A stretch of 64,000 bases of DNA from Candidatus Bilamarchaeum sp. (GTDB taxonomy: Archaea > Micrarchaeota > Micrarchaeia > Anstonellales > Bilamarchaeaceae), in the NCBI GenBank assembly GCA_035455205.1, contig DATIFM010000008.1, positions 110,545 to 174,544 of the forward strand. Direction: 5' to 3'. Below the pieces are notes generated by a model that saw nothing but the letters and a program-made list of their open reading frames with translations, did not search any database and was not told the DNA's origin. Of this stretch, positions 1-64,000 are shown piece after piece. How positions within the stretch are numbered: position 1 is the first letter of the stretch; every line of letters starts with the position of its first letter. Position numbers and translations under genes: made by a program.

Positions 1-923
1 TCCTCCTCGGTCTTGAGCCTGAGGCTGGAGTTGAGGAACTTGAGGCGCACGTCCTTGAGGTTCGTGTTGCCGTTGTTCACGAGCTCCAGCGTGAGGGTGC
101 TGTCCTTGCGCGTGAACATCTCGGTCTTCTGGTTGAAGTTGAGGTTCAGCTTCGCGTTGCGCACGGTCATGCGCATCGGGGTGGTCTCGACCTTTTTGTT
201 CCCCAGCTCGTCCTCGTAAGCGATGACGAAGGGGATGTCGACGGGGCCGTCTGAGGCAGAGCGCGAATCGAGCGTCACGTTCGCGTAGACGACGTCGGTT
301 ACGCTGCTGATGAATATTTCGTTCTGGCCGAACATCGCGACCGGGAACTTCGTGCCTGAGGGCCCGGTAGACACCGAGGAAGCGTTGAGTATCGTCGAGG
401 CGACATCGGGGTTTATGGAAATCCGCACGTTCTTGGCAACGCCGCCGTTATTGGTTATCTTGAGCGCCACATCGGTCGAGCCGCTCAGGACCTGGGCATC
501 GCTCGAAATCGAGAGAATCGGCTCGTTCACTATCGTTATTGGTATCGACGCGGTGTTGACGGAAGTCTGGGAACTCCCGGCGGTGTCCGCGCTCACGAAG
601 CCCCGGAACTCCACGTTAATGATGTAAATGCCGGGCTTGGCGTCGGCTTTCACCTTGAACGGAATCGACACTATGGCCGAGCCCCCAGCGCTTATGTCGG
701 CGAGCGTCGGCGCGCTAGTCACCAGAATCTCCGGGGGCGCGTTCACGGACATGGTGATGGCAGTGACGCGCTCGGCACCCGTTGGATTCGACACCGAGAC
801 CGTAGCCACGCCGGGGTCGCCCGGCTGGAAAATATCGCGGCTTACAGTGAAGCCGTTAACCGAAAGCCCGGCAAAGCACATGCCGAAGGCCAATAACGCC
901 AGCAACAAAACCTTAGACTTCAT
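1..923 (-). CDS. COG1361-like S-layer/surface protein (runs off the left edge of the window)
   Basis: Translated manually from ATG at 923: signal peptide MKSKVLLLALLAFGMCFA, then beta-rich Ig-like repeats (ITNNGGVAKNVRI, LVNNGNTNLKDV). No stop before position 1. Lies directly downstream of an ABC ATPase, a typical arrangement. Confidence 0.6.
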   Translation of the reverse strand, partial: MKSKVLLLALLAFGMCFAGLSVNGFTVSRDIFQPGDPGVATVSVSNPTGAERVTAITMSVNAPPEILVTSAPTLADISAGGSAIVSIPFKVKADAKPGIYIINVEFRGFVSADTAGSSQTSVNTASIPITIVNEPILSISSDAQVLSGSTDVALKITNNGGVAKNVRISINPDVASTILNASSVSTGPSGTKFPVAMFGQNEIFISSVTDVVYANVTLDSRSASDGPVDIPFVIAYEDELGNKKVETTPMRMTVRNAKLNLNFNQKTEMFTRKDSTLTLELVNNGNTNLKDVRLKFLNSSLRLKTEE

Positions 924-925
924 AT

Positions 926-1606
926 TCACACCTTCTCGATAAGACCATCCTTTATGCGTATGACACGGTCAGTCATCTTCGAGATGTACTGGTCGTGCGT
1001 AATTATGACAATCGTCCGCCCTTCCTCGTTCAGTTTCCCCAGTATCTGGAGTATCTCGTGCCCTGTCTTGGAGTCGAGGTTTCCCGTGGGCTCGTCGGCG
1101 AGTATCAGCTCGGGGTCGTTTATCAGGGCCCGCGCTATCGCGACCCTCTGCCTCTGCCCGCCCGAAAGCTCGCTCGGGTGGTGGTCGAGCCTTTCCCCGA
1201 GGCCGACGAGCTCGAGGAGCCGCCTTGCCTTCTCCCTCCGGTCATTCGCCCCGTCGCCCCTCAGCATGAGAGGCAGCTCGACGTTCTCGAGCGCCGTGAG
1301 GGAGGGTATGAGGTTGAACGTCTGGAATATGAAGCCGATTTTCTCCCCGCGGACGCGCGCCTGGTCGCCCTCGGGCATGGTGCTGGTGTCGATGCCGTCT
1401 ATGTAGCGCTTCCCGGAAGTCGGGGTGTCGAGGAGCCCGACAACATGGAGGAGAGTCGACTTCCCCGAGCCGCTCGGGCCGAGGATGGAAACGAACTCGC
1501 CTTTTTTCACCGAGAGCGATACGCCTCGGAGCGCTTCCACTGTGACGCCCTTGCCCATCGGGTAGACCTTCCGGATGTCCTCGAGCAGGATGACGGCGTC
1601 AGTCAT
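926..1606 (-). CDS. ABC transporter ATP-binding protein, LolD/MacB/SalX type
   Basis: Walker A GPSGSGKST, signature LSGGQRQRVAIARAL, Walker B ILADEPTGNLD, H-loop ITHD. Confidence 0.93.
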   Translation of the reverse strand: MTDAVILLEDIRKVYPMGKGVTVEALRGVSLSVKKGEFVSILGPSGSGKSTLLHVVGLLDTPTSGKRYIDGIDTSTMPEGDQARVRGEKIGFIFQTFNLIPSLTALENVELPLMLRGDGANDRREKARRLLELVGLGERLDHHPSELSGGQRQRVAIARALINDPELILADEPTGNLDSKTGHEILQILGKLNEEGRTIVIITHDQYISKMTDRVIRIKDGLIEKV

Positions 1607-1971
1607 TCCACCAGCTCCTTGAGGAACTGCCTCTTCAGTGGGCAGGCACGCATCTGCTTCTTGGCCTCCTTCATGGCCTCAGTCCCCTTCGCGGTGACGT
1701 GGTAAATCTTCCTCGCCCTCCTGCCATGCATCTCCTTCTTCTGCGCAATCAGGCCCCGGCCCGTCAGGTCCTTGAGGAGGGGATAGAGCTGGCTCGGGGT
1801 GAGGAAGCGGAAGCCCTCGGAACCCTCGATGCTCTTTATTATGTCGTAGCCGTGGATGGGCTTCTTCGAGATGAACCAGAGCAGGAAATGCGCGACCATG
1901 TGCTTGCGCATCTGCTTCTCGAACTCGCGGAACTTGCCGTCGGCGAGGAGTTTCTTGTCGGGCATATTCAT
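1603..1971 (-). CDS. PadR family transcriptional regulator
   Basis: LWFISKKPIHGYDIIK...LYPLLKDL...RRARKIYHVTAKG winged-helix pattern; 4-bp overlap with the ABC ATPase. Confidence 0.85.
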   Translation of the reverse strand: MNMPDKKLLADGKFREFEKQMRKHMVAHFLLWFISKKPIHGYDIIKSIEGSEGFRFLTPSQLYPLLKDLTGRGLIAQKKEMHGRRARKIYHVTAKGTEAMKEAKKQMRACPLKRQFLKELVE

Positions 1972-1990
1972 AGAATTCGATATATTCTAT
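1970..1990. promoter_or_regulatory. Candidate PadR operator, perfect 7-7-7 inverted repeat ATAGAAT-N7-ATTCTAT
   Basis: Perfect inverted repeat overlapping the PadR start region, beside an AT-rich TATA-like tract in the divergent padR/ahcY intergenic region. Confidence 0.45.
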
Positions 1991-2081
1991 TCCGGATATA
2001 TATTTAAGCTTATATGTCGGTTTCCTGCTGGTAAGTGCATCTGCGGCCTGATTTAAAATGATTATCAGGGGAAATCAGGTC

Positions 2082-3335
2082 ATGCCTGATTTTGAAGTCA
2101 AGGACATGTCGATGGCCGAAGCGGGGAAGCTCAATATCGAGTACGCCGAGAGGAACATGCCGATACTCATGTCGATACGCGCCAGGTTCGCGAGGGAAAA
2201 GCCGTTCCGCGGCATGGCCATCGGCCTTGCGCTCCACGTGACGAAGGAGACCGCAGTCCTCGTGCGCACTCTCGCGGCGGGCGGGGCGAAGGTGGCGATA
2301 GCCGGGTGCAACCCGCTCTCGACCCAGGATGACGTGGCGGCGGCCCTCGCGGATGAGGGCATATCGGTATACGCGAAGAAGGGCGAGTCGAAGGATGAAT
2401 ATTACGATTACATAGGGCGCGTCATCGGGCACGGGCCTGCAATCACAATAGATGACGGCTGCGACCTCGTGACCGCGCTCCATGAAAAGAAGCACGCCGG
2501 CGCGCTGGAAAAAGTCATCGGCGGCTGCGAAGAGACGACGACGGGCGTGATTAGGCTCCGGGCCATGGAGAAGGACGGCGCGCTGAAATACCCGGTCGTA
2601 GCGGTCAACGACAACAAGACCAAGCACCTCCTCGACAACTATTACGGGACCGGCCAGTCGTCGATAGACGGCATCCTCCGCGCGACCAACACGCTAATCG
2701 CCGGCAAGACCTTCGTGGTCTGCGGCTACGGCGACTGCGGGAGGGGGGTCGCGCAGAGGGCAAAGGGCATGGGCGCGAACGTGATAGTCACCGAAGTGGA
2801 CGCGTTCAGGGCGCTCCAGGCCGCCCTCGACGGCTTCAGGGTGATGCCGATAGCCGAGGCCTCGAAGTCGGGGGACATATTCCTTACGGTCACGGGGGGC
2901 AAGCACGCCATATCCGTTGCCGACATAAAGCGCATGAAGGACGGCGCGATACTCGCCAATGCCGGGCATTTCGACATCGAGATAGACGCCGCGGGGCTGA
3001 ACAGGGCCGCGAAGCCGCGCAGGATAAGGCCTTACCTTGACGAATACGACCTCGGCGGCAAGAAGGTCTACCTTTGCGGCGAGGGGAGGCTCGTGAACCT
3101 TGCCGCGGCCGAGGGGCACCCTTCGGAAGTGATGGCGACTTCCTTTGCCGGCCAGGCGTTCGCATGCGAATTCCTCGTGAAGAACAGGGGGAAGCTTGCG
3201 CCGGGCGTCGTAAGGCTCCCGGGGGAGATAGACGACAGGATAGCCGCCCTCCAGCTCGAGGCCATGGGGCTGAGGATAGACTCGCTCAGCGCCGAGCAGA
3301 AAAAGTACCTCGAAAGCTGGAAGGAAGGGACCTGA
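2082..3335 (+). CDS. ahcY: Adenosylhomocysteinase (S-adenosyl-L-homocysteine hydrolase)
   Basis: GCNPLSTQDDVAAAL, EETTTGVIRL, DNYYGTGQS, GYGDCGRG, NAGHFD, GHPSEVM. Start placed at MPDFEV (2082); the ORF could start at 2058. Confidence 0.96.
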   Translation: MPDFEVKDMSMAEAGKLNIEYAERNMPILMSIRARFAREKPFRGMAIGLALHVTKETAVLVRTLAAGGAKVAIAGCNPLSTQDDVAAALADEGISVYAKKGESKDEYYDYIGRVIGHGPAITIDDGCDLVTALHEKKHAGALEKVIGGCEETTTGVIRLRAMEKDGALKYPVVAVNDNKTKHLLDNYYGTGQSSIDGILRATNTLIAGKTFVVCGYGDCGRGVAQRAKGMGANVIVTEVDAFRALQAALDGFRVMPIAEASKSGDIFLTVTGGKHAISVADIKRMKDGAILANAGHFDIEIDAAGLNRAAKPRRIRPYLDEYDLGGKKVYLCGEGRLVNLAAAEGHPSEVMATSFAGQAFACEFLVKNRGKLAPGVVRLPGEIDDRIAALQLEAMGLRIDSLSAEQKKYLESWKEGT

Positions 3336-3344
3336 AAGTTCCGT

Positions 3345-3689
3345 TCATTTCTTCGATTCGTTGACAACGGTACAATCGTACTCGGAGCTGTCGAACGGAG
3401 GCGGAGTCTCGCCTGGCTCTACCATGTCGTCCCAGGAATATGACCGGGCGAGGGTCCCTTGCGCATCATAGATGAATGTCTCGCCGCTGAAGCCGCCGCT
3501 TCCCACGACGATGTATGCCCTGGCCGCGCCCTTCATGCAGTTGCTCAGGGTCGCCCCGAGGCCGCCTGAGTATTTCGAGCTGAGTTCGGCATATTTGGAG
3601 GCAGCCGCTTTCGGCACGCCGCCCTCCGGCGCTCCGGCGCAACCGGCGAGGAAGAGCCCCAGCAGGGCCAGCAAGACAATCAATCGCAT
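3345..3689 (-). CDS. Small secreted lipoprotein-like hypothetical protein
   Basis: MRLIVLLALLGLFLAGC lipobox-like signal peptide; fills the gap between ahcY and aIF-2beta. Confidence 0.6.
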   Translation of the reverse strand: MRLIVLLALLGLFLAGCAGAPEGGVPKAAASKYAELSSKYSGGLGATLSNCMKGAARAYIVVGSGGFSGETFIYDAQGTLARSYSWDDMVEPGETPPPFDSSEYDCTVVNESKK

Positions 3690-3796
3690 GGAATGAAAAA
3701 ACCGGATTAGTATAATAAGCATTGTCATTTTGTGCGGTCTGAAAGCGCCGGGCGTCAGGGAAATGGGCTTATAAACCGTGGCGTCGTTAAATATTC

Positions 3797-4207
3797 ATGA
3801 GTTCTGACGATTATGAAACCCTACTGGGGGAAGCGTACACGAAGCTACCCAAGGGCACAACCGGCGGCGAAAGGTTCGAGATGCCGAAGTTCGAGTTCTT
3901 CACCGAAGGGAACAAGACAATCATAAAGAATTTCAAGGCGGTTTCGGACAAGATACGCCGCGACACGGCAGTGGTGTCAAAGTACCTTTCCAAGGAGCTC
4001 GCCGTCCCCCTCGAAGTGCAGGGAGAGAGGCTCATCCTCCAGAGGAAGCTCACCGGCGACATGATTAACAGGAAGCTCGAGGAGTTCGTCCAGAAGTACG
4101 TCATGTGCAAGGAATGCAACAGGCCGGACACGAACATCGTCGAGCTGGGCCACGGCCACAAGCAGCTCGTATGCGAGGCCTGCGGCGCGAGGAAAGCGAT
4201 AAGATAA
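3797..4207 (+). CDS. eif2b: Translation initiation factor aIF-2 subunit beta
   Basis: ERFEMPK...EGNKTIIKNF, YLSKELA, C-terminal Zn ribbon CKECNRPDT...CEACGA. Confidence 0.93.
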   Translation: MSSDDYETLLGEAYTKLPKGTTGGERFEMPKFEFFTEGNKTIIKNFKAVSDKIRRDTAVVSKYLSKELAVPLEVQGERLILQRKLTGDMINRKLEEFVQKYVMCKECNRPDTNIVELGHGHKQLVCEACGARKAIR

Positions 4208-4285
4208 CCAGTATAGCACCGTTTTTGGGCGCTTAACAATTATGTTTTTGGTCCACCTTTTTTCTAAAAAGGTGGGGGTGATAGG

Positions 4286-4612
4286 TTGGGATATATTCCG
4301 CATAAGAAACCCGGAGGAGCTCCGCAGTTCAGCAAGGAAGAGGAAAGGAAAAGGCTCAAGTTCCCCAAGGAAGGGGAAGTCATGGGAGTCGTCCTTGGCC
4401 TCATGGGCGGCTCGAGGATGAGGGTCACGTGCAAGGACGGCAAGGAGAGGATGTGCCGGATTCCGGGCAAGCTCAAGAACAAGATATGGGTCAAGGAAGG
4501 CGACGTCGTCATAGTCAGGCCGTTCGCGATTCAGGGCGACACCAAGGGGGACATCATCTGGAGGTATTTCCCGCTCCAGGCAAGGATACTCAAGGAAGAA
4601 GGCTACATCTGA
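4286..4612 (+). CDS. eif1a: Translation initiation factor aIF-1A
   Basis: GVVLGLMGGSRMRVTCKDGKERMCRIPGKLKNKIWVKEGDVVIV...GDIIWRY. Confidence 0.93.
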   Translation: MGYIPHKKPGGAPQFSKEEERKRLKFPKEGEVMGVVLGLMGGSRMRVTCKDGKERMCRIPGKLKNKIWVKEGDVVIVRPFAIQGDTKGDIIWRYFPLQARILKEEGYI

Positions 4613-4676
4613 AAGAAACCTACGGTTTCTTTCGAACTTCCCTTTTTTACCCGGTTTCTTTCGAACTTCCCTTTTT
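4611..4676. repeat. 10-bp hairpin plus 25-bp direct repeat downstream of aIF-1A
   Basis: GAAAGAAACC-TAC-GGTTTCTTTC (4611-4633); CGGTTTCTTTCGAACTTCCCTTTTT at 4623-4647 and 4652-4676, each ending in a T-tract (terminator-like). Confidence 0.8.
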
Positions 4677-4710
4677 GCATGCTTATTAAGGCAAATGGAC
4701 AGAGTGTATC

Positions 4711-5454
4711 ATGGCCCGGAGGGTATCGAGGAGGAAGAAGCCGCTCAAAGAGGATTACCAGCTCAAGGAAAGGTTCAAGATAGAGAGCGAAGTCTTCGAC
4801 AAGAACTCCCTCCTCGACCTCTCGAAACTAATCAAGAAGGGCATCCTCGCCACCGTAGACTACCCTGTTTCCACGGGAAAGGAGGCGAACGTCTTCAGGG
4901 CCACCACTCCGGACGGCGCGTACGTGGCCGTCAAGATGTACAAGACCGAGACTGCCCCGTTTTTCCGTAAGGAGGAATACCTGGAGGCCGACCCCCGCTT
5001 CTCGCGGATAAAGTTCAGCGACAAGGAGATAGTCAAGGCGTTCGCGAGGAAGGAGTTCAAGAACCTCGAGATATGCCAGAAGGCAGGCGTGAATGCCCCG
5101 AGGCCCATATACCTCATAGGCAGGATAATCGTGATGAGCTTCCTCGGGGAGGGCGAGCTGCCATACCCTCCGATGAGCCTCGTCGGCCCCCTGCACGGCG
5201 AATCAGACCTGGACTCCATACTTGAGGACGTCCGGAAGATGTACAAGGCTGGCCTTGTCCACGCGGACCTGAGCGAGTATAACATCCTCATGGGGAAGGT
5301 GCCTTCGCTCATCGACTTCGGGCAGGGAGTGATAACGAGGCACCCCAATGCCGAGAAGTTCCTCGAGAGGGACGTTGCGATAGTCCTCAAGTATTTCGAC
5401 AGGCGTGGAATCAGGCGGGATTTGCACGAGACCCTGAAGAAGATAAGGGAATGA
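4711..5454 (+). CDS. rio1: RIO1-type serine/threonine protein kinase
   Basis: VSTGKEANVF, VAVKMY, LVHADLSEYNIL, IDFGQGV; adjacent to aIF-1A as commonly seen in archaea. Confidence 0.9.
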   Translation: MARRVSRRKKPLKEDYQLKERFKIESEVFDKNSLLDLSKLIKKGILATVDYPVSTGKEANVFRATTPDGAYVAVKMYKTETAPFFRKEEYLEADPRFSRIKFSDKEIVKAFARKEFKNLEICQKAGVNAPRPIYLIGRIIVMSFLGEGELPYPPMSLVGPLHGESDLDSILEDVRKMYKAGLVHADLSEYNILMGKVPSLIDFGQGVITRHPNAEKFLERDVAIVLKYFDRRGIRRDLHETLKKIRE

Positions 5455-5521
5455 AAAATCGGGGGGTGTGGCTAAGCCGGTCGGTTATCCAGTGCGAGCG
5501 ACAGCGAGCCAACAAAAAAAA

Positions 5522-7345
5522 TCACATCTTCTCCGGGCACTCTATCCCGAGCAGGCCGAGCGAGTTCCTGAGGACGATGCTCGTCGCGAGGGTTATCGCG
5601 AGCCGGCTCTTCCGGGTCTTCTCGTCCTTCTCGATGAGCACCGGTGAGGTCGTGTAGAACGAGCTGAACTCGGCCGCGAGTTCCAGAGAGTACTGCGTCA
5701 GGTGGTGCGGGGCGCGCTCCTTCGAGCACCGGGCCACAACATCGCCGAACTGGGCCATCTTCTTTATGAGCGCGCGCTCCGAGGCGTTGAACTGCACCTC
5801 CGAGGCCGATGGCTTTTCTCCGGTCTTGCCGAGTATGCCGCTCGTCCGGACATACGCATACTGGAGGTATGGCCCCGAGTCGCCTTCCATGTTCAATGCG
5901 TCCTCCCAGCGGAAAGTGATGCGCTTATCCGAGCTCGTCCGCAGGAACGTGAACTTTATCGCGGCGGGAGCGACTATTTTCGCGATTTTGGCCCGGTCGG
6001 CCTCCCCGACCTCCTCCTTTATCTTCTCCTTGACGCGGGACTCTGCCTCGGCAAGGAGTTCGTCGGCCGTGAACCCTATCCAGGTTCCCTTCCTTCCGGA
6101 GAACTTCTCTTCGGGGAGCCCCACGTGCTCGTACGAGAGGTGGTGAAGGCTGGAGGCCTGCTCGCGCAAGTTCAGGCGGCGCAGGACCTCGACGATGACG
6201 CGCTGGGGGTATTTCTGCTCCACCCCGATGACGTTTATGGCGCTCGAGGCGTGCCCGAAGTCCATCTCCTTTCCGGCAGGGGAGCTCTTGTAGGCGGTTT
6301 TCCCGTTCGGCTGCTTCATGAAGGGCTCGTACTTGAACTTCCCGAGCCTCCCGAACTTCCACAAATGGAATATCACGTCCTTGCCGGTGTAGACTGCTGT
6401 GCCGTCGCTCCGGATGAGGACCTTGTCCGGGTTCTCCATCTTCCCGAATTCCGCCTCGAAGTCGTCGCTTAGCTTCACCACCCAGCATCCGGCGTTCTTG
6501 CCCTCGGTCTCGTAGACGACGGCCTCGTTCTTCTTTATGTACTCGATGCCTTCATGGAAGATGTTCCTCAGGATGTCGCTCTCGAAAACGAGGACGTCGT
6601 GGTATATGCCGAAATTGAATGCGGTCTCGTACTGGGCAATCACGCATTTTTCGGCAAGGTCCCTGCCCGCGCGGGCGATGTCGTTGTCGCCCTCCTCCAT
6701 CTGCTTCAGGGTGTCGCGGACGCCCTCGATGACGACCTTGTCGGTCTCGAGGCGCTTCGCGATGCCGACATACTGCTGGCCGAGCCACAAATCGAATTTT
6801 CCCTTCGGGTTGGAGTCGAAATTCAGGAACCCCCAAAGGCTCTGGGCGACCTGCAGCCCCAGGTCGTCTATATAGTCCATGCGCTCGACAGGGTGCCCGT
6901 CGAACTCGAGAATCCTCGCCACAGAGTCGCCGAGTATCGCGTTCCGGAGGTGGCCGATGTGCCAGGGCTTGTTAGGGTTGACCGAAGGGAACTCGATGAT
7001 CACCTTTCCGGGTTTCTTCTTCCCGGAGCCGAAGCGCTCCTTCTTCTTCAGGACGTCGGAAAGTATCGCCGAGAAGGCCGCGTCGCTCAGCGTGAAGTTG
7101 ATGTAAGGCCCCGCGGCCTCGATTTTCCCGAAGTTCCCGGTCTTCTCCAGCTTTCCGGCTATTTCGAGCGCGAGCTTGGCAGGGTTCTCCTTTTTCTCTT
7201 TTGCGAGCATGAACGCTATGCGGGACGAGACGTCCCCGATTTTTCCCATCTCGAGCGAGGATTCGGCAACTTCTGCACTGCACCCTGCGGCCCGGGCAAT
7301 CATCCTGGCAAGCTCGTCCTTCATCTCTTCAAGCAATTTTGACAC
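5522..7345 (-). CDS. argS: Arginine--tRNA ligase
   Basis: AAGPYINF, EFPSVNPNKPWHIGHLRNAILGD, RSDGTAVY, KFSGRKG, GDSGPYLQYAYVR, C-terminal DALR-like domain. Confidence 0.94.
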   Translation of the reverse strand: MSKLLEEMKDELARMIARAAGCSAEVAESSLEMGKIGDVSSRIAFMLAKEKKENPAKLALEIAGKLEKTGNFGKIEAAGPYINFTLSDAAFSAILSDVLKKKERFGSGKKKPGKVIIEFPSVNPNKPWHIGHLRNAILGDSVARILEFDGHPVERMDYIDDLGLQVAQSLWGFLNFDSNPKGKFDLWLGQQYVGIAKRLETDKVVIEGVRDTLKQMEEGDNDIARAGRDLAEKCVIAQYETAFNFGIYHDVLVFESDILRNIFHEGIEYIKKNEAVVYETEGKNAGCWVVKLSDDFEAEFGKMENPDKVLIRSDGTAVYTGKDVIFHLWKFGRLGKFKYEPFMKQPNGKTAYKSSPAGKEMDFGHASSAINVIGVEQKYPQRVIVEVLRRLNLREQASSLHHLSYEHVGLPEEKFSGRKGTWIGFTADELLAEAESRVKEKIKEEVGEADRAKIAKIVAPAAIKFTFLRTSSDKRITFRWEDALNMEGDSGPYLQYAYVRTSGILGKTGEKPSASEVQFNASERALIKKMAQFGDVVARCSKERAPHHLTQYSLELAAEFSSFYTTSPVLIEKDEKTRKSRLAITLATSIVLRNSLGLLGIECPEKM

Positions 7346-10232
7346 CCTTGTTGAATGCTGCTTTCAAGTCCTCTATGGAATCGTTGATTATTACCTGCTC
7401 GCCGCGCTTTATGAGGAAGCGCTTGTCCCCGCGGACGCGGCCGGCCTTCCGGCACACCGTGCCTTCCATGAGCTTCTCGAACTTTTCGGCCTTCTCAGGC
7501 GCGACGCTCACGACGAAGCGGCCGGGAGACTCGCAGAACAGCAGCGCGTCCTCGCTCTCCGTGCCGGAGGGAACCTGGTCGAGGTCGAGCTCTGCGCCAA
7601 ATCCGAGGCCGAGGGCGGATTCGGCAAATGCCACCGCGAGGCCGCCGTCAGAGACGTCATGGGCGGACGCGACCAGGCCTTCCTCGATGGCCTTGGAGAG
7701 CGCCTTGTATACGGGTATGTGCTCCTCGGGGTGGAGGTGGGGCAATTCGTTCCCGGTGCCGCTGAATAGCTTGTAGAACTCGCTTCCACCGAGCTCCCCG
7801 CGGCTGGTGCCGAGCACGTAAATAATGTCGCCCGGGTTCTTGAACTCAGAGCTCCTCGCGAGGTGAACATTGTCTATCTTTCCGATGACCGAGATGAGGA
7901 GGGTCGGGAGTATCGAGTATTTCCTTCCGCCCGAGTAGTAGTCGTTCTTCATGCTGTCCTTGCCGGAGATTATCGGGATGCCGTAGTTCGTCGCGCAGTC
8001 GTAGACCGCGATGCACGAGCGCACCAGGGCGCCGAGCTTCTGCTCGCCGTCGGGGTTCTTCTCGGACCTGACCGGGTCAGGCCACGAGAAATTGTCGAGG
8101 CAGGCGAGGTACCCGAATTTCGCGCCGGCTGCGACCGCGTTCCTCACGGCCTCGTCGAATGCGAGGGCCGCCATCGCGTATGCGTCCTGCCGGTAGCGGG
8201 GGCAGATGCCGTGCGCCACGACGAGGCCCTCTTCGGAATTCAGGGAAGGCCGAATCACTGCCGCATCGGAGGGGCCGGCCATCAGGGGCTTTATCACGCT
8301 CTGGCCCTTCACCTCGTGGTCGTAGCGGCGTATCACGTCCTCTTTCGTCGTGATGTTGGGGGCCGAAAGGAGGCGCCGGAGGACGTCGCGCGGGTCAATC
8401 TGCCCAATAGAGGGCTCCGGATAGATGAGCTTCTTCCATGACGCCTTGAGCCGGAGCTGCGGGACGCCCTCATGGAGGAACCCGAGGTCGAGGAACGCAA
8501 CGGTCTGTCCGTTGTAGAGGCAGTGGAATTTGCCGGACTTGGTGAATTTTCCCACTGCGCTCGCCTCCACGCCGTGGATTTTGGCCAGTTTGAGAAGCTC
8601 TTCGAGCTTCTCGGGCCGGACTGCGATTGTCATTCTTTCCTGCGACTCTGAAACGAGTATCTCCCACGGGTCGAGGCCGGGGTATTTGAGCGGGGCCTTT
8701 TCGAGGTAAATCTCGCAGCCCCCCGAGAGCTGGGCGAGTTCGCCGATGCTCGAGGAAAGCCCGCCCGCGCCATTATCGGTTATCGCCTCATAGAGGAGCG
8801 AGTCGCGGGCCTCGATGATGAAGTCGAGGGCCTTCTTCTGCGTTATCGGGTCGCCTATCTGCACGACGCTCTGCGGGACCGACGAGTCTATCTGCATCGA
8901 CGAGAACGTCGCGCCGTGGATGCCGTCCTTGCCTATCCTGCCGCCGACCATCACCGCGATGAATCCCGGCTCGATAGTCTTTTCGGCAGTCCTCCGGCCG
9001 CGTATCACGGAAGGCATGATGCCGATGGTGCCGCAATACACGAGGGGGCGGCAGGTGAACTCCCTCTCGAATGTTATCGAGCCGTTCACCGTGGGTATGC
9101 CCATCTTGTTGCCGCCGTGCTCGATTCCCTTCACGACCCCCTCGTAGATGACCGACGGGTGGAGGACTCCCTTGGGGAACTCCTTCGGGTCGGCATCGAG
9201 GAGGCCGAAGCAGAGCATGTCCATGTTCGCGATGGGGTTCGCGCCGAGGCCTGTCCCGAGGACGTCGCGCTGAACGCCAAGGACGCCCGTGAGCGCTCCG
9301 CCGTAGGGGTCGAGGGCGGATGGCGCGTTGTGCGTCTCGACCTTTATCGCTATGTCGAACTCGTGGTTGAACTTGATTATGCCGCCGTTGTCCTTGAACA
9401 CGCTGACCACGTAGGGCTTCTTCACGCGCTCGGTCGCGCCCCGGATGAAAGTCCTGAACAGCGAGTCGATGGCGTGGCGCTCGCCCTCCTCGTCATAGGT
9501 TATCTGCGCGTTGAATATCTTGTGCTTGCAGTGCTCGCTCCAGGTCTGTGCGATGGCCTCGAGCTCCACGTCGGTTATCTTGTTGTCCAGGCCCGCTTTC
9601 GCGCGCTCGGCGAGCACTTTCTCGTCCTTGAAGTGGTTCTTTATCGCGCTGAACTCGTCCCACGACAGCGAGAGGAGCTTCTCCTTCGCGAACGACTCGA
9701 AGCGCTCCCTGCCGAGGTGGAGGCTGATTTTCGTGACCGCGGGCTCGTGGACTATGTTGACGCGCGGGAGGTAGGGGGCGGTATCCTGCCCGGGGGGGTA
9801 GACTTTGAATTTCTCGACAAGCGGGTTGTGCAGCATGCCGGCTATCCGCTCGCAGTCGAGCTCGTCGAGCTTGCCCGAGAGCGCGAACATCCGGGAATAG
9901 TAGACTTCGGTGTCGCGGCCGAGGCGGTCGCGGACAGCCTCCTTCGCGGTATTGCCGACATTGTCCGTGACGCCGGGGAGCATACCTATCTCGATGCGCC
10001 ACCTGTCGCGGAAGAGAGGCTCGCGGAACGAGAAATCCTGCGTTATGCCGTCCGCGAACACTTCGGAGCCGAGGGACTCCAGGTCGGCGTCGGAAAGTTT
10101 TTCGGAGAAGTTGTAGGCCTCGACGAAGCGGCAGGACGCGCTCAGCCCGGCCTTCACGAGGCGCGCGGCGAGCTGGTCCCCTGCTACGTCCTTGAGATGG
10201 CTTTTCGTGGCCAGTTCCAGCCTTTGTTCCAT
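7329..10232 (-). CDS. purL: Phosphoribosylformylglycinamidine synthase subunit PurL (long form with N-terminal PurS-like extension)
   Basis: QTWSEHCKHKIF, KVETHNAPSALDPYGGALTG, GRIGKDGIHGATFSS, DNGAGGLSSS, SESQERM, SGKDSMKN, HDVSDGGL. Start placed at MEQRLEL (10232). Confidence 0.93.
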   Translation of the reverse strand: MEQRLELATKSHLKDVAGDQLAARLVKAGLSASCRFVEAYNFSEKLSDADLESLGSEVFADGITQDFSFREPLFRDRWRIEIGMLPGVTDNVGNTAKEAVRDRLGRDTEVYYSRMFALSGKLDELDCERIAGMLHNPLVEKFKVYPPGQDTAPYLPRVNIVHEPAVTKISLHLGRERFESFAKEKLLSLSWDEFSAIKNHFKDEKVLAERAKAGLDNKITDVELEAIAQTWSEHCKHKIFNAQITYDEEGERHAIDSLFRTFIRGATERVKKPYVVSVFKDNGGIIKFNHEFDIAIKVETHNAPSALDPYGGALTGVLGVQRDVLGTGLGANPIANMDMLCFGLLDADPKEFPKGVLHPSVIYEGVVKGIEHGGNKMGIPTVNGSITFEREFTCRPLVYCGTIGIMPSVIRGRRTAEKTIEPGFIAVMVGGRIGKDGIHGATFSSMQIDSSVPQSVVQIGDPITQKKALDFIIEARDSLLYEAITDNGAGGLSSSIGELAQLSGGCEIYLEKAPLKYPGLDPWEILVSESQERMTIAVRPEKLEELLKLAKIHGVEASAVGKFTKSGKFHCLYNGQTVAFLDLGFLHEGVPQLRLKASWKKLIYPEPSIGQIDPRDVLRRLLSAPNITTKEDVIRRYDHEVKGQSVIKPLMAGPSDAAVIRPSLNSEEGLVVAHGICPRYRQDAYAMAALAFDEAVRNAVAAGAKFGYLACLDNFSWPDPVRSEKNPDGEQKLGALVRSCIAVYDCATNYGIPIISGKDSMKNDYYSGGRKYSILPTLLISVIGKIDNVHLARSSEFKNPGDIIYVLGTSRGELGGSEFYKLFSGTGNELPHLHPEEHIPVYKALSKAIEEGLVASAHDVSDGGLAVAFAESALGLGFGAELDLDQVPSGTESEDALLFCESPGRFVVSVAPEKAEKFEKLMEGTVCRKAGRVRGDKRFLIKRGEQVIINDSIEDLKAAFNKGVKIA

Positions 10233-10311
10233 TAGCACCACCGAATAGGAATCCCTATCGGAATGAAGGATTTTATAGCTACCAGTGTGCCGGGTTGGCA
10301 GGGGGAGCGGC

Positions 10312-11070
10312 TCAGCGCTGGACGGTTTTGCTCCTGCCGTTCGGAAGGAGCTCAAGGAAATCATCCGGGTGAAGCGAGAAGCGCTTCGCGAGAGACTTCG
10401 CGAGCGCCCCCTTGTCCTTTCCCGCCGCCGACGGAATGATGACGAGCTCGTCCTTCAATGGCTTTTTGGAAATATCGGGAAGGATTTCAATCCCCTTTTC
10501 CCCGAGCCCGATGCGGAGGGCGAGGGCGGTGGACCGGAACCATTTGCGCTCGCCGAGGATTGCGAAAGCGCCCGCGGGGACGAAGCCCCCCGAGACGTTT
10601 TTCGTGAGCTGGTCTTTTTTCACGCAATAGACGTCCACCCCCGCGTTGCCGTTCTTCCACGCGTTGGAGAACGAGGCCGCGAACTGCGCCGCTTCGGGCA
10701 GTTCGTCCTCGCCCGCTGCGAGGCCGTCCTTGAGGACGACAACGGCGCCGCCCTGTATGTCGGCATGGAAAAACAGGTCCCTCTCGTCCATATGCTTCGA
10801 GACAAGGAAATCGTTCTGCTGGGCGCTCCGTCCGCCGAGCATGAGACGCCCGCCCGCGGTGTACGCGAAATGGAATTTCTCGAACCACTCCTTCTGCCGC
10901 TTCACGCGGACGTCCTTCTTTTCGGTTTTTTTCGCCTGCTCCATCTCTTTTTCGGTTTCCTTCATCGCCTTTTTCGCGCCTTCAATCTTCTCGCGGCTCT
11001 CTTTTGCGAGCCCATAGTAGTATGCGGCATTGTCATGGACGGAGCGTTCGTAGAAGAGCTTGATGCGCAT
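10312..11070 (-). CDS. NFACT-R domain protein (C-terminal part of the archaeal Rqc2/RqcH family)
   Basis: NAAYYYGLAKESREK coiled coil, KEWFEKFH, LGGRSAQQND, FHADIQGGAVVVLK, AAQFAASFSNAWK; the N-terminal NFACT-N/HhH domains are absent. Confidence 0.75.
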   Translation of the reverse strand: MRIKLFYERSVHDNAAYYYGLAKESREKIEGAKKAMKETEKEMEQAKKTEKKDVRVKRQKEWFEKFHFAYTAGGRLMLGGRSAQQNDFLVSKHMDERDLFFHADIQGGAVVVLKDGLAAGEDELPEAAQFAASFSNAWKNGNAGVDVYCVKKDQLTKNVSGGFVPAGAFAILGERKWFRSTALALRIGLGEKGIEILPDISKKPLKDELVIIPSAAGKDKGALAKSLAKRFSLHPDDFLELLPNGRSKTVQR

Positions 11071-11106
11071 GGTATGGAAACGGATTGAACATATTAAAAT
11101 GCGGAG

Positions 11107-12543
11107 CTAGCGCCGGGAATAGATATCGAAGCGCCCGATTTTCGCCTCGGGGCGGTAAGTCTTTGAAAGCTCGGCCATGACCTTGGCGTCCTTTGCCCCG
11201 TTCGGGTCGATGATGACGTATTTCGGGGTTTTCGCGCGCAGTTTTCCGAAGAGGAGCGCGTCGAGCTCGGCAGGCGAATAGTAGGAAACGTTCTCTTCCG
11301 AAGGCGCGAACCAGAGCGCGGGGGAAGCGGGCTCCCTCCCGGAATAGTAATAGAACACAGGCATCAGCTCGTATGCGAGAATCGTGTCGTTAGCGCCGGT
11401 GTTGGAGTCGATGAACGAAACGACGCCATCGAACTCCTCGCGCGTCAGGTCGGTGCCTTCCGAGTTCTGGCCCGGGATTGGGCCGTAAAGCCATGCCGAG
11501 AAGAGGAGGACTGGAATCGTGACGGCAGCGAACGCGATGGCAAAAACCGGCGGCGAAAGGATTGCGAATTCCAGCCCGATTTTCCCGCGCTCCACAAGAG
11601 CGCCCAATTTCGCCATCATGAGTGAGAGCGCAACCGACGCCAGGGGCAGGAACATCAGGAGCAGCGAGTTGTAAACGCCCACGGCACTCAGGAGCCAGAG
11701 GATGAGCGCCGCAAAAAGCGGGAGGAAAAGCGCGCCGAAGGCCGCGCCCTGCCCGAGCTTCCCGAAATATGCGATGAAGAATACCGAGCACGCAAGGCAG
11801 ATCAGCCCCAGGGGGAATGTCAGGAGGCCAGCGAGGACCGCGAGGAATGGGAATTGCCCGGCGAGCTGGCCTGCGACGCCGGAAGGCTTGAGGATAGACA
11901 CATGAATGTAGTCATCCAGCCGGAAGATGCCGGCCTGCAGCATGAGGAGGAAAACGCACAGCATGGCCAGGAGGCCGGAGGCGAGGCATGCGAGCGGCGC
12001 CTTACGCTTGGGAACAAGATAGAGAAGCGGGAGGATGAGTATACCGATGCTCGGCTTTATCAGGACGGCGTAGCCGAGCGCGAGGCCGGCGCCGGCCCAC
12101 AGCCGCTCATCATGTTTGCTTTCGATTATGGAATACGCCATCGCCGAGAGGGAAAGCGCGATGAACAGCTCGGAGCGGAGCTCGAAGGCTTCTGTGAAGG
12201 GGTCGAGGGCGAGGAAAAAGAAGATGGCGCATGCGATGAGCGCGGCCTGCCTCCCGAAGCACCGCATCGCAGACAGGTAGGTGAGGAGGGCGCAGAGAAC
12301 GGTGATCGCAAGGGCAATCAGGCGGAGCGCGGCGAGCGATTTCCCCGCGATGAGCACGGCCGGCACGAGGGAAAGATAGAGCATGGGCCCCTTGTTGTCG
12401 AGGTAGTCCGAGTAGATGCGCTTGCCCTCCAAAAGCCCCCTGGCCGCGGTGAGGTGGCCGCCGACGTCGTCGTCTGGGGGGAACGAAAGGTAAGGAACGG
12501 AAAGCAGGAGGAAAAAAAGCGCGAGGGGGATGAATCCTTTCAT
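11107..12543 (-). CDS. GT-C fold membrane glycosyltransferase (ArnT/PMT, GT39/GT83-like), paralog 1
   Basis: Multi-TM protein; first-loop acidic motif PPDDDVG, YSDYLDNKGPMLY, IKPS; C-terminal soluble domain. Confidence 0.75.
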   Translation of the reverse strand: MKGFIPLALFFLLLSVPYLSFPPDDDVGGHLTAARGLLEGKRIYSDYLDNKGPMLYLSLVPAVLIAGKSLAALRLIALAITVLCALLTYLSAMRCFGRQAALIACAIFFFLALDPFTEAFELRSELFIALSLSAMAYSIIESKHDERLWAGAGLALGYAVLIKPSIGILILPLLYLVPKRKAPLACLASGLLAMLCVFLLMLQAGIFRLDDYIHVSILKPSGVAGQLAGQFPFLAVLAGLLTFPLGLICLACSVFFIAYFGKLGQGAAFGALFLPLFAALILWLLSAVGVYNSLLLMFLPLASVALSLMMAKLGALVERGKIGLEFAILSPPVFAIAFAAVTIPVLLFSAWLYGPIPGQNSEGTDLTREEFDGVVSFIDSNTGANDTILAYELMPVFYYYSGREPASPALWFAPSEENVSYYSPAELDALLFGKLRAKTPKYVIIDPNGAKDAKVMAELSKTYRPEAKIGRFDIYSRR

Positions 12544-12560
12544 GCTTTTCGCTCCGCAGG

Positions 12561-13646
12561 CTACTTGGCCGGAGTCTTGAAATACTGGACTATCGCCTTG
12601 TCAGGGTAAGTGAATATGGAGGTCAATGCGTAGCAGTTCGTCCAGCACTTGGCGCAGTTCAGGTTCTTCGCGTTCTTCGCCGCTTCGGAGAATTTCTTGC
12701 CCGAGAGTATCTTCTTTATCGAGTCGGTCTTGATGTTGGCCGCCCCGAGCATGAGGAAGCAGGGGGAGACGTTTCCGTAGGGGTCTATCGTGATGACGTT
12801 CGTCCCTGCCCCGCAGGGTATCGGCGTCTGCCGGTTCTTCAGGTAGTGCTGGGCGAGGCGGAGGAATATCTTCTCCACTATGAATTCCAGCGACTTCGGG
12901 ACGTACGCCTTCTCCACGTCCTTCATCGCGGCGCCTATCTGCACGTATGCGGCCTCCTTCTGCTCCTTCGTGCGGGTGTCGTTCGAGTAGTACATGCTCG
13001 AGAAAAGCGAGAACGATATGACGCCCGTCTTTTTCCCGAACTCGTGGTTGCGGATGTAATCCGCGGCCTTCGAGGAGTTGCCGTCATGCACCGTGCATTC
13101 GAGCTCCACCTCGATGTCGCTCTCCCTGAGCGCCCGGTATACCTGCACCACGCGGTCGTAGTTGCCGGGCACTCCTCGGATGTCGTCGTGCGTCTCCTTG
13201 TCGCCGTCCAGCGAGAGGACTATCTTGAGGTTAGGGACGAACTCCGAAATCTCCCGGGCCTGGGATATCAGCTTTTCCGGAGTGAGGGCGTTGGAGTTTA
13301 TCGTGACGAGAGAGATGCCGGGGTTGTGCTTCTTCGCTGCCCGGATTATGTCAATGAAGTCGGGCCTCAAAGTAGGCTCCCCGCCGGATACCGCGAGCCA
13401 CTCCAGGGAGCCTCCGTAGTCCCTGAAGAGCCTCTCGTAGTCCTCGAGCCGCACCTCGTCGCGCAGGCCCTCGGGGTCGTCTATGTATTTCTTCCAGATG
13501 AAGCAGTTCTTGCACCGCGAATTGCACCGGTTCGTGAGGAGCAGCTGGAGCTTCGGGGGGAGGCCGGCAGGCGAAAACCTCCTGTAGAGATATTTAGGCA
13601 GCGAAAGTATAAGCCGTGCCTTATCGATTAGCCGTCGTGTTTTCAT
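12561..13646 (-). CDS. Radical SAM protein with SPASM/twitch auxiliary cluster domain
   Basis: LTNRCNSRCKNCFIW (CxxxCxxC), SGGEPTLR, SLDG..THDDIRG, CGAGTNVITIDPYGNVSPC, CAKCWTNC. Confidence 0.9.
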   Translation of the reverse strand: MKTRRLIDKARLILSLPKYLYRRFSPAGLPPKLQLLLTNRCNSRCKNCFIWKKYIDDPEGLRDEVRLEDYERLFRDYGGSLEWLAVSGGEPTLRPDFIDIIRAAKKHNPGISLVTINSNALTPEKLISQAREISEFVPNLKIVLSLDGDKETHDDIRGVPGNYDRVVQVYRALRESDIEVELECTVHDGNSSKAADYIRNHEFGKKTGVISFSLFSSMYYSNDTRTKEQKEAAYVQIGAAMKDVEKAYVPKSLEFIVEKIFLRLAQHYLKNRQTPIPCGAGTNVITIDPYGNVSPCFLMLGAANIKTDSIKKILSGKKFSEAAKNAKNLNCAKCWTNCYALTSIFTYPDKAIVQYFKTPAK

Positions 13647-15111
13647 CCTTCGGTACTCCCTCTCTTCTGGAGTAAATTGTTATTCGCCCTATTTTTAATT
13701 CATGCGCGTAGTCGGCAGATATCCGGTCCACCACCCACTGGTCCTTTTCGCTGTAGGTGTCGAAAATCACGTATTTCGGTATCCTCTCCTCGGTGTAGCG
13801 GAAGAGAAGGGCCTGAAGCTCGTCCGGGGAGTAGTAGGATATCTTGTCGTCGATGGGCGCGAACCAGAGCGCCGCCGATGCTGGCGGGCGGCCCGAGTAG
13901 TAATAGAAGGATGGCATGAGGGCGAAGACGAGGATGCTGTCGTTCGCGCCCGTGTTTGCCGAGAGGAACGAGAGCGTCCCCCCGAACTCGCCGCTCGTGA
14001 GGTCGGTGTCCTCGGCGTTCAGGCCCGGGACCTGCCCGTACAAAAAGGAGGAGCCGACAGAAACGGCGAGGGATATTATCACATAGAGGAAGACGAAGAC
14101 AGACGCCGAATTCAGGATGAATTTCAGTCCGGCAGGCTTTTCATGGAATGATTCGAGTTCCTTCAGGGCGAGGCAGGCAATGAGGGGGACGAGGGGGAGG
14201 AAAATCAGGAGGAGGGCGTTGTATATCCCGATAGCGCTCAGGGCCCCAAAGAGAAGGGCGATGAACAGCGTGGCGAAGAATGCGCAGAATACCCGGGCCT
14301 CATGGCCGAGCGCCCTGAACGAGGCCGCAGTGTGGAGGAAGCAGAGGATGCACAGCATGCCCATCGGGAAAGTGATGAGCGAAAGGGGAATCCAAAGGAG
14401 CGGCGGGAGGGCGGTATTGACCGCTACCTGCTGCGCGAAAAGCGAGGGCTTCACTATCGTGGCATCCACGTAATCGCCAAGGCTGAAGAGCCCGAGCTGG
14501 AGGGCAATGACGAACGCCGCGGCGGCTACGGCGAGGCCGGCGATGAGGAAGATGGCGGGCCGGGCTTTTTTCGGGATGAAGAGGGCGATTGGGATAAGCA
14601 GGATGAGCATGCTCGGCTTTATCAGGACGGCGTAGCCGAGCGCGAGGCCGACTCCGGCCCAGAGGCTCCCGCGCCCGTCCCTCCGGCTTTCCAGTATCAG
14701 GGAAATCATCGCGCACATTGCAAGGCCGATGAACAATTCGGCCCGGAACTCGAATGCCTCGGTCAGCGGGTCGAGTGCGAGCAGGAAGAAGAGGGCGGCG
14801 GAAATCAGCGCGTCGCGAGGGCCGAAGTTCCGCTTCACGGTGAGGTAAAGGAGGAAGGCGTAGCCGATGTCGAGCGCGAGGGCGAGGAGGCGGAGGCCCA
14901 GGAGGGAGGTGCCTGCGAGGATGACTACGGGCACGAGGGAAATATAGAGCATCGGCCCCTTGTTGTCGAGGTAGTCTGAATACAGCTTCTTTCCCTCCAG
15001 AATGCCCTTGGCCATCATCAGGTGCGAGCCCACGTCGTCATCGGGTGGGAAGGAGAGATAGGGCACGCAAAGCAGGAGGAAGAGCAGGGCGCACAAGAAG
15101 AACTCTCGCAT
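13621..15111 (-). CDS. GT-C fold membrane glycosyltransferase (ArnT/PMT-like), paralog 2
   Basis: Close paralog of 11107-12543 (LSFPPDDDVG.HL..A.G.LEGK..YSDYLDNKGPMLY; FYYYSGR.PAS.ALWFAP). Confidence 0.75.
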   Translation of the reverse strand: MREFFLCALLFLLLCVPYLSFPPDDDVGSHLMMAKGILEGKKLYSDYLDNKGPMLYISLVPVVILAGTSLLGLRLLALALDIGYAFLLYLTVKRNFGPRDALISAALFFLLALDPLTEAFEFRAELFIGLAMCAMISLILESRRDGRGSLWAGVGLALGYAVLIKPSMLILLIPIALFIPKKARPAIFLIAGLAVAAAAFVIALQLGLFSLGDYVDATIVKPSLFAQQVAVNTALPPLLWIPLSLITFPMGMLCILCFLHTAASFRALGHEARVFCAFFATLFIALLFGALSAIGIYNALLLIFLPLVPLIACLALKELESFHEKPAGLKFILNSASVFVFLYVIISLAVSVGSSFLYGQVPGLNAEDTDLTSGEFGGTLSFLSANTGANDSILVFALMPSFYYYSGRPPASAALWFAPIDDKISYYSPDELQALLFRYTEERIPKYVIFDTYSEKDQWVVDRISADYAHELKIGRITIYSRREGVPKDENTTANR

Positions 15112-15164
15112 ATGATGAAGGGATTTCCAGACGGATTATAAAAAGGGAACGCAGAGATTCGTCC

Positions 15165-16106
15165 ATGAGGGTCAGGGGAATAGACGTTTTCCGGGGCTTC
15201 AGCATACTGCTGATGGTCTTCTTCACGCTGATACTCGGCCTGAGCAGCAGCCTCCCGGACGCGCTAAGCCACAACAAGGAATTTTCACTCCATATCGGGG
15301 ATTTCGTGCTCCCGATGTTCCTTTTCGCGAGCGGCATGTCGCTAGTGTTCTTCAGGGAGAAGATTGCGCACCTCAATGCGGTCCAGCGGCTCTTTTTCGT
15401 GGCCGAGAGGTTCTGCAGGATTGCGGCAGTCTGGTTCTTCCTCTCGCCTTTCACGAGCGGCGAGGTCTTCGGAATGGACGAGCTGATGCTGAGCGCGGTT
15501 TTGTTCATACCGGCATACGTGCTCGCGGGCTTCGGCGACATGGTGCTCGCCGGGGCGTCCGCCGCATGCTTTGCCGGCTATTTCATCCTGGCAGGGAGCG
15601 GCGCGCTCCCGAATTTCAGCGCGCACTACCTCGGGGGATTCGAAGGGGCGGCATTCTACCTGCCGGTGATGCTCGGCGGCGTCCTTGCCGGAAGGCGCCT
15701 CGAGCTGCTTCCCCAGCTCCTTGCAGCGTCCGGCATTGCCGCAGTGGCGCTCCTTCTTTTATCCGCTCCGTACAAGCTCTCGCTCACGCCGTCATTCATG
15801 GCGCTCTCGGTCTTCGTTTCCATCGCGGCATACATGACGCTGGAGAGGCAGAGGAGCGGCAAGCTCGAGTTCCTCGGCCGCGACCCGCTGCGCTACTGGG
15901 TCCTGATGGTGGTGCTTGTTTTCGTCCCCCTGAAGGTGTATGCGTATTACGCGGGCATCCTGCTGCCCCTCGGAATGGACTGGCCGGTTGCGATCCTCGC
16001 GGCGGCATCCGTGATGGCGGGGCTGTTCCTGATCTCGCTTGGCCTTGACAGGCTCGTCGCGGCAGTCATGCGCCTGCGGAAGTCAGCCAAAGCGGATTCG
16101 CCATAG
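15165..16106 (+). CDS. Heparan-alpha-glucosaminide N-acetyltransferase-like (HGSNAT/DUF1624-like) membrane acyltransferase
   Basis: N-terminal RVRGIDVFRGFSILLMVF, HxxxxxxHIGDFVLPMFLFASGMSL; polytopic. Start placed at 15165. Confidence 0.7.
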   Translation: MRVRGIDVFRGFSILLMVFFTLILGLSSSLPDALSHNKEFSLHIGDFVLPMFLFASGMSLVFFREKIAHLNAVQRLFFVAERFCRIAAVWFFLSPFTSGEVFGMDELMLSAVLFIPAYVLAGFGDMVLAGASAACFAGYFILAGSGALPNFSAHYLGGFEGAAFYLPVMLGGVLAGRRLELLPQLLAASGIAAVALLLLSAPYKLSLTPSFMALSVFVSIAAYMTLERQRSGKLEFLGRDPLRYWVLMVVLVFVPLKVYAYYAGILLPLGMDWPVAILAAASVMAGLFLISLGLDRLVAAVMRLRKSAKADSP

Positions 16107-16754
16107 GTCTGCAATGAAACGGAGGATTTCAGCGGTGCCCAGCTTGGTCTTTCCGGCCCGCCGGTCGGTGAATATATACGGGACCTCGCCGATGCGCATT
16201 CCCGGATTGTCGAAAATTATGTTCAGGAGGAGCTTGTAGCCCTTGGTCCGGAAGCGCGTCCTCTGGAAGACTTCCCTCCTCACTGCAAAAAGGCCGCTCA
16301 GGGGGTCGCTGGTTTTTTTCCCGACGGCCAGCCTCGCGAGGAGCTCGGCGCCCCGCGATATCAGCTTCCGGTGGAGGGGCCACCGCTCGACGCCGCCCCC
16401 CCTGGCCATACGGCTTCCGACGACAAGGTCGCAGGATGCGAGGGCGGCTTCAAGCTCGGGGACCTTTGCCGGCGGGTGCGAGAGGTCAGCGTCCATCACG
16501 AGGATGTTCTGGCCGCCGGATGCCTCCACCCCGGCCACGACTGCGCTTGTGAGGCCGAGCTTCCCGGGCCTCTCCACAAGCCGCACATTGGGGTATTTCT
16601 TGGCAAGCAGGCGGATTTCCGATGCCGTCCCGTCCGGGGAGGCATCGTCAACGAAGACGATTTCGCAGCCCTTAGAGGCAGAGAGGATTGATTCGACGAG
16701 CGGCCGGATATTCTCCCGCTCGTTGTATGTCGGGATAACAATCGAAAGCATCAC
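16083..16754 (-). CDS. Polyprenol-monophosphomannose synthase-like GT2 glycosyltransferase
   Basis: SIVIPTYNERENI, VDDASPDGT, RPGKLGLTSA, VMDADLSHPP, DLVVGSR, DPLSGLFA. Confidence 0.88.
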   Translation of the reverse strand: MMLSIVIPTYNERENIRPLVESILSASKGCEIVFVDDASPDGTASEIRLLAKKYPNVRLVERPGKLGLTSAVVAGVEASGGQNILVMDADLSHPPAKVPELEAALASCDLVVGSRMARGGGVERWPLHRKLISRGAELLARLAVGKKTSDPLSGLFAVRREVFQRTRFRTKGYKLLLNIIFDNPGMRIGEVPYIFTDRRAGKTKLGTAEILRFIADLWRIRFG

Positions 16755-18205
16755 TGCACCTTGTATACCGTTATGTTGGAGCGGTTGAATATAACTTCTC
16801 CGGGGGCATGGACGTCCGGCGCCTTTGAAACCGCGACGTAGCTGAAATCCGTGAGGTTCGTTTCCTTGCGGAACACCGCGGTTTTGGTGAAGAACGAGCT
16901 GAACGAGCCGTCCACCACCTCATCCCCTTCCGAGCGGTAATCTTCTATATATGGGGATACCCGGTCCTCGGTGTAGTTATCAGGAATCACAACCCAGCCG
17001 AAATCCTCGAGCCCGCCGCGCCGCATTTCCGGAAGGACCTTGTATGCGATTATGGATGGCGCGTAGTAGCCGGCCACGAGAACGCCTTCCTTTCCTGAAA
17101 GCAGGTACCCGGCCTCGCGCTCGGCCTCGAACGAATCATACAGCACCCAGGCGATGTAGCCGGAGAAGGCGAGCAGGGCGAAAGAAAACACGGAAAAGAC
17201 GATGAAGAATATCTCGTCGTAGCGCTCCTTCCCCTTCCACACCGCGAGGCACTTGAGCGCGAAATAGCAGATTGCGGGCATCACGGGAAGGTAATACCAC
17301 AGCAGGAACGCCGATGAAAGGAGGGGGACCGCAGAGAACAGGAACCACGCGCTCATGAAGAGGTTCTCGCGCCAGCTGCCTATGAACCCGAAGGCGGCAA
17401 GTGAAATCCATATCATCCCGCCCGTGACAAGGAGGGCCCAGACCGTTGTCTGCAGGAGCTCCAGCTGGCCGGCAACCGAGCCGCTGAAGAAGTGGCCGCC
17501 CACGTCGCTCTGGTAAAGCTCGCTCGCGAGGCCGGCCTGGTCGAGGACTGCATAATGCGTGAGCAGCGCGAGCGGGACTGCGAGGAGGGAAATGATGAAC
17601 AGGGGCTTGCGGAGCGAGGGGCGGTCGAACGTGTAAATATAGACGAGCGCGAGAACCGGGATCATGAACGCGACGACGAGCTTGGCGAAAAATGCGAGGA
17701 AGGCCGCGGCGCCTGCGGCGATGAACCTCCAGCCCGGGAGCTTTTTTTCGGTGTAAAGGAGGAGCGAGAGCGACATGAAGAAGAACATGAGCGAGTCGGT
17801 GAGCAGGGTTGCGTTTGGGTATATCGTGTGTATCGAGAATAGCGAGAACAGCATGCTGAAGAACGCCATGTTCCGTGAAATCCCGGCATTCCGGAGGAGG
17901 CGGAAAAGGAGCGGAATCGTCGCGAGGCCGATGAGCATGCTCGGCAGGCGGTATGAAAGCTCCAGGGGGAGCGGGAGGTACGTGAAGGGGAGGTACGCCC
18001 AGAAAAAGAGCGGCGGCTTCCAGCTCACGAAATGGCCGAGGAAGGTGGGGACGAGCGTGAGGCGCAGCTTCTGCTCCTCTATCATGATTGCGTAAAGGGC
18101 CTCGTCGCGTATGAACGGGAGCAGGAGGGACACCGGGAGGCGGAGAAGGGCGTAAACGATGGCCAGTATGGCCATCAGGCCCTCCTCCTTCTCAGGAATC
18201 TTCAT
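16751..18205 (-). CDS. GT-C fold membrane glycosyltransferase (ArnT/PMT-like), paralog 3
   Basis: IRDEALY acidic loop motif, WKPPLFFW, YRLPSMLIG, TDSLMFFF; multi-TM; 4-bp overlap with the GT2 gene. Confidence 0.75.
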   Translation of the reverse strand: MKIPEKEEGLMAILAIVYALLRLPVSLLLPFIRDEALYAIMIEEQKLRLTLVPTFLGHFVSWKPPLFFWAYLPFTYLPLPLELSYRLPSMLIGLATIPLLFRLLRNAGISRNMAFFSMLFSLFSIHTIYPNATLLTDSLMFFFMSLSLLLYTEKKLPGWRFIAAGAAAFLAFFAKLVVAFMIPVLALVYIYTFDRPSLRKPLFIISLLAVPLALLTHYAVLDQAGLASELYQSDVGGHFFSGSVAGQLELLQTTVWALLVTGGMIWISLAAFGFIGSWRENLFMSAWFLFSAVPLLSSAFLLWYYLPVMPAICYFALKCLAVWKGKERYDEIFFIVFSVFSFALLAFSGYIAWVLYDSFEAEREAGYLLSGKEGVLVAGYYAPSIIAYKVLPEMRRGGLEDFGWVVIPDNYTEDRVSPYIEDYRSEGDEVVDGSFSSFFTKTAVFRKETNLTDFSYVAVSKAPDVHAPGEVIFNRSNITVYKVQ

Positions 18206-18264
18206 ATAAGACCACTTGAAAAAACCTTTATAAAAGTTAACATATATCTTTAGCCCAAGGTGAA

Positions 18265-18630
18265 ATGATGAATATTATGAACTATGCAAATAAAATTAAC
18301 TCCATCGGAAGGCTCCTGCTTGTGACCTTCTTGGTAATGAACCTCGTTTCGGTTGCATACGCTTCTTCGCTCTCAAACGCGCTCAAGAGCCTCTGTACGA
18401 TGGCTCAGCAGTTCCTCGGAATCGCGGTCATGGTCCTCATCGTGATGGCCGGCGCGATTTACGCAATAGGGCAGATCCTGGGTGCTGAAACGAGGGCAAG
18501 GGCAGCTGTTTGGGCCACGGCGATGCTTACCGGTGCGGTCATCGGCATCATCATATACGTGATTACCCCGCCGCTCGTCACGACTCTGCTCGGCACAAGC
18601 TCTTCGGCCGGTTTCACTGGGACCTGCTGA
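18265..18630 (+). CDS. VirB2/TrbC-like pilin (signal peptide plus two hydrophobic helices)
   Basis: Signal peptide ending ..VAYA|SS, then two hydrophobic segments separated by a charged loop GQILGAETRARA; own AT-rich promoter. Confidence 0.55.
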   Translation: MMNIMNYANKINSIGRLLLVTFLVMNLVSVAYASSLSNALKSLCTMAQQFLGIAVMVLIVMAGAIYAIGQILGAETRARAAVWATAMLTGAVIGIIIYVITPPLVTTLLGTSSSAGFTGTC

Positions 18631-18689
18631 ACTATCTTTTTAAATCTTCTAATCTTATTTTCCCCATGGTTCTTGCTGTTAATGAACAA

Positions 18690-19376
18690 ATGCCCATCCT
18701 AAAGGGTAACAGGCTTTCAACGGGCATACTAGACCTGGACGTAATACTCGAGGGCGGCTACTACAATCCGGGCAACATAATCATACTGGGCCCGAGCGGA
18801 ATGGAGAAGGCCGCGATGGGATACCATTTCGCGTCTGCTGCCGGGCCGAACGAGACAGCATTCATAGTATGCGGCAATTCCTCGCCCCCGGACATAATGA
18901 ACAAGGCCGCTACGATGGGGATAAACCTCAACAAGCCCAACATCTCTTTCATCGACTGCTACAGCTCGACCCTCGGGAGCGGGGAAGTGAAGCCCCAGGA
19001 GCGGGTGAAGGTCGTGCCGGGCCCGGGCGCGCTCAACGACATCTCCCTCGCCCTCAACGAGTCGATAAAGGAAAGCAACGGGAAGAAGATGAGGGTCGTC
19101 TTCGACACCCTCTCGACATTCGTGCTCTACAACCCGCAGGACTCGATTCGGAAGTTCCTTAGCGTCATCGAGGGCAGGCTGAAGTCCGTCGGCGCGACTA
19201 CGCTCTACCTCGTGGACGAGGGCGTGCATGACAAGCAGCTCGTGAGCCTCCTCGAGCACGGGATGGACGAGGTATATACGATACTCGACAAGGGCGGGAA
19301 GTACGCGGTCTTGGTGCCGGAAATCAACATGGAAGTCCCGATACGCGTCGGACCGGCTGGGATTATAATCGTTTGA
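18690..19376 (+). CDS. KaiC/RAD55-like RecA-superfamily ATPase, single domain, degenerate Walker A
   Basis: LSTGILDLDVILEGG, ILGPSGMEKAA (canonical GxxGxGKT), FIDCYS, RVVFDTLSTF, TTLYLV. Start at 18690 or 18666. Confidence 0.75.
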   Translation: MPILKGNRLSTGILDLDVILEGGYYNPGNIIILGPSGMEKAAMGYHFASAAGPNETAFIVCGNSSPPDIMNKAATMGINLNKPNISFIDCYSSTLGSGEVKPQERVKVVPGPGALNDISLALNESIKESNGKKMRVVFDTLSTFVLYNPQDSIRKFLSVIEGRLKSVGATTLYLVDEGVHDKQLVSLLEHGMDEVYTILDKGGKYAVLVPEINMEVPIRVGPAGIIIV

Positions 19377-19391
19377 CTCTGATGTGATGAC

Positions 19392-19715
19392 ATGGGAGCA
19401 CAGCTTGAGGCGCTTTTGAACGAGATGAAGGGGAAGGGATACGGGGCCGCCGTTGTCCAGGTGGACGGCGTGGTCGTCTACTCCACGATAGCCCTCAACG
19501 AGCTCAGCTCAAGCATGATTTCCTCGGTCGCGAACGTCTCGGATGCCATAATGAAGAGGATGGATGATTCGCAGAAGGAAGTCGAGATATCCTTCGGCGA
19601 CATGATACTGGTCATGATACCCATGAAAACGCACATCTTCTGCGGCATGGTGAAGGACCGCGAGGAGAAGAAGGTCATCGTCGAATACGCCCAGAAGGCC
19701 AAGGCACTGATTTGA
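19392..19715 (+). CDS. Roadblock/LC7 (MglB/profilin-like) domain protein
   Basis: 107 aa; helix, GAAVVQVDGVVVYS, helix, then EVEISFGDMILVMIPM strands, matching roadblock topology. Confidence 0.55.
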   Translation: MGAQLEALLNEMKGKGYGAAVVQVDGVVVYSTIALNELSSSMISSVANVSDAIMKRMDDSQKEVEISFGDMILVMIPMKTHIFCGMVKDREEKKVIVEYAQKAKALI

Positions 19716-21019
19716 TGGAGTGGGCCAGGGTTCTCTCTAAATATAAGTACGCCGAGCTTCGCAGGGAGCAGAGGCGCGACTCGATAATCCAGATGAAGGA
19801 CGAGGAGGTCCGGAACTCCGAGGGAAGCGCGAGCGGAATGAGCGTGAGGGTCCTGGAAGAAGGCTCGTGGGGGTTCGCCTCCGGGAAGGAGGGGGATGCC
19901 GAAGCCCTCCTCGAGCGCGCGCAGAGGCTCGCGAGGCTCTCAAAGGGCAGGATATCGCCGAAGATACCCGAGGCGGCGAGCCACGAGGTCATAGAGAAAA
20001 CCGAGCCGGCCGACTCGGCTGACAAGATACGCGCCCTAATCGAGGCCTCCAAAGAGATGAAAGCGGCAGGCATCTCGTCGCGGAGCATCTCCTGCACGGA
20101 TTCGGTGACGAGGAAGGAGTTCTACAACTCTCTCGGGGCGGTCATCATCCAGGAAAGCGGATACACCTATCTCTCCTGCTCGGCGGTCGCGCGTTCCGGG
20201 GACAACATCCAGAGGGGAGCGGAGAGGGCATGGTCCCGCTCGGGGTTCGGCAGGATTGACCTGATGAAAACAGCGCAGGAGGCCAGGGAGAAGGCCCTCC
20301 GCCTGCTCACGGCCTCGGCGCCTCCGAGGGGCAGGTTCACAGTAGTGCTCGACCCGGAGATGACAGGAGTATTCTCGCACGAGGCGGTGGGCCACGCATG
20401 CGAGGCCGATTCGGTGGTGGAGAGGGAATCCGTTCTTGCGGACAAGCTCGGAAAGCGCATCGGGAACGAGCTCGTGTCGATAGCGGACGACCCGGCTGCG
20501 ATGGACTTCGGGCATTACACTTATGACGACGAGGGAGTGGAGGCCAAGAGGGCGCTCCTCGTGGAAAAGGGAGTCCTCAGGGGCTACATGAACTCCATGG
20601 AGACCGCGGGCGAACTCGGGGCCGAGCTGAACGGCCATGCGCGGGCCGAGGATTACTCGGCCGTCCCCATCGTCAGGATGAGCAACACTTATTTCCAGAA
20701 AGGCGAATCCGCCGTGGACGAGGTCTTCGCGGTCCAGAGCGGGGTATACCTCAAGGGCATGAAGGGCGGAAGCGTGGACATCTTCTCCGGCGGCTTCATG
20801 TTCAAGGCCGAGGAGGCATACGAGATAGTGAAGGGCGAAAAAGGCAGGCTGATGCGGGACGTCACCATCACCGGCAACATACTCCAGACTCTGCTCGAGG
20901 TGGAATGCGTCGGGAACGACTTCGGGACCAGTCCCGGAATCTGCGGGAAGTTTTCGCAGGAAGCGCCGGTCAGCGACGGCGGGCCCCACATACGCGTGCG
21001 GAACGTTGCAATCGGCTAG
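19712..21019 (+). CDS. tldD: TldD/PmbA family metalloprotease
   Basis: SVRVLEEGSWGFAS, GVFSHEAVGHACEAD (HExxxH), DDEGVEA, VRMSNTY, CGKFSQEAPVSDGGPHIR. Confidence 0.9.
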   Translation: MMEWARVLSKYKYAELRREQRRDSIIQMKDEEVRNSEGSASGMSVRVLEEGSWGFASGKEGDAEALLERAQRLARLSKGRISPKIPEAASHEVIEKTEPADSADKIRALIEASKEMKAAGISSRSISCTDSVTRKEFYNSLGAVIIQESGYTYLSCSAVARSGDNIQRGAERAWSRSGFGRIDLMKTAQEAREKALRLLTASAPPRGRFTVVLDPEMTGVFSHEAVGHACEADSVVERESVLADKLGKRIGNELVSIADDPAAMDFGHYTYDDEGVEAKRALLVEKGVLRGYMNSMETAGELGAELNGHARAEDYSAVPIVRMSNTYFQKGESAVDEVFAVQSGVYLKGMKGGSVDIFSGGFMFKAEEAYEIVKGEKGRLMRDVTITGNILQTLLEVECVGNDFGTSPGICGKFSQEAPVSDGGPHIRVRNVAIG

Positions 21020-21080
21020 TGGATATCCACATCCGCGGCCCGGCAAGCAATAAGAATTCCTTCCGGCGAAGTCGGAAGGG

Positions 21081-22220
21081 ATGCTTGGGGAAATAGCCTT
21101 GGGCCTGCTCCTCGGGGGGGCATGCGGCCTGATACCGGGAATCCACCCGAACCTCGTCGCGTCCCTCGCCGGAAGCGTCGGGTGGGATGCGGGCGCGCTT
21201 TCCATAGTCCTGGCCTCCATGTATTCTGCGAGCATCGTGTTCTCGTTCGTGCCCTCGGTCTTCTTCGGGATACCGGAGGACGCTTCCGTCGCCTGCGCCC
21301 TCGCGGGCCAGCGCATGGCCCTCGGCGGAAAGGGCATATCCGCGCTCAAGACTATGGCCGCTTCCGCCGCGCTTTCTGCGCTCATTGCGGCGGGAGCGTT
21401 CGGGGCATCTCTCGCCATTTACCCGGCGATTTATACCGTAATCGGCGGCTTCGTGAAATACATACTGCTCGCCCTTTCTGCCGCCCTGATTCTGCGGGGC
21501 AGGAACCCCGCGCTCTCGCTTGCGGTTTTCGCGTCTGCAGGAATCCTCGGAAAACTTACCCTGGATAGCGCCATCGGCGACCCGTTCCTTCCCCTGTTTT
21601 CCGGGATGTTCGCACTGTCCTCGATACTCGGCTCCGGCGGCCGTGCGCTCCCTGCGCAGGAGGACGGCCCGCTGTGGGGCGGCTTCCCGGCGTATTCCGC
21701 TCTCGGGGCGGCGCTGGGCCTGCTTTCGAACCTCCTTCCTGCGATAGGCTCGAGCGCGCAGATAGCCGCGCTGGCCAGCATTTTCGTGCCGCTCGGGAGC
21801 CTACAGTACCTTGCAACGATAAGCTCGATATCCGCGAGCCAGGCGCTCTTCTCCCTCGCGAGCGCTGTTTCCATAGGAAAGAGCAGGAACGGGGTGACTG
21901 CGTGGATAGCGGAGAACACGGACATTTCCGGCAGCCTCGGGCCTCTTTCGGCGGCTTTCCTTGCCGGGGCGATAGTTGCTGCGCTGATAGTTTATCTCTG
22001 CAGGACGAGGATAGCCGCCCTGGCCGGGAACGGGCCGCAAGGATTCGGGAAAATCATCGCCGCCTACATATTCGCGGTCACGTTCGTGATAGACGGCATT
22101 CCGGGGGTCGCCGTGCTGGGTGCGGCGGCCATGCTTGGCACGGCGGCAATACGGCTCGGGGCCGGGAGGATAAGCCTGATGGGCGCGATAATCGTCCCGA
22201 CGCTGGTGCTGCTTTTCTGA
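21081..22220 (+). CDS. Tripartite tricarboxylate transporter TctA-like (DUF112) membrane protein
   Basis: GLIPGIHPN, FSFVPSVFFGIPED..VACALAGQRMALGGKG, PLFSGMFAL; very hydrophobic. Confidence 0.75.
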   Translation: MLGEIALGLLLGGACGLIPGIHPNLVASLAGSVGWDAGALSIVLASMYSASIVFSFVPSVFFGIPEDASVACALAGQRMALGGKGISALKTMAASAALSALIAAGAFGASLAIYPAIYTVIGGFVKYILLALSAALILRGRNPALSLAVFASAGILGKLTLDSAIGDPFLPLFSGMFALSSILGSGGRALPAQEDGPLWGGFPAYSALGAALGLLSNLLPAIGSSAQIAALASIFVPLGSLQYLATISSISASQALFSLASAVSIGKSRNGVTAWIAENTDISGSLGPLSAAFLAGAIVAALIVYLCRTRIAALAGNGPQGFGKIIAAYIFAVTFVIDGIPGVAVLGAAAMLGTAAIRLGAGRISLMGAIIVPTLVLLF

Positions 22221-25200
22221 TTACTTTGAATATTGGTCGGCCGGTCGGACGTCCAGCTCCTTCTTCCGGAGTTCGCTCATCGCCTTGAGGAGTTCGTGCG
22301 CGGTGTTGAGGTTTGTTATGCACGGGATGTTAGATTGTATGCTCGCGCGGCGCATCTTGAAGCCGTCGGTGTGCGACGCGCCCCCCTTCCGGGGCGTGTT
22401 TATGACGAGAGTGATTGTGCCTGACTCTATCAGCTCGACGACGTCCGGGTGCCCCTCGCCTATCTTGGGGATGGAAATAGCGCCCGGGACCGAGCCTACG
22501 GTCCCCATGGTCCCGTATATCCTGAAGCCGAGGGTGCGGAGCAGCTCGGCCAGCTTCGGGACCGCAGGCTTGTCCTCGTCCCTGAGGCTTATGAAGGCCG
22601 CGTGGGCGCGCCCCTCCTCGAGCCTGATTCCTGCAGCAAGGAGCGCCTTGTAGTATGCCATCTCGAATGTCTTTCCTAGGCCCATAGTCTCGCCGGTGCT
22701 GCGCATCTCGGGGCCGAGCTTGATGTCTGTCCCCATGAGCTTGAGGAAGGGGAACACGACGCTTTTCACGGCAAAATGGTCCAGCTTCGTCTTCGGCTTC
22801 TCTATCTTCTTTCCGAGCATGGCCTTTATCGCGAGCTTGGTCAGGGGCAGGTCTATGGCCTTGCTCACAAAAGGCACGGTCCGGCTCGCGCGGGGGTTGG
22901 CTTCGAGGATATAGACGACTCCCGCCTTGACGACAAACTGGATGTTCACGAAGCCCACCACGCCGAGGGCATTGGAGATGGCCTTCGTATAGTCGACGAT
23001 GGTCTTCTTCTCCTTCTCGCTCAGCCGTATGGACGGGAGCACGATGTTCGCGTCGCCCGAGTGCACGCCCGCAGGCTCGATGTGCTCCATCAGGCCGCCG
23101 ATGAAGACTTCCTTGCCGTCGCTGACAGCATCGACTTCGCACTCAATCGCGTTGTCGATGTATTTGTCGATGAGGACCGGCTTCTTCATGCTGACCTCGA
23201 CCGCCTCGTGGATGTAGCGCCTGAGCTCCTCGTCGTTGCGGACTATCTCCATGGCCCGTCCTGCTATGACGTAGCTCGGCCGGACGACGATGGGGTAGCC
23301 GATGTGCGAGGCCGCCTCGAGGGCTTCCGGTTCGCTCGTTGCCGTTCCGTTCCGCGGCTGGGGGATTTTCAGCTTGTCTGCCAGAGTGCGGAAGCGCTCG
23401 CGGTCCGAGGCGATGTCTATCGAGTCCGCGCTCGTCCCGAGGAGCTTCACGCCCGCCGATCCGAGGCGGTCGGCGAGGTTGATGCTCGTCTGGCCCCCGA
23501 GCTGGACGATGACGCCGTCGGGGGACTCGTTCTCGACGATGTTCATCACGTCCTCGAAAGTGAGCGGCTCGAAATAGAGCCGGTCGCTCGTGTCGAAGTC
23601 CGTGCTCACGGTCTCGGGGTTGTTGTTTATCATGATGCTCTTGTATCCGAGGTCGCGCAGCGCGAATGCGGCATGCGTGCAGCAGTAGTCGAACTCGATT
23701 CCCTGCCCGATGCGGATGGGCCCGGAGCCGATGACGACGACCTTTTTGCCCGGCAGGGGCTTGGCCTCGTTCTCGTCCTCATATACGGAATAGTAGTAAG
23801 GCGTCAGGGCCTCGAACTCGCCCGCGCAAGAGTCGACTATCTTGTAAGTTGGCAGGATGCCCATGGACTTGCGGAGCTTTCGTATCTCTGTCTCGTCCTT
23901 GCCGCAAAGGGCTCCAATCCGCTCGTCGGGGAACCCGCTCCGCTTTGCCTCGAGCATGAGCTCCTTGGTGAGCTTCCCAGAGGCGAGTCTCTTCTCGAGC
24001 GCGACAATCTTCTCCATCCTTCGCAGGAACCAGCGGTTGATTTTGGTCTTGTTGTGGATATCCTCCAAGGGGCGCCCCTTCCTGAAAGCCTCGAGAATCG
24101 CGAAGAGGCGGAGGTCGGTCGGCGGGAAAAGGTGGTCGTCGGGGTTGATCTCCTTCGGGATGCGGATTTCGAGGCTCCGCACCGCCTTGTTCAGCGCCTC
24201 CTCGAACGTTCGGCCTATCGCCATCACTTCGCCGGTGCTCTTCATCTGCGTGCCTATGACGCGCGAGGTCTTGGGGAACTTGTCGAAAGGCCAGCGGGGA
24301 ATCTTTACGACGATATAGTCGAGCGCGGGCTCGAACGCCGCGGAGGTCCCGGTTATGCTGTTCTTTATTTCGTGGAGGGGCTGGCCGAGTGCGATTTTAG
24401 TTGCGACGCGCGCGATGGGGTACCCCGTGGCCTTCGAGGCGAGCGCGGAGGAGCGGGAGAGGCGCGGGTTGACCTCGATAACTACGAACTGGCCGGTCTC
24501 CTGGTTCAGCGAGAGCTGGACGTTGCAGCCTCCCTTTATGCCGATGGCATGGACTATCCTGAGCGAGGCGTCGCGCAGCACCTGGTGGTCAGCGTCGCTC
24601 AAAGTCTGGCTTGGCGCGACCACGATGCTCTCCCCGGTGTGGACGCCCATAGGGTCGACGTTCTCCATGTTGCAGATTATCTGCGCATTCCCGAACGAAT
24701 CCCGCACAACTTCGTACTCGAACTCGCCCCAGCCGATTGCGCTCCTTTCCACAAGCGCCTCGCCCGTGGCGCTCATGCGGAGCGCGAGGTCCATAATCTT
24801 TTTCAGCTCCTCCTCGCTGTAGGCGGTGCCCCCGCCGGTCCCGCCGAGGGTGAAGGAGGGCCGGATTATCACGGGGTATCCTATCTTTGCGGCAAAATCC
24901 ACCGCGGACTTGCTGTCGCGGACGACCTTTCCGGGCAATATCGGGATGCCGATTTTCTCCATCGTCTCGTTGAATTTCTCGCGCGACTCGGCTATCTCGA
25001 TTGCCTGCGCATCCGTGCCGAGGAACTCCACCCCGTATTTCTTCAGGATTCCGAGTCGGCTCAGCTCCATGGAGAGGTTGAGCGCGGTCTGGCCGCCCAT
25101 CGTGGCAAGCAGCGCCTGCGGCTTCTCCTTCGCGATGATTTTCTCAAGCACGCCGGGGGTCAGCGGCTCGAGGTATACGATGTCGGCCGTGTCCTTGTCG

Positions 25201-25358
25201 GTCTGGATAGTTGCCGGGTTCGGGTTGACGAGCACGACCTCTATCCCTTCCTCGCGGAGCGCCTTGCATGCCTGGGCCCCGGAGTAGTCGAATTCGGCGG
25301 ACTGGCCGATGACAATCGGACCCGAGCCGATTACGAGGACTTTCTTCGGTTTTTTCAC
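22221..25358 (-). CDS. carB: Carbamoyl-phosphate synthase large subunit
   Basis: VIGSGPIVIGQSAEFDYSG, RPSFTLGGTGGG, IEVNPRLSRSSALASKATG, IGSGPIRIGQGIEFDYCC, EANPRASRTVPFVSK, C-terminal MGS domain. Confidence 0.96.
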   Translation of the reverse strand: MKKPKKVLVIGSGPIVIGQSAEFDYSGAQACKALREEGIEVVLVNPNPATIQTDKDTADIVYLEPLTPGVLEKIIAKEKPQALLATMGGQTALNLSMELSRLGILKKYGVEFLGTDAQAIEIAESREKFNETMEKIGIPILPGKVVRDSKSAVDFAAKIGYPVIIRPSFTLGGTGGGTAYSEEELKKIMDLALRMSATGEALVERSAIGWGEFEYEVVRDSFGNAQIICNMENVDPMGVHTGESIVVAPSQTLSDADHQVLRDASLRIVHAIGIKGGCNVQLSLNQETGQFVVIEVNPRLSRSSALASKATGYPIARVATKIALGQPLHEIKNSITGTSAAFEPALDYIVVKIPRWPFDKFPKTSRVIGTQMKSTGEVMAIGRTFEEALNKAVRSLEIRIPKEINPDDHLFPPTDLRLFAILEAFRKGRPLEDIHNKTKINRWFLRRMEKIVALEKRLASGKLTKELMLEAKRSGFPDERIGALCGKDETEIRKLRKSMGILPTYKIVDSCAGEFEALTPYYYSVYEDENEAKPLPGKKVVVIGSGPIRIGQGIEFDYCCTHAAFALRDLGYKSIMINNNPETVSTDFDTSDRLYFEPLTFEDVMNIVENESPDGVIVQLGGQTSINLADRLGSAGVKLLGTSADSIDIASDRERFRTLADKLKIPQPRNGTATSEPEALEAASHIGYPIVVRPSYVIAGRAMEIVRNDEELRRYIHEAVEVSMKKPVLIDKYIDNAIECEVDAVSDGKEVFIGGLMEHIEPAGVHSGDANIVLPSIRLSEKEKKTIVDYTKAISNALGVVGFVNIQFVVKAGVVYILEANPRASRTVPFVSKAIDLPLTKLAIKAMLGKKIEKPKTKLDHFAVKSVVFPFLKLMGTDIKLGPEMRSTGETMGLGKTFEMAYYKALLAAGIRLEEGRAHAAFISLRDEDKPAVPKLAELLRTLGFRIYGTMGTVGSVPGAISIPKIGEGHPDVVELIESGTITLVINTPRKGGASHTDGFKMRRASIQSNIPCITNLNTAHELLKAMSELRKKELDVRPADQYSK

Positions 25359-25364
25359 CGCATA

Positions 25365-25853
25365 TCACTCCTTTGCTCGCGGCGAGCCGGCTTCCTGGTT
25401 GCCTGATGCGGGAGGCTCTGTGCCGGACGCCGGGGGCTGGCCACCCTGCGGCTGCTCCTGCGACATCCTCTGGACGAGGCCGAACATGAACCGCGCCCCC
25501 TCGAAGAACGACACCTGCGCGAGCTCCTGCCGCGACATCTCCTTCAGCTTCTTCTTCTCGGCGTTCCAGAGGTCCATGAAGGCGCGGAATGTCATCTCGC
25601 TCATGAAGCGCTCGAAGTTCTCCTGGAGTTTTTCCGGCGGGATGCAGACATGCGTCTTGTCCTTCACGTTCTCCGGAAGAGCCCCGCCCATCTTCTGGTA
25701 GCAGTCGTAGCAGCAGTGCTCCTTCCCGCTTCCCGAGGCCGCGTCGGCCTTGCATGCGTCGCAGAACGTGTCGTTGCCGCAGAAGCTGCATTTCACGTTG
25801 TTCATCTCGTCCTTCACTTTTTTCGAAACTTCCTCTTCAGTCATGTCTGCCAT
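25365..25853 (-). CDS. Cys-rich (Zn-finger-like) hypothetical protein between carA and carB
   Basis: Start placed at MADMTEEE (25853); CSFCGNDTFCDAC...HCCYDC, helical middle, low-complexity Q/P tail; same strand with short spacers. Confidence 0.6.
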   Translation of the reverse strand: MADMTEEEVSKKVKDEMNNVKCSFCGNDTFCDACKADAASGSGKEHCCYDCYQKMGGALPENVKDKTHVCIPPEKLQENFERFMSEMTFRAFMDLWNAEKKKLKEMSRQELAQVSFFEGARFMFGLVQRMSQEQPQGGQPPASGTEPPASGNQEAGSPRAKE

Positions 25854-25864
25854 AGCGTCACTTC

Positions 25865-26941
25865 CTAAATCATTTTCATGAATTCGTCGAACAGGTATCT
25901 GGAGTCGTGCGGCCCGGGGCATGCCTCGGGGTGGTACTGGACGGAGAAAATGCCCTTGTTTTCGTTCCTCATCCCTTCCACGCTCCTGTCGTTGACGTTT
26001 ATGTGCGTCAGCTCGAAGCCCTTTGGAATCTTCCCCACGGCAAAGCCGTGGTTCTGCGTCGTTATCGCGATTTTGCTGCGCTGGAGGTCTAGCACCGCGT
26101 GGTTCGAGCCCCTGTGCCCGAACTTCAGCTTGTATGTGTCCCCGCCGAAGGCGTGCGAGAGGAGCTGGTGGCCGAGGCATACCCCGAAGATCGGCCTGTA
26201 GCCCTCCAAGGCGCGTATCACATTGTGCGCTTCCTTGAGTATTGCCGGGTCGCCGGGGCCGTTCGAGAGCATTATCCCGTCCGGCTCGAGCTCGCGGATT
26301 CTTTCGGCCGGCACAGAGAAGGGGAAGAAGTGGACTTCGCACCCCCTTGCAACGAGTTGTCTGACTATGCCCATCTTCGAGCCGTAGTCTATCATGGCGA
26401 CTTTCTTCCTGTTGCCCTTGCCGAAGACCTGCTTCTCCTTCGTTGAGACTTTCGAGACGAAATCTATCGAAGAGTAGTCGAATTCGAGCTTTTTGAGGAG
26501 TTTCTGGGAGTTGAGATCGCTATCGCGATCTGACGTTGCAAGAATGGCGGGCATGACGCCCTTGTCCCTTATGTGCCGGACGATGAAGCGCGTGTCGATG
26601 CCGTCTATGCCGGGAACGCCCTGGTCCGAGAGGAACGCGTCCAGGTTCTTTTCGGAGTCCTTGTGCTCCCCGTCCACGCTCACTTCGCGGACTGCGAACC
26701 CTTCGGGGTGGATTCTGCCGCTTTCCTGGTCGTTTTTGTTTGTTCCGTAGTTGCCCACGAGTGGGTATGTCATGAGGAGGATTTGCCCGCCATAGCTGGG
26801 GTCGGTCAGGGCTTCCTGATAGCCCATCATGGAGGTGTTGAAGACGAGTTCGCCCATGCGCTCGGCATTTGCGCCGAAGCCCCGCCCGTGGACAACAGTG
26901 CCGTCTTTCAACACTAACACTGCACGTTTACCGCCGCTCAT
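25865..26941 (-). CDS. carA: Carbamoyl-phosphate synthase small subunit
   Basis: ELVFNTSMMGYQEALTDPSY, SNGPGDP, FGVCLGHQLL, KFGHRGSNH, TQNHGF, QYHPEACPGPHD. Confidence 0.96.
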   Translation of the reverse strand: MSGGKRAVLVLKDGTVVHGRGFGANAERMGELVFNTSMMGYQEALTDPSYGGQILLMTYPLVGNYGTNKNDQESGRIHPEGFAVREVSVDGEHKDSEKNLDAFLSDQGVPGIDGIDTRFIVRHIRDKGVMPAILATSDRDSDLNSQKLLKKLEFDYSSIDFVSKVSTKEKQVFGKGNRKKVAMIDYGSKMGIVRQLVARGCEVHFFPFSVPAERIRELEPDGIMLSNGPGDPAILKEAHNVIRALEGYRPIFGVCLGHQLLSHAFGGDTYKLKFGHRGSNHAVLDLQRSKIAITTQNHGFAVGKIPKGFELTHINVNDRSVEGMRNENKGIFSVQYHPEACPGPHDSRYLFDEFMKMI

Positions 26942-26993
26942 GAAGAATCAGAAACGTATAAGGCACGGGGGACTTTATAATGGTTAGCGCTTG

Positions 26994-27341
26994 TCAGTAG
27001 CATGACAGTACGGCATCGAAGTCCGTTCCGCTCCAATCGAAGTACTCGCACGTTACATAAAGAGCTTGACGGTTTGTGCATTCGAACCTGAAAAAATAAA
27101 GATCGCGATACTCTGTCGCTAACTGGTGGCCCACGACTTTTCCGCCGACCTCTACGAACGATTTTGGCATTATCAAATAACAGTCTGAGCCGGTCCGGTT
27201 ATCTGCCGCTTCTTTTGCAGCCGCGGTGAGGTTCGGATTAGCCAAATCGACTTTTTTCGTGTGCACATCAGCACAGCCGGAAAGCAACAAAAAGGCGGAA
27301 AAGAAAATTAATGCAAACCAGTTTACCAAAGCCGTCACCAC
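26994..27341 (-). CDS. Hypothetical lipoprotein-like protein
   Basis: GTG start, hydrophobic N-terminus ending LLLSGC; visibly more AT-rich than flanking genes. Confidence 0.5.
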   Translation of the reverse strand: MVTALVNWFALIFFSAFLLLSGCADVHTKKVDLANPNLTAAAKEAADNRTGSDCYLIMPKSFVEVGGKVVGHQLATEYRDLYFFRFECTNRQALYVTCEYFDWSGTDFDAVLSCY

Positions 27342-28210
27342 TTGCTCTGGAACGCTCCGGCAATCCTGAGCTTCTGGTTGCTCGCATCCACGATGAGTAT
27401 CAGCTCCCCTTTCTCGTAGGCAAGTGGCTGGCTCAGGTTTATGTCGCTCTCGTTGAGGTGGCCCTCGACATACTGCAGGTTCGAGTACGCATGAATCTTG
27501 CCCTTCAGGTCGTCCTTGAAGAACGGGCTCCGGATGAACCGGCCGTTTATGACGTTCCCGCTTTCATGGTCGTGGCGCAGCGGAACGACAAGGCCGCGCT
27601 CGAACGCCTCTCCCTTGTATGCCATGCTGAAATGCGCGCCGGCAGAGGCCTCTTCGACTTCGCTGCCGCCGAGCAGGATGTGCCGCACCTCCAAATCCTT
27701 CTTCTCGGGGAGCAAAAACAGCTTGTCGGATTTCTTCAGCTTTCCGGACTTCACGACGCCGTGGGCGACGTTTCCGAGCGATTTCACGTTCTCGGTTCGG
27801 TCGATAAGGCAGAAGAGGTTCTCGCCGGGCGCTTCGTCCTTCAAAGAGAGCACTTTCGCCTTCGCGGCCTCCATGTCGGCGGCTTTCTCGAATTTCTCGA
27901 GGCTCGTTCCGGCTAAGGGCAGCGGCGCGGCCGAAACGATGAGGCCCTTGTCCGCTTTCAGCGAGTTCAGTGCGACAATCAGTTCCCCGACTTTCGGGCT
28001 CAGGCCATCGACGATAAGTACGAAATAGTCCGCCATCGACAGCGAGTGGAGGAGCGGCTGGATTTTCTCCGGGTATGCCGAAGGGTCCATGAGAGTCAGG
28101 CCGGCTTCGGCAGAATAGAAGGACAGCTCGCCTTTGGAGGATTCCTTCCCGACCATCGAGCAGAATTTTTCGCGCAGTTCAGGCTTATCAGACAAAACAG
28201 CTACTATCAT
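27335..28210 (-). CDS. Archaeal SelB/EF-Tu-like protein lacking G1/G3/G4 GTPase motifs
   Basis: GKESSKGELSFY, DPSAYPEKIQPLLHSLSMAD, beta-barrel LIDRTENVKSLGNVAHGVVKSG; no GxxxxGKT or NKxD. Confidence 0.6.
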   Translation of the reverse strand: MIVAVLSDKPELREKFCSMVGKESSKGELSFYSAEAGLTLMDPSAYPEKIQPLLHSLSMADYFVLIVDGLSPKVGELIVALNSLKADKGLIVSAAPLPLAGTSLEKFEKAADMEAAKAKVLSLKDEAPGENLFCLIDRTENVKSLGNVAHGVVKSGKLKKSDKLFLLPEKKDLEVRHILLGGSEVEEASAGAHFSMAYKGEAFERGLVVPLRHDHESGNVINGRFIRSPFFKDDLKGKIHAYSNLQYVEGHLNESDINLSQPLAYEKGELILIVDASNQKLRIAGAFQSKW

Positions 28211-28260
28211 CCTACCACCCCTCCTTTGATTATCTGAAGTTAAGAATTAATACCCGCGTC

Positions 28261-29178
28261 TCATTTCCCGATGAGCCTGACGAGGAGGGCCATCTGGGCC
28301 CACATCCGGTTCTCGGCCTGGATGAAGGCGAGCGAGCGCTCCCCGCGCAGGCAGTATTCGTCAATCTCGTAGCCGATGTGCGCGGGCATGTCGTGCATCG
28401 CGAGCGCCTTGGGCCCCGCCTTTTCAAGGAGCCTCCGGTTGAGCTGGTAGGGCATGAGGAGCTTTTCCCTGCGCTTCTTTTCCCTGGCGAACTTCGGGTC
28501 GGAGAAGAACTCCATGTTCACCCACGTGTCGGTGTAAAGCACGTCGGCGCCCCGGACCGCCTTCACGATATCAGGTTCCTCTGAATAGTTGCCGGTCGCT
28601 TTTGCCTGCGCCTCCAGCTCCGGCTCGAGCGAGTCCGGGTCCTTTTCTGGCGCGCACAGCGTGAAGGAGACGCCGGTCTTCGCGCACGCGAGGGCGAGCG
28701 AGTTGCTCACGTTGTTGCCGATTCCGAGGTAAACAACCTTGACGCCATCGGTCCTGCCGAAGCGCTCCCTGATTGTCAGGACGTCAGCGAGCGCCTGGCA
28801 GGGGTGGTATTTCTCGGATAGGCCATTGATTACAGGGACACGGCTCCCCTTGGCGAACTCGAGGAGCGTCGCGTGCTTCAGCGGGCGGACCATCATCGCA
28901 TCCACGTAGCGCGAGACCGCGCCCGCCTCGTCCTGAACTTCCGCCATCACGAACTGGCTCGTGCGCCAGTCCACGTAGATTGCATGGCCGCCGAGCTTCG
29001 TCATGCCGGTCTCGAACGAAATCCGTGTGCGCGTCGAGGTCTTCTGGAACACCATTGCAAGCGTCTTCTGCCTGAGCGCGGCCGAGTATTTTTCCGGCTC
29101 ATTCTTCATCGCGAGGGCGAGGTCGATGACCGAGCGTATCCACGGCCCGTCGAAGTCCTTCAGCGTCAGGAAATGCAT
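28261..29178 (-). CDS. argF: Ornithine carbamoyltransferase-family transcarbamylase
   Basis: FQKTSTRTRISFE, INGLSEKYHPCQALAD, GNNVSNSL, DVLYTDTW, QAENRMWAQ; near carAB. Confidence 0.82.
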   Translation of the reverse strand: MHFLTLKDFDGPWIRSVIDLALAMKNEPEKYSAALRQKTLAMVFQKTSTRTRISFETGMTKLGGHAIYVDWRTSQFVMAEVQDEAGAVSRYVDAMMVRPLKHATLLEFAKGSRVPVINGLSEKYHPCQALADVLTIRERFGRTDGVKVVYLGIGNNVSNSLALACAKTGVSFTLCAPEKDPDSLEPELEAQAKATGNYSEEPDIVKAVRGADVLYTDTWVNMEFFSDPKFAREKKRREKLLMPYQLNRRLLEKAGPKALAMHDMPAHIGYEIDEYCLRGERSLAFIQAENRMWAQMALLVRLIGK

Positions 29179-29270
29179 AGGGCAGAACTTTTTCGTCAAA
29201 TTTAAATATCTATGGCATTACTATTACTCTCGCAAATTTTAGTCTAATCAGACTATTCCGAGGTATATTT

Positions 29271-29576
29271 ATGACAAAAGTCAGGATCAAGCTCAGCGGA
29301 GAGGACCCAGAGGCCCTCGACAACGTAGTGGACCAGATAAAGAACCTGTCGGTCTCTCTCAGCATGAGGTTCATCGGCCCGGTCAGGCTTCCCCGCAGGA
29401 AGCTCGAGATTTCCTGCAGGAGGACCCCCTGCGGCGACGGAACAGACACCTACGAGCACTGGGAGAAGAGGGTGCACAAGAGGCTTGTGGACGTCGAGGG
29501 CGAGGAGAAGATGATAAAGCAGATCCTCAGGATAAAGGTCCCGACGAACGTTTTCGTCAAAATCAGCCTTTCGTAA
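29271..29576 (+). CDS. rpsJ: 30S ribosomal protein uS10
   Basis: KVRIKLSG, GPVRLPRRKL, RRTPCGDGTDTYEHWEKRVHKRLVD. Confidence 0.94.
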   Translation: MTKVRIKLSGEDPEALDNVVDQIKNLSVSLSMRFIGPVRLPRRKLEISCRRTPCGDGTDTYEHWEKRVHKRLVDVEGEEKMIKQILRIKVPTNVFVKISLS

Positions 29577-29702
29577 TTTTTTCCGGCAATCTTCTTTTTG
29601 AGATTTTTGTTCCCACTTCGCGTGCTAGTGGCGGGAGGATAAAACGGAACAACCGGTTCCTTTTAGTCCACGAATATATAGTTTGCCGGAGAGGAGCGGC
29701 TT

Positions 29703-30233
29703 ATGGAAGGCGATGCGGAAAACGTCAGAATACTATTCGACGAGATGCTCAAGAACCTCGCGCACTGGTGCAGGATTCTTGGGATAGACAGCGAGTTCAT
29801 GACCGGAAAGAGCGACAGCCAGCTCCTCGACTATGCCGGGAAGAAGGGCCTCATCTTCGTCACGCGCGACCGCCCGCTTTTCGACAGGTGCCGCAAGCGC
29901 GGCGTGAAGTGCATATTCGTCAAGGACGAGGACCTCGAGGACCAGATAGCGCAGGTCGTGGGCGAGACCGGCGCGAAAGTGACGTTCCCGGAAAAAACAC
30001 GGTGCGCTTCCTGCAACGGCGAGCTTGAAGTGGTGCCCAAGGAAGGCCTGAAGGGGCAGGTCCCTGAAAAGACCTTCGAGAACCAGGAGAAGTTCTGGAA
30101 GTGCGCAAAATGCGGGAAGGTGTTCTGGGAGGGCAGCCACTGGAAGAACATCAACAGGATTTGGGAGGATGTTCAAATGAGGCTGTCGATGAGCCCGGAT
30201 CCGGCCAAAGGCCGCCCAGGCGAGAAGCAGTAG
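29703..30233 (+). CDS. Mut7-C RNase (PIN-like) domain protein with Zn ribbon
   Basis: FDEMLKNLAHWCRILGID, FVTRDRPL, RCASCNGEL, FWKCAKCGKVFWEGSHW. Confidence 0.85.
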   Translation: MEGDAENVRILFDEMLKNLAHWCRILGIDSEFMTGKSDSQLLDYAGKKGLIFVTRDRPLFDRCRKRGVKCIFVKDEDLEDQIAQVVGETGAKVTFPEKTRCASCNGELEVVPKEGLKGQVPEKTFENQEKFWKCAKCGKVFWEGSHWKNINRIWEDVQMRLSMSPDPAKGRPGEKQ

Positions 30234-30347
30234 ACCGGGCCGGCAAGCGGCATAAGGAAGGCATCAGTCCGCGCGAAAGATATTTAAGCCGAACTATAAA
30301 TAAGGAAATCACGAATTGTCAATCGATTCATTCTTTCAGGTGGATTA

Positions 30348-30461
30348 ATGGGTGCTAAACCAAGAAAATGGAAAAAGAAGAACCGAATGCGCTGGAAATG
30401 GGTAAAGAAGAAGCGCAAGAGGCTCAAGAGGAAAATCAAGAGAAGGGTCGGTGAATTATGA
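30348..30461 (+). CDS. rpl41e: Ribosomal protein eL41 (eS32), archaeal long form, 37 aa; below the ORF-track cutoff
   Basis: Manual translation MGAKPRKWKKKNRMRWKWVKKKRKRLKRKIKRRVGEL; PRKWKKK.RMRWKW.KK pattern as recalled for Thermococcales eL41; SD-like AGGTGG upstream; located among ribosomal protein genes. Confidence 0.85.
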   Translation: MGAKPRKWKKKNRMRWKWVKKKRKRLKRKIKRRVGEL

Positions 30462-30619
30462 GCAAGCCGGGATTGAAAACCGAAGCCCCGAAGGGGCCGA
30501 AGCAGCCTCTCCCCGAGGCGTTTGTGAAAGCCCAGCGCCCCGAGCGTGCCTGCGGCGAGATAACCCTCCCGGTATTCGACCTTTACGGCGGGCCGGTTTC
30601 CGAGCCGCCGAAGAAGTAG
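30458..30619 (+). CDS. 53-aa Pro/Lys-rich small ORF coupled to rpl41e
   Basis: ATGA overlap with the rpl41e stop; MSKPGLKTEAPKGPKQPLPEAFVKAQRPERACGEITLPVFDLYGGPVSEPPKK; T-tract directly after the stop. Confidence 0.5.
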   Translation: MSKPGLKTEAPKGPKQPLPEAFVKAQRPERACGEITLPVFDLYGGPVSEPPKK

Positions 30620-30690
30620 TTTTTTAATGTTATTTATATAATAGTCAAAGATACCCGTCAGAACTACTCAGGGTAGTAGGAGGGCTGTTT

Positions 30691-31323
30691 ATGGACAGGA
30701 AAAAACTAGTTGACGCCTTAAGCAAGGCCATGGAAGAGAAAGGGAAGAAGAAATTCAAGCAGTCGGTAGAGATAATAATCAACATGCGGGGCATAGACTT
30801 CGCAAAATCCGAGAACAGGCTGAACCTCGACATCGTCCTCCCGAAGGGCAAGGGCGGGAAGGAGCTCAAGTCTGCCGTCTTCGCGGAAGGGAACATGGCC
30901 GACGACGCCAAGAGGGCGGGCGCGGACCTGATAATAACCCCGGACGCCATCCCGGCATACGCCGAGCCGGCGAAGCTGAGGGACCTCTCGGACAACTATT
31001 TCCTGCTTGCGCAGCCGAACCTGATGGGACAGGTCGCAAAATCCCTTGGCCAGGCCCTGGGCAAGAAGGGCAAGCTGCCCAAGCCGATAGTCGGCAACAT
31101 AAAGGAGCTCATAGACCGCTCGAAAAAGTCGGTCAGGATAGTCTCCAAGGGAAAGTACATGCCCGTCGCGCAGGCGCTCATAGGCACAGAGGCCATGAGT
31201 CCGGACGACCTCGTGGAGAACGCGGAAACCGTGTACGACGCGGTCAAGAACAAGGTGAACGAGGGGAACATCCGGTCGGTCTATGTGAAGCTGACGATGG
31301 GAAAGCCCTCCAAGGTTGCATAA
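30691..31323 (+). CDS. rpl1: 50S ribosomal protein uL1
   Basis: KKKFKQSVEIIINMRGIDF, LGQALGKKGKLPKP, SVYVKLTMGKP. Confidence 0.92.
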   Translation: MDRKKLVDALSKAMEEKGKKKFKQSVEIIINMRGIDFAKSENRLNLDIVLPKGKGGKELKSAVFAEGNMADDAKRAGADLIITPDAIPAYAEPAKLRDLSDNYFLLAQPNLMGQVAKSLGQALGKKGKLPKPIVGNIKELIDRSKKSVRIVSKGKYMPVAQALIGTEAMSPDDLVENAETVYDAVKNKVNEGNIRSVYVKLTMGKPSKVA

Positions 31324-31333
31324 GGTGATGCTG

Positions 31334-32191
31334 ATGGCTTACAAGACTGACGTTAACAGGAAAGAAGTGAAGAAGAAGGTCCAGGCAGTGGACAGTGCGG
31401 TCGCGGAGATGAAGAAATACAAGACCGTCGCGCTCCTCGACCTCCGGAAGCTGCCGGACGCGCTCTTCCAGTCCCTGAGGAAAAGGATACGGGAGGAAGG
31501 GGGCCGCGTGCTGGTCCTGAAGAAGCCGGTGATAAGCAGGGTGCTCGCGAGCAACCCGATACTCGCAAAGAGGGTCGAGGCCTGCAACAACCCGGTCGCG
31601 CTCATACTCACGAACATGTCCTCGTTCGAGGTCAACTCGTTCTTCAAGCAGAACAGGAAGAAGAGGGCCGCGAAGGTCGGCGACATCGCGCTCGCGGACA
31701 TAGTCGTGCCAGAGGGGGAGACAGACCTCCCGCCCGGGCCCGCGCTCTCCGAGCTCAAGGCCGGCGGCCTGAACGTCCAGATAAAGGCCGGCAAGATTGC
31801 CGTCGTCAAGGACAGCACGGTCGCGAAGAAGGGCGAGAAGCTCACCGAGCCGAAGGTCAAGGCGCTCCAGACGCTGAACGTCATGCCATTCGAGATAATG
31901 GCGAACCTGCTTTTCGGGTTCGACGGGCAGTACATCTACTCGAAGGAGCTCCTCGACAGCGGCGAAACGGTGAGGGAAGACCTCGCCCATGCGATGTCGC
32001 AGGCGATGAACGTGTCGCTCAACGCATCGTACCCGACGGAGCAGAACATAAGCCTGCTCCTCTCGCAGGCCGTGAGGGAGGCGGTCAACGTGTCCCTCAA
32101 CGGGTCGATATACTCATCAAGCTCGATAGGGCAGCTTCTCGGCTCTGCCTACAGGCAGGCGTCGGCTCTTGAGAGCATGAGCAAGAAATAA
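31334..32191 (+). CDS. rpl10: 50S ribosomal protein uL10 (P0)
   Basis: RAAKVGDIALADIVVPEGETDLPPGPALSEL, IKAGKIAVVKD, KALQTLNVMP; follows uL1. Confidence 0.92.
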   Translation: MAYKTDVNRKEVKKKVQAVDSAVAEMKKYKTVALLDLRKLPDALFQSLRKRIREEGGRVLVLKKPVISRVLASNPILAKRVEACNNPVALILTNMSSFEVNSFFKQNRKKRAAKVGDIALADIVVPEGETDLPPGPALSELKAGGLNVQIKAGKIAVVKDSTVAKKGEKLTEPKVKALQTLNVMPFEIMANLLFGFDGQYIYSKELLDSGETVREDLAHAMSQAMNVSLNASYPTEQNISLLLSQAVREAVNVSLNGSIYSSSSIGQLLGSAYRQASALESMSKK

Positions 32192-32216
32192 AGGAGAATA
32201 AAAAGGAACCTTAGAG

Positions 32217-32540
32217 GTGTGTATGATGAAGGTAGATCCATATTTGCATGCCGTGCTCGTCTTGCACGGAGCAGGAAAGGAAGTGACGAAGGAACACATA
32301 GTAGCCGTAATAAAGGCGAGCGGCGCGGCAGTCGACGAGGCGCGCGCTCAGGTGCTTGCCGATGCGGTGAAGGGAGTCAACTTCGAGGACCTCCTCAAGC
32401 AGTCCATGATGGTTGCGGCGGCACCCGCTGCGGCGGCCCCGGCAGCATCTGGCGGCGAAGCGAAGAAGGAGGAGAAGAAAGAGGACGAAGGCAAGAAGGA
32501 AGAGCAGGCCGCTGAAGGTCTCGCTTCACTGTTCGGCTAA
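32217..32540 (+). CDS. rpl12: 50S ribosomal stalk protein P1/L12 (archaeal)
   Basis: YLHAVLVLHGAGKEVT, Ala-rich hinge, acidic tail ending AAEGLASLFG. Confidence 0.92.
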   Translation: MCMMKVDPYLHAVLVLHGAGKEVTKEHIVAVIKASGAAVDEARAQVLADAVKGVNFEDLLKQSMMVAAAPAAAAPAASGGEAKKEEKKEDEGKKEEQAAEGLASLFG

Positions 32541-32642
32541 AGTCTTCAATTTTTTTTTATATTTTCTTCATTTTCCGGCATACAAACCACAGACTTACAA
32601 AATATACGACTAATTTTAAACATTTGCGCGAAAAATCAGGTC

Positions 32643-33332
32643 ATGAGGGAATTCAGGCTGGGCCCGGTCCGCATCGAGGAAAAGCGAGACGTGTGGAAGG
32701 GCAAGAAGCTGTTCATAGACCTCGACGGCACTCTGGTTGAGGCAAAAGAGAGGGAGAAGGGCTCTGCCATCGTGCCGGGAGCGCCATCGGTCACGCTCCG
32801 CGAATTCGGGGAGCTCATAACCTACGACATCCACGAGGTTAGCCGGGATGCCGGAGAGGTAGTCCGGTTCCTGCGCAGCCGCTTCGCGATGCCGTTCATA
32901 ACGAGCATAGCGGAGAGGGATTACGCCGAGAGCGTGCTGAAGGCTGCCAGGCTCGCCGACGACTTCGACGGCATCTACTCTTTCGAGGATTTCGCAGGCG
33001 GGAGTATGTCCGTCGCCAGGAAGGACTACAGGATTCCCCTCGCGGACATCGGCGAGCGCGAGCCCCTCGCAAACTGCGTCGCCATCGGGAACGAGCCGTC
33101 CAAGGACGTGTCCCTGGAGCCGGCGGGAATGGTCACGGCCATCGTGAAGGTTGGCACATCGTTCAGGGAGGTCGCGGCCGTCCTCGAGATTCTCCTTGAG
33201 ATAGGGGACTCGAACTTCGCGGCGGGCTTCGACAAGGCCGTCTCGGAGGGCTACCTGGCCTGCGGGGCCGTCCTCTCAAGGGAATACGGAGGAGAGGCCG
33301 CCCGCGTCATCTACTTCGACAGAACCGCATGA
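32643..33332 (+). CDS. HAD-superfamily hydrolase-like protein
   Basis: Motif I FIDLDGTL; motif IV-like VAIGNEPSKD. Confidence 0.6.
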   Translation: MREFRLGPVRIEEKRDVWKGKKLFIDLDGTLVEAKEREKGSAIVPGAPSVTLREFGELITYDIHEVSRDAGEVVRFLRSRFAMPFITSIAERDYAESVLKAARLADDFDGIYSFEDFAGGSMSVARKDYRIPLADIGEREPLANCVAIGNEPSKDVSLEPAGMVTAIVKVGTSFREVAAVLEILLEIGDSNFAAGFDKAVSEGYLACGAVLSREYGGEAARVIYFDRTA

Positions 33333-33363
33333 TATTTATTACTCGCGCCAGTTACTACGGCAT

Positions 33364-34293
33364 ATGCACAAGGACCTGAAAAGGACCATCCGCGACATCA
33401 AGTCCCTCAAGATACAGGGGGCAAGGAACGTCGCGAAGGAAGCCCTGAAGGCGCTAGTCGCGTCAGGAAAAAGCTCGAAAGCCGCCAGTTCCGCCGCATT
33501 CCTGAAGGAGGTTTCCAACACTGCCGAGATGCTCTCCGCGAGCAGGCCCACAGAGCCGATGATGCGCAACATCCTCGACGAGGCGGTGCTTTACCTGAGG
33601 GGAAAGGCGGACACTGCAGGGGGAGCGGCGGGGCTAAAGAGGATACTCGGCGCCCACGGGAAGGAGACGCTCGCCGGGATAGACGAGGGGGCAAAGAGGC
33701 TCGCAGAATACGGGGCCAGGCTCATCCCCGACGGCGCGCTCGTCCTCACTCACTGCCATTCCTCGACCTCGACAAAGGTCATGATAGAGGCAAAGAGGAT
33801 GAGGAAGAAATTCTCGGTGATATGCTTCGAGACGAGGCCGAGGTACCAGGGGCGGACGACTGCGGCCGAGCTTGCCGCGGCAGGGATAGACGTGACGCTC
33901 TCGGTGGACGGGGGCATGAACAGCGCCATGAAGAAGGCGGACATAGTGATAGTCGGCGCGGACTCGGTGACTTCGCGCGGCGACCTCATCAACAAGATTG
34001 GCACGTCCACTCTCGCGCACATCGCGAGGATGAACGACGTGTCGTTCTACAGCGCGGCCGAGCTCTACAAGTACAGCCCGATGACGATTTTCGGCACGCG
34101 CGAAAAGATAGAGGAGCGCGACCACCGCGAGGTCTGGGACAGGCCCGCGAGGGGGGTGAAGATAACGAACCCGGCCTTCGAGGCAACGGCCGCCAAATAC
34201 ATAAACGGGTACATAACCGAGCTCGGCGTGATACCGCCCCAGTCGTTTTTCACGATGGCGAGCCAGAAGCTGGGAATCAAGCTTTACGAATGA
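33364..34293 (+). CDS. e2b2: Ribose-1,5-bisphosphate isomerase (eIF-2B-like family)
   Basis: IKSLKIQGARNVA, SRPTEPMMRN, LTHCHSST, ETRPRYQG, VGADSV...NKIGT, FEAT; directly upstream of AMP phosphorylase. Confidence 0.88.
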   Translation: MHKDLKRTIRDIKSLKIQGARNVAKEALKALVASGKSSKAASSAAFLKEVSNTAEMLSASRPTEPMMRNILDEAVLYLRGKADTAGGAAGLKRILGAHGKETLAGIDEGAKRLAEYGARLIPDGALVLTHCHSSTSTKVMIEAKRMRKKFSVICFETRPRYQGRTTAAELAAAGIDVTLSVDGGMNSAMKKADIVIVGADSVTSRGDLINKIGTSTLAHIARMNDVSFYSAAELYKYSPMTIFGTREKIEERDHREVWDRPARGVKITNPAFEATAAKYINGYITELGVIPPQSFFTMASQKLGIKLYE

Positions 34294-34308
34294 TAACGAG
34301 GCGATCTG

Positions 34309-35877
34309 ATGGTCGAATATGTTGAGAAGGAACAGGGCAAGAAAGTCGATGTCTGGAAAATCAAGAAGTATGTCTGCAAGGTGAAGCCCATTGACATATT
34401 CACGGGGCGCAACATCATCGTCCTCAACAAGGCCGAGGCGCAGGAGCACGACATCTACTCGGGCTTCCGGACCGAGGTCAAAATGGGCAACAAGAGCATC
34501 ATCGCGATTGTCGACGTGAGCCAGGAGATTGTCGAGCCGGGCGAGGTCGGCGTCTTCCGCGACATGGCGAGCAGCTTCAAGATGAAGCGGGGCGAGAGCG
34601 TCGAGATTGTCCATATGGACAGGCCCGAGTCCATCGGCTACATCAAGAAGAAGCTCGACAAGGGCGTGCTCAACCAGAACGAGATAAAGACCATCGTGAA
34701 GGAAATCATGCAGGAGCGCCTGAGCGAGATAGAGACCGCGTCATGGATTACCGCGGCATACATCAACGGCTTCTCCGACGACGAAGTGATATCGCTCGCT
34801 GAGGCGACGGTGGAGTCGGGCGAGCAGCTGAACCTGGGGAAGCACCCCATACTCGACAAGCACTGCATCGGAGGGGTCGCGGGCAACCGGACCACGATGC
34901 TCATCGTGCCGATAATCGCCGCTGCCGGGCTCTATATCCCGAAGACCTCATCGCGCTCGATAACATCCGCCTCGGGCACGGCCGACACGATGGAAGTGCT
35001 CGCCAACGTCACGTTCAGCATGGACGAGATGCGTTCAATCGTCCTCAAGGCAAAGGGCGCGGTCGTCTGGGGCGGCGGGATGCGGCTCGCTCCGGTGGAC
35101 GACAAGCTCATACGGATACGCCACCCGATGAGCCTCGACCCCGAGGGCATGCTCCTTGCGAGCATCCTCGGCAAGAAGAAGAGCGTCGGGGCCGAGTGCG
35201 TCCTCATCGACATCCCGGTCGGGAGGGGAGTCAAGGTCCCTTACGTCGAGCGCGGCAACGAGCTCGCGAAGCATTTCCTGCGTGTCGGCGAGCGGCTCGG
35301 CATGAAGATAGAGGCGATAATCACGGACGGGGCGGAGCCTGTGGGGAACGGCGTCGGGCCGGGCCTCGAGTGCGTGGACGTCCTGCAGGTCCTCTCGGGG
35401 GACAACGGCCCGGACGACCTGAGGCACAAGAGCCTCATCATGGCCGGCAAGCTCCTCGAGCTTTCGGGAAAGGTCGAGAAGGGAAAGGGCTTCGCGGTGG
35501 CCGAAAACCTGATTAAGAGCGGGAAGGCGATGGCCAAGTTCAGGGAGATTATCGCTCTCCAGGGCGGGGACCCGAAGGTGAGGGTCTCGGACATCAAGAT
35601 AGGAAGCTCCACCCACACCGTGACGTCAGAGGTTTCGGGAAGCATATTCCACATCGACAACAAGATAATGTCGAAGATAGCGAGGATTGCCGGGGCCCCG
35701 AGGGACAAGGGTGCGGGCGTGCTCATCCACAGGCTCCGGGGCGACAGGGTGGAGAAGGGAGACAAGCTGTTCACGATATTCTCCGAGAGCGAGGCCAAGC
35801 TCGATTTCGCGCTGAAGGCGCTCAAGGACCTGGAGCCTATCGAGATGAGAAAAATGCTCCTCGGAACGGTGGATTAG
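34309..35877 (+). CDS. AMP phosphorylase (nucleoside monophosphate phosphorylase)
   Basis: N-terminal double-psi barrel extension, DKHCIGGVAGNRTT, PKTSSRSITSASGTADTMEVLA, SILGKKKSVG, GAPRDKGAG. Confidence 0.92.
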   Translation: MVEYVEKEQGKKVDVWKIKKYVCKVKPIDIFTGRNIIVLNKAEAQEHDIYSGFRTEVKMGNKSIIAIVDVSQEIVEPGEVGVFRDMASSFKMKRGESVEIVHMDRPESIGYIKKKLDKGVLNQNEIKTIVKEIMQERLSEIETASWITAAYINGFSDDEVISLAEATVESGEQLNLGKHPILDKHCIGGVAGNRTTMLIVPIIAAAGLYIPKTSSRSITSASGTADTMEVLANVTFSMDEMRSIVLKAKGAVVWGGGMRLAPVDDKLIRIRHPMSLDPEGMLLASILGKKKSVGAECVLIDIPVGRGVKVPYVERGNELAKHFLRVGERLGMKIEAIITDGAEPVGNGVGPGLECVDVLQVLSGDNGPDDLRHKSLIMAGKLLELSGKVEKGKGFAVAENLIKSGKAMAKFREIIALQGGDPKVRVSDIKIGSSTHTVTSEVSGSIFHIDNKIMSKIARIAGAPRDKGAGVLIHRLRGDRVEKGDKLFTIFSESEAKLDFALKALKDLEPIEMRKMLLGTVD

Positions 35878-35918
35878 GTCTTCCGATAATCGTAATTTTT
35901 CATTATTTTCTTACGTTT

Positions 35919-35937
35919 TTCGTAGAAAAAATACGAA
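35919..35937. promoter_or_regulatory. Palindromic operator TTCGTA-N7-TACGAA upstream of the aspartate kinase TATA box
   Basis: Perfect 6-bp inverted repeat with A-rich spacer, 3 nt before TTTAAA (35941); the same core occurs at 39425-39439. Confidence 0.55.
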
Positions 35938-35977
35938 ATATTTAAAAGATGTTCGCACGCGTATCTTTTGTTTTGCT

Positions 35978-37438
35978 ATGTCCAGCCTTATTGTTGCTAA
36001 ATTCGGAGGAACTTCGATGGCCACAGGGAGCAGCTTCGCCCTCGCGGCGCAGAGGGTCGCGCGCAACGACGACATGAGGATTATCGTCGTGTCCGCCCCG
36101 GGAAAGGTGAACGGCACGAACGACCCGGAGGGGCGGATGCAATCCGACGGCGTGAAAGTCACGGACAGGCTCCTTGCGATCGCAAAGAAGGCGAGGGCAA
36201 ACGAGCCCCTGGAGGAGGACATCCGCGCCCTCGAGCGCAGGTATGAAGGCATCGAGGATTCGGCAGGCATAGGCGCTGGGGAGCGGGTGAGCAGCTCAAT
36301 CCGCAATTCAGTCCTCGGGCGCGCAGCCGCCCTCGACCCTGACAGGAGGAACGATGCCGCACTTGCCGCGCTCGGCGAGGAGTTCAACGCGAGGCTGTTC
36401 GCCTCATATCTCAGGCTCAACCATATCAGGGCCAGGTATCTGGACCCGTCGGACGCGGGCTTCACCGTTTCGTGCGAAAACGGCAGGGTTTTCATCGGGG
36501 AGGAGATGTACCAGACGATACGGGGCAAAGTGCAGAGGGCGCTCGATGACGGCGAGCGCATAGTGTTCCCTGGATTCTTCGGATACGACTCCGGCGGCGC
36601 CATGAGGACGTTCCCGAGGGGCGGAAGCGACTACACGGGCTCGGTGCTCGCCGCCGCGCTCGATGCCGGGCTCTACCAGAATTTCACGGATACTGACGGA
36701 ATCCGGGTGGTCGAGCCGTCGATTGCGCAGGACGCCCCGGTAATACGAGCGATGACGCACCGGGAGCTGACCGAGCTCACCCTCGGAGGTGCCTTCGGCG
36801 TGTTCCAGTATGAGGCTGCGGTGCCCCTTGCGATAAACGGCGTGCTGACGCAGGTATTGAACACCTTCGACTTGTCCTCGAAAGGAACGTATATCCTGCC
36901 GCAGGTCGGCTCGAGCGAGAGGGAAGTGACGGGCATCGTCCACAGGGGCGAGTTCGCGGCTTTCGAAATCGTGAAATACGGGATTGCGAACGCCGTGGGG
37001 TTCTTCAGGGACCTCCTCGAGATGTTCAGCCAGATGAAAATATCCATCGAGCACGCGCCTTCATCCACGAACGACATATCGGTCATAGTGAGGAAGAGGA
37101 GCATGGAGGAGGCGGGACTCGGAAGCGGCGAAGTCGCAGAGAGGATACGCAGGGAAATGCGCCCCCACGATTTACGGGTGCATGCAATCAGCGAGGTCGC
37201 GATGGTCGGCGAGGAGCTGAGCAGGACGCGGGGCCTAGGGACGAGGATTCTTTCGGCTGTGAGCGAGGCAGGGGTCAATGTGCCCTACCACTCCCATCAG
37301 GGGATAAGCTTCATACTCTGGCTCAGGAACGGCGACGCGGAAACTGCGGCGAGGGCGATCTACAAAAGCCAGTTTGCGAACGGGCAGACGCTCCGCCTTG
37401 TCGGCGAAGGCGCCCCGGCGGAAGTCACCAGCGCTTGA
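35978..37438 (+). CDS. lysC: Aspartate kinase with C-terminal ACT domains
   Basis: IVAKFGGTSMA, IIVVSAPGK, ALGEEFNARL, FPGFFG, RGGSDYTGSVLA, FTDTDGI, ACT-like C-terminus. Confidence 0.88.
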   Translation: MSSLIVAKFGGTSMATGSSFALAAQRVARNDDMRIIVVSAPGKVNGTNDPEGRMQSDGVKVTDRLLAIAKKARANEPLEEDIRALERRYEGIEDSAGIGAGERVSSSIRNSVLGRAAALDPDRRNDAALAALGEEFNARLFASYLRLNHIRARYLDPSDAGFTVSCENGRVFIGEEMYQTIRGKVQRALDDGERIVFPGFFGYDSGGAMRTFPRGGSDYTGSVLAAALDAGLYQNFTDTDGIRVVEPSIAQDAPVIRAMTHRELTELTLGGAFGVFQYEAAVPLAINGVLTQVLNTFDLSSKGTYILPQVGSSEREVTGIVHRGEFAAFEIVKYGIANAVGFFRDLLEMFSQMKISIEHAPSSTNDISVIVRKRSMEEAGLGSGEVAERIRREMRPHDLRVHAISEVAMVGEELSRTRGLGTRILSAVSEAGVNVPYHSHQGISFILWLRNGDAETAARAIYKSQFANGQTLRLVGEGAPAEVTSA

Positions 37439-37835
37439 AAGAGATGTACGTCCTCGTGTCGGCGACTTCCTTCAGCTTCCTTATCTTGTCGATTTTCGCG
37501 TCTATGTCCTCGACCGAAGGCCCCTCCAGGATGACGCAGCCGTCGTATTCGCCGGAAATCTCGTAGGCGTCGCGGTGGGATTTCAGCTCGGAAACCGCGG
37601 CCATCATCTTCTTGGTTTCGCCCTTGGCCTTGACCATGAGGACCGCGTAATTGCTCATTCCGGAGGAGAGCTCGATAGTGAAGCGCGAAATCAGGCCGCT
37701 ATCGGCCATCCGCTTTATCCGCCAGCGCACGGCGCCCTCGGTCATCCCCAATGAGCGCGCTATCTCCACGTTGCTCGCCCTGGAGTCTGCTTTCAGCTTC
37801 TCGATAATCCTCTCGTCGGTTTCGTCGGTCTTCAT
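37425..37835 (-). CDS. Lrp/AsnC family transcriptional regulator
   Basis: DETDERIIEKLKADSRASNVEIARSLGMTEGAVRWRIKRM; YEISGEYD; C-terminal RAM domain. Confidence 0.9.
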   Translation of the reverse strand: MKTDETDERIIEKLKADSRASNVEIARSLGMTEGAVRWRIKRMADSGLISRFTIELSSGMSNYAVLMVKAKGETKKMMAAVSELKSHRDAYEISGEYDGCVILEGPSVEDIDAKIDKIRKLKEVADTRTYISFKRW

Positions 37836-37845
37836 CCAGTCACCA

Positions 37846-38301
37846 TCAGATTTCCTCTTTGGCTATCTCGAAACATGCCATAGTGAACGTCTTTGCTATC
37901 CCGGGGGTGTTCCGTATCCGGTCAAGTATGAGGGTGCCTATGTCCTCGATGCTCCTCCCGCGGACCTTGATGAGCAAATCCCACTCGCCGGAGATGATGT
38001 AAACCCCGAGCACGCCGGGGATTTTCCCGACCTGCCTCGCAGCCTCGTGCTGGTCGGTGCGTGCGGCCTGCGCATAGGAGGCGAACACGAACGAAAGCGT
38101 CGGAAGGCCGGTCTTGGAGTAATCCTGCTCTATTGTGAACCGCTTTATTACTCCGGCCTTCTTCATCCGCACAATCCGTTCGTGCACGGTTGCTCTGGGG
38201 ATGCCGAGCTGGGTGGATAGCTCGGCTATGGTCTGCCTTGCGTCTTTTCTTAGCGCGTCAATGAGGGAAAAGTCTATTTCATCCAGCTTTACGTCCTTCA
38301 C
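37846..38301 (-). CDS. Lrp/AsnC family transcriptional regulator
   Basis: GTG start; LDEIDFSLIDALRKDARQTIAELSTQLGIPRATVHERIVRM; YIISGEWDLLIKV. Confidence 0.92.
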   Translation of the reverse strand: MKDVKLDEIDFSLIDALRKDARQTIAELSTQLGIPRATVHERIVRMKKAGVIKRFTIEQDYSKTGLPTLSFVFASYAQAARTDQHEAARQVGKIPGVLGVYIISGEWDLLIKVRGRSIEDIGTLILDRIRNTPGIAKTFTMACFEIAKEEI

Positions 38302-38404
38302 ATTGGATAATATCCGGAATATCTATATAAATATGAGCTTTTTTGGGATTTTTTCCGGTATTTTCGGGTTAAAATTAATAAATAAGGAAATCGCGTGTCG
38401 TCCC

Positions 38405-39334
38405 ATGAGTGCACAAGCTACCCTCAGGCCTTTCGCTGGCGAAGCGATGCCGGGCATATCTGGAGAAATTTCACGCTTCAAGCTGCAGAGCGAAAGGGTG
38501 AGGCTCGTAGAGCCGGATTCAAGGGAATGGAGGAGCCTCGCCGTGGGAGAGCGCCTCGAAGGGATACCGTTCGTGGAGAGCATGATACGGGGAGGAAAGG
38601 CGGCCCTCGCGCTGCTTCCGGAACCAACACGGAGCTGCAGGGAAAAGGCGAAAGTCGCGGGAATCGGGATGCAGAACATAGTCAAGACATTGTGCTGCAT
38701 GGAGATGGCGAACCCCGAGGGAAGGCTGTTCCTGGTCACTTCGACTTCGGCCGGGAGGATGAACCTCACGGACATCTGCTGCCAGCACGAGGACCTTCGC
38801 TACGAGGGGCTCGTCCTTGCGGCAAAGACGCTTCCGAGCATGGCCCCGGGGACGTGCACCCCATTTGTTCCCGATACGGACGTGGCGGGAGTGGAGCGCT
38901 TCTTCGTGCAGGCGCCCGAAGGGGGCCTGGGCGACAGGATGGTGGACGTTTCAATAGGAGGCACGGACGAGATTGCGTTCCGCCTCTCGGTTTCGCTAAA
39001 GTACAGGGAGCTCGTCAGCTCCCTTTCCGACGCGTATGGGGAAAAGATGAGGCTTTTCAGCAGGGACGAGGAGCCGGATGCGATGCGCCTTCCGGGCCGG
39101 ATAGAGGAACAGCTAAGGGTCCTCAGGGGCGACCCGAGGCACCCGAAGCGCTACGCGCCGAGGCTCAAGGCGATAAAAAGGCTCGAGAGCCTCGTTGAAA
39201 GCCGCAGCCTCGGAAAGATGGAGAGGGCGCTCGTGATATCGGAGCTGCACATGACAGAGGGGGAGCCCAGAGTCGTCCAGGAGGCGGCCGCGCTCGCTTC
39301 GAGAATGGCAAAAGGGATGGAAACGGATTCGTGA
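38405..39334 (+). CDS. YbaK/ProX (aminoacyl-tRNA deacylase-like) domain protein with C-terminal helical extension
   Basis: IVKTLCC (conserved Lys-Thr-Leu), LFLV, MAPGTCTPF (cf. GxxxPF/G loop), VDVSIGG...SVSLKYRELV. Start placed at 38405. Confidence 0.6.
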   Translation: MSAQATLRPFAGEAMPGISGEISRFKLQSERVRLVEPDSREWRSLAVGERLEGIPFVESMIRGGKAALALLPEPTRSCREKAKVAGIGMQNIVKTLCCMEMANPEGRLFLVTSTSAGRMNLTDICCQHEDLRYEGLVLAAKTLPSMAPGTCTPFVPDTDVAGVERFFVQAPEGGLGDRMVDVSIGGTDEIAFRLSVSLKYRELVSSLSDAYGEKMRLFSRDEEPDAMRLPGRIEEQLRVLRGDPRHPKRYAPRLKAIKRLESLVESRSLGKMERALVISELHMTEGEPRVVQEAAALASRMAKGMETDS

Positions 39335-39422
39335 TGGGGGCAGGGGGAATACTGCCAGGCAGAAGGAGGGATGGGGAGGCGGCCCGGGCTAAAGAAGGGA
39401 GGCCGATGAACCAGTTACTATA

Positions 39423-39439
39423 TTCGTAAAAAAGTTACG
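39423..39439. promoter_or_regulatory. Palindromic operator TTCGTA-N7-TACG immediately upstream of a TATA box
   Basis: TTCGTAAAAAAGTTACG followed by TTTAAA at 39441; matches the 35919 site. Confidence 0.55.
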
Positions 39440-39497
39440 TTTTAAAACATTACACGCCAATAATACTATGACAACAGCTATTGCAAAGGGAACAGGT

Positions 39498-41067
39498 TAT
39501 GTCATACGCAGAATCAGTGCTGAAAGAGGGCGTCCGGAGGAACACCCGGAGCATAGCGGCTTTCGTCGAGAACGCGGCGTTTGCCGATAGGACGTTCAGC
39601 CCGGACTGCCTCAAGGGAAGGGCGTTCCGGGTGAGCGGGCCGATTGACGAGCCGAGGTTAGAAGCCGCAAAAGGCGACGAGAAGGTTTCGGGCCTGATAC
39701 ACATCGGGGGCGAGATGTGCAACTCCTGGACGACCAACTACGAACTGCACACATTCATAGCGGGGGCGATGCTTGCTGCGGCTGCAACTGCGCTGAGGGG
39801 AAGGTTCGGCGAGTACCGCGCTATGGAGGCCGGGCAAAGGAGGAGGCGCATCGAGTCCGACATCCACGCCCTTGACGAAGCGGCCCTTGCCGGGGCGTTC
39901 CGCAGGCCGTCATACGGCATCCTCTCGCAGTTCGTTGACGACGTCGAAGGAGACCGCTACGCAAAGGCGCACCTCTGGGGCATGGAGGAAAGGAGCTCCG
40001 CGCGCTTCGTGCACAACATAAAGAAAGGCGACATGGGAAAGCTGAACGGGCATGCCCCCACCGAGCTTTTCACAGAGGACGACATAGAGATGGCGCGCCT
40101 CGTGCTTTCGAGGGCCGATGACCTTTTCCATGCAAAGGCGGTGCAGATGCATTTCTCCATCCGCGCGTTCCTTTCCAAAATAGGGCTCGGGATGGATGGG
40201 ATTCCGCTGTATTTCAGCTCCACGCCCAACCTGCACATAGGCGCCCTCGAGGAGGGCCACCCGTTCTTTTCGGTCCTGCTTTCGGCTGCCGGGAACAGGA
40301 AGCTCTACGGGAGCCTCGTCCAGGACGACAAGCCATGGATAGTCAAGACGCCCTGCCCGAGCTGCAAAATCGAGTCGAAATACATAATCAAGGCGAGGCT
40401 CGCCGCCGACGGCAAGGCATTCAGGAGCGTGTGCCAGGACAGGGAGAGGGCGATCGTTAACGAGGTCGGCTGGGAAGGCGGGACGCTCCGGGGCTGCGGC
40501 AACGAGTGGCACGAGAGCATGCCCGAAGACGGGAAGGCGATGGCGGCGTTCCTCAAGAGGCGCGCAGTCGGCATGCACTTCCCCATCAACATGTCGCTCA
40601 TGCTCATGAGGAGCGGGATACCGGTCATAGGCTCCATGTTCGAGGACCCGGGCTGGACATACGACGGCGAGAAGCTCGTGAAAGTGCCGGACTACCCGAC
40701 AGGGGACAACCCGGACATGATAATGAGCGTCATGGCGAGCGAGCTTGCCGTAGCCTGCGGCAGGCTGGGCGGGCTTCCGGCAGATGAGATAGCAGGCGCG
40801 CTCCCATTGATGATGTCCCAGCACCCGCAGATAATGGACCCCCTCGTGAAGCAGAGGAAGAACGGGGAGGTGCTCGCTTTCGGGACGACCAACTCGAGCA
40901 TAAGCGCGCTCTACCGCCACGGGATGAGCCCGCTCGAGATATTCGACAGGACGCTCTCCCTGCAGCACTACCCGTTCGGCACCATAAGCGGGTTCAGGGG
41001 CAGGCTCGATATCCCTGCGATGATACGCGAGGCGAACGAGCGCGGTATTTATGTTCCGAGCGGGTAA
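39498..41067 (+). CDS. Class I aminoacyl-tRNA synthetase (LysRS-I-like) catalytic-domain paralog, uncharacterised
   Basis: HIGH-like VSGLIHIGG, then QFVDDVEGDR, FLSKIGL..IPLYFSS, Zn-knuckle-like PWIVKTPCPSC...VC...GCGNEW, HPQIMD; no canonical KMSKS and no anticodon-binding domain. Confidence 0.5.
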
Positions 41068-41074
41068 ATGAGGC

Positions 41075-42205
41075 ATGGATGCTGTCGATTTGCTGAGGCG
41101 GCTGGTGTCGATAAAGTCGGCCGGCCCGAACGAGCGCGAGCTTGGAGCCCACATCGAAGGGCTTCTTCGCGAGGGCGGCTTCCGCACGAAACGGCTCGAA
41201 ATTGCCCCGGGCAGGTTCAACATCCTTGCCGAGAGGGACGGGGCCGGAGCCCCCATCGGGCTCTACGGCCACATGGACAGCGTCGAGCCGGCGCAGGGCT
41301 GGAAGGCCGACCCGTATGTTCTCCGCGAGGAAGGGGACAAATTGACCGGCCTCGGGGCATGGGACATGAAGGCTGGCCTCGCCGCCATCCTGTGCGCGAC
41401 GAGGGAGGCGACCGCAAGGCCGCTCCGCATCGCGTTCGGAGTCGACGAGGAGAACATCTCCGAAGGGGCTCACGCCATCGTGGAAAGCGGGTTCTTCAGG
41501 AGCTGCCAGGTCATCGTCAGCACGGATACGGGAGGGGACGGCGGAGAGCATTTCGGCGAGAGGCAGCTCACGCTCGGCAGGCTGGGCAGGGCAGTTTATT
41601 CCTTTGACGTCCCGGGCAAGGCAGGCCATGCCGCAGGGAACGAGGGCATCAATGCGGTCGAGGAGGGCGCCAAGCTCGTGCGCGAGCTGAAGAAGATACG
41701 GCCGCCAAAGCACAGGCTGCTTCCCCCGCCGCCGGTGTTCGTAAGGTATTTCCACGCCGAAACAAGCTCCCTCTCGATGCCTGAGCGGTGCGTCATCGAG
41801 CTGGACAGGCACCTCGTGCCCCCTGAAACGGCCGAAAGCGTGCTCACCGAGCTCCGGAACGGGATACGCTGGCTCTACGAGACAGGCTTGTTCAGGGAAA
41901 TCGACGGAAAGAGGATAGAGGCGAAGCTCAAGGAAAGGAAGACGCCATATCTTGTCCCGCAGCTCACGGAGCGGAAAAATCCGGACGTGAAAAAGTTCGA
42001 GAGGATAATCTCGGCGAATTTCGGCGAGCCGAAAATCGTATACGGAAATTCGGTGGCCGACGAGAACGTCCTTGCGCTGAGCGGCGTGCCTGTGATAACA
42101 TACGGGCCCAGGGGCGGCCTCATGCACTCGGCCGAAGAGTGGGTGTCGAAAGAGAGCTGCCTCAACATCGTCAAGGGGCTGGGATCGTTCCTTCGCTCAG
42201 AATAG
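41075..42205 (+). CDS. M20/M25/M40 family metallo-amidohydrolase (ArgE/DapE-like)
   Basis: GLYGHMDSVEP, GLGAWDMKAGLA, FGVDEE, GKAGHA, GNSVADEN, YGPRGGLMHSAEEWV. Confidence 0.88.
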   Translation: MDAVDLLRRLVSIKSAGPNERELGAHIEGLLREGGFRTKRLEIAPGRFNILAERDGAGAPIGLYGHMDSVEPAQGWKADPYVLREEGDKLTGLGAWDMKAGLAAILCATREATARPLRIAFGVDEENISEGAHAIVESGFFRSCQVIVSTDTGGDGGEHFGERQLTLGRLGRAVYSFDVPGKAGHAAGNEGINAVEEGAKLVRELKKIRPPKHRLLPPPPVFVRYFHAETSSLSMPERCVIELDRHLVPPETAESVLTELRNGIRWLYETGLFREIDGKRIEAKLKERKTPYLVPQLTERKNPDVKKFERIISANFGEPKIVYGNSVADENVLALSGVPVITYGPRGGLMHSAEEWVSKESCLNIVKGLGSFLRSE

Positions 42206-42247
42206 CGCCTTCGCTCCAATTATAAATTTGACCCGGGAATTTCCCCC

Positions 42248-43303
42248 ATGAGACTACTTGCGCTCGCCATGGTCATCGGGTTATTCGTCTTCGGATGCGC
42301 CGGCACAGTGCCGCCTGCCAACAACACGACAGGGATTCCGCCCGGCTACGAGAAACCGGAATTCTGCAAGAGCGCGAGCGACTGCGTCCGCCAGCAGAGC
42401 TGCTGCGACTGCGGCCTCGGAGTTTATGTGAACAAATACCACTACAACAGCACGCCATGCACAGGGCCCGTGTGCAAGTGCGCATTGCAGCCCTCGCACG
42501 CGGACTGCGTGGACAATAAGTGCGTGGCCGTAGCCGACGTATTTCCGCCGCCTCCTGAAAATAACACGACCGGAATTCCTCCGGGGTATGAAGTGAATGA
42601 CTTCTGCAAGGCCGACAAAGACTGCGTGAGGCTTAAAAGGTGCTGCGACTGCGGAGCGGGGGTATACGTGAACATCTACCACCAGAGCGAGGTGGATTGC
42701 TCCGGGCAGCCTGCGTGCATGTGCCCCATCGAGCTTTCGCACGGCGAGTGCCAGGCCAATAAGTGCGTCGCCGTCACGGATTTTGCGCCGCCATCCGAGC
42801 CGAAGATAACCTTTACCGGCTCGCACGGGGAGTGCGGAGGCGCGGTCGCTCCCACGAGGACCGATACGGACGATGGCATGGTCATAAGGGGGGCGATTTC
42901 CGCGCCCACGCCCTGCTACAAGGTCGTCGGGACGGTCGCGAAATCGGACAGCGTCTGGAAAATGATGCTGACGACTGAAGCCGCCCCGAGCAACACGGAT
43001 TATTGCCCGACATGCACAGGGACTATTGCCTGGACTGCGAACATCACCGGGTATACCGGAACGGTGGAGGTCTATTATAACGGCAAGAAGGTTTTCCCGG
43101 ACAAGGCCGGGTTCTGCGGCACGTCGACGCAGGCCTCATGCAGCTCTGATTCGGACTGCATCACTGGCGGGTGCTCCGGGCAGGTCTGCCAGGGGAAAAA
43201 CGAGGAGCCGGTCATAACGACGTGCGAATACCGCACGTGCTACAGCGCGGCTGCCTTCGGCCTGAAGTGCGGATGCATGGCCGGAAAGTGCCAGTGGGGA
43301 TAA
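42248..43303 (+). CDS. Secreted Cys-rich lipoprotein with two tandem 80-aa Cys modules and a C-terminal eight-cysteine-cluster domain
   Basis: Lipobox FVFGC; NNTTGIPPGYE repeat at 42320 and 42560 (240 nt apart); C-terminal CSSDSDCITGGCSGQVC...TTCEY..CY...CGCMAGKCQW. Confidence 0.75.
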   Translation: MRLLALAMVIGLFVFGCAGTVPPANNTTGIPPGYEKPEFCKSASDCVRQQSCCDCGLGVYVNKYHYNSTPCTGPVCKCALQPSHADCVDNKCVAVADVFPPPPENNTTGIPPGYEVNDFCKADKDCVRLKRCCDCGAGVYVNIYHQSEVDCSGQPACMCPIELSHGECQANKCVAVTDFAPPSEPKITFTGSHGECGGAVAPTRTDTDDGMVIRGAISAPTPCYKVVGTVAKSDSVWKMMLTTEAAPSNTDYCPTCTGTIAWTANITGYTGTVEVYYNGKKVFPDKAGFCGTSTQASCSSDSDCITGGCSGQVCQGKNEEPVITTCEYRTCYSAAAFGLKCGCMAGKCQWG

Positions 43304-43336
43304 GGTTTTAAGAGGTTCTTTCCATTTTTTACTAAT

Positions 43337-43466
43337 CCCGTCGTAGCTCAATGGTAGAGCGCACCGCTGTAGTTTTGCATAAACCGACTTAACCAGTCAG
43401 TTTTGGGCTACCTTTTCCTAAAAGGTAGAAACGGTGAGGTTGCTTGTTCAAGTCAGGCCGACGGGA
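43337..43466 (+). tRNA. tRNA-Tyr(GUA) with 58-nt intron at canonical position 37/38 (43373-43430)
   Basis: Acceptor CCCGTCG/CGACGGG+A, D-arm GCTC-AATGGTA-GAGC, anticodon stem CACCG/CGGTG with CT-GTA-G|A, T-arm GCTTG-TTCAAGT-CAGGC. Confidence 0.92.
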
Positions 43467-43669
43467 ATGTCATGCTAATTTTCGCTATCGCGAAAATCGC
43501 ATGTTTGCTCGCCTGCGGGCTCGCAACAGACGAATTTTTTTCTCCCAATCCCGAAATTTTGAAAGGTTTGATGGAAAATTTTCCCATAAAATCTCATTCT
43601 GAAAATAATTTCCGCAAAAAATCGACGCAGTAATAAATATTCCAAAATCGCCGCTCTTTGCGTGAGAGC

Positions 43670-44050
43670 ATGATACCGAAACCGAAGGAGACCGGAGAAA
43701 CTGGCGGGAGGGACAGGTTCAAGACTTACGACAAGCTTACAATCGACATAAACGAGGTCCAGTTCTCCACAATCCAGCAGGCCGAGCAGGTCCGGCTCAG
43801 GATGTTCTCCGGCATCAACACCGCAACGCTCATGGCACAGAACATCGGGAGCGCGAGAAGGAGGTCGGACGAAATCGCCTGCATCAACCTCCACCTCGAC
43901 GAGGAGCAGTTCGTATCCATGATGAACCCGGAGCTGAAAATCGTGTTCCGCTCGAACAACGTCCTCGCGCCATACCGCGCGACGGCATTGTTCAAGGAGC
44001 CGCTGTTCAGCGCCGCGGAGCCCCTCGGCGAGCAGGCTTTCAAAAACTAG
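43670..44050 (+). CDS. Hypothetical protein, tandem paralog A
   Basis: Own AT-rich promoter; aligns with the next ORF (Y..LTI.....QF..I...E.V.L; DE..F.....P..K..F; PLF.A..PL.EQ..K). Confidence 0.65.
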   Translation: MIPKPKETGETGGRDRFKTYDKLTIDINEVQFSTIQQAEQVRLRMFSGINTATLMAQNIGSARRRSDEIACINLHLDEEQFVSMMNPELKIVFRSNNVLAPYRATALFKEPLFSAAEPLGEQAFKN

Positions 44051-44082
44051 CCTATAAAAAATGTGTGTGAATATAATAATTT

Positions 44083-44460
44083 ATGGCTAGATTGATGGCG
44101 CCGCGCATAACCGGAACGAATACGACTACTTACAAGGCGGTCACAATCAGCCTGGACGGGGACCAGTTCGACAGGATACGCCTCACCGAGAAAGTCGTAC
44201 TCAAGGCGTACGGCCCGCAGGGAAGCGGCTCAATGGAATTGGTCCTGAGGAATGCCGGCAGGGGCAAAAGGAACGCGAGGGGAAGCGAGACGCTCGCAAT
44301 TGAGGCGGATGAAGACACGTTCATAGGCCTGATCAGCCCCACGATGAAGGTGAGGTTTTTGGGCGACTCCTCGCGCACCACGTTCGAAACTGAAAGGATA
44401 ACATGCATGCCGCTTTTTGCCGCCAAGGCGCCGCTCCTCGAGCAGAGCCTCAAGGATTGA
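44083..44460 (+). CDS. Hypothetical protein, tandem paralog B
   Basis: 125 aa, recognisable similarity to 43670-44050 over its length. Confidence 0.65.
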   Translation: MARLMAPRITGTNTTTYKAVTISLDGDQFDRIRLTEKVVLKAYGPQGSGSMELVLRNAGRGKRNARGSETLAIEADEDTFIGLISPTMKVRFLGDSSRTTFETERITCMPLFAAKAPLLEQSLKD

Positions 44461-45373
44461 AATCCGCCCAGACAGGGTAGTGGTCGGAAACCTGCTCGGT
44501 GAAGGACTGGTTAAGGCCGTACTCGGTGTCGAAGCGGAATACGCCCCAGTTGCCTGAGAAAGACTCGTTATCCGAGAGGATTATCCGGTCGTAGGTGCAG
44601 TCGGTGCTTTTTGTAGTCGTGTCCGCGCTGTCCGGCACCACCCAGGTAAATGATGAATTTTTGAGCGTCAGGTTGTCCGATGCCTTCAGATAAGTGCAGT
44701 CCGCATTCAGGTCCCCAAGGACGATGAAGTCTTTTTCAGAGGGGAATTTCTGCATCGCATCATCCAGGACGAGGGGCAGGCGGTTGATTTCAGCGACAGT
44801 GTCGTCCGGCTGGGTGTGGATTCCTATCAGGACAAACGAGAAGTTGCCGCTTTGGAAGCGGGCCACGAAAGGCTCGCGCTGGAACAGGTCCGGAGAAGAT
44901 GCGTTTGGCGGGTCGGCGAAAGTATAATTTGAAAGAAGCTGGACTTTCTCGGTGTTATAGACGTAGGCGTAATTTTCCTTGCTCGAAGTGCGCCCGAGGC
45001 GGGGGCTGGAAACCGCCGCGTATTTGGGGCCGGGAAGGGCGTTTATGCTCTCCAGGTAAAATGGGAGCGTCGTCTCCGTGTCGTCTCGGAGCTCCTCGAC
45101 GAGCATAACGTCGAAGTTTCTTGCGGTCTTCGAGAGGACGTCCATTATCCCGGGTTTCGAGCGCTTGGACTCCCCAAAAATCTGGATGTTGAATGCCGCG
45201 ATGCGAAGTGTTTGGGTTATGTTTTGGGGCGGGGCAGTTTGGTTGGTGTGGTTTGTGTTGTTGGCCGGGACGCTCTGATTCGGGGCATTGTTGACGGTCT
45301 GATTGGGTTGGGGAGGCGGGCTGATGCAGCCCATGACGAGGAGCATGGCGAGCGCGAGGAAAACGGCCCTCAT
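44450..45373 (-). CDS. Secreted DNase I-like endonuclease (EEP superfamily) lipoprotein
   Basis: Lipobox LLVMGC at 45373, N/Q/P-rich linker, RIAAFNIQIFG, LVEELRD, RLGRTSSKENYAYVY, FQREPF, IGIHTQP, LGDLNADC, YDRII, VSDHYPV. Confidence 0.85.
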   Translation of the reverse strand: MRAVFLALAMLLVMGCISPPPQPNQTVNNAPNQSVPANNTNHTNQTAPPQNITQTLRIAAFNIQIFGESKRSKPGIMDVLSKTARNFDVMLVEELRDDTETTLPFYLESINALPGPKYAAVSSPRLGRTSSKENYAYVYNTEKVQLLSNYTFADPPNASSPDLFQREPFVARFQSGNFSFVLIGIHTQPDDTVAEINRLPLVLDDAMQKFPSEKDFIVLGDLNADCTYLKASDNLTLKNSSFTWVVPDSADTTTKSTDCTYDRIILSDNESFSGNWGVFRFDTEYGLNQSFTEQVSDHYPVWADFNP

Positions 45374-46710
45374 ACCGAACCGGCTCCCCTCTGGACGACC
45401 TCGCTGAGCGCCGGATGGATGTGGACGGTGTTGATTATGTCGTTCACGTGGGACCGCCCGGCCTTCATCGAGACGAGAACTTCGTGAATCAGCGTGGATG
45501 CGTCGGGCCCCAGGATGTGGCAGCCGAGTATCTTTCCGTTGTAGTCCGTGATGAACTTTACAAAGCCGTCCTTCTCGGCCAATGCCTCGCCCATGCCGGT
45601 CTGCGAATACTTGTAATAGCCGACGAGGTAGTCCTCCCCCTTGAGGTCCTGCTCCATCTTCCCCACGCCCGCGACCTGCGGATCGGAGAACACTGCGTGC
45701 GGCATTGCAGTGTAGTCCACCGCGAGCTTCTTGCCGGGGTTGAGGAGGTTGTTCGCGACTATCTCCGCTTCGAGGTTGGCAGAATGCTTGAACAGGTATT
45801 TTCCGGCGATGTCGCCAAGCACGTGGATTCCGGGGACATTCGTTTCCATGAGTTCGTTGCACTCGATATAGCCGTACTTGTTCGTCTTGAGGCCGGCCTT
45901 CTCCACGGCGAGGATGTCGCTGTTCGGCACGCGCCCGGTCGCTATGAGGAGGTGGGTGCCCTCGACGCCGCGGCCATCGGGCCCGTAAACGGCTATCCTC
46001 CTGCCCTTCTTTTCCACGCTCTTTGCAGCAAAGCCGAGGAGCACGGGGTATTTCTTTGAGAAGATTTCGGTGAACTTCTGCCCGATTTCCTCGTCCTCGT
46101 CCGGGAGGAGGCGGACGTTCCGCTGGAGGATGGTGATTTTCGAGCCCATGGAGCCGAAGAAATGCGCGAGCTCGCAGGCTATGTAGCCCCCGCCGATTAT
46201 TATCAGCTCCTCTGGGAGCGTTTTCACGCGGAGCGCCCCGTCGCTCGTCATGTAGGGGACCTTGTTCAGGCCTTCTATGGGAGGAACCGATGGGCGCGTC
46301 CCTGCCGCGATGACTATCCGGTCGGCGGTGATTTGCCCGCTTTTGACTTTCAGGGTCTTGGGGCCGCTGAAGACCGCGCGCTCCTTGAATAGCGTGATGT
46401 TCTTGGCCTTCCTTATCGAGGCCTCGATGCCAGCGGCCTCCTCGTCGACAGTCCAGGCGCGCTGCATGACCTTCCTGAAGTCGACGGACACTTTCCCGAC
46501 GTTTATCCCGAATTCGGAGGCGCGCTTTATTGTCTGCATCACGTCCGCGCTGTGGATGAGTATCTTGGATGGGATGCAGCCGCGGTTGAGGCAGGTGCCG
46601 CCCATCGGGCCTTCCTCGACAATGGCGACATTCAGGCCCTGCGAGGCTGCCGCGCTCATGACGTCCAGGCCCGAGCCTGCGCCGATGACGATAAGGTCGA
46701 ATTTCTGCAT
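45370..46710 (-). CDS. Dihydrolipoamide dehydrogenase-family pyridine nucleotide-disulfide oxidoreductase
   Basis: IVIGAGSG, GGTCLNRGCIPSK redox disulfide, IIGGGYIACE, ATGRVPN, HIHPALSE. Confidence 0.9.
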   Translation of the reverse strand: MQKFDLIVIGAGSGLDVMSAAASQGLNVAIVEEGPMGGTCLNRGCIPSKILIHSADVMQTIKRASEFGINVGKVSVDFRKVMQRAWTVDEEAAGIEASIRKAKNITLFKERAVFSGPKTLKVKSGQITADRIVIAAGTRPSVPPIEGLNKVPYMTSDGALRVKTLPEELIIIGGGYIACELAHFFGSMGSKITILQRNVRLLPDEDEEIGQKFTEIFSKKYPVLLGFAAKSVEKKGRRIAVYGPDGRGVEGTHLLIATGRVPNSDILAVEKAGLKTNKYGYIECNELMETNVPGIHVLGDIAGKYLFKHSANLEAEIVANNLLNPGKKLAVDYTAMPHAVFSDPQVAGVGKMEQDLKGEDYLVGYYKYSQTGMGEALAEKDGFVKFITDYNGKILGCHILGPDASTLIHEVLVSMKAGRSHVNDIINTVHIHPALSEVVQRGAGSV

Positions 46711-46774
46711 GGAGGAAAAGGAATGAAGAGAAATAAAAAGATGTTCACTGCGAGCCGTTAGGCGAGCAAGTGAA

Positions 46775-47995
46775 CTATGCAAGCATCGCCCGCAGGATGA
46801 AGAAGGGGTCGATGAGCTTCTTGTGGTTGTGCGGGTTGATGAGGGCGTCGCTAATCGCGTGGCGTATCTCCTTGCTCCGGTTTGCCTTGCCGATCATCAT
46901 GTTGAGCAGGAACTTGTTGTTCGCCATCTTCTGCATGCGGTAGTTCGTGTCGACCTCGTTGCCGATGACGTCCCACAGGAGCGTCGGGTATTCGGACAGC
47001 GCTTCGGCCGAGAAGTCGTTCTTCTGGAACGCCTTCAGGATGACCTGCGACGCGTACTTGCCGCTCGTGAGGGCGTTCCCGATGCCTTCCCCGGAGAACG
47101 GGTCTATGAGGGATGCGGCGTCGCCCACGAGGACGTAGCCGTTCCCGTACATCTTCACCCTCTTGGACGCAAGGGGCAGAATCCAGCTCTTGACGTCCGA
47201 GGAGCGCTTGGCGTCCTTGAAGCGGCCCTTGAACGCCGGGTGCTTCTCTATCGCCTCGAACATGAGCTTGTTCAGGTTGACTTTCTTCTTCTTCATGTCC
47301 TTGACGAGCATGCCGATGCCCACGTTCGCCCTCTTGTTCGGGAGCGGGAAAATCCAGAAGTATCCGGGGAGGACGCCGTCGATGAAGTGGAGCTCTATCT
47401 GGTCTATCATCCCTTCGACGTTGTCGTAGTAGCAGCGGATGGCCGCGCACTGGTGGCCTTCGTCGTCATTCAGGGCACCGAGCTTGCGGGCGGTTATTCC
47501 GCCTGCGCCGTCAGCGCCTACGAGTATTTTCGCGCGGAACTCCATCTCCTTGCCCTCGAACTTGCCCTTCACGCCGACGACCTTGTCGCCTTCCATTATC
47601 AGGTCGGAGGCGAAGAACCCTTCTAGGCACTTGGCGACCTGCTTCTTCGCGAACTGGAAAAGCACGTTGTCGAAGACTTCCCTCCTGCAGACGAAGCCCG
47701 GCGCGGAGTTGTTCCCCTCGCTCTTTGAAGATATCGGGACGAAAGTGCCGTTCGGGGACGAGAATGCCACGCCGAACATGTCCTGGTGCTCCGCCTTCTC
47801 GAAGTCCTTGTACACTCCAAGCTCGGTAAGCACGCCGACGGAGCGGCCTGAGATGCCGTCGCCGCAGGTCTTGTCCCTGGGGAACTTGGCCCTGTCCAGA
47901 AGGATGACCTTCTTCCCGGCTTTCGCTAGGAACGACGCGGTCGAAGAGCCGCCCGGTCCCCCTCCTAATACTATGACGTCATATTCCTCTGCCAT
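46775..47995 (-). CDS. Geranylgeranyl reductase family flavoprotein
   Basis: VLGGGPGGSS, FPRDKTCGDG, VGADGAGG, GYFWIFP, NVGIG, VGDAASLIDPFSGEGI. Confidence 0.88.
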   Translation of the reverse strand: MAEEYDVIVLGGGPGGSSTASFLAKAGKKVILLDRAKFPRDKTCGDGISGRSVGVLTELGVYKDFEKAEHQDMFGVAFSSPNGTFVPISSKSEGNNSAPGFVCRREVFDNVLFQFAKKQVAKCLEGFFASDLIMEGDKVVGVKGKFEGKEMEFRAKILVGADGAGGITARKLGALNDDEGHQCAAIRCYYDNVEGMIDQIELHFIDGVLPGYFWIFPLPNKRANVGIGMLVKDMKKKKVNLNKLMFEAIEKHPAFKGRFKDAKRSSDVKSWILPLASKRVKMYGNGYVLVGDAASLIDPFSGEGIGNALTSGKYASQVILKAFQKNDFSAEALSEYPTLLWDVIGNEVDTNYRMQKMANNKFLLNMMIGKANRSKEIRHAISDALINPHNHKKLIDPFFILRAMLA

Positions 47996-48047
47996 TCATA
48001 TCACCATAAAACTCGGTTATTAAAGATAATTAGAGGTATTAAGGGAC

Positions 48048-48539
48048 ATGCTTATAATTATTTGCGGTCTGCCAGGGAGCGGCAAGTCCACCCTCGCAAG
48101 GGCCCTCGCCCGGAAGACGGGCGCGATGCACCTTAGCAGCGACCGCATCCGGAGGGAGATGTTCCCCAGGCCGGGCTACAGCGAGGAGGAGAAGCAAGCG
48201 GTGTACGGCGAACTCATGAGGCGGACCGAAGATGCGCTCAGGGGAGGACGGAGCGCCGTCGTGGACGCGACTTTCTACCGGAAGCGGCAGAGGGAAGATT
48301 TTACCCTGATAGCAGAGAGGGCGGGAGCGAAATGGCGCCTAATCCTCTGCACGATTGAAGAGGGCGAGGCGAAAAAGCGCCTTTCGAGGCGCAGGCCGGG
48401 GAACGTCAGCGACGCGGACTACGCGGTCTACTTGAAGCTGAAGGGGGCATTCGAGCGCATCGAGGGCGAGCACCTCGAGCTGGACACGATGCTGCCATTG
48501 CGCGAGCGCATCCGCCGCGTTACTGAATATCTCGGGTGA
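48048..48539 (+). CDS. P-loop kinase (AAA_33 / gluconate-kinase-like)
   Basis: ICGLPGSGKSTLA, SSDRIRREM, VVDATF, SDADYAVY. Confidence 0.8.
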   Translation: MLIIICGLPGSGKSTLARALARKTGAMHLSSDRIRREMFPRPGYSEEEKQAVYGELMRRTEDALRGGRSAVVDATFYRKRQREDFTLIAERAGAKWRLILCTIEEGEAKKRLSRRRPGNVSDADYAVYLKLKGAFERIEGEHLELDTMLPLRERIRRVTEYLG

Positions 48540-48543
48540 AGCG

Positions 48544-49482
48544 ATGGACATCAAGGCTCTTGCCGGAATCACAGGCTCTGAGGTCATCGAGACGCACATT
48601 TCTTGGGTTCTCCTTGGCGAATTCGTCTACAAGATAAAGAAGCCGGTGAAGTTTTCCTTCCTGGACTTCTCCACGCCCGAGAAGCGCCGGTTCTACTGCT
48701 CCGAGGAAGTGAGGCTGAACTCGAGGCTTTCCCCTGACGTCTATCTGGGCGTCGCAGGGGTGGGCGAAAACGGGTTCGTCGCCCCGGAGGGGTCTGAAGA
48801 GCACGCGGTGAAGATGCGGAGGCTCAGCGAAGCGAGGAAGATGTCGAGCCTCCTTGCCCATAGCGCCCTCGGCCCCGAGCACATGGCCGAGCTCGCAAAA
48901 ATCGTGGCGGATTTCCACATGAAGGCGCAACGGGCTCCTGAATATAATACTCCTGAGCTGATAGGGGCGCAGGTCGCGGATTTGGGGAACTTCAGGGAAG
49001 GCATCGAGGGCGCGACCGGCCTCGGGCGATGGGTGGACAACCTCCTCAAGCGCTCGGAGGATTTCCTGAAAAGGAACCGCGAGCTAATAGAGGGAAGGAG
49101 GAGGGGGGGCTTCGTGAGGGACTGCCACGGCGACCTCCATAGCGGGAACGTGTTCTTCGACTCCGGGATACGGATAATCGACTGCATCGAGTTCAGCGAG
49201 AGCTTCCGATGCACGGACGTCGCGAGCGACGTGGGGTTCATGGCCATGGACCTCGAGTATGCCGGGCGCGAGGACCTTTCCGAGGCGTTCGTCGGCGAAT
49301 ATCTGCGCGCGACCGGGGATGAAGGGATGGAGGCGGTCCTGCCTTTCTACAAGTGCTACCGCGCGAACGTCCGGGCCAAGATTGCCGCGATAGACTATCT
49401 GGGCGGGAAAAGCGCCGAAGCCCGGACGAGGATAGACAGGTATGTAATGCTTGCAGAGAAATATTCGAAGACTATGGCGTGA
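48544..49482 (+). CDS. Aminoglycoside-phosphotransferase-like kinase (COG2187 type)
   Basis: IETHISWVLL, YKIKKPVKFSFLDFST, EVRLNSRLSP, RDCHGDLHSGN, IDCIEF, DVASDVGFMAMDL. Confidence 0.85.
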   Translation: MDIKALAGITGSEVIETHISWVLLGEFVYKIKKPVKFSFLDFSTPEKRRFYCSEEVRLNSRLSPDVYLGVAGVGENGFVAPEGSEEHAVKMRRLSEARKMSSLLAHSALGPEHMAELAKIVADFHMKAQRAPEYNTPELIGAQVADLGNFREGIEGATGLGRWVDNLLKRSEDFLKRNRELIEGRRRGGFVRDCHGDLHSGNVFFDSGIRIIDCIEFSESFRCTDVASDVGFMAMDLEYAGREDLSEAFVGEYLRATGDEGMEAVLPFYKCYRANVRAKIAAIDYLGGKSAEARTRIDRYVMLAEKYSKTMA

Positions 49483-49486
49483 TGGC

Positions 49487-50386
49487 ATGGACGGAGTGAG
49501 GGAACTCGGGAGGGCTTTCGCGGTCACCTTTGCGGTGCTCGTCATACAGCTTGTCGGCTGGCAATTGTCGCACAGCCTCGCGCTCCTTGGCGACAGCGCC
49601 CACGTCTTTTCGGACATACTCGCAATCGGCGCGTCGCTCCTTGCGATGTGGCTCGCGATGCGCATGCCGAGCGAAAGGCGCACGTTCGGCTTCCACAGGA
49701 TGGAGGTTTTCGCGGCACTGTTCAACGGGCTCCTCCTGGTCCTCATGGCGCTCCTCATCGGATACGAGGCGATCCAGAGGTTCGGCACCGGCTACGCGAT
49801 TGACGGAGTCCCGATGCTCGTCACTTCGCTAATCGGCCTCGCCGGGAACGTCTATGTCGCCTACCACCTCCAGCACGAGGAGAACCTGAATGTCCGGAGC
49901 GCGTTCATGCATGCGGCGGGCGATGCGCTCTCATCGGTGGGCGTGTTCATCGGCGCGCTCGCAATCATCCTGAGCGGGCAGTACGTGATTGACATCGCGG
50001 TGAGCCTGCTCATTTCGGGAATAATACTTTTCAGCGCCTACTCTGTCCTGCGCAGCTCGCTCTCGATCCTGCTCGAGTCAGCGCCCTATGAGGCGGGGGT
50101 GGGCAAAATCACCGCCGCGGTCATGTCCGTCGAGGGCGTGAAGGGCGTGCATGACGTCCACATCTGGCGCACTTGCTCCGAGTTCGTCTTCGCCATGATG
50201 CACGTGGAGGCGGAGAACATCGAGCTGATAGAGGCGAGGGCTCTCTCGCAGAAAATCGAGGAGAAACTCCACCACGAGTTCGGGATTACCCACTCGACAA
50301 TCCAGTTCGAGCCCTTCGGGTGCAGCTGCGAGAGCCAGAACATGTGCAACATGCTCGAGCACAAAAAGAAGAAGCACAGGCACTGA
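49487..50386 (+). CDS. Cation diffusion facilitator (CzcD/ZitB-like Zn/Co/Cd exporter)
   Basis: SLALLGDSAHVFSD, TFGFHRMEV, NVRSAFMHAAGDALSS, VHDVHIW, HSTIQFE. Confidence 0.9.
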   Translation: MDGVRELGRAFAVTFAVLVIQLVGWQLSHSLALLGDSAHVFSDILAIGASLLAMWLAMRMPSERRTFGFHRMEVFAALFNGLLLVLMALLIGYEAIQRFGTGYAIDGVPMLVTSLIGLAGNVYVAYHLQHEENLNVRSAFMHAAGDALSSVGVFIGALAIILSGQYVIDIAVSLLISGIILFSAYSVLRSSLSILLESAPYEAGVGKITAAVMSVEGVKGVHDVHIWRTCSEFVFAMMHVEAENIELIEARALSQKIEEKLHHEFGITHSTIQFEPFGCSCESQNMCNMLEHKKKKHRH

Positions 50387-50425
50387 GCACTAAAAACGGG
50401 AGCAGTTTCGGACAGGATGTTTGAT

Positions 50426-50464
50426 TTTGTCTGTCGGCAAACCCTTTGGGTTTGCAAACAGACC
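50426..50464 (-). repeat. REP-like palindromic element, copy A
   Basis: Reverse complement GGTCTGTTT-GCAAACCC-AAA-GGGTTTGC-CGACAGACAAA; nearly identical to 55809-55850; lies between convergent genes. Confidence 0.75.
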
Positions 50465-50494
50465 GCTTTGACAGGGGAAAACAGGGGTAAATTT

Positions 50495-52045
50495 TCAATG
50501 CCTGAAGTGCCTTATGCCGGTGAAGACCATCGCTATCCCGTGCTCGTCCGCGGCCTTAATCACGTCCTCGTCGCGGATGGAGCCGCCGGGCTGGATGATG
50601 GCGCTGATGCCGAGCTTGGCCGCGTAGTCTATGCCGTCGCGGAACGGGAAGAAGGCGTCGCTCGCCATCGCACAGCCCTTCACGTCCTCTCCGTAATCCT
50701 TGGCTATCATGGCCGCGAGCTTCGTGGCGTCGATGCGCTTCATCTGGCCCGCGCCTATCCCGACTGCGCGGTTGTTGCGGGCATAAACGATTGCGTTCGA
50801 CTTGACGTACTTCACTATCTTCCACGCGTAAAGCAGGTCCTTCATCTCCTGCTCGGTGGGCTTGCGCTTGGTGACGACTTTAATGCCGTCAAGGAGCTTG
50901 ACGTTCGCGTCCTGCGCGAGAAGTCCGCCCAGGATGGAGCGGTATTTCCGGTACGGGACGCGCTTCACCGTCACCTCTGGCTGCTCCATGACGCGCATGT
51001 TCTTCTTCGAGCGGAGAACCTCGAGCGCCTTCTCTTCGAACCCTGGGGCGATGACGATGTCCACGAACTTGCTCGTGATTTCCCTCGCGAGGGCCTCGTC
51101 CACCTTCCGGTTCAGGGCCACGACGCCGCCGACGGAGGCCTCCGGGTCGACGGATTTGGCGAGCTTGAAGGCCTCGAGGATGCTCTCGGAGGATGCGACG
51201 CCGCAGGGGTTGTTGTGCTTGACGATGACGCCCGTCGGCTCCTCGAACTCGCGTATGAGCTTGAACGCGGCGTTGCAGTCGAGGAAGTTGTTGTAGGACA
51301 TCTCCTTTCCCTGGAGCTGCCTCGCGTTGAGGAAAGAGGGGTTCTTGTACAGGTCGTCGCGGTAGACTGCCGCGCGCTGGTGCGGGTTCTCCCCGTAGCG
51401 CAAATCCTGCTTCTTGTGGAAAGTGAGGTTCAGGTATTCGGGGAACTCGTCCTGGAGCCCGAAGGACTTTCGGAAATACTGCTCGATGAAGACATCGTAG
51501 TGGGAGACGTGCTCCCAGGTGTCCATCGCGAGCCGCTCGAGCGTCTTCTCGGAAAGCCAGCCGTTTCCCTTCTTCAGTTCGTCCAGTATCGCGGCATAGC
51601 GCTTGGGGTTGCACACTACGGCGACGTTCCGGAAGTTCTTGGCCGCCGAGCGCAGGAGGGTCGGGCCGCCGATGTCGATGTTCTCGATGGCCTCCCTGAG
51701 CGGGGCCCCCTTCTGTACGGTTTCCTCGAAGGGGTATAGGTTCACAACGACCATGTCGATGAGCTTTATGCCGAGCTTCCCGGCCTCCTGCATGTGCTTC
51801 TTGTTGCCGCGGTCCGCGAGTATGGCCCCGTGGACCTTGGGGTGGAGAGTCTTGACGCGCCCGTCCATCATCTCGGGCGAGCCGGTGAACTTCGAGACTT
51901 CGACGACCTTCACCCCGCTGTCGGAAAGCAGCTTCGCGGTTCCTCCGCTCGAGACGATTTCGACGCCGAGCGCGGACAGGGCGCGCGCTAGTTCTACGAC
52001 ACCTTCCTTGTTATGCACACTTACCAATGCCCGCTTGATATGCAT
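50495..52045 (-). CDS. purH: Bifunctional AICAR transformylase / IMP cyclohydrolase
   Basis: RALVSVHNKEG, DGRVKTLHPKVHGAIL, ENIDIGGPTLLRSAAKN, LRYGENPHQ, VKHNNPCG, VKSNAIV, ASDAFFPF, IIQPGGSIRD, GIRHFRH. Confidence 0.96.
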   Translation of the reverse strand: MHIKRALVSVHNKEGVVELARALSALGVEIVSSGGTAKLLSDSGVKVVEVSKFTGSPEMMDGRVKTLHPKVHGAILADRGNKKHMQEAGKLGIKLIDMVVVNLYPFEETVQKGAPLREAIENIDIGGPTLLRSAAKNFRNVAVVCNPKRYAAILDELKKGNGWLSEKTLERLAMDTWEHVSHYDVFIEQYFRKSFGLQDEFPEYLNLTFHKKQDLRYGENPHQRAAVYRDDLYKNPSFLNARQLQGKEMSYNNFLDCNAAFKLIREFEEPTGVIVKHNNPCGVASSESILEAFKLAKSVDPEASVGGVVALNRKVDEALAREITSKFVDIVIAPGFEEKALEVLRSKKNMRVMEQPEVTVKRVPYRKYRSILGGLLAQDANVKLLDGIKVVTKRKPTEQEMKDLLYAWKIVKYVKSNAIVYARNNRAVGIGAGQMKRIDATKLAAMIAKDYGEDVKGCAMASDAFFPFRDGIDYAAKLGISAIIQPGGSIRDEDVIKAADEHGIAMVFTGIRHFRH

Positions 52046-52079
52046 AGACAGAACCAGTTACTAGATATGCGCTTCCGGA

Positions 52080-52946
52080 TTATAAAGGTTTTCTCATCGC
52101 GGATTTCAGCTTCGCGAGAATGCCGTCCGGAGCGCCGAATTCACCGAGCGTCTGGCCTTTGTTCGCCCCGTGGAAGTCCGAGCCTCCGGATTCGAGGAGA
52201 CCAAGCTCAGCCGCGAGCGAGCGATAGCGCTCGATGAGCCGGTTGTTCCCGCTTTCGGCGAGTTTCACTTCCGGGCGGTTTCTGATGTAATCGTAATAAA
52301 CTTCGACACCGTCCCCTCCTGAGGCCTTGAAGTCCGAAAGGAGCTTTTCAGGCGCATAACCGTAGATGTCGGGGTGCGCAAGTATCGCGAGGCCGCCGGC
52401 CCCGTGTATCGTCCGGATTGCGTCGGCGAGGGGGAAGTGCTCGGCCCTCTCCACGTAAGCATCCTTCCCGCGCCCGAGGAGCTTGACGAAGACCGCGGAG
52501 ATTGAGCCGAATTCGGCCGGGTGGTTGCGGAGGAGCACCTTCGCGATGTGGGGCCGGCCGATGGAGCCCTGGGCCTCGGCCTTCACCTCCTCGAAGGTGA
52601 TGGAGTAGCCCAGCTCGCGGAGCTTCTCCACGGTCGCCTTCTTCTGGGAAAGGCGCTCCCGGGCGAGTGCTTCGAGCCGGGAGTTCAGGGCCGCGTTCGC
52701 CGCATCGATGAAAAGCCCGAGGACGTGGATGTCCTTGTAACCGAGGGCATCGTCGAAGACGGTTATCTCGATTCCGGGGATAAGCTCTACGGACGATTTC
52801 GCCCGGTCGATACGCTTCGCGCTCTTTATCGTGTCGTGGTCGGTGATGGCGAGGGCCTTCAGCTTCAGCCGCTCCGCGCCCCTCACGAGCTCATTGAACG
52901 TGAACGTCCCGTCGCTCGCGGTGGTGTGCGTATGGAGGTCTATCAT
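52080..52946 (-). CDS. PHP domain metal-dependent phosphoesterase (TrpH/YciV family)
   Basis: IDLHTHTTASDG, AITDHDT, IHVLG, GRPHIA, AILAHP, SGGSDFHG. Confidence 0.9.
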   Translation of the reverse strand: MIDLHTHTTASDGTFTFNELVRGAERLKLKALAITDHDTIKSAKRIDRAKSSVELIPGIEITVFDDALGYKDIHVLGLFIDAANAALNSRLEALARERLSQKKATVEKLRELGYSITFEEVKAEAQGSIGRPHIAKVLLRNHPAEFGSISAVFVKLLGRGKDAYVERAEHFPLADAIRTIHGAGGLAILAHPDIYGYAPEKLLSDFKASGGDGVEVYYDYIRNRPEVKLAESGNNRLIERYRSLAAELGLLESGGSDFHGANKGQTLGEFGAPDGILAKLKSAMRKPL

Positions 52947-52996
52947 CGCGAATCTTGCTCAAGCGCTTTTTATTAATTGCTGGGATAATAGCTGGA

Positions 52997-55570
52997 ATGG
53001 AATACTGGCAGATGAAAAAGGAGGAACTTCTCTCCGCTTATTCCAGTTCGGATGCCGGGCTCACGAGCGCCGAAGCGGCGCTCAGGCTCGCAAAAACCGG
53101 GCCGAACCAGATTGAGGCCCAGGACAAGAAAACACCCCTCCGGATTTTCATAGCCCAGTTCCAGAACCCGATGATTTACGTCCTCCTCGCGGCTACTGCG
53201 ATCGCCTTCGTGCTCGGGGAGCAGACCGAAGCGCTGATCATACTTGCGATACTCATGGTCAATGCGGTCCTGGGATTCGTCCAGGAATACCGCTCCGAGA
53301 AAGCCCTGGAAGAGCTCAGGAAATACGTGTCCATGACCGCGAGGGTCATACGCGGGGGCCAGACTTACGAGATTCCGGTGGAGGAGGTCGCGCCCGGGGA
53401 CATAATACATGTCGCGATAGGGGACATCGTCCCGGCGGACGCGAGGCTGACCGAAGCGCACGAGCTGGAGGTCAACGAGTCCATCCTGACCGGCGAGTCC
53501 AGCCCGGTGCACAAGAAATCGGACGTGATTGCGGCCGCAAAGGTGCCGGTCCACGAGCAAACAAACACGATTTTCATGGGCTCGACCGTCTCAGCGGGCC
53601 ACGGAGTCGGAGTCGTCGTGGGGACAGGGAAGGAGACGCTCCTTGGCAAGAGCGCGAAGGCCATCGGGAGCGCGGACCAGCCCACTGATTTCGAGAAGAG
53701 CATCCGGAGCTTCGGCGACATGCTCGTACGGGTCATACTGATAATGGTCGTCTTCGTATTCGTTGCCAATGCCTACCTCGGCCACGGCCTGCTGGAGTCA
53801 TTCCTTTTCGCTCTCGCAATAGCGGTGGGGATAACGCCCGAGCTGCTGCCGGTGATAATCACGATCGGCCTCTCCCAGGGGGCCATGAACCTCGTAAAGA
53901 AGAACGTGGCGGTCAAAAGGCTTCAGGCGATTGAGGACCTGGGGAACATGAACGTCCTCTGCGCGGACAAGACAGGGACGCTCACCGAGAACCGGGTCGA
54001 GCTGATACGCTATCTCGACTCGGAGGGGAAGGACGACGAGAAGATACTCGCGTATTCCCTGCTTTGCAACACCGCCGTAGTCCACCATGGGAGGGTGAAC
54101 GGCGGGACGGTCGATTCCGCCATCTGGACATATGCGCTCGAGAAGTACGACTACAGGAAAATCCAGGCCTACCGGAAAGTGGAGCTCGTGGAGTTCGATT
54201 ACGAGAGGAAGAGGATGAGCGCCATCGTCGAGAAGGACGGCGCGCTCCTCATGATAACGAAGGGAGCCCCCGAGGCGATGCTCCCGGCCTGCACGAAAGT
54301 CCTCGTGGGGGGGAAGGAAGTTCCGCTTTCGAAAAAAATCAGGCAGGTCAAGGAGATGGGCGAGAAGTTCGGCTCCGAGGGCTACAGGGTCATCTCGGTC
54401 GCGTACAAGAGGCCCCCGCCCAAGGACGACTACACCAAAGACGACGAGCATTCGCTCGTGTTCATCGGGTTCCTCATAATGATGGACCCGCCCAAGAAGG
54501 ACGCCGGCGCTGCGCTCGAGAGGTTCAAGAGGCTCGGCGTAGACATGTACGTGCTCACGGGGGACGGGCCGCTCGTCACCGAGCAGGTATGCAAACAGGT
54601 CGGCATACTGAACAAGTCGGGGCTGGTCCTCCAGGGCATGGACCTTGCGGGCATGGACGACAAGGAGCTTCAGGAGACAGTCGGGAAGCACAATATCTTC
54701 GCAAGGGTGACGCCTGCGGACAAGCTCGCCATAGTGAACGCATTGCGGGCAAGCGGGCATATTGTCGGCTTCATAGGGGACGGGGTGAACGACGCGCCGT
54801 CCCTGAAGGCGGCGGACGTCGGGATATCGGTGAGCAATGGGACGGACATAGCCAAGGACGCGGCGGACGTAGTGCTGCTCAGCAAGAACCTCAACGTCAT
54901 AGCTAACGGGATAGCGGAGGGAAGGACTACCTTCAACAACATAACCAAGTACATAAACGCCACCATCAGCGCGAACTTCGGCAACATGTTCACGCTCACG
55001 ATTGCCTCGATAATCCTGCCTTTCATACCCCTCCTGCCCTCCCAGATACTCCTGAACAACCTGCTCACGGACGTTCCGATGCTGACGATTTCCACCGACA
55101 GCGTGAGCAAGGACGAGCTCCGCAAGCCGAAAAAATGGAACATCGCGCAGATAACGAGGTTCATGATTTTCTTCGGCCTGATAAGCTCGGTCTTCGACCT
55201 GATAACGATGGGCTTCCTGCTCTATGTCATCAGCGCGCAGACGGAAACGTTCAGGACGATCTGGTTCATCGAGTCGGCACTGACAGAGATATGCGTGATA
55301 TTCGCGATACGGACGTACAAGGTGATATACCAGTCCAAGCCGGGCAGGCTGCTTACGGCCGCTTCTGCGATATCCGCGATTATCGTCGCCGGAATCACGT
55401 TCACTCCGCTCGCAGTGTTCTTCCAGTTCGTGCAGGTGCCATTGAGCGTGCTGGGGGTCATCGTCGGGATAGTGCTGGCGTATGTCGCCGTCGTCGAGGT
55501 TTCCAAGAGGATATTCTACGCGATGGAGAACAGGCGGGCGCTAAAAGCGAAGGAAAGGGGCGGGGCGTAA
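52997..55570 (+). CDS. mgtA: Magnesium-translocating P-type ATPase (MgtA/MgtB-like)
   Basis: LTGES, AVGITPELLP, ADKTGTLT phosphorylation site, TGDG, FIGDGVNDAPSL, ISANFGNMF, QILLNNLLTD. Confidence 0.85.
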   Translation: MEYWQMKKEELLSAYSSSDAGLTSAEAALRLAKTGPNQIEAQDKKTPLRIFIAQFQNPMIYVLLAATAIAFVLGEQTEALIILAILMVNAVLGFVQEYRSEKALEELRKYVSMTARVIRGGQTYEIPVEEVAPGDIIHVAIGDIVPADARLTEAHELEVNESILTGESSPVHKKSDVIAAAKVPVHEQTNTIFMGSTVSAGHGVGVVVGTGKETLLGKSAKAIGSADQPTDFEKSIRSFGDMLVRVILIMVVFVFVANAYLGHGLLESFLFALAIAVGITPELLPVIITIGLSQGAMNLVKKNVAVKRLQAIEDLGNMNVLCADKTGTLTENRVELIRYLDSEGKDDEKILAYSLLCNTAVVHHGRVNGGTVDSAIWTYALEKYDYRKIQAYRKVELVEFDYERKRMSAIVEKDGALLMITKGAPEAMLPACTKVLVGGKEVPLSKKIRQVKEMGEKFGSEGYRVISVAYKRPPPKDDYTKDDEHSLVFIGFLIMMDPPKKDAGAALERFKRLGVDMYVLTGDGPLVTEQVCKQVGILNKSGLVLQGMDLAGMDDKELQETVGKHNIFARVTPADKLAIVNALRASGHIVGFIGDGVNDAPSLKAADVGISVSNGTDIAKDAADVVLLSKNLNVIANGIAEGRTTFNNITKYINATISANFGNMFTLTIASIILPFIPLLPSQILLNNLLTDVPMLTISTDSVSKDELRKPKKWNIAQITRFMIFFGLISSVFDLITMGFLLYVISAQTETFRTIWFIESALTEICVIFAIRTYKVIYQSKPGRLLTAASAISAIIVAGITFTPLAVFFQFVQVPLSVLGVIVGIVLAYVAVVEVSKRIFYAMENRRALKAKERGGA

Positions 55571-55610
55571 CGTTTTTTAAAACTAAGGAACTAGAATCGA
55601 ATAACTAATT

Positions 55611-55719
55611 GCCTTGATAGTGTAGAGTCCCAAAGTGTTCGAAACGCTTCAGGACGCTCTATGGTCTAGCATACGAGACTGTCACTCTCGCGACCCGGGT
55701 TCGAATCCCGGTCAAGGCG
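55611..55719 (+). tRNA. tRNA-Asp(GUC) with a non-canonical intron of about 34 nt in the D-loop (about 55626-55659, position 15/16)
   Basis: Acceptor GCCTTGA/TCAAGGC+G, D-stem GTGT/GCAT, anticodon arm CGAGA-CTGTCAC-TCTCG, T-arm CCGGG-TTCGAAT-CCCGG; removing 55626-55659 restores D-loop AGTATGGTCTA. Confidence 0.88.
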
Positions 55720-55722
55720 TTT

Positions 55723-55759
55723 TGGTTAGTTTGTCAACCCTTCGGGTTGACACTAACCA
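55723..55759 (+). repeat. REP-like palindromic element, copy B
   Basis: TGGTTAG-TT-TGTCAACCC-TTC-GGGTTGACA-CTAACCA, starting 4 nt after tRNA-Asp. Confidence 0.75.
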
Positions 55760-55808
55760 GACAGTTTCTTTTGGCATCACCTACAGTACGGCGTGAACCA
55801 ACCTTTTT

Positions 55809-55850
55809 GGTCAGTTTGCAAACCCCTACGGGGTTTGCCGACAAACAAAA
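55809..55850 (+). repeat. REP-like palindromic element, copy C
   Basis: GGTCAGTTT-GCAAACCCC-TAC-GGGGTTTGC-CGACAAACAAAA. Confidence 0.75.
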
Positions 55851-55854
55851 AAAA

Positions 55855-56637
55855 TCAGAAGCCGAGCGCAGCGGGAAGCTCGGCATGAGCATTCTCTTCT
55901 GAAACCATCGCGTCGTAGAGCCTCAGCTTCGATGTAATGGACTCGAGGGTGTTCGGCGAAGAGTTCATGATAATCACTCCGCGGGCGCAATTCAGCATCT
56001 CGAGCGCATCGAGGAGGTCGTTCGCTATCACTGCCGTTCGCTTCGGGTCGAGCGTTTTCCCTGAAGCCGCCATCGCCTTCGAGGCTGCGGTCAGCTTGGT
56101 CATGGTTCCGTTGCCGTTGTCCTCGGAGCCTATCATCGTCTCGAAGCCCTGGAAGGTGCCGTTCACGTGCTCGACGCTCCCCACTGCGTGATGGAACCCG
56201 TAGCGCCTCGCCAGCCACTCGGCGCTGTCTCGGGAAGCGCGCGTCGCGAGGACGAGGGTGAGGCTTTCCCTTCGGGATAGCTCGATGAGCGCGTCAATCG
56301 TCCTTCTCTTGAGGCCGCCGGTCCTCTCGAGCTCCTCCATGACTGAAATCCAGTCCGACCTCCGGAAGCCGCGCGAGTAAAGCTCCCCGTAAACAGCGGC
56401 GTGGATGTCCTGCAGCTTGAGCTCCCCCCGGATGACCCTGCGGGGAAAGGATTCGAAAACGCGCTCCGCGACGGCCTTGCCGGCGAGCCTCTCGAGGGCG
56501 AGCTTTGGCGAGTCCTCCTTCGTGATGGTCCGGTCGACGTCTATGATGAGGGTTTCGAGCTCCGGGAGGGCCGCATTTCGCCTCCGCTTCGCGAAGCGGT
56601 AGCTCGAGACTGCGGCCTGGAAGAGCGGGTTCACCAT
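55855..56637 (-). CDS. HAD-superfamily hydrolase (SerB/PSP-like)
   Basis: IIDVDRTIT (DxD motif), VLATRAS, K near TKLTAA, AVIANDLLDALEM. Confidence 0.65.
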   Translation of the reverse strand: MVNPLFQAAVSSYRFAKRRRNAALPELETLIIDVDRTITKEDSPKLALERLAGKAVAERVFESFPRRVIRGELKLQDIHAAVYGELYSRGFRRSDWISVMEELERTGGLKRRTIDALIELSRRESLTLVLATRASRDSAEWLARRYGFHHAVGSVEHVNGTFQGFETMIGSEDNGNGTMTKLTAASKAMAASGKTLDPKRTAVIANDLLDALEMLNCARGVIIMNSSPNTLESITSKLRLYDAMVSEENAHAELPAALGF

Positions 56638-56662
56638 AAAATCATTCTCTTTCTAACAATTT

Positions 56663-57505
56663 TTATTGCTTGGGATTCGCGCAGCAGCGGAAGCCGGTCG
56701 AGTAGTCGAAATGGTGCGGGTCGTGGGCGGTCGTCATGTAGTTGCAGCCGTATCCGTTCTCATGGTCGTTCGAATAGAAGCCTCCCATGAAGACGCCGCG
56801 GAGCTGCCCGCGGACGACAAGTGTGTCGCTCACCCACTCGTGCAGGTTGCCGACCATGTCGAACACGCCGTAGTCGCTCACGCAGCGCGGGTGCGAGCCG
56901 CTCCTTGCGAGGCCGCCTTCGAGCAGGTTGAGCCGCTCGTCGTTGAGGTGGTTCTGGTAGCTGGCCCCGAAAAGGAGGCTCGGGGGGTGGATTCCCTGCG
57001 AGTTGCAGTGCCCGCGCACGAGGTTCTCCCCATAAGGGTAGGTCGTCCGTCCCATCCCCATGCAGGCAGACTGCCATTCGTCACGCGTGCAGAGCCTTTT
57101 TCCGGCCCGGGAGCATGAAGCTTCGGCGTCGATCTGGCTTATGTGGCCCTGCGGGAACACGCCGGCCTCGCTCCTTGCCACGGTTTCCGCGCCCATGACG
57201 GGCCGGTTGAACGGATGCCGCTTTCCGGGGTCGGCCTGCATCACGAGATAAGCCTCGTAGCGGTCAACGCAGAAAGGGCCTGCGCGCGCCATGTTGCGGA
57301 GGCACCCGTTCTCGGACTCGGGAATGGAATATATGCCGGAGGGGCGGCTGCTCACCTGTGCACCGGGAGCCTCAGGGGCAGGGAGTATCTTCTCGGCAAG
57401 CGGGACCTTCTCGATGCGCGGGGAGGAAGGCGGCTGGTGCATCGCGCATCCGGCGCTGATTAGCGCGCCAGCCATGAGAAGCCTGGCGTTGCCTGGAAGA
57501 TTCAT
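56663..57505 (-). CDS. Formylglycine-generating-enzyme (SUMF1/EgtB/PvdO) domain lipoprotein-like protein
   Basis: FCVDRYEA, AEASCSRAGKRLCTRDEWQSAC, YPYG, GVFDMVGNLHEWV, GFRCC; N-terminal ISAGC. Start placed at 57505. Confidence 0.8.
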   Translation of the reverse strand: MNLPGNARLLMAGALISAGCAMHQPPSSPRIEKVPLAEKILPAPEAPGAQVSSRPSGIYSIPESENGCLRNMARAGPFCVDRYEAYLVMQADPGKRHPFNRPVMGAETVARSEAGVFPQGHISQIDAEASCSRAGKRLCTRDEWQSACMGMGRTTYPYGENLVRGHCNSQGIHPPSLLFGASYQNHLNDERLNLLEGGLARSGSHPRCVSDYGVFDMVGNLHEWVSDTLVVRGQLRGVFMGGFYSNDHENGYGCNYMTTAHDPHHFDYSTGFRCCANPKQ

Positions 57506-57547
57506 AAAAATACATAGAATAAAACTATTTATAAGAAGCGCTTTTTT

Positions 57548-57628
57548 GGTCAGTTTGTCAACCCTCAGAGGGTTGACCGGGAAGGGATTGTCGGTTTGCA
57601 AACCCTCCGGGTTTGCCGACAAAAAACC
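57548..57628 (+). repeat. REP-like palindromic elements, copies D and E (tandem pair)
   Basis: GGTCAGTTT-GTCAACCCT-CAG-AGGGTTGAC (57548-57577) and TTGTCG-GTTT-GCAAACCC-TCC-GGGTTTGC-CGACAA (57588-57622). Confidence 0.75.
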
Positions 57629-57783
57629 GGAGGAAATCTTCAAATGGTGTGAGAAAGTGTCTGTTTGCATATATTTATAAACTGTTTCGGGCATATATAT
57701 GCTTGCGCGAAAAGTGGGGAAAAAAGCAGTTATTTAAAGGAAAAACGCGTAAATACGAACAGGGGAGAGGGGGGTTCGACAGT

Positions 57784-58065
57784 ATGTCTGATATCATTGA
57801 AGGGCTGCTGCGCAACAAGTATTCGAGCGACGCCAAGTCGTACTTTGTCGGATTGGAAAGGGGCCGCATCTGGGCCGAAGATTACGCTGATTATTTCGAG
57901 ATGAGGCAGTGGAGCGAGATGAGCTACCTCGAGTTCGACTACCTGGTCCTGCCGCGCGGCGAGGATACCCATTTCAAGGTCCTCGGGCGCGACTCGCCCC
58001 TCGAGTGGAACGAATACCTCCGTGGATGGATAGACGGAGTGAAGCAGGTAGTCAGGGAATACTAG
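57784..58065 (+). CDS. Hypothetical protein, 93 aa, aromatic/acidic-rich
   Basis: SD-like GAGGGGG upstream; start placed at MSDIIEG. Confidence 0.6.
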   Translation: MSDIIEGLLRNKYSSDAKSYFVGLERGRIWAEDYADYFEMRQWSEMSYLEFDYLVLPRGEDTHFKVLGRDSPLEWNEYLRGWIDGVKQVVREY

Positions 58066-58355
58066 AAATAAGGCTTCATGTTCGCTTCCCGGACCGCTTC
58101 CCTCAGCTCCTCGATAAGCGCGAGTATCCTTTTTCCTCTTTCGGTAGTCCGGTATCCGATTATCCGCCGGCCGTTCTTCGACTGCAGGACCTCCTCGTGA
58201 AGTATCTTCATCACAAGCATCTCCTTCAGGCGCTTAGAGACCGTCGCCGAGCTGAGCTTCTTGCTCCCAATAGATATCCTCGTAAAGTCCGCAAACGAGA
58301 CCGGAGCGACATCGGCCATGGCCATCATCTGCAAAGAACCACGTGGTGCAACCAT
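58062..58355 (-). CDS. Small winged-helix (HxlR/ArsR-like) DNA-binding protein
   Basis: SFADFTRI...LSSATVSKRLKEM...GYRTTERGKRI. Confidence 0.65.
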   Translation of the reverse strand: MVAPRGSLQMMAMADVAPVSFADFTRISIGSKKLSSATVSKRLKEMLVMKILHEEVLQSKNGRRIIGYRTTERGKRILALIEELREAVREANMKPYF

Positions 58356-58475
58356 GATATGCTTTAGCAGGTTAGTTTTTAAAAGTTAAGTGGATTTTTT
58401 TTCACGTGATGTTTCTGCCATGAAAGCGGGCAGGATATAAAAGGATTGCCGCCCTTTACACTCGAGAGGTGTGAT

Positions 58476-59381
58476 ATGAGAGGTATCCAGATACTCTTGA
58501 TTTGCGCTGTCCTCCTGTTCGGGTGCACCGGCGGGGGCCAGCAGACAGGCCAGAATCCCCCGTCGGGAGGCTCGACGCAGCCGCCTGCCGGAGGAGGCGC
58601 TTGCGAGCCCAAATACTCGTTCTCCGAGCTGGGCGACGGAGTGCTTTCCCAGAGCGCCAAGCTCGTGGCGACAGTCACGTGCGCCGGGAACAAGACGCTC
58701 GAAGTTACCCTTGACGGGGTAAGCGCTACGAGCGCCAAGGCTGACAGCGACGCAACGACGCCGCTAGAGCTCAAATTCGCCCCGCCCAAGGACGGCACGG
58801 TCAAGCTGGCCGTCGAAAGCGACGGCGAGGTCGTGTTCTCCAGGGACTGGACGGTGAAGCCGCTCGGAAGCGACGACACCAAGGGCCCCGAGAACGACGC
58901 GGTCACCTTCAAGGAATGGAGGGCCATGTCCGTCGACGTCGGCAGCCCGATAAAGGTGGGCAAGGTCAAGCTGTTCCTGAAGAGGATAGCAGACAAGACC
59001 CAGCCGGGGACCAATGTCGTGGTGGAGCTGAGGGGCGATTCGGGGGGAAAACCGGGCTCGCTCATAGCATCGTCTAAGAAGCCGATAACCGCGACGACGC
59101 TCAGCGACAACTGGATAACATTCGACTTCCCGGATGCGCCCCAGCTTTCAGAGGGCACGAAATGGATTGTCCTCAGGATCGAGCAGACCGAGGACGTGAC
59201 CCTGATAAGCGACGCGGTGAACATACACTACGTCTCGGTGGACAAGCAGGCCGAGGGGAACGACTACACGAGGCAGATGATACTCAACGTCGACAAGGTC
59301 AACGGGGTAGCAACTGAGACATCGTGGACGCCGCTCTCGTACGACCGGAAGTACACCATAGTGGTTTCGGCCGCGGGCTAG
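58476..59381 (+). CDS. Secreted beta-rich lipoprotein-like hypothetical protein
   Basis: MRGIQILLICAVLLFGC lipobox, G/Q/P linker, Ig/jelly-roll-like strands. Confidence 0.65.
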   Translation: MRGIQILLICAVLLFGCTGGGQQTGQNPPSGGSTQPPAGGGACEPKYSFSELGDGVLSQSAKLVATVTCAGNKTLEVTLDGVSATSAKADSDATTPLELKFAPPKDGTVKLAVESDGEVVFSRDWTVKPLGSDDTKGPENDAVTFKEWRAMSVDVGSPIKVGKVKLFLKRIADKTQPGTNVVVELRGDSGGKPGSLIASSKKPITATTLSDNWITFDFPDAPQLSEGTKWIVLRIEQTEDVTLISDAVNIHYVSVDKQAEGNDYTRQMILNVDKVNGVATETSWTPLSYDRKYTIVVSAAG

Positions 59382-59779
59382 AAACCGTCTATTTTTTTTG
59401 CTATTTTTTTCAATTGCTCAAAGCGCATCCTCGTGTCCGCTTCCATCTCGAAAATAGTCTGCTCGAGGGTCGGGGCGCGCAGGAAATAGTTGCGCCCCTC
59501 CTTTACTACGAGGCCGGAGCGCTGGAACAGGTTGAGATGGTATATTATCGCGGCTTGCGTCACTTCGCCGAACTGCATGATGTCGCGCGAAGAGATGCCC
59601 TGCCCGCTTTTGCCGGCTTTAACGATTGCCCGGAAGACCAGCTTCCCCACGTCGTCGCGCTCGTCCCCGAGGCCGAGGCACTGGTATATCCAGTCAATCT
59701 CGTCATCGAGTGTCTTCTCGGACGTTGGCACGGCGATATAGCGGATGACTATCTGACGATAAATCCGTCGCTGCGCCAT
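59378..59779 (-). CDS. Winged-helix transcriptional regulator divergent from grpE-dnaK-dnaJ
   Basis: WIYQCLGL, VFRAIVKA, ISSRDI..GEVTQAAIIYHLNLFQRSGLVVKEGRNYFLR. Confidence 0.7.
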   Translation of the reverse strand: MAQRRIYRQIVIRYIAVPTSEKTLDDEIDWIYQCLGLGDERDDVGKLVFRAIVKAGKSGQGISSRDIMQFGEVTQAAIIYHLNLFQRSGLVVKEGRNYFLRAPTLEQTIFEMEADTRMRFEQLKKIAKKIDGF

Positions 59780-59839
59780 GCATTAAATAAGCAGCATCAA
59801 ATTTAAAAATATTTCGTAATATTAAACAATTTGTTAAAA

Positions 59840-60351
59840 ATGGAAAAGGTGAGCGCACGGAAAAGGCAGACGAACAGGCGGAGAAAAAGGAGCATGCGAA
59901 GCACCACGGCCAAACGGCAGAGCTTCAGGAAAGGCTGATGCGCCTGCAGGCCGAATTCGAGAACTACAAGAAAAGGGCGGCCCGCGAGAACGAGATGCTC
60001 CGGGAGGCCGCGAGCGCGGACATGATGCTCAAGATGCTTCCCATCGTTGACGAGTTCGAGATAGCCCTCAGGCACATGGAAAAGGCGGACGAGGGGGTCA
60101 GGCACGGCATGGAGCTGATATGCTCCAAGCTCAAGGACATGATGAAAAAGGAGGGCGTGGAGGAGATGAATGCGCTCGGCGAAAGCTTCGACCCGTACAA
60201 GCACGATGCCCTGCGGCAGGGCGAAGGCGAGGACGGGAAAGTCGTGGAAGTCATCCAGAAGGGTTATGTATTGCGGGGGAAAGTATTGCGCCACGCGAAA
60301 GTCGCAGTAGGAAGCGGGAAGGTGGGTCAGGATGGAAAGCAGGGAAATTGA
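59840..60351 (+). CDS. grpE: Nucleotide exchange factor GrpE (5' end appears frameshifted; first in-frame ATG at 59938)
   Basis: RLQAEFENYKKR, LPIVDEFE, FDPYKHDAL, QKGY.LRGKVLRHAKVAV; upstream of dnaK. Confidence 0.9.
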
Positions 60352-60437
60352 GAAGATGGACGGCATTGAAAGGGAAAAGATGGCGATACTGGCAAGGAGC
60401 CTGCAGAGGCCGGTTCCAGTGGGGATAGCATCGTGAG

Positions 60438-62348
60438 GTGGTATGTGTGGGAAAGATAATTGGCATTGATCTGGGAACGAGCAACTCGGCGGCGGCATTC
60501 CTCGAAGGGGGCAGGCCCAAGATTATACCGAGCGCGGAGGGCATCACGCAGTACGGGAAGGCATTCCCCAGCTACGTGGCCCTCACGCGGGACGGGCAGA
60601 GGATAATAGGCGAGCCGGCGAGGAGGCAGGCGGTCACGAACCCCGAAGGCACGGTGACTGCGTTCAAGAGGAAGATGGGCACGGACCACAAGTTCAGCAT
60701 CTTCGGCAAGGACTACCGCCCGCAGGAGCTTTCGGCGTTCATACTCCAGAAGATAAAGAAGGACGCGGAGGAGTTCCTCGGCGAGAAGGTCGACAAGGCG
60801 GTCATAACGGTCCCGGCCTACTTCAACGACAACCAGAGACAGGCCACGAAGGACGCGGGCGAGATTGCCGGCCTCGAAGTAGTGAGGCTCGTCAACGAGC
60901 CCACCGCGGCGTGCCTCGCCTACGGCCTCGACAAGGCCGGGAAGGACATGAAGATTATGGTCTTCGACCTGGGCGGCGGGACGCTGGACGTCACGGTCAT
61001 GGATTTCGGGGGCGGCGTGTTCGAGGTGAAGTCCACGAACGGGGACACCCAGCTCGGCGGCACCGACATGGACCGGATACTGTCCGAATACCTGACGGAC
61101 CAGTTCAGGAAGGAGAGCGGAGAGGACATATCCAAGGACAGGCAGGCCCAGCAGAGGATTCTCGAGGCGGCGGAGAAGGCCAAAATCGAGCTTTCGACGG
61201 CCCTCGAATCCGAAGTGAACCTACCGTTCCTCGCCTCGGCAGGCAACCAGCCCAAGCACTTCGTGCACAGGCTCACGAGGGCCAAGCTAGAGGACCTCGT
61301 CCGGCCGGTGATAGAGCGCTGCAGGGGCCCGCTCGAGCAGGCGCTCAAGGACGCCAAGCTTACGCCAGCGGACATCGACAAAATCATACTCGTCGGCGGA
61401 CCGACGAGGATGCCGATTGTGCAGAAGTTCGTCGAGGACACTGCCGGCAAGAAGGTCGAGAGGGGAATCGACCCCATGGAATGCGTGGCGATGGGCGCGG
61501 CGGTGCAGGGCGGCGTGCTTTCAGGGGAAGTGAAGGACATACTGCTCCTCGACGTCACCCCCCTCTCGCTGGGCCTCGAAACGATGGGGGGAGTGATGAC
61601 GAAGCTCATCGAGAGGAACACCACGATTCCCACGAAGAAGACGCAGGTCTTCTCCACGGCGAGCGACATGCAGACCGCGGTGGACATACACATCCTGCAG
61701 GGCGAGAGGCCGATGGCGAAGGACAACGTGGAGCTCGGGAAATTCACCCTGATGGGAATTCCGCCCGCGCCGAGGGGCGTGCCTCAGGTGGAGGTCACTT
61801 TCGACATAGACGCGAACGGCATCCTTCACGTCGGGGCCAAGGACCTCGCGACGTCCAAGGAGCAGAAGATGCGCGTCACGGCGCCATTGAAGATGCCCGA
61901 GGCCGAGATAAAGGAGAAGATGGCCGACGCCGAGAAATTCGCGGAGGATGACAAGAAGGCCTTCGAGCTCGCGACAGCTAAGAACGAGGCCGAGAGCATG
62001 GTCTACGTGGCCAAGAAGACCGTCGAGGACCTCAAGGACAAGCTGACCAAGGAGCAGTTCGACAGGATATCCGAGGCGCAGAAAAAGCTCGAGGAGGCCA
62101 TGGGCTCCGAGGACGTGGGTCGCATAAGGAGCCTCACCGAGGCGCTCAAGAAGACCCTGCAGGACGTCGGCGGCTCGCTTTACCAGCACCAGGGCGGAGG
62201 CCCGGGAGCGGGGGGAGATGACACGCGGGCGGGGGGCGGCCAAACCGACGAAAAGGGGTATGAGCGCGTCAAGAAAGGAAAGAAGAAGGGCGGCTCGGGC
62301 GAGGACGTCGTAGAGGGAGAATACGAGAAAGTGGATGACGACAAATAA
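60438..62348 (+). CDS. dnaK: Chaperone DnaK (Hsp70)
   Basis: [76 protein letters not shown]. Confidence 0.97.
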
Positions 62349-62369
62349 GGGAGACTAGGTTCTTTTAGG

Positions 62370-62651
62370 GTGATTTGCGCGAAAAACTACCATAAGGTCC
62401 TCGGAGTGGAAAAGGGCGCGAGCAAGGACGAGATAAAGAAAGCGTACCGGAAACTCGCCCTCATCTACCACCCCGACCGCAACGGCTCCCCGAAGGCGGA
62501 GGAGATGTTCAAGGAGATAAACGAGGCCTACCGGGTCCTTATGGGCATGGAGAGGCCGCGCGAGGAGCACGTCCCCCATGACTGGTCGCAGGAAGTCGCG
62601 GGAATATGGGAAAGCATTTTCAAGGACAAGAACAACAACATGTACCGGTAA
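62370..62651 (+). CDS. Stand-alone J-domain protein
   Basis: GTG start; [33 protein letters not shown] (HPD motif); short unique C-terminus. Confidence 0.8.
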
Positions 62652-62655
62652 GCCC

Positions 62656-63765
62656 ATGGCGAAAAGAGACTATTATGAAGTCCTCGGAGTGGCGAGGGGT
62701 GCTGGAGCGGACGAGATAAAAAGCGCGTACCGGAAGCTGGCCATGAAGTTCCATCCCGACCGCAACAAGGAGCCAGCGGCGGCCGAAAGGTTCAAGGAGA
62801 TAAGCGAGGCCTACGCAGTCCTGAGCGATGAGAAGAAGAGGGCTCAGTACGACCAGTACGGCCATGCCGGCTTCGACCGGATGTATTCAGAGGAGGACAT
62901 CTTCAGGAGCGCGGATTTCCGGGGCTTCGAGGACATCTTCGGCGACATGGAAGGCTTCGGCCCCTTCGGGAGCATGTTCAGCTCCATGTTCGGGGGCTTC
63001 GGGCGGGAAAGGGCGGATTACGGGGCCAACCTCGAGACGGAAGTCGAGATAACGCTCGAGGAAGCCGCAAAGGGAGTGAAGAAGGACATAAGCTATCACA
63101 GGAGCAAGGCATGCCCGCGGTGCAGGGGCGAGGGGAGCGAGCCCGGAAGCGCGAGGAAGACCTGCACTGGATGCAACGGCCGGGGGCAGGTAAGGCAGAC
63201 GAGGCGTGCCGGCCCCATGGCGTTCTACACGGTAACCACGTGCGGAAAGTGCAGGGGCGAGGGGAGCATCGTGGAAAACCCGTGCACAGGGTGCGGCGGC
63301 TCGGGAAAGACGAGCGAGAACGAGCACATCAAGGTGAGCATTCCGCCCGGCGTGCAGAGCGGGATGCGCCTGCGCCTCGGGGACATGGGGGAATACGGCA
63401 CGGACGGCCCGGGGGACCTTTTCGTGAGGATTTTCATAAGGCAGCACCAGAAGTTCGGCCGTGACGGCGATGACCTGAAAATAGACATGCCGATAAGCTT
63501 CGCGAGGGCGGCGATGGGGGGCGACCTCGAGGTGCCGACCCTTTTCGGAAAGGACAGGCTCCACATCCCGGCCGGCACCGAATCCCACACGATATTCAGG
63601 CTCAAGGGCGAGGGGATGCCGAGGCTCGGGAGGGGCGGCAAGGGCGACCTCCTCGTCCGCGCGATAATAGAGGTGCCAAAGAGGCTCACGAAAAAGCAGA
63701 GGGAAGCGCTCGAAGAGTTCGAGAAAGAAACGAAAGAAAAGAAAAAAGGGTTTTTCGACTTCTAG
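62656..63765 (+). CDS. dnaJ: Chaperone DnaJ (class A)
   Basis: [18 protein letters not shown] region, four CxxCxGxG repeats, C-terminal beta domains. Confidence 0.96.
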
Positions 63766-64000
63766 TCACTTCAGGAAATTCACGATGTCGTCCTCGAGCG
63801 TCTGGCTGAAAATCTCGGTGGCCTTGAAAAGCTCGGTGCCGTGGGCGGAGGTTCCCTGGTATATCTTGACGTCCGACTGGGATTCGCCGGCCATGCCCTG
63901 TATCGTCTGGGCGGCTGAAGCCGAAGCGGTGTCGCCGCTCCCTGCGCACACGAACAGCGAATGGGCGTAGTCGTCCACGGCGGGGGCTATGTCCACGCCG
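63766..64000 (-). CDS. C-terminal end of a hypothetical protein (starts beyond the window)
   Basis: Open frame from the right edge to the stop at 63766, convergent with dnaJ. Confidence 0.45.
   Translation of the reverse strand, partial: GVDIAPAVDDYAHSLFVCAGSGDTASASAAQTIQGMAGESQSDVKIYQGTSAHGTELFKATEIFSQTLEDDIVNFLK

Follow-up and report, generated by a model that had tools for sequence, protein, structure and literature searches.

A two-gene operon of an unnamed aminoacyl-tRNA synthetase-like family and an M20 hydrolase as a candidate amide-making route in a Micrarchaeota archaeon

In the window, which is the whole 64,000-nucleotide stretch of Candidatus Bilamarchaeum sp. DNA analysed here, the locus listed in Table 1 is best explained by a functional core of two genes, an operon of X528 followed by an M20 deacylase gene that is divergent from the Lrp/AsnC gene Lrp151. 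X528 founds an unnamed, rare family, and we tentatively read its product as an ATP-dependent, tRNA-independent amide-forming ligase working with the amidohydrolase under Lrp control. So read, the X528/M20 locus looks like an undescribed amide-making route in a small DPANN archaeon (Micrarchaeota). Neither the X528 family nor the gene combination was found described in the literature, in agreement with the original prediction, which knew of no such system. The gene order that it gave, lysC(+), two Lrp/AsnC genes(-), YbaK/ProX-like(+), aaRS-like(+), and M20(+), was recovered with every gene in place, the YbaK assignment being weakly supported.

Table 1. Features of the X528/M20 locus, with positions in the window
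Feature	Positions	Strand	Description
Palindrome TTCGTA-GAAAAAA-TACGAA	35919..35937	.	Perfect; directly upstream of the lysC TATA-like box; ATATTTAAAAG
lysC-like aspartate kinase	35978..37438	+	486 aa; PF00696 7.8e-28; C-terminal ACT domain (ACT_9)
Lrp136, Lrp/AsnC regulator	37425..37835	-	136 aa; HTH_AsnC + AsnC_trans_reg
Lrp151, Lrp/AsnC regulator	37846..38301	-	151 aa; divergent conserved neighbour of the X528/M20 pair
Palindrome GGATAATATCC	38305..38315	.	4 nt upstream of the Lrp151 start codon
YbaK/ProX-like protein	38405..39334	+	309 aa; aminoacyl-tRNA-editing fold at about residues 60-190, helical C-terminal extension of about 110 aa
Second operator copy TTCGTA-AAAAAGT-TACG	39423..39439	.	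Directly upstream of the X528 TATA-like box; TTTTAAAA
X528	39499..41067	+	522 aa, unnamed family; predicted Rossmann fold of class I aaRS/BshC-like type, interrupted by a 4-Cys zinc ribbon
M20 metallohydrolase	41075..42205	+	376 aa, ArgE/DapE deacylase subfamily; PF01546 + M20_dimer

The M20 gene starts exactly 7 nt past the stop codon of X528, the spacing given in the original prediction. The two genes are 7 nt apart or overlapping in all six loci that carry the X528 subfamily of the window (the window, L001, L004, L005, L006, and G033), which come from one genus or nearby and represent one narrow clade. The pairing persists despite rearrangements around it, and in G033 the two genes remain a unit although the region has been inverted and lysC lies 20 kb away. 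Loci with both genes also share upstream genes for R15P isomerase and AMP phosphorylase. The metal ligands of the M20 protein are intact (H66, D68, D97, E125, E126, and H351), and its best models are ArgE/DapE family, DapE, ArgE, and LysK, all scoring below the equivalog cut-offs; for TIGR01910, the score is 150 bits vs a cut-off of 217.6. Two sister genomes carry another protein in the slot of X528, overlapping the M20 start: a GNAT-like protein in G026 (AblB-like, 1.3e-9) and, in L014, a protein marginally similar to the YbdK/GCS2 carboxylate-amine ligases (E 0.008). Judged from these weak identifications, of which the YbdK-like one is the weakest, the GNAT would belong to an amide-forming class and the L014 protein only possibly so.

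Beyond the pair, conservation is uneven. The original prediction treated the locus as one gene set, of which the X528–M20 coupling and the operator shared with lysC stood, whereas the five genes are not kept as a set. An orthologue of Lrp151 (65–82% identity) is present in 8 of 8 compared loci, while the YbaK-like gene, lysC, and Lrp136 are inconstant neighbours. The YbaK-like gene lies beside X528 in the window and L001 and is missing from four of the six X528 loci, its position elsewhere being taken by AsnB, an M54 peptidase, or nothing. The protein itself matched PF04073 weakly (E 0.13), a 45%-identical homologue (P0041) matched it at 6.8e-10, and a profile of six homologues (A6) matched the ProX-type structure 1wdv (E 0.0024); the lysine of the VKTL motif is present in the window's protein and is Arg in two of six homologues. 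Both lysC and Lrp136 are missing from two of the loci. Lrp136 adjoins lysC in the window, L001, L006, and G026 and occurs without it in L014. The best NCBIfam model for the lysC product is aspartate kinase NF006540 (328 bits vs a cut-off of 434), and that for Lrp136 is LysM NF040947 (112 bits vs a cut-off of 180). An aspartate context also appears at equivalent loci: L006 encodes AsnB (842 bits), and G026 encodes an archaeal asparagine synthetase A whose 313 bits exceed the cut-off.

That the lysC and X528 promoters share a palindrome, as predicted, was verified and extended to relatives. The full palindrome TTCGTA-GAAAAAA-TACGAA has its sole perfect copy in the 1.39-Mb genome upstream of lysC, and TTCGTA-N7-TACG has just two sites, 35919 and 39423, whether the window or the entire 1.39-Mb assembly is scanned. 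Because about 1.5 such sites are expected genome-wide by composition, the count alone is not significant; the significance lies in the placement at both promoters and the conservation there in two relatives. CGTA-N7-TACG is kept at the lysC and X528 promoters in L001, where it is upstream of the lysC operon, and in G033, where it is upstream of lysC and is kept though lysC and X528 are 20 kb apart. An identical CGTAAAAAAGTTACG precedes the X528 orthologue in both. This pattern points to CGTA-N7-TACG as a probable Lrp-type operator. The palindrome GGATAATATCC is unique in the genome and lies in the same place in L001, L006, L004, L005, and L014, with a second copy of this type in L005 about 100 nt upstream of the X528-like gene; it is probably the autoregulatory operator of Lrp151.

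X528 can start at ATG 39499 (522 aa) or TTG 39481 (528 aa); the gene caller picked the former, and a conserved AAGG precedes it by 9–11 nt. No match was found in Pfam, NCBIfam, or the PDB sequences, and sequence methods tie X528 to no aaRS, BshC, or ATP-binding family. The family comprises about 30 clusters among 1.8 billion representatives and is very patchily distributed: of 37 genomes in the genus, 5 carry it, as do 5 of the 301 sampled across the phylum. From 29 sequences of the family, AF2 gave a model (pLDDT 93.7, pTM 0.93) that was compared with the PDB by Foldseek. Rank 1 was BshC (4wbd, PF10079; prob 0.96, 411 columns), the putative cysteine-adding enzyme of bacillithiol biosynthesis, and rank 2 was LysRS-I (1irx; prob 0.63, 326 columns). 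Class I aaRS-like proteins, including TyrRS, TrpRS, MetRS, MshC, and a cyclodipeptide synthase, made up about half of the top 50, with weak structural similarity (TM 0.24–0.30, E 0.009–0.07). At the level of the predicted fold, the class I aaRS-like Rossmann architecture of the original prediction is upheld.

The four cysteines of the zinc ribbon (C286, C289, C312, and C333) lie between predicted strands 237–242 and 378–381, and the ribbon is the sole segment of X528 that hhalign matched to Micrarchaeota LysRS-I (PWI...CPxCG...C...GCG in the X528 family vs WSPiMPiCekCG...C...GCG). The model thus suggests a class I aaRS-type (HUP) Rossmann domain with a zinc ribbon inserted at the CP1 position as in LysRS-I, a resemblance at the fold level only, and an overall shape that is weakly closest to BshC. 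The C-terminal part is predicted as a short mix of helices and strands, and visual inspection of this predicted secondary structure revealed no anticodon-binding domain. At the HIGH position the family has GxExxN(S/T) and at the KMSKS position (D/N)(T/S)S; neither signature is a conserved family feature, and only the clade of the window has the 'HIGG' His. The original label of a truncated LysRS-I-like enzyme was not sustained, as X528 has 522 aa vs 504 aa in the real LysRS-I of the genome, no LysRS or BshC HMM detects it, and KMSKS is missing. PF01921 misses X528 yet finds the genuine LysRS-I, encoded elsewhere on the contig (G000:C8:178749-179807, 268 bits).

Outside the clade of the window, the family has other partners. 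GNATs pair with it in G249 and P0027, and RimI is the best model for the G249 protein, below the cut-off. The bacterial partner is a HemK-like (HemK/PrmC-type) NPPY methyltransferase, encoded next to the family gene in L028 and fused to it in P0022, with 56% identity between the two versions. The best matches of these GNATs and HemK-like proteins are generic. In G090, the X528-family gene overlaps aIF5B by 4 nt. We counted it for the ligase reading that the GNATs and the methyltransferase act on amino or amide nitrogen, and against it that the HemK-like methyltransferase, the RimI-like GNAT, and aIF5B have a translation flavour. The latter would suit an aaRS-derived X528 that acts on the translation apparatus, moving an amino acid to a tRNA nucleotide or a translation protein like GluQRS/YadB or EpmA, with the YbaK-like protein as a tRNA-binding deacylase partner and the methyl- or acetyltransferases finishing the modification. 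The YbaK/ProX-like gene adjoining X528 in the window and L001 and the LysRS-I-like zinc ribbon would fit as well, but that gene is dispensable in four of the six X528 loci, the GNAT and HemK-like matches are generic, and X528 has neither HIGH nor KMSKS nor an anticodon-binding domain that could be recognised by eye in its predicted secondary structure. We consider this reading unlikely, since X528 in the window's clade is paired with a metabolic deacylase of ArgE/DapE type that is subject to Lrp regulation, the operator is common with lysC, and a GNAT-like or YbdK-like protein fills the X528 slot in sister genomes.

The clustering of the invariant residues of X528 within or close to the zinc ribbon (C286, C289, K294, C312, E322, and C333), together with the loss of canonical ATP motifs and the patchy distribution, could also mean that X528 is no ligase at all. 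It would then have a binding or regulatory role centred on the zinc ribbon, or be a conflict or defence component, with a Rossmann scaffold devoid of nucleotide chemistry and an M20 link incidental to catalysis; one family member lies directly downstream of a 1418-aa TCAD9 protein and an MTS-domain protein. This appears improbable, because the charged motifs GxExxN(S/T), DxDxxxxRYxK, and GD(H/N) are strongly conserved in the family at the strand ends that bind nucleotide in HUP enzymes, the gene arrangement suits translational coupling to an enzyme, and Lrp control is common to X528 and the biosynthetic kinase.

The kinase itself has no evident pathway. No asd (Semialdhyde_dhC), dapA (DHDPS), or dapB (DapB_C) was found in the genome, which is 82% complete, tblastn with a congeneric Asd found nothing in it, and its only Semialdhyde_dh-like match is a saccharopine-dehydrogenase-like protein. 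Two relatives that carry the kinase, G033 (92% complete) and G026 (93% complete), also lack asd. The searches turned up no reductase (Asd, ArgC, or LysY), and the cluster contains no aminotransferase. Since asd, dapA, and dapB were not found, the ordinary DAP route, named in the original prediction as the competing explanation, is excluded save for the small loophole of an 82%-complete genome, and the lysC product is to that extent an orphan aspartate kinase. That lysC and the DapE/ArgE/LysK-type hydrolase merely serve a standard lysine or arginine route elsewhere, with the other genes as unrelated neighbours in general synteny, is very improbable: the M20 models, the closeness of Lrp136 to LysM, and the confinement of the X528–M20 loci to one genus or nearby with common upstream genes favour it, but it is opposed by the missing genes, the sub-cut-off M20 scores, the survival of the G033 unit away from lysC, and the operator kept at both promoters.

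Under the ligase reading, X528 would form an amide by activating a carboxylate, of an amino acid or of some other compound, and coupling it to an amine. The M20 enzyme would form or cleave an N-acyl bond of that metabolite, and so either unmask the acceptor amine or recycle the product. In this lineage, the operon would be co-regulated with the orphan aspartate kinase through the shared CGTA-N7-TACG operator beside the TATA box; the kinase may supply activated aspartate, and expression would follow the aspartate/asparagine pool through Lrp proteins that sense amino acids. The class I ATP motifs are unconserved in the family, so that ATP use by X528 is an inference, as are amide formation, the substrates, and any role of the kinase or the YbaK-like protein; the activation, ligation, editing, and release chemistry of the original prediction stands as a proposal of the same kind. 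Amide formation is the chemistry of MshC and the proposed chemistry of BshC, and because to our knowledge no in vitro activity has been demonstrated for BshC, the analogy with it rests on a poorly understood enzyme.

Among known systems, the protect/activate/deprotect pathways (ArgA-E, DapD-E, and LysX/Z/Y/J/K-LysW with LysM) resemble the locus in an amino-acid kinase, an ArgE/DapE/LysK-type M20 enzyme, a possible amine acylator, and a LysM-like Lrp, but differ in the reductase and aminotransferase that the cluster lacks, and the kinase of the window is a two-domain aspartate kinase, unlike LysZ/ArgB. LysRS-I shares the 4-Cys zinc ribbon inserted in the Rossmann fold, a similar local pattern and length, and the HIGG of the window's clade at the HIGH position, whereas the X528 family lacks a conserved HIGH His and KMSKS, the predicted C-terminal part is unlike an all-helical anticodon-binding domain, and the hhalign probability is only 8.8%. 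MshC, after which MshD acts in the mycothiol pathway, ranked 36 for the X528 model. As proposed for X528, its class I aaRS catalytic domain has been co-opted to form an amide on a small molecule without tRNA, but MshC is closely paralogous to CysRS and keeps the signature motifs intact, whereas X528 is far more derived and undetectable by sequence. Other aaRS-like ligases serve non-ribosomal peptide synthesis, often beside acetyltransferases (Aravind et al. 2010, PMC2922099), and none of those families has the domain make-up or gene neighbours of X528. BshC differs in that PF10079 finds nothing in the genome even at E <= 1, the TM is only 0.30, and no BshA- or BshB-type genes were seen beside X528; no bacillithiol pathway has been found in archaea (PMC12719100). 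BshC is nevertheless the best structural match, of similar length (about 540 aa), and like X528 it has a class I aaRS-like Rossmann core without being a tRNA synthetase. NmbA, the N-methyl-bacillithiol methyltransferase (PMC12719100), parallels the methyltransferase partners of the X528 family, and the pathway logic would be comparable, a deacylase freeing an amine to which the ligase adds an amino acid.

The cluster lies in a window (G000:C8:110545-174544) of a 1.39-Mb assembly that is 82% complete with approximately 59% G+C, and the homologues of its proteins carry the label Candidatus Micrarchaeota. The gene list and spacing of the original prediction were borne out by the gene coordinates in the window. 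The archaeal AMP/RuBisCO salvage route has three enzymes, two of which are encoded by the adjacent ribose-1,5-bisphosphate isomerase and AMP phosphorylase genes at 33364-35877; this gene pair is found upstream of the cluster in every related locus. At the other end, the M20 gene is followed, immediately or after a short gap, by the gene of a heavy_Cys protein in the window and in the relatives' loci or genomes L001, L006, and G033, and at a greater distance in L014; two 124-aa ORFs occupy the position in L001 equivalent to the tandem pair at 43658-44460.

Features of the gene cluster and its flanks in window coordinates
Feature	Position	Strand	Remarks
Ribose-1,5-bisphosphate isomerase	33364-34293		TIGR00511, 242 bits
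AMP phosphorylase	34309-35877		TIGR03327, 619 bits, above cut-off
Aspartate kinase (lysC)	35978-37438	+	
Lrp/AsnC regulator Lrp136	37425-37835	-	
Lrp/AsnC regulator Lrp151	37846-38301	-	
YbaK/ProX-like gene	38405-39334		309 aa
Ligase-like gene X528	39499-41067	+	522 aa; 528 aa if TTG at 39481 is used
M20 ArgE/DapE-family hydrolase	41075-42205	+	start 7 nt past X528 stop codon
Secreted cysteine-rich protein	42248-43303		N-terminal module internally duplicated; C-terminal eight-cysteine heavy_Cys domain (TIGR04289, 67 bits)
Tandem ORFs, apparently mutual paralogues	43658-44050, 44083-44460		125-130 aa; common endings ...PLFAAKAPL.EQ..K.; no family assigned

X528, searched as a single sequence or as a profile, has no match in Pfam, NCBIfam, or the PDB sequences except a generic zinc ribbon, and 29 family members searched against Pfam and NCBIfam likewise gave only generic zinc-ribbon matches and no aminoacyl-tRNA synthetase (aaRS). 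Four close homologues with 67-73% identity were recovered in a word-indexed search of 5.8 billion proteins, and HMMER, run exhaustively over 1.84 billion representatives, returned 31 family proteins, mostly 500-546 aa long, none of which (0/31) bears a functional name; a description of the family was not found in the literature. The family is rare: 5 of the 37 genomes of the genus have it, as do 5 of 301 in the phylum sample and none of the 24 that represent other families of the order, and a few bacterial MAGs also encode members. In the tree, the clade of the window and the homologue P0027 group together on a long branch, as sister to all remaining members. Motifs conserved throughout the family are GxExxN(S/T), D(D/T)D(I/V)xxxR(Y/F)xK, D195, K213, GD(H/N), and (D/N)(T/S)S, as well as SK and NE within the zinc ribbon.

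An AlphaFold2 model of X528 built from 29 sequences reached a pLDDT of 93.7 and a pTM of 0.93; with the five close homologues alone the pLDDT was 37, and the confident model needed the 24 distant members. In a Foldseek search of the PDB with this model, the first match was BshC (4wbd; E 9.2e-3, probability 0.96, 411 columns, TM only 0.30) and the second was class I LysRS (1irx_B; E 0.069, probability 0.63, 326 columns, TM 0.24), and approximately half of the top 50 were TyrRS, TrpRS, MetRS, MshC, or a cyclodipeptide synthase. The likeness of the model is weak for any single match but consistent in kind, because every one of these is a HUP Rossmann domain of the class I aaRS type. The predicted order of secondary structure is compatible with a Rossmann fold split by a zinc-ribbon insertion at the CP1 position, where the invariant C286, C289, C312, and C333 form a zinc ribbon between predicted core strands 3 and 4, and the C-terminal 120 residues are predicted to be a mix of short helices and strands. 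The GGExxNS sequence resembles the SGGxDS motif of PP-loop ATPases; no weight is given to this resemblance, as no PP-loop ATPase is among the top Foldseek hits.

The original prediction had called X528 a truncated enzyme of the LysRS-I type. The aaRS-type fold agrees with this at the weak level of the Foldseek matches, whereas the sequence hallmarks of LysRS-I are missing. PF01921 (class I LysRS) gave no match to X528, yet it detected the genuine LysRS-I (268 bits, 504 aa) on the same contig at G000:C8:178749-179807, approximately 4 kb past the end of the window and approximately 27 kb downstream of X528. When the family was aligned with Micrarchaeota LysRS-I by hhalign, the zinc ribbon was the sole aligned segment (probability 8.8%). 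The HIGH position reads HIGG in the clade of the window, to which this histidine is limited, and (I/M/L/G)(G/P)(G/V/A/I)E in the rest of the family; KMSKS is absent from the family, its position reading TTNSS or (D/N)(T/S)S with no conserved lysine. X528 and real LysRS could not be told apart by isoelectric point. Because X528 is as long as LysRS-I, the term truncated was wrong. As judged from sequence comparison and the predicted model, X528 represents a new family, highly derived but of an enzyme kind already known, with a biochemistry that is predicted.

The hydrolase next to X528 matches PF01546 (1.3e-20) and M20_dimer (2.1e-10), both above cut-off, and scores 150 bits against TIGR01910, below the cut-off of 217.6, and it reached no equivalog that would assign a substrate. 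Its metal-binding and catalytic residues (HxD, D, EE, H) are present as H66, D68, D97, E125, E126, and H351, roles that we take from DapE by motif. X528 and M20 are 7 nt apart or overlapping in all six loci of the subfamily (the window, L001, L004 in genome G007, L005 in genome G004, L006, and G033), and Lrp151 is the divergent upstream neighbor in all six. The remainder of the gene set varies. The position of the YbaK-like gene is held by a YbaK-like gene in the window and L001, by asparagine synthase B (842 bits) in L006, by an M54 peptidase in L005, and by nothing in L004 and G033; lysC and Lrp136 are both present in the window, L001, and L006 and both absent from L005 and L004, and in G033 lysC is 20 kb away with Lrp136 not nearby. 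Co-conservation of the set named in the original prediction therefore stands for X528, M20, and Lrp151 and not for the YbaK-like gene, lysC, and Lrp136. The YbaK/ProX-like assignment itself is weak but real: PF04073 matches the protein of the window with an E of 0.13 and its 45%-identical homologue P0041 with 6.8e-10, above cut-off, and a profile of six homologues (A6) finds the ProX-type structures 1wdv (E 0.0024) and 2cx5 (E 0.13). The protein carries VKTL, aligned to the VKTL of APE2540, with arginine at the lysine position in two of the six homologues; xKTL is, as we take it, the motif of the conserved catalytic lysine in the YbaK/ProX family.

Two sister genomes lack X528, yet retain the frame of Lrp genes, M20, and YbaK-like gene. 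In G026 the gene overlapping the start of M20 encodes a 335-aa GNAT-like protein (AblB-like, 1.3e-9), and the YbaK-like gene and an archaeal asparagine synthetase A (313 bits, above cut-off) come after M20. In L014 the overlapping gene encodes a 326-aa protein that has ExE, HxH, and ExRxxD motifs and is marginally similar to the carboxylate-amine ligases YbdK/GCS2 (E 0.008 and 0.052). These two proteins were considered as shortened relatives of X528 and rejected, being unrelated to X528 and to each other, so that a single translationally coupled slot upstream of M20 holds three unrelated proteins across the loci. The GNAT of G026 falls in a class of enzymes that form amides, as may the L014 protein, both identifications being weak. 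From this replacement, which forms our main argument, we infer that X528 may also make an amide. The L014 protein (P0043, 4352-5332) and its 11 homologues (A7) constitute a nameless family of approximately 326 aa confined to Micrarchaeota that overlaps the M20 gene, and its invariant ExE, HxH, and ExRxxD recall YbdK/GCS2 with marginal HMM support only. The genes of G026 form a minus-strand run (L052, G026:C30, 3650-7386) of the 335-aa GNAT-like protein, M20, a YbaK-like protein of 209 aa, and an asparagine synthetase A (NF005054, above cut-off) of the truncated AsnRS-like type. It is unusual for a YbaK-like gene to adjoin a tRNA-independent aaRS paralogue.

We tentatively propose, at somewhat short of even chances, that X528 is an ATP-dependent, tRNA-independent ligase that would form an amide in the manner of MshC and BshC. 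M20 would unmask or recycle the amine, both genes would be under the amino-acid-sensing Lrp proteins, and the system would be tied to aspartate/asparagine metabolism. This proposal is weakened by the absence of the canonical ATP motifs, by TM scores that are low, and by the narrow range of lineages in which the M20 link is seen.

Outside the clade of the window, the partners are different. A GNAT gene overlaps the family gene from upstream in G249, and P0027 is accompanied by an Acetyltransf_6 protein and a gene resembling sugar or inositol dehydrogenases. The bacterial partner is a methyltransferase of the HemK type with an NPPY motif, its gene being next to the family gene in L028 and fused to it in P0022; the two methyltransferases are 56% identical, and the fusion is therefore a genuine functional link. 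The family gene of G090 overlaps that of aIF5B by 4 nt. A modification enzyme aimed at the translation apparatus, to be weighed between these last neighbors and the constant pairing with M20 in the window's subfamily, is an unlikely alternative. The bacterial loci are L027 8001-10526 (P0022, fused) and L028 3552-5973 (overlapping, HemK/PrmC-like), both with a divergent TrmB-family regulator upstream. The G090 overlap is at the end of the aIF5B gene (L035, G090:C1, 8852-12198) in a 0.77-Mb single-contig Micrarchaeota genome, where the gene facing the family member encodes a 347-aa protein that carries two HTH domains of the AsnC type. On the contig of P0026 (JGI 3300072015), the family member follows a 1418-aa TCAD9-domain protein by 16 nt, with an 891-aa MTS-methyltransferase protein upstream and a sigma-54 activator downstream, a context that may be a conflict system. 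That X528 is a non-catalytic or conflict-system protein is doubtful, with the missing ATP motifs on one side and the family-wide conserved charged motifs on the other.

The original prediction had one palindrome common to the lysC and X528 promoters, and the genome-wide search upheld it. TTCGTA-N7-TACG has only two sites in the 1.39-Mb assembly, at 35919 (the perfect TTCGTA-N7-TACGAA) and 39423, each adjoining a TATA-like box. Boxes of this kind are found at both promoters in L001 and also in G033, though the genes are 20 kb apart there; L006 retains one half-site, and L004 and L005, which are without lysC and Lrp136, have other palindromes in its place. A second palindrome, GGATAATATCC, occurs as a single copy in the genome, 4 nt upstream of the Lrp151 start codon; it is kept in five relatives and in L005 is also duplicated in front of X528. 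Lrp136 and Lrp151 each match PF13404 and PF01037 above cut-off (AsnC-type HTH and ligand-binding domain). Conservation of the putative operator across genomes supports co-regulation of lysC with the X528-M20 pair.

The lysC product matches PF00696 and ACT_9 above cut-off, and all of its top NCBIfam hits are aspartate kinases, the best at 328 bits, below the equivalog cut-off of 434. An ordinary DAP route, which would have spoken against the original prediction, was sought through asd, dapA, and dapB, and none was found in the genome: Semialdhyde_dhC, DHDPS, and DapB_C gave no match in the 82%-complete assembly, with control genomes responding, and tblastn with a congeneric Asd found nothing. 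A weak PF01118 match was rejected as a cryptic Asd, being a saccharopine-dehydrogenase-like protein beside a class III aminotransferase. Two relatives that also carry the kinase, G033 (92% complete) and G026 (93% complete), likewise lack asd, and in G009 asd is directly beside the kinase gene. The kinase of the window is therefore an orphan, and ordinary lysine or arginine metabolism, to which a kinase and an ArgE/DapE-family hydrolase could belong, is highly improbable. The saccharopine-dehydrogenase-like gene (PF03435, PF16653) and the following aminotransferase gene are at G000:C10:18360-20170 (L056 1492-3310); some members of these families use aspartate semialdehyde in other organisms.

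The ligase proposal and its three rivals cover most of the probability, and a minor share is left for explanations not yet thought of. A more specific version, which we regard as speculative and improbable as a whole, is that X528 founds an aaRS-scaffold family in which HIGH and KMSKS have been replaced by a different nucleotide- or acyl-phosphate-binding site. The Micrarchaeota enzyme would use aspartate, possibly as beta-aspartyl phosphate from the orphan kinase, and the product would be an undescribed aspartyl or aminoacyl amide, trimmed or recycled by M20, which could serve as a compatible solute, a low-molecular-weight thiol analogue, or a cofactor precursor; the product of the bacterial sister enzymes would be N-methylated by the fused HemK-like enzyme. 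Overall, the observation behind the original prediction is confirmed and its interpretation partly supported.

DPANN archaea have small genomes, in which little biosynthesis is expected. That an aspartate kinase lacking an accompanying asd shares a putative operator with the ligase-like and deacylase genes suggests a small-molecule route of its own in a presumed host-dependent organism. Non-ribosomal chemistry has recruited domains of the class I aaRS type time and again, as in MshC, BshC, cyclodipeptide synthases, and GluQRS, and the X528 family, if the proposal is true, would add one more case to these, and an unusually derived one. Since it is unseen by all sequence libraries used and yet has a confidently predicted fold, it is a well-defined target for enzyme discovery.

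Compared with known systems, X528 weakly resembles LysRS-I in its predicted zinc ribbon at the CP1 position but has neither the HMM match nor HIGH and KMSKS. BshC is its top structural match, but a search of the entire genome with PF10079 (BshC) was without a match at E <= 1, with control genomes responding, and GT4 and LmbE genes (BshA/BshB types) are absent among the annotated neighbors of X528. We know of no in vitro reconstitution of the BshC reaction, so the structural link with X528 may in turn help the understanding of BshC. No bacillithiol pathway has been found in archaea (PMC12719100). MshC and BshC serve as the proposed model of X528 as a tRNA-independent amide-forming ligase, and X528 would extend the spectrum of aaRS-like ligases set out by Aravind et al. 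2010 (PMC2922099).
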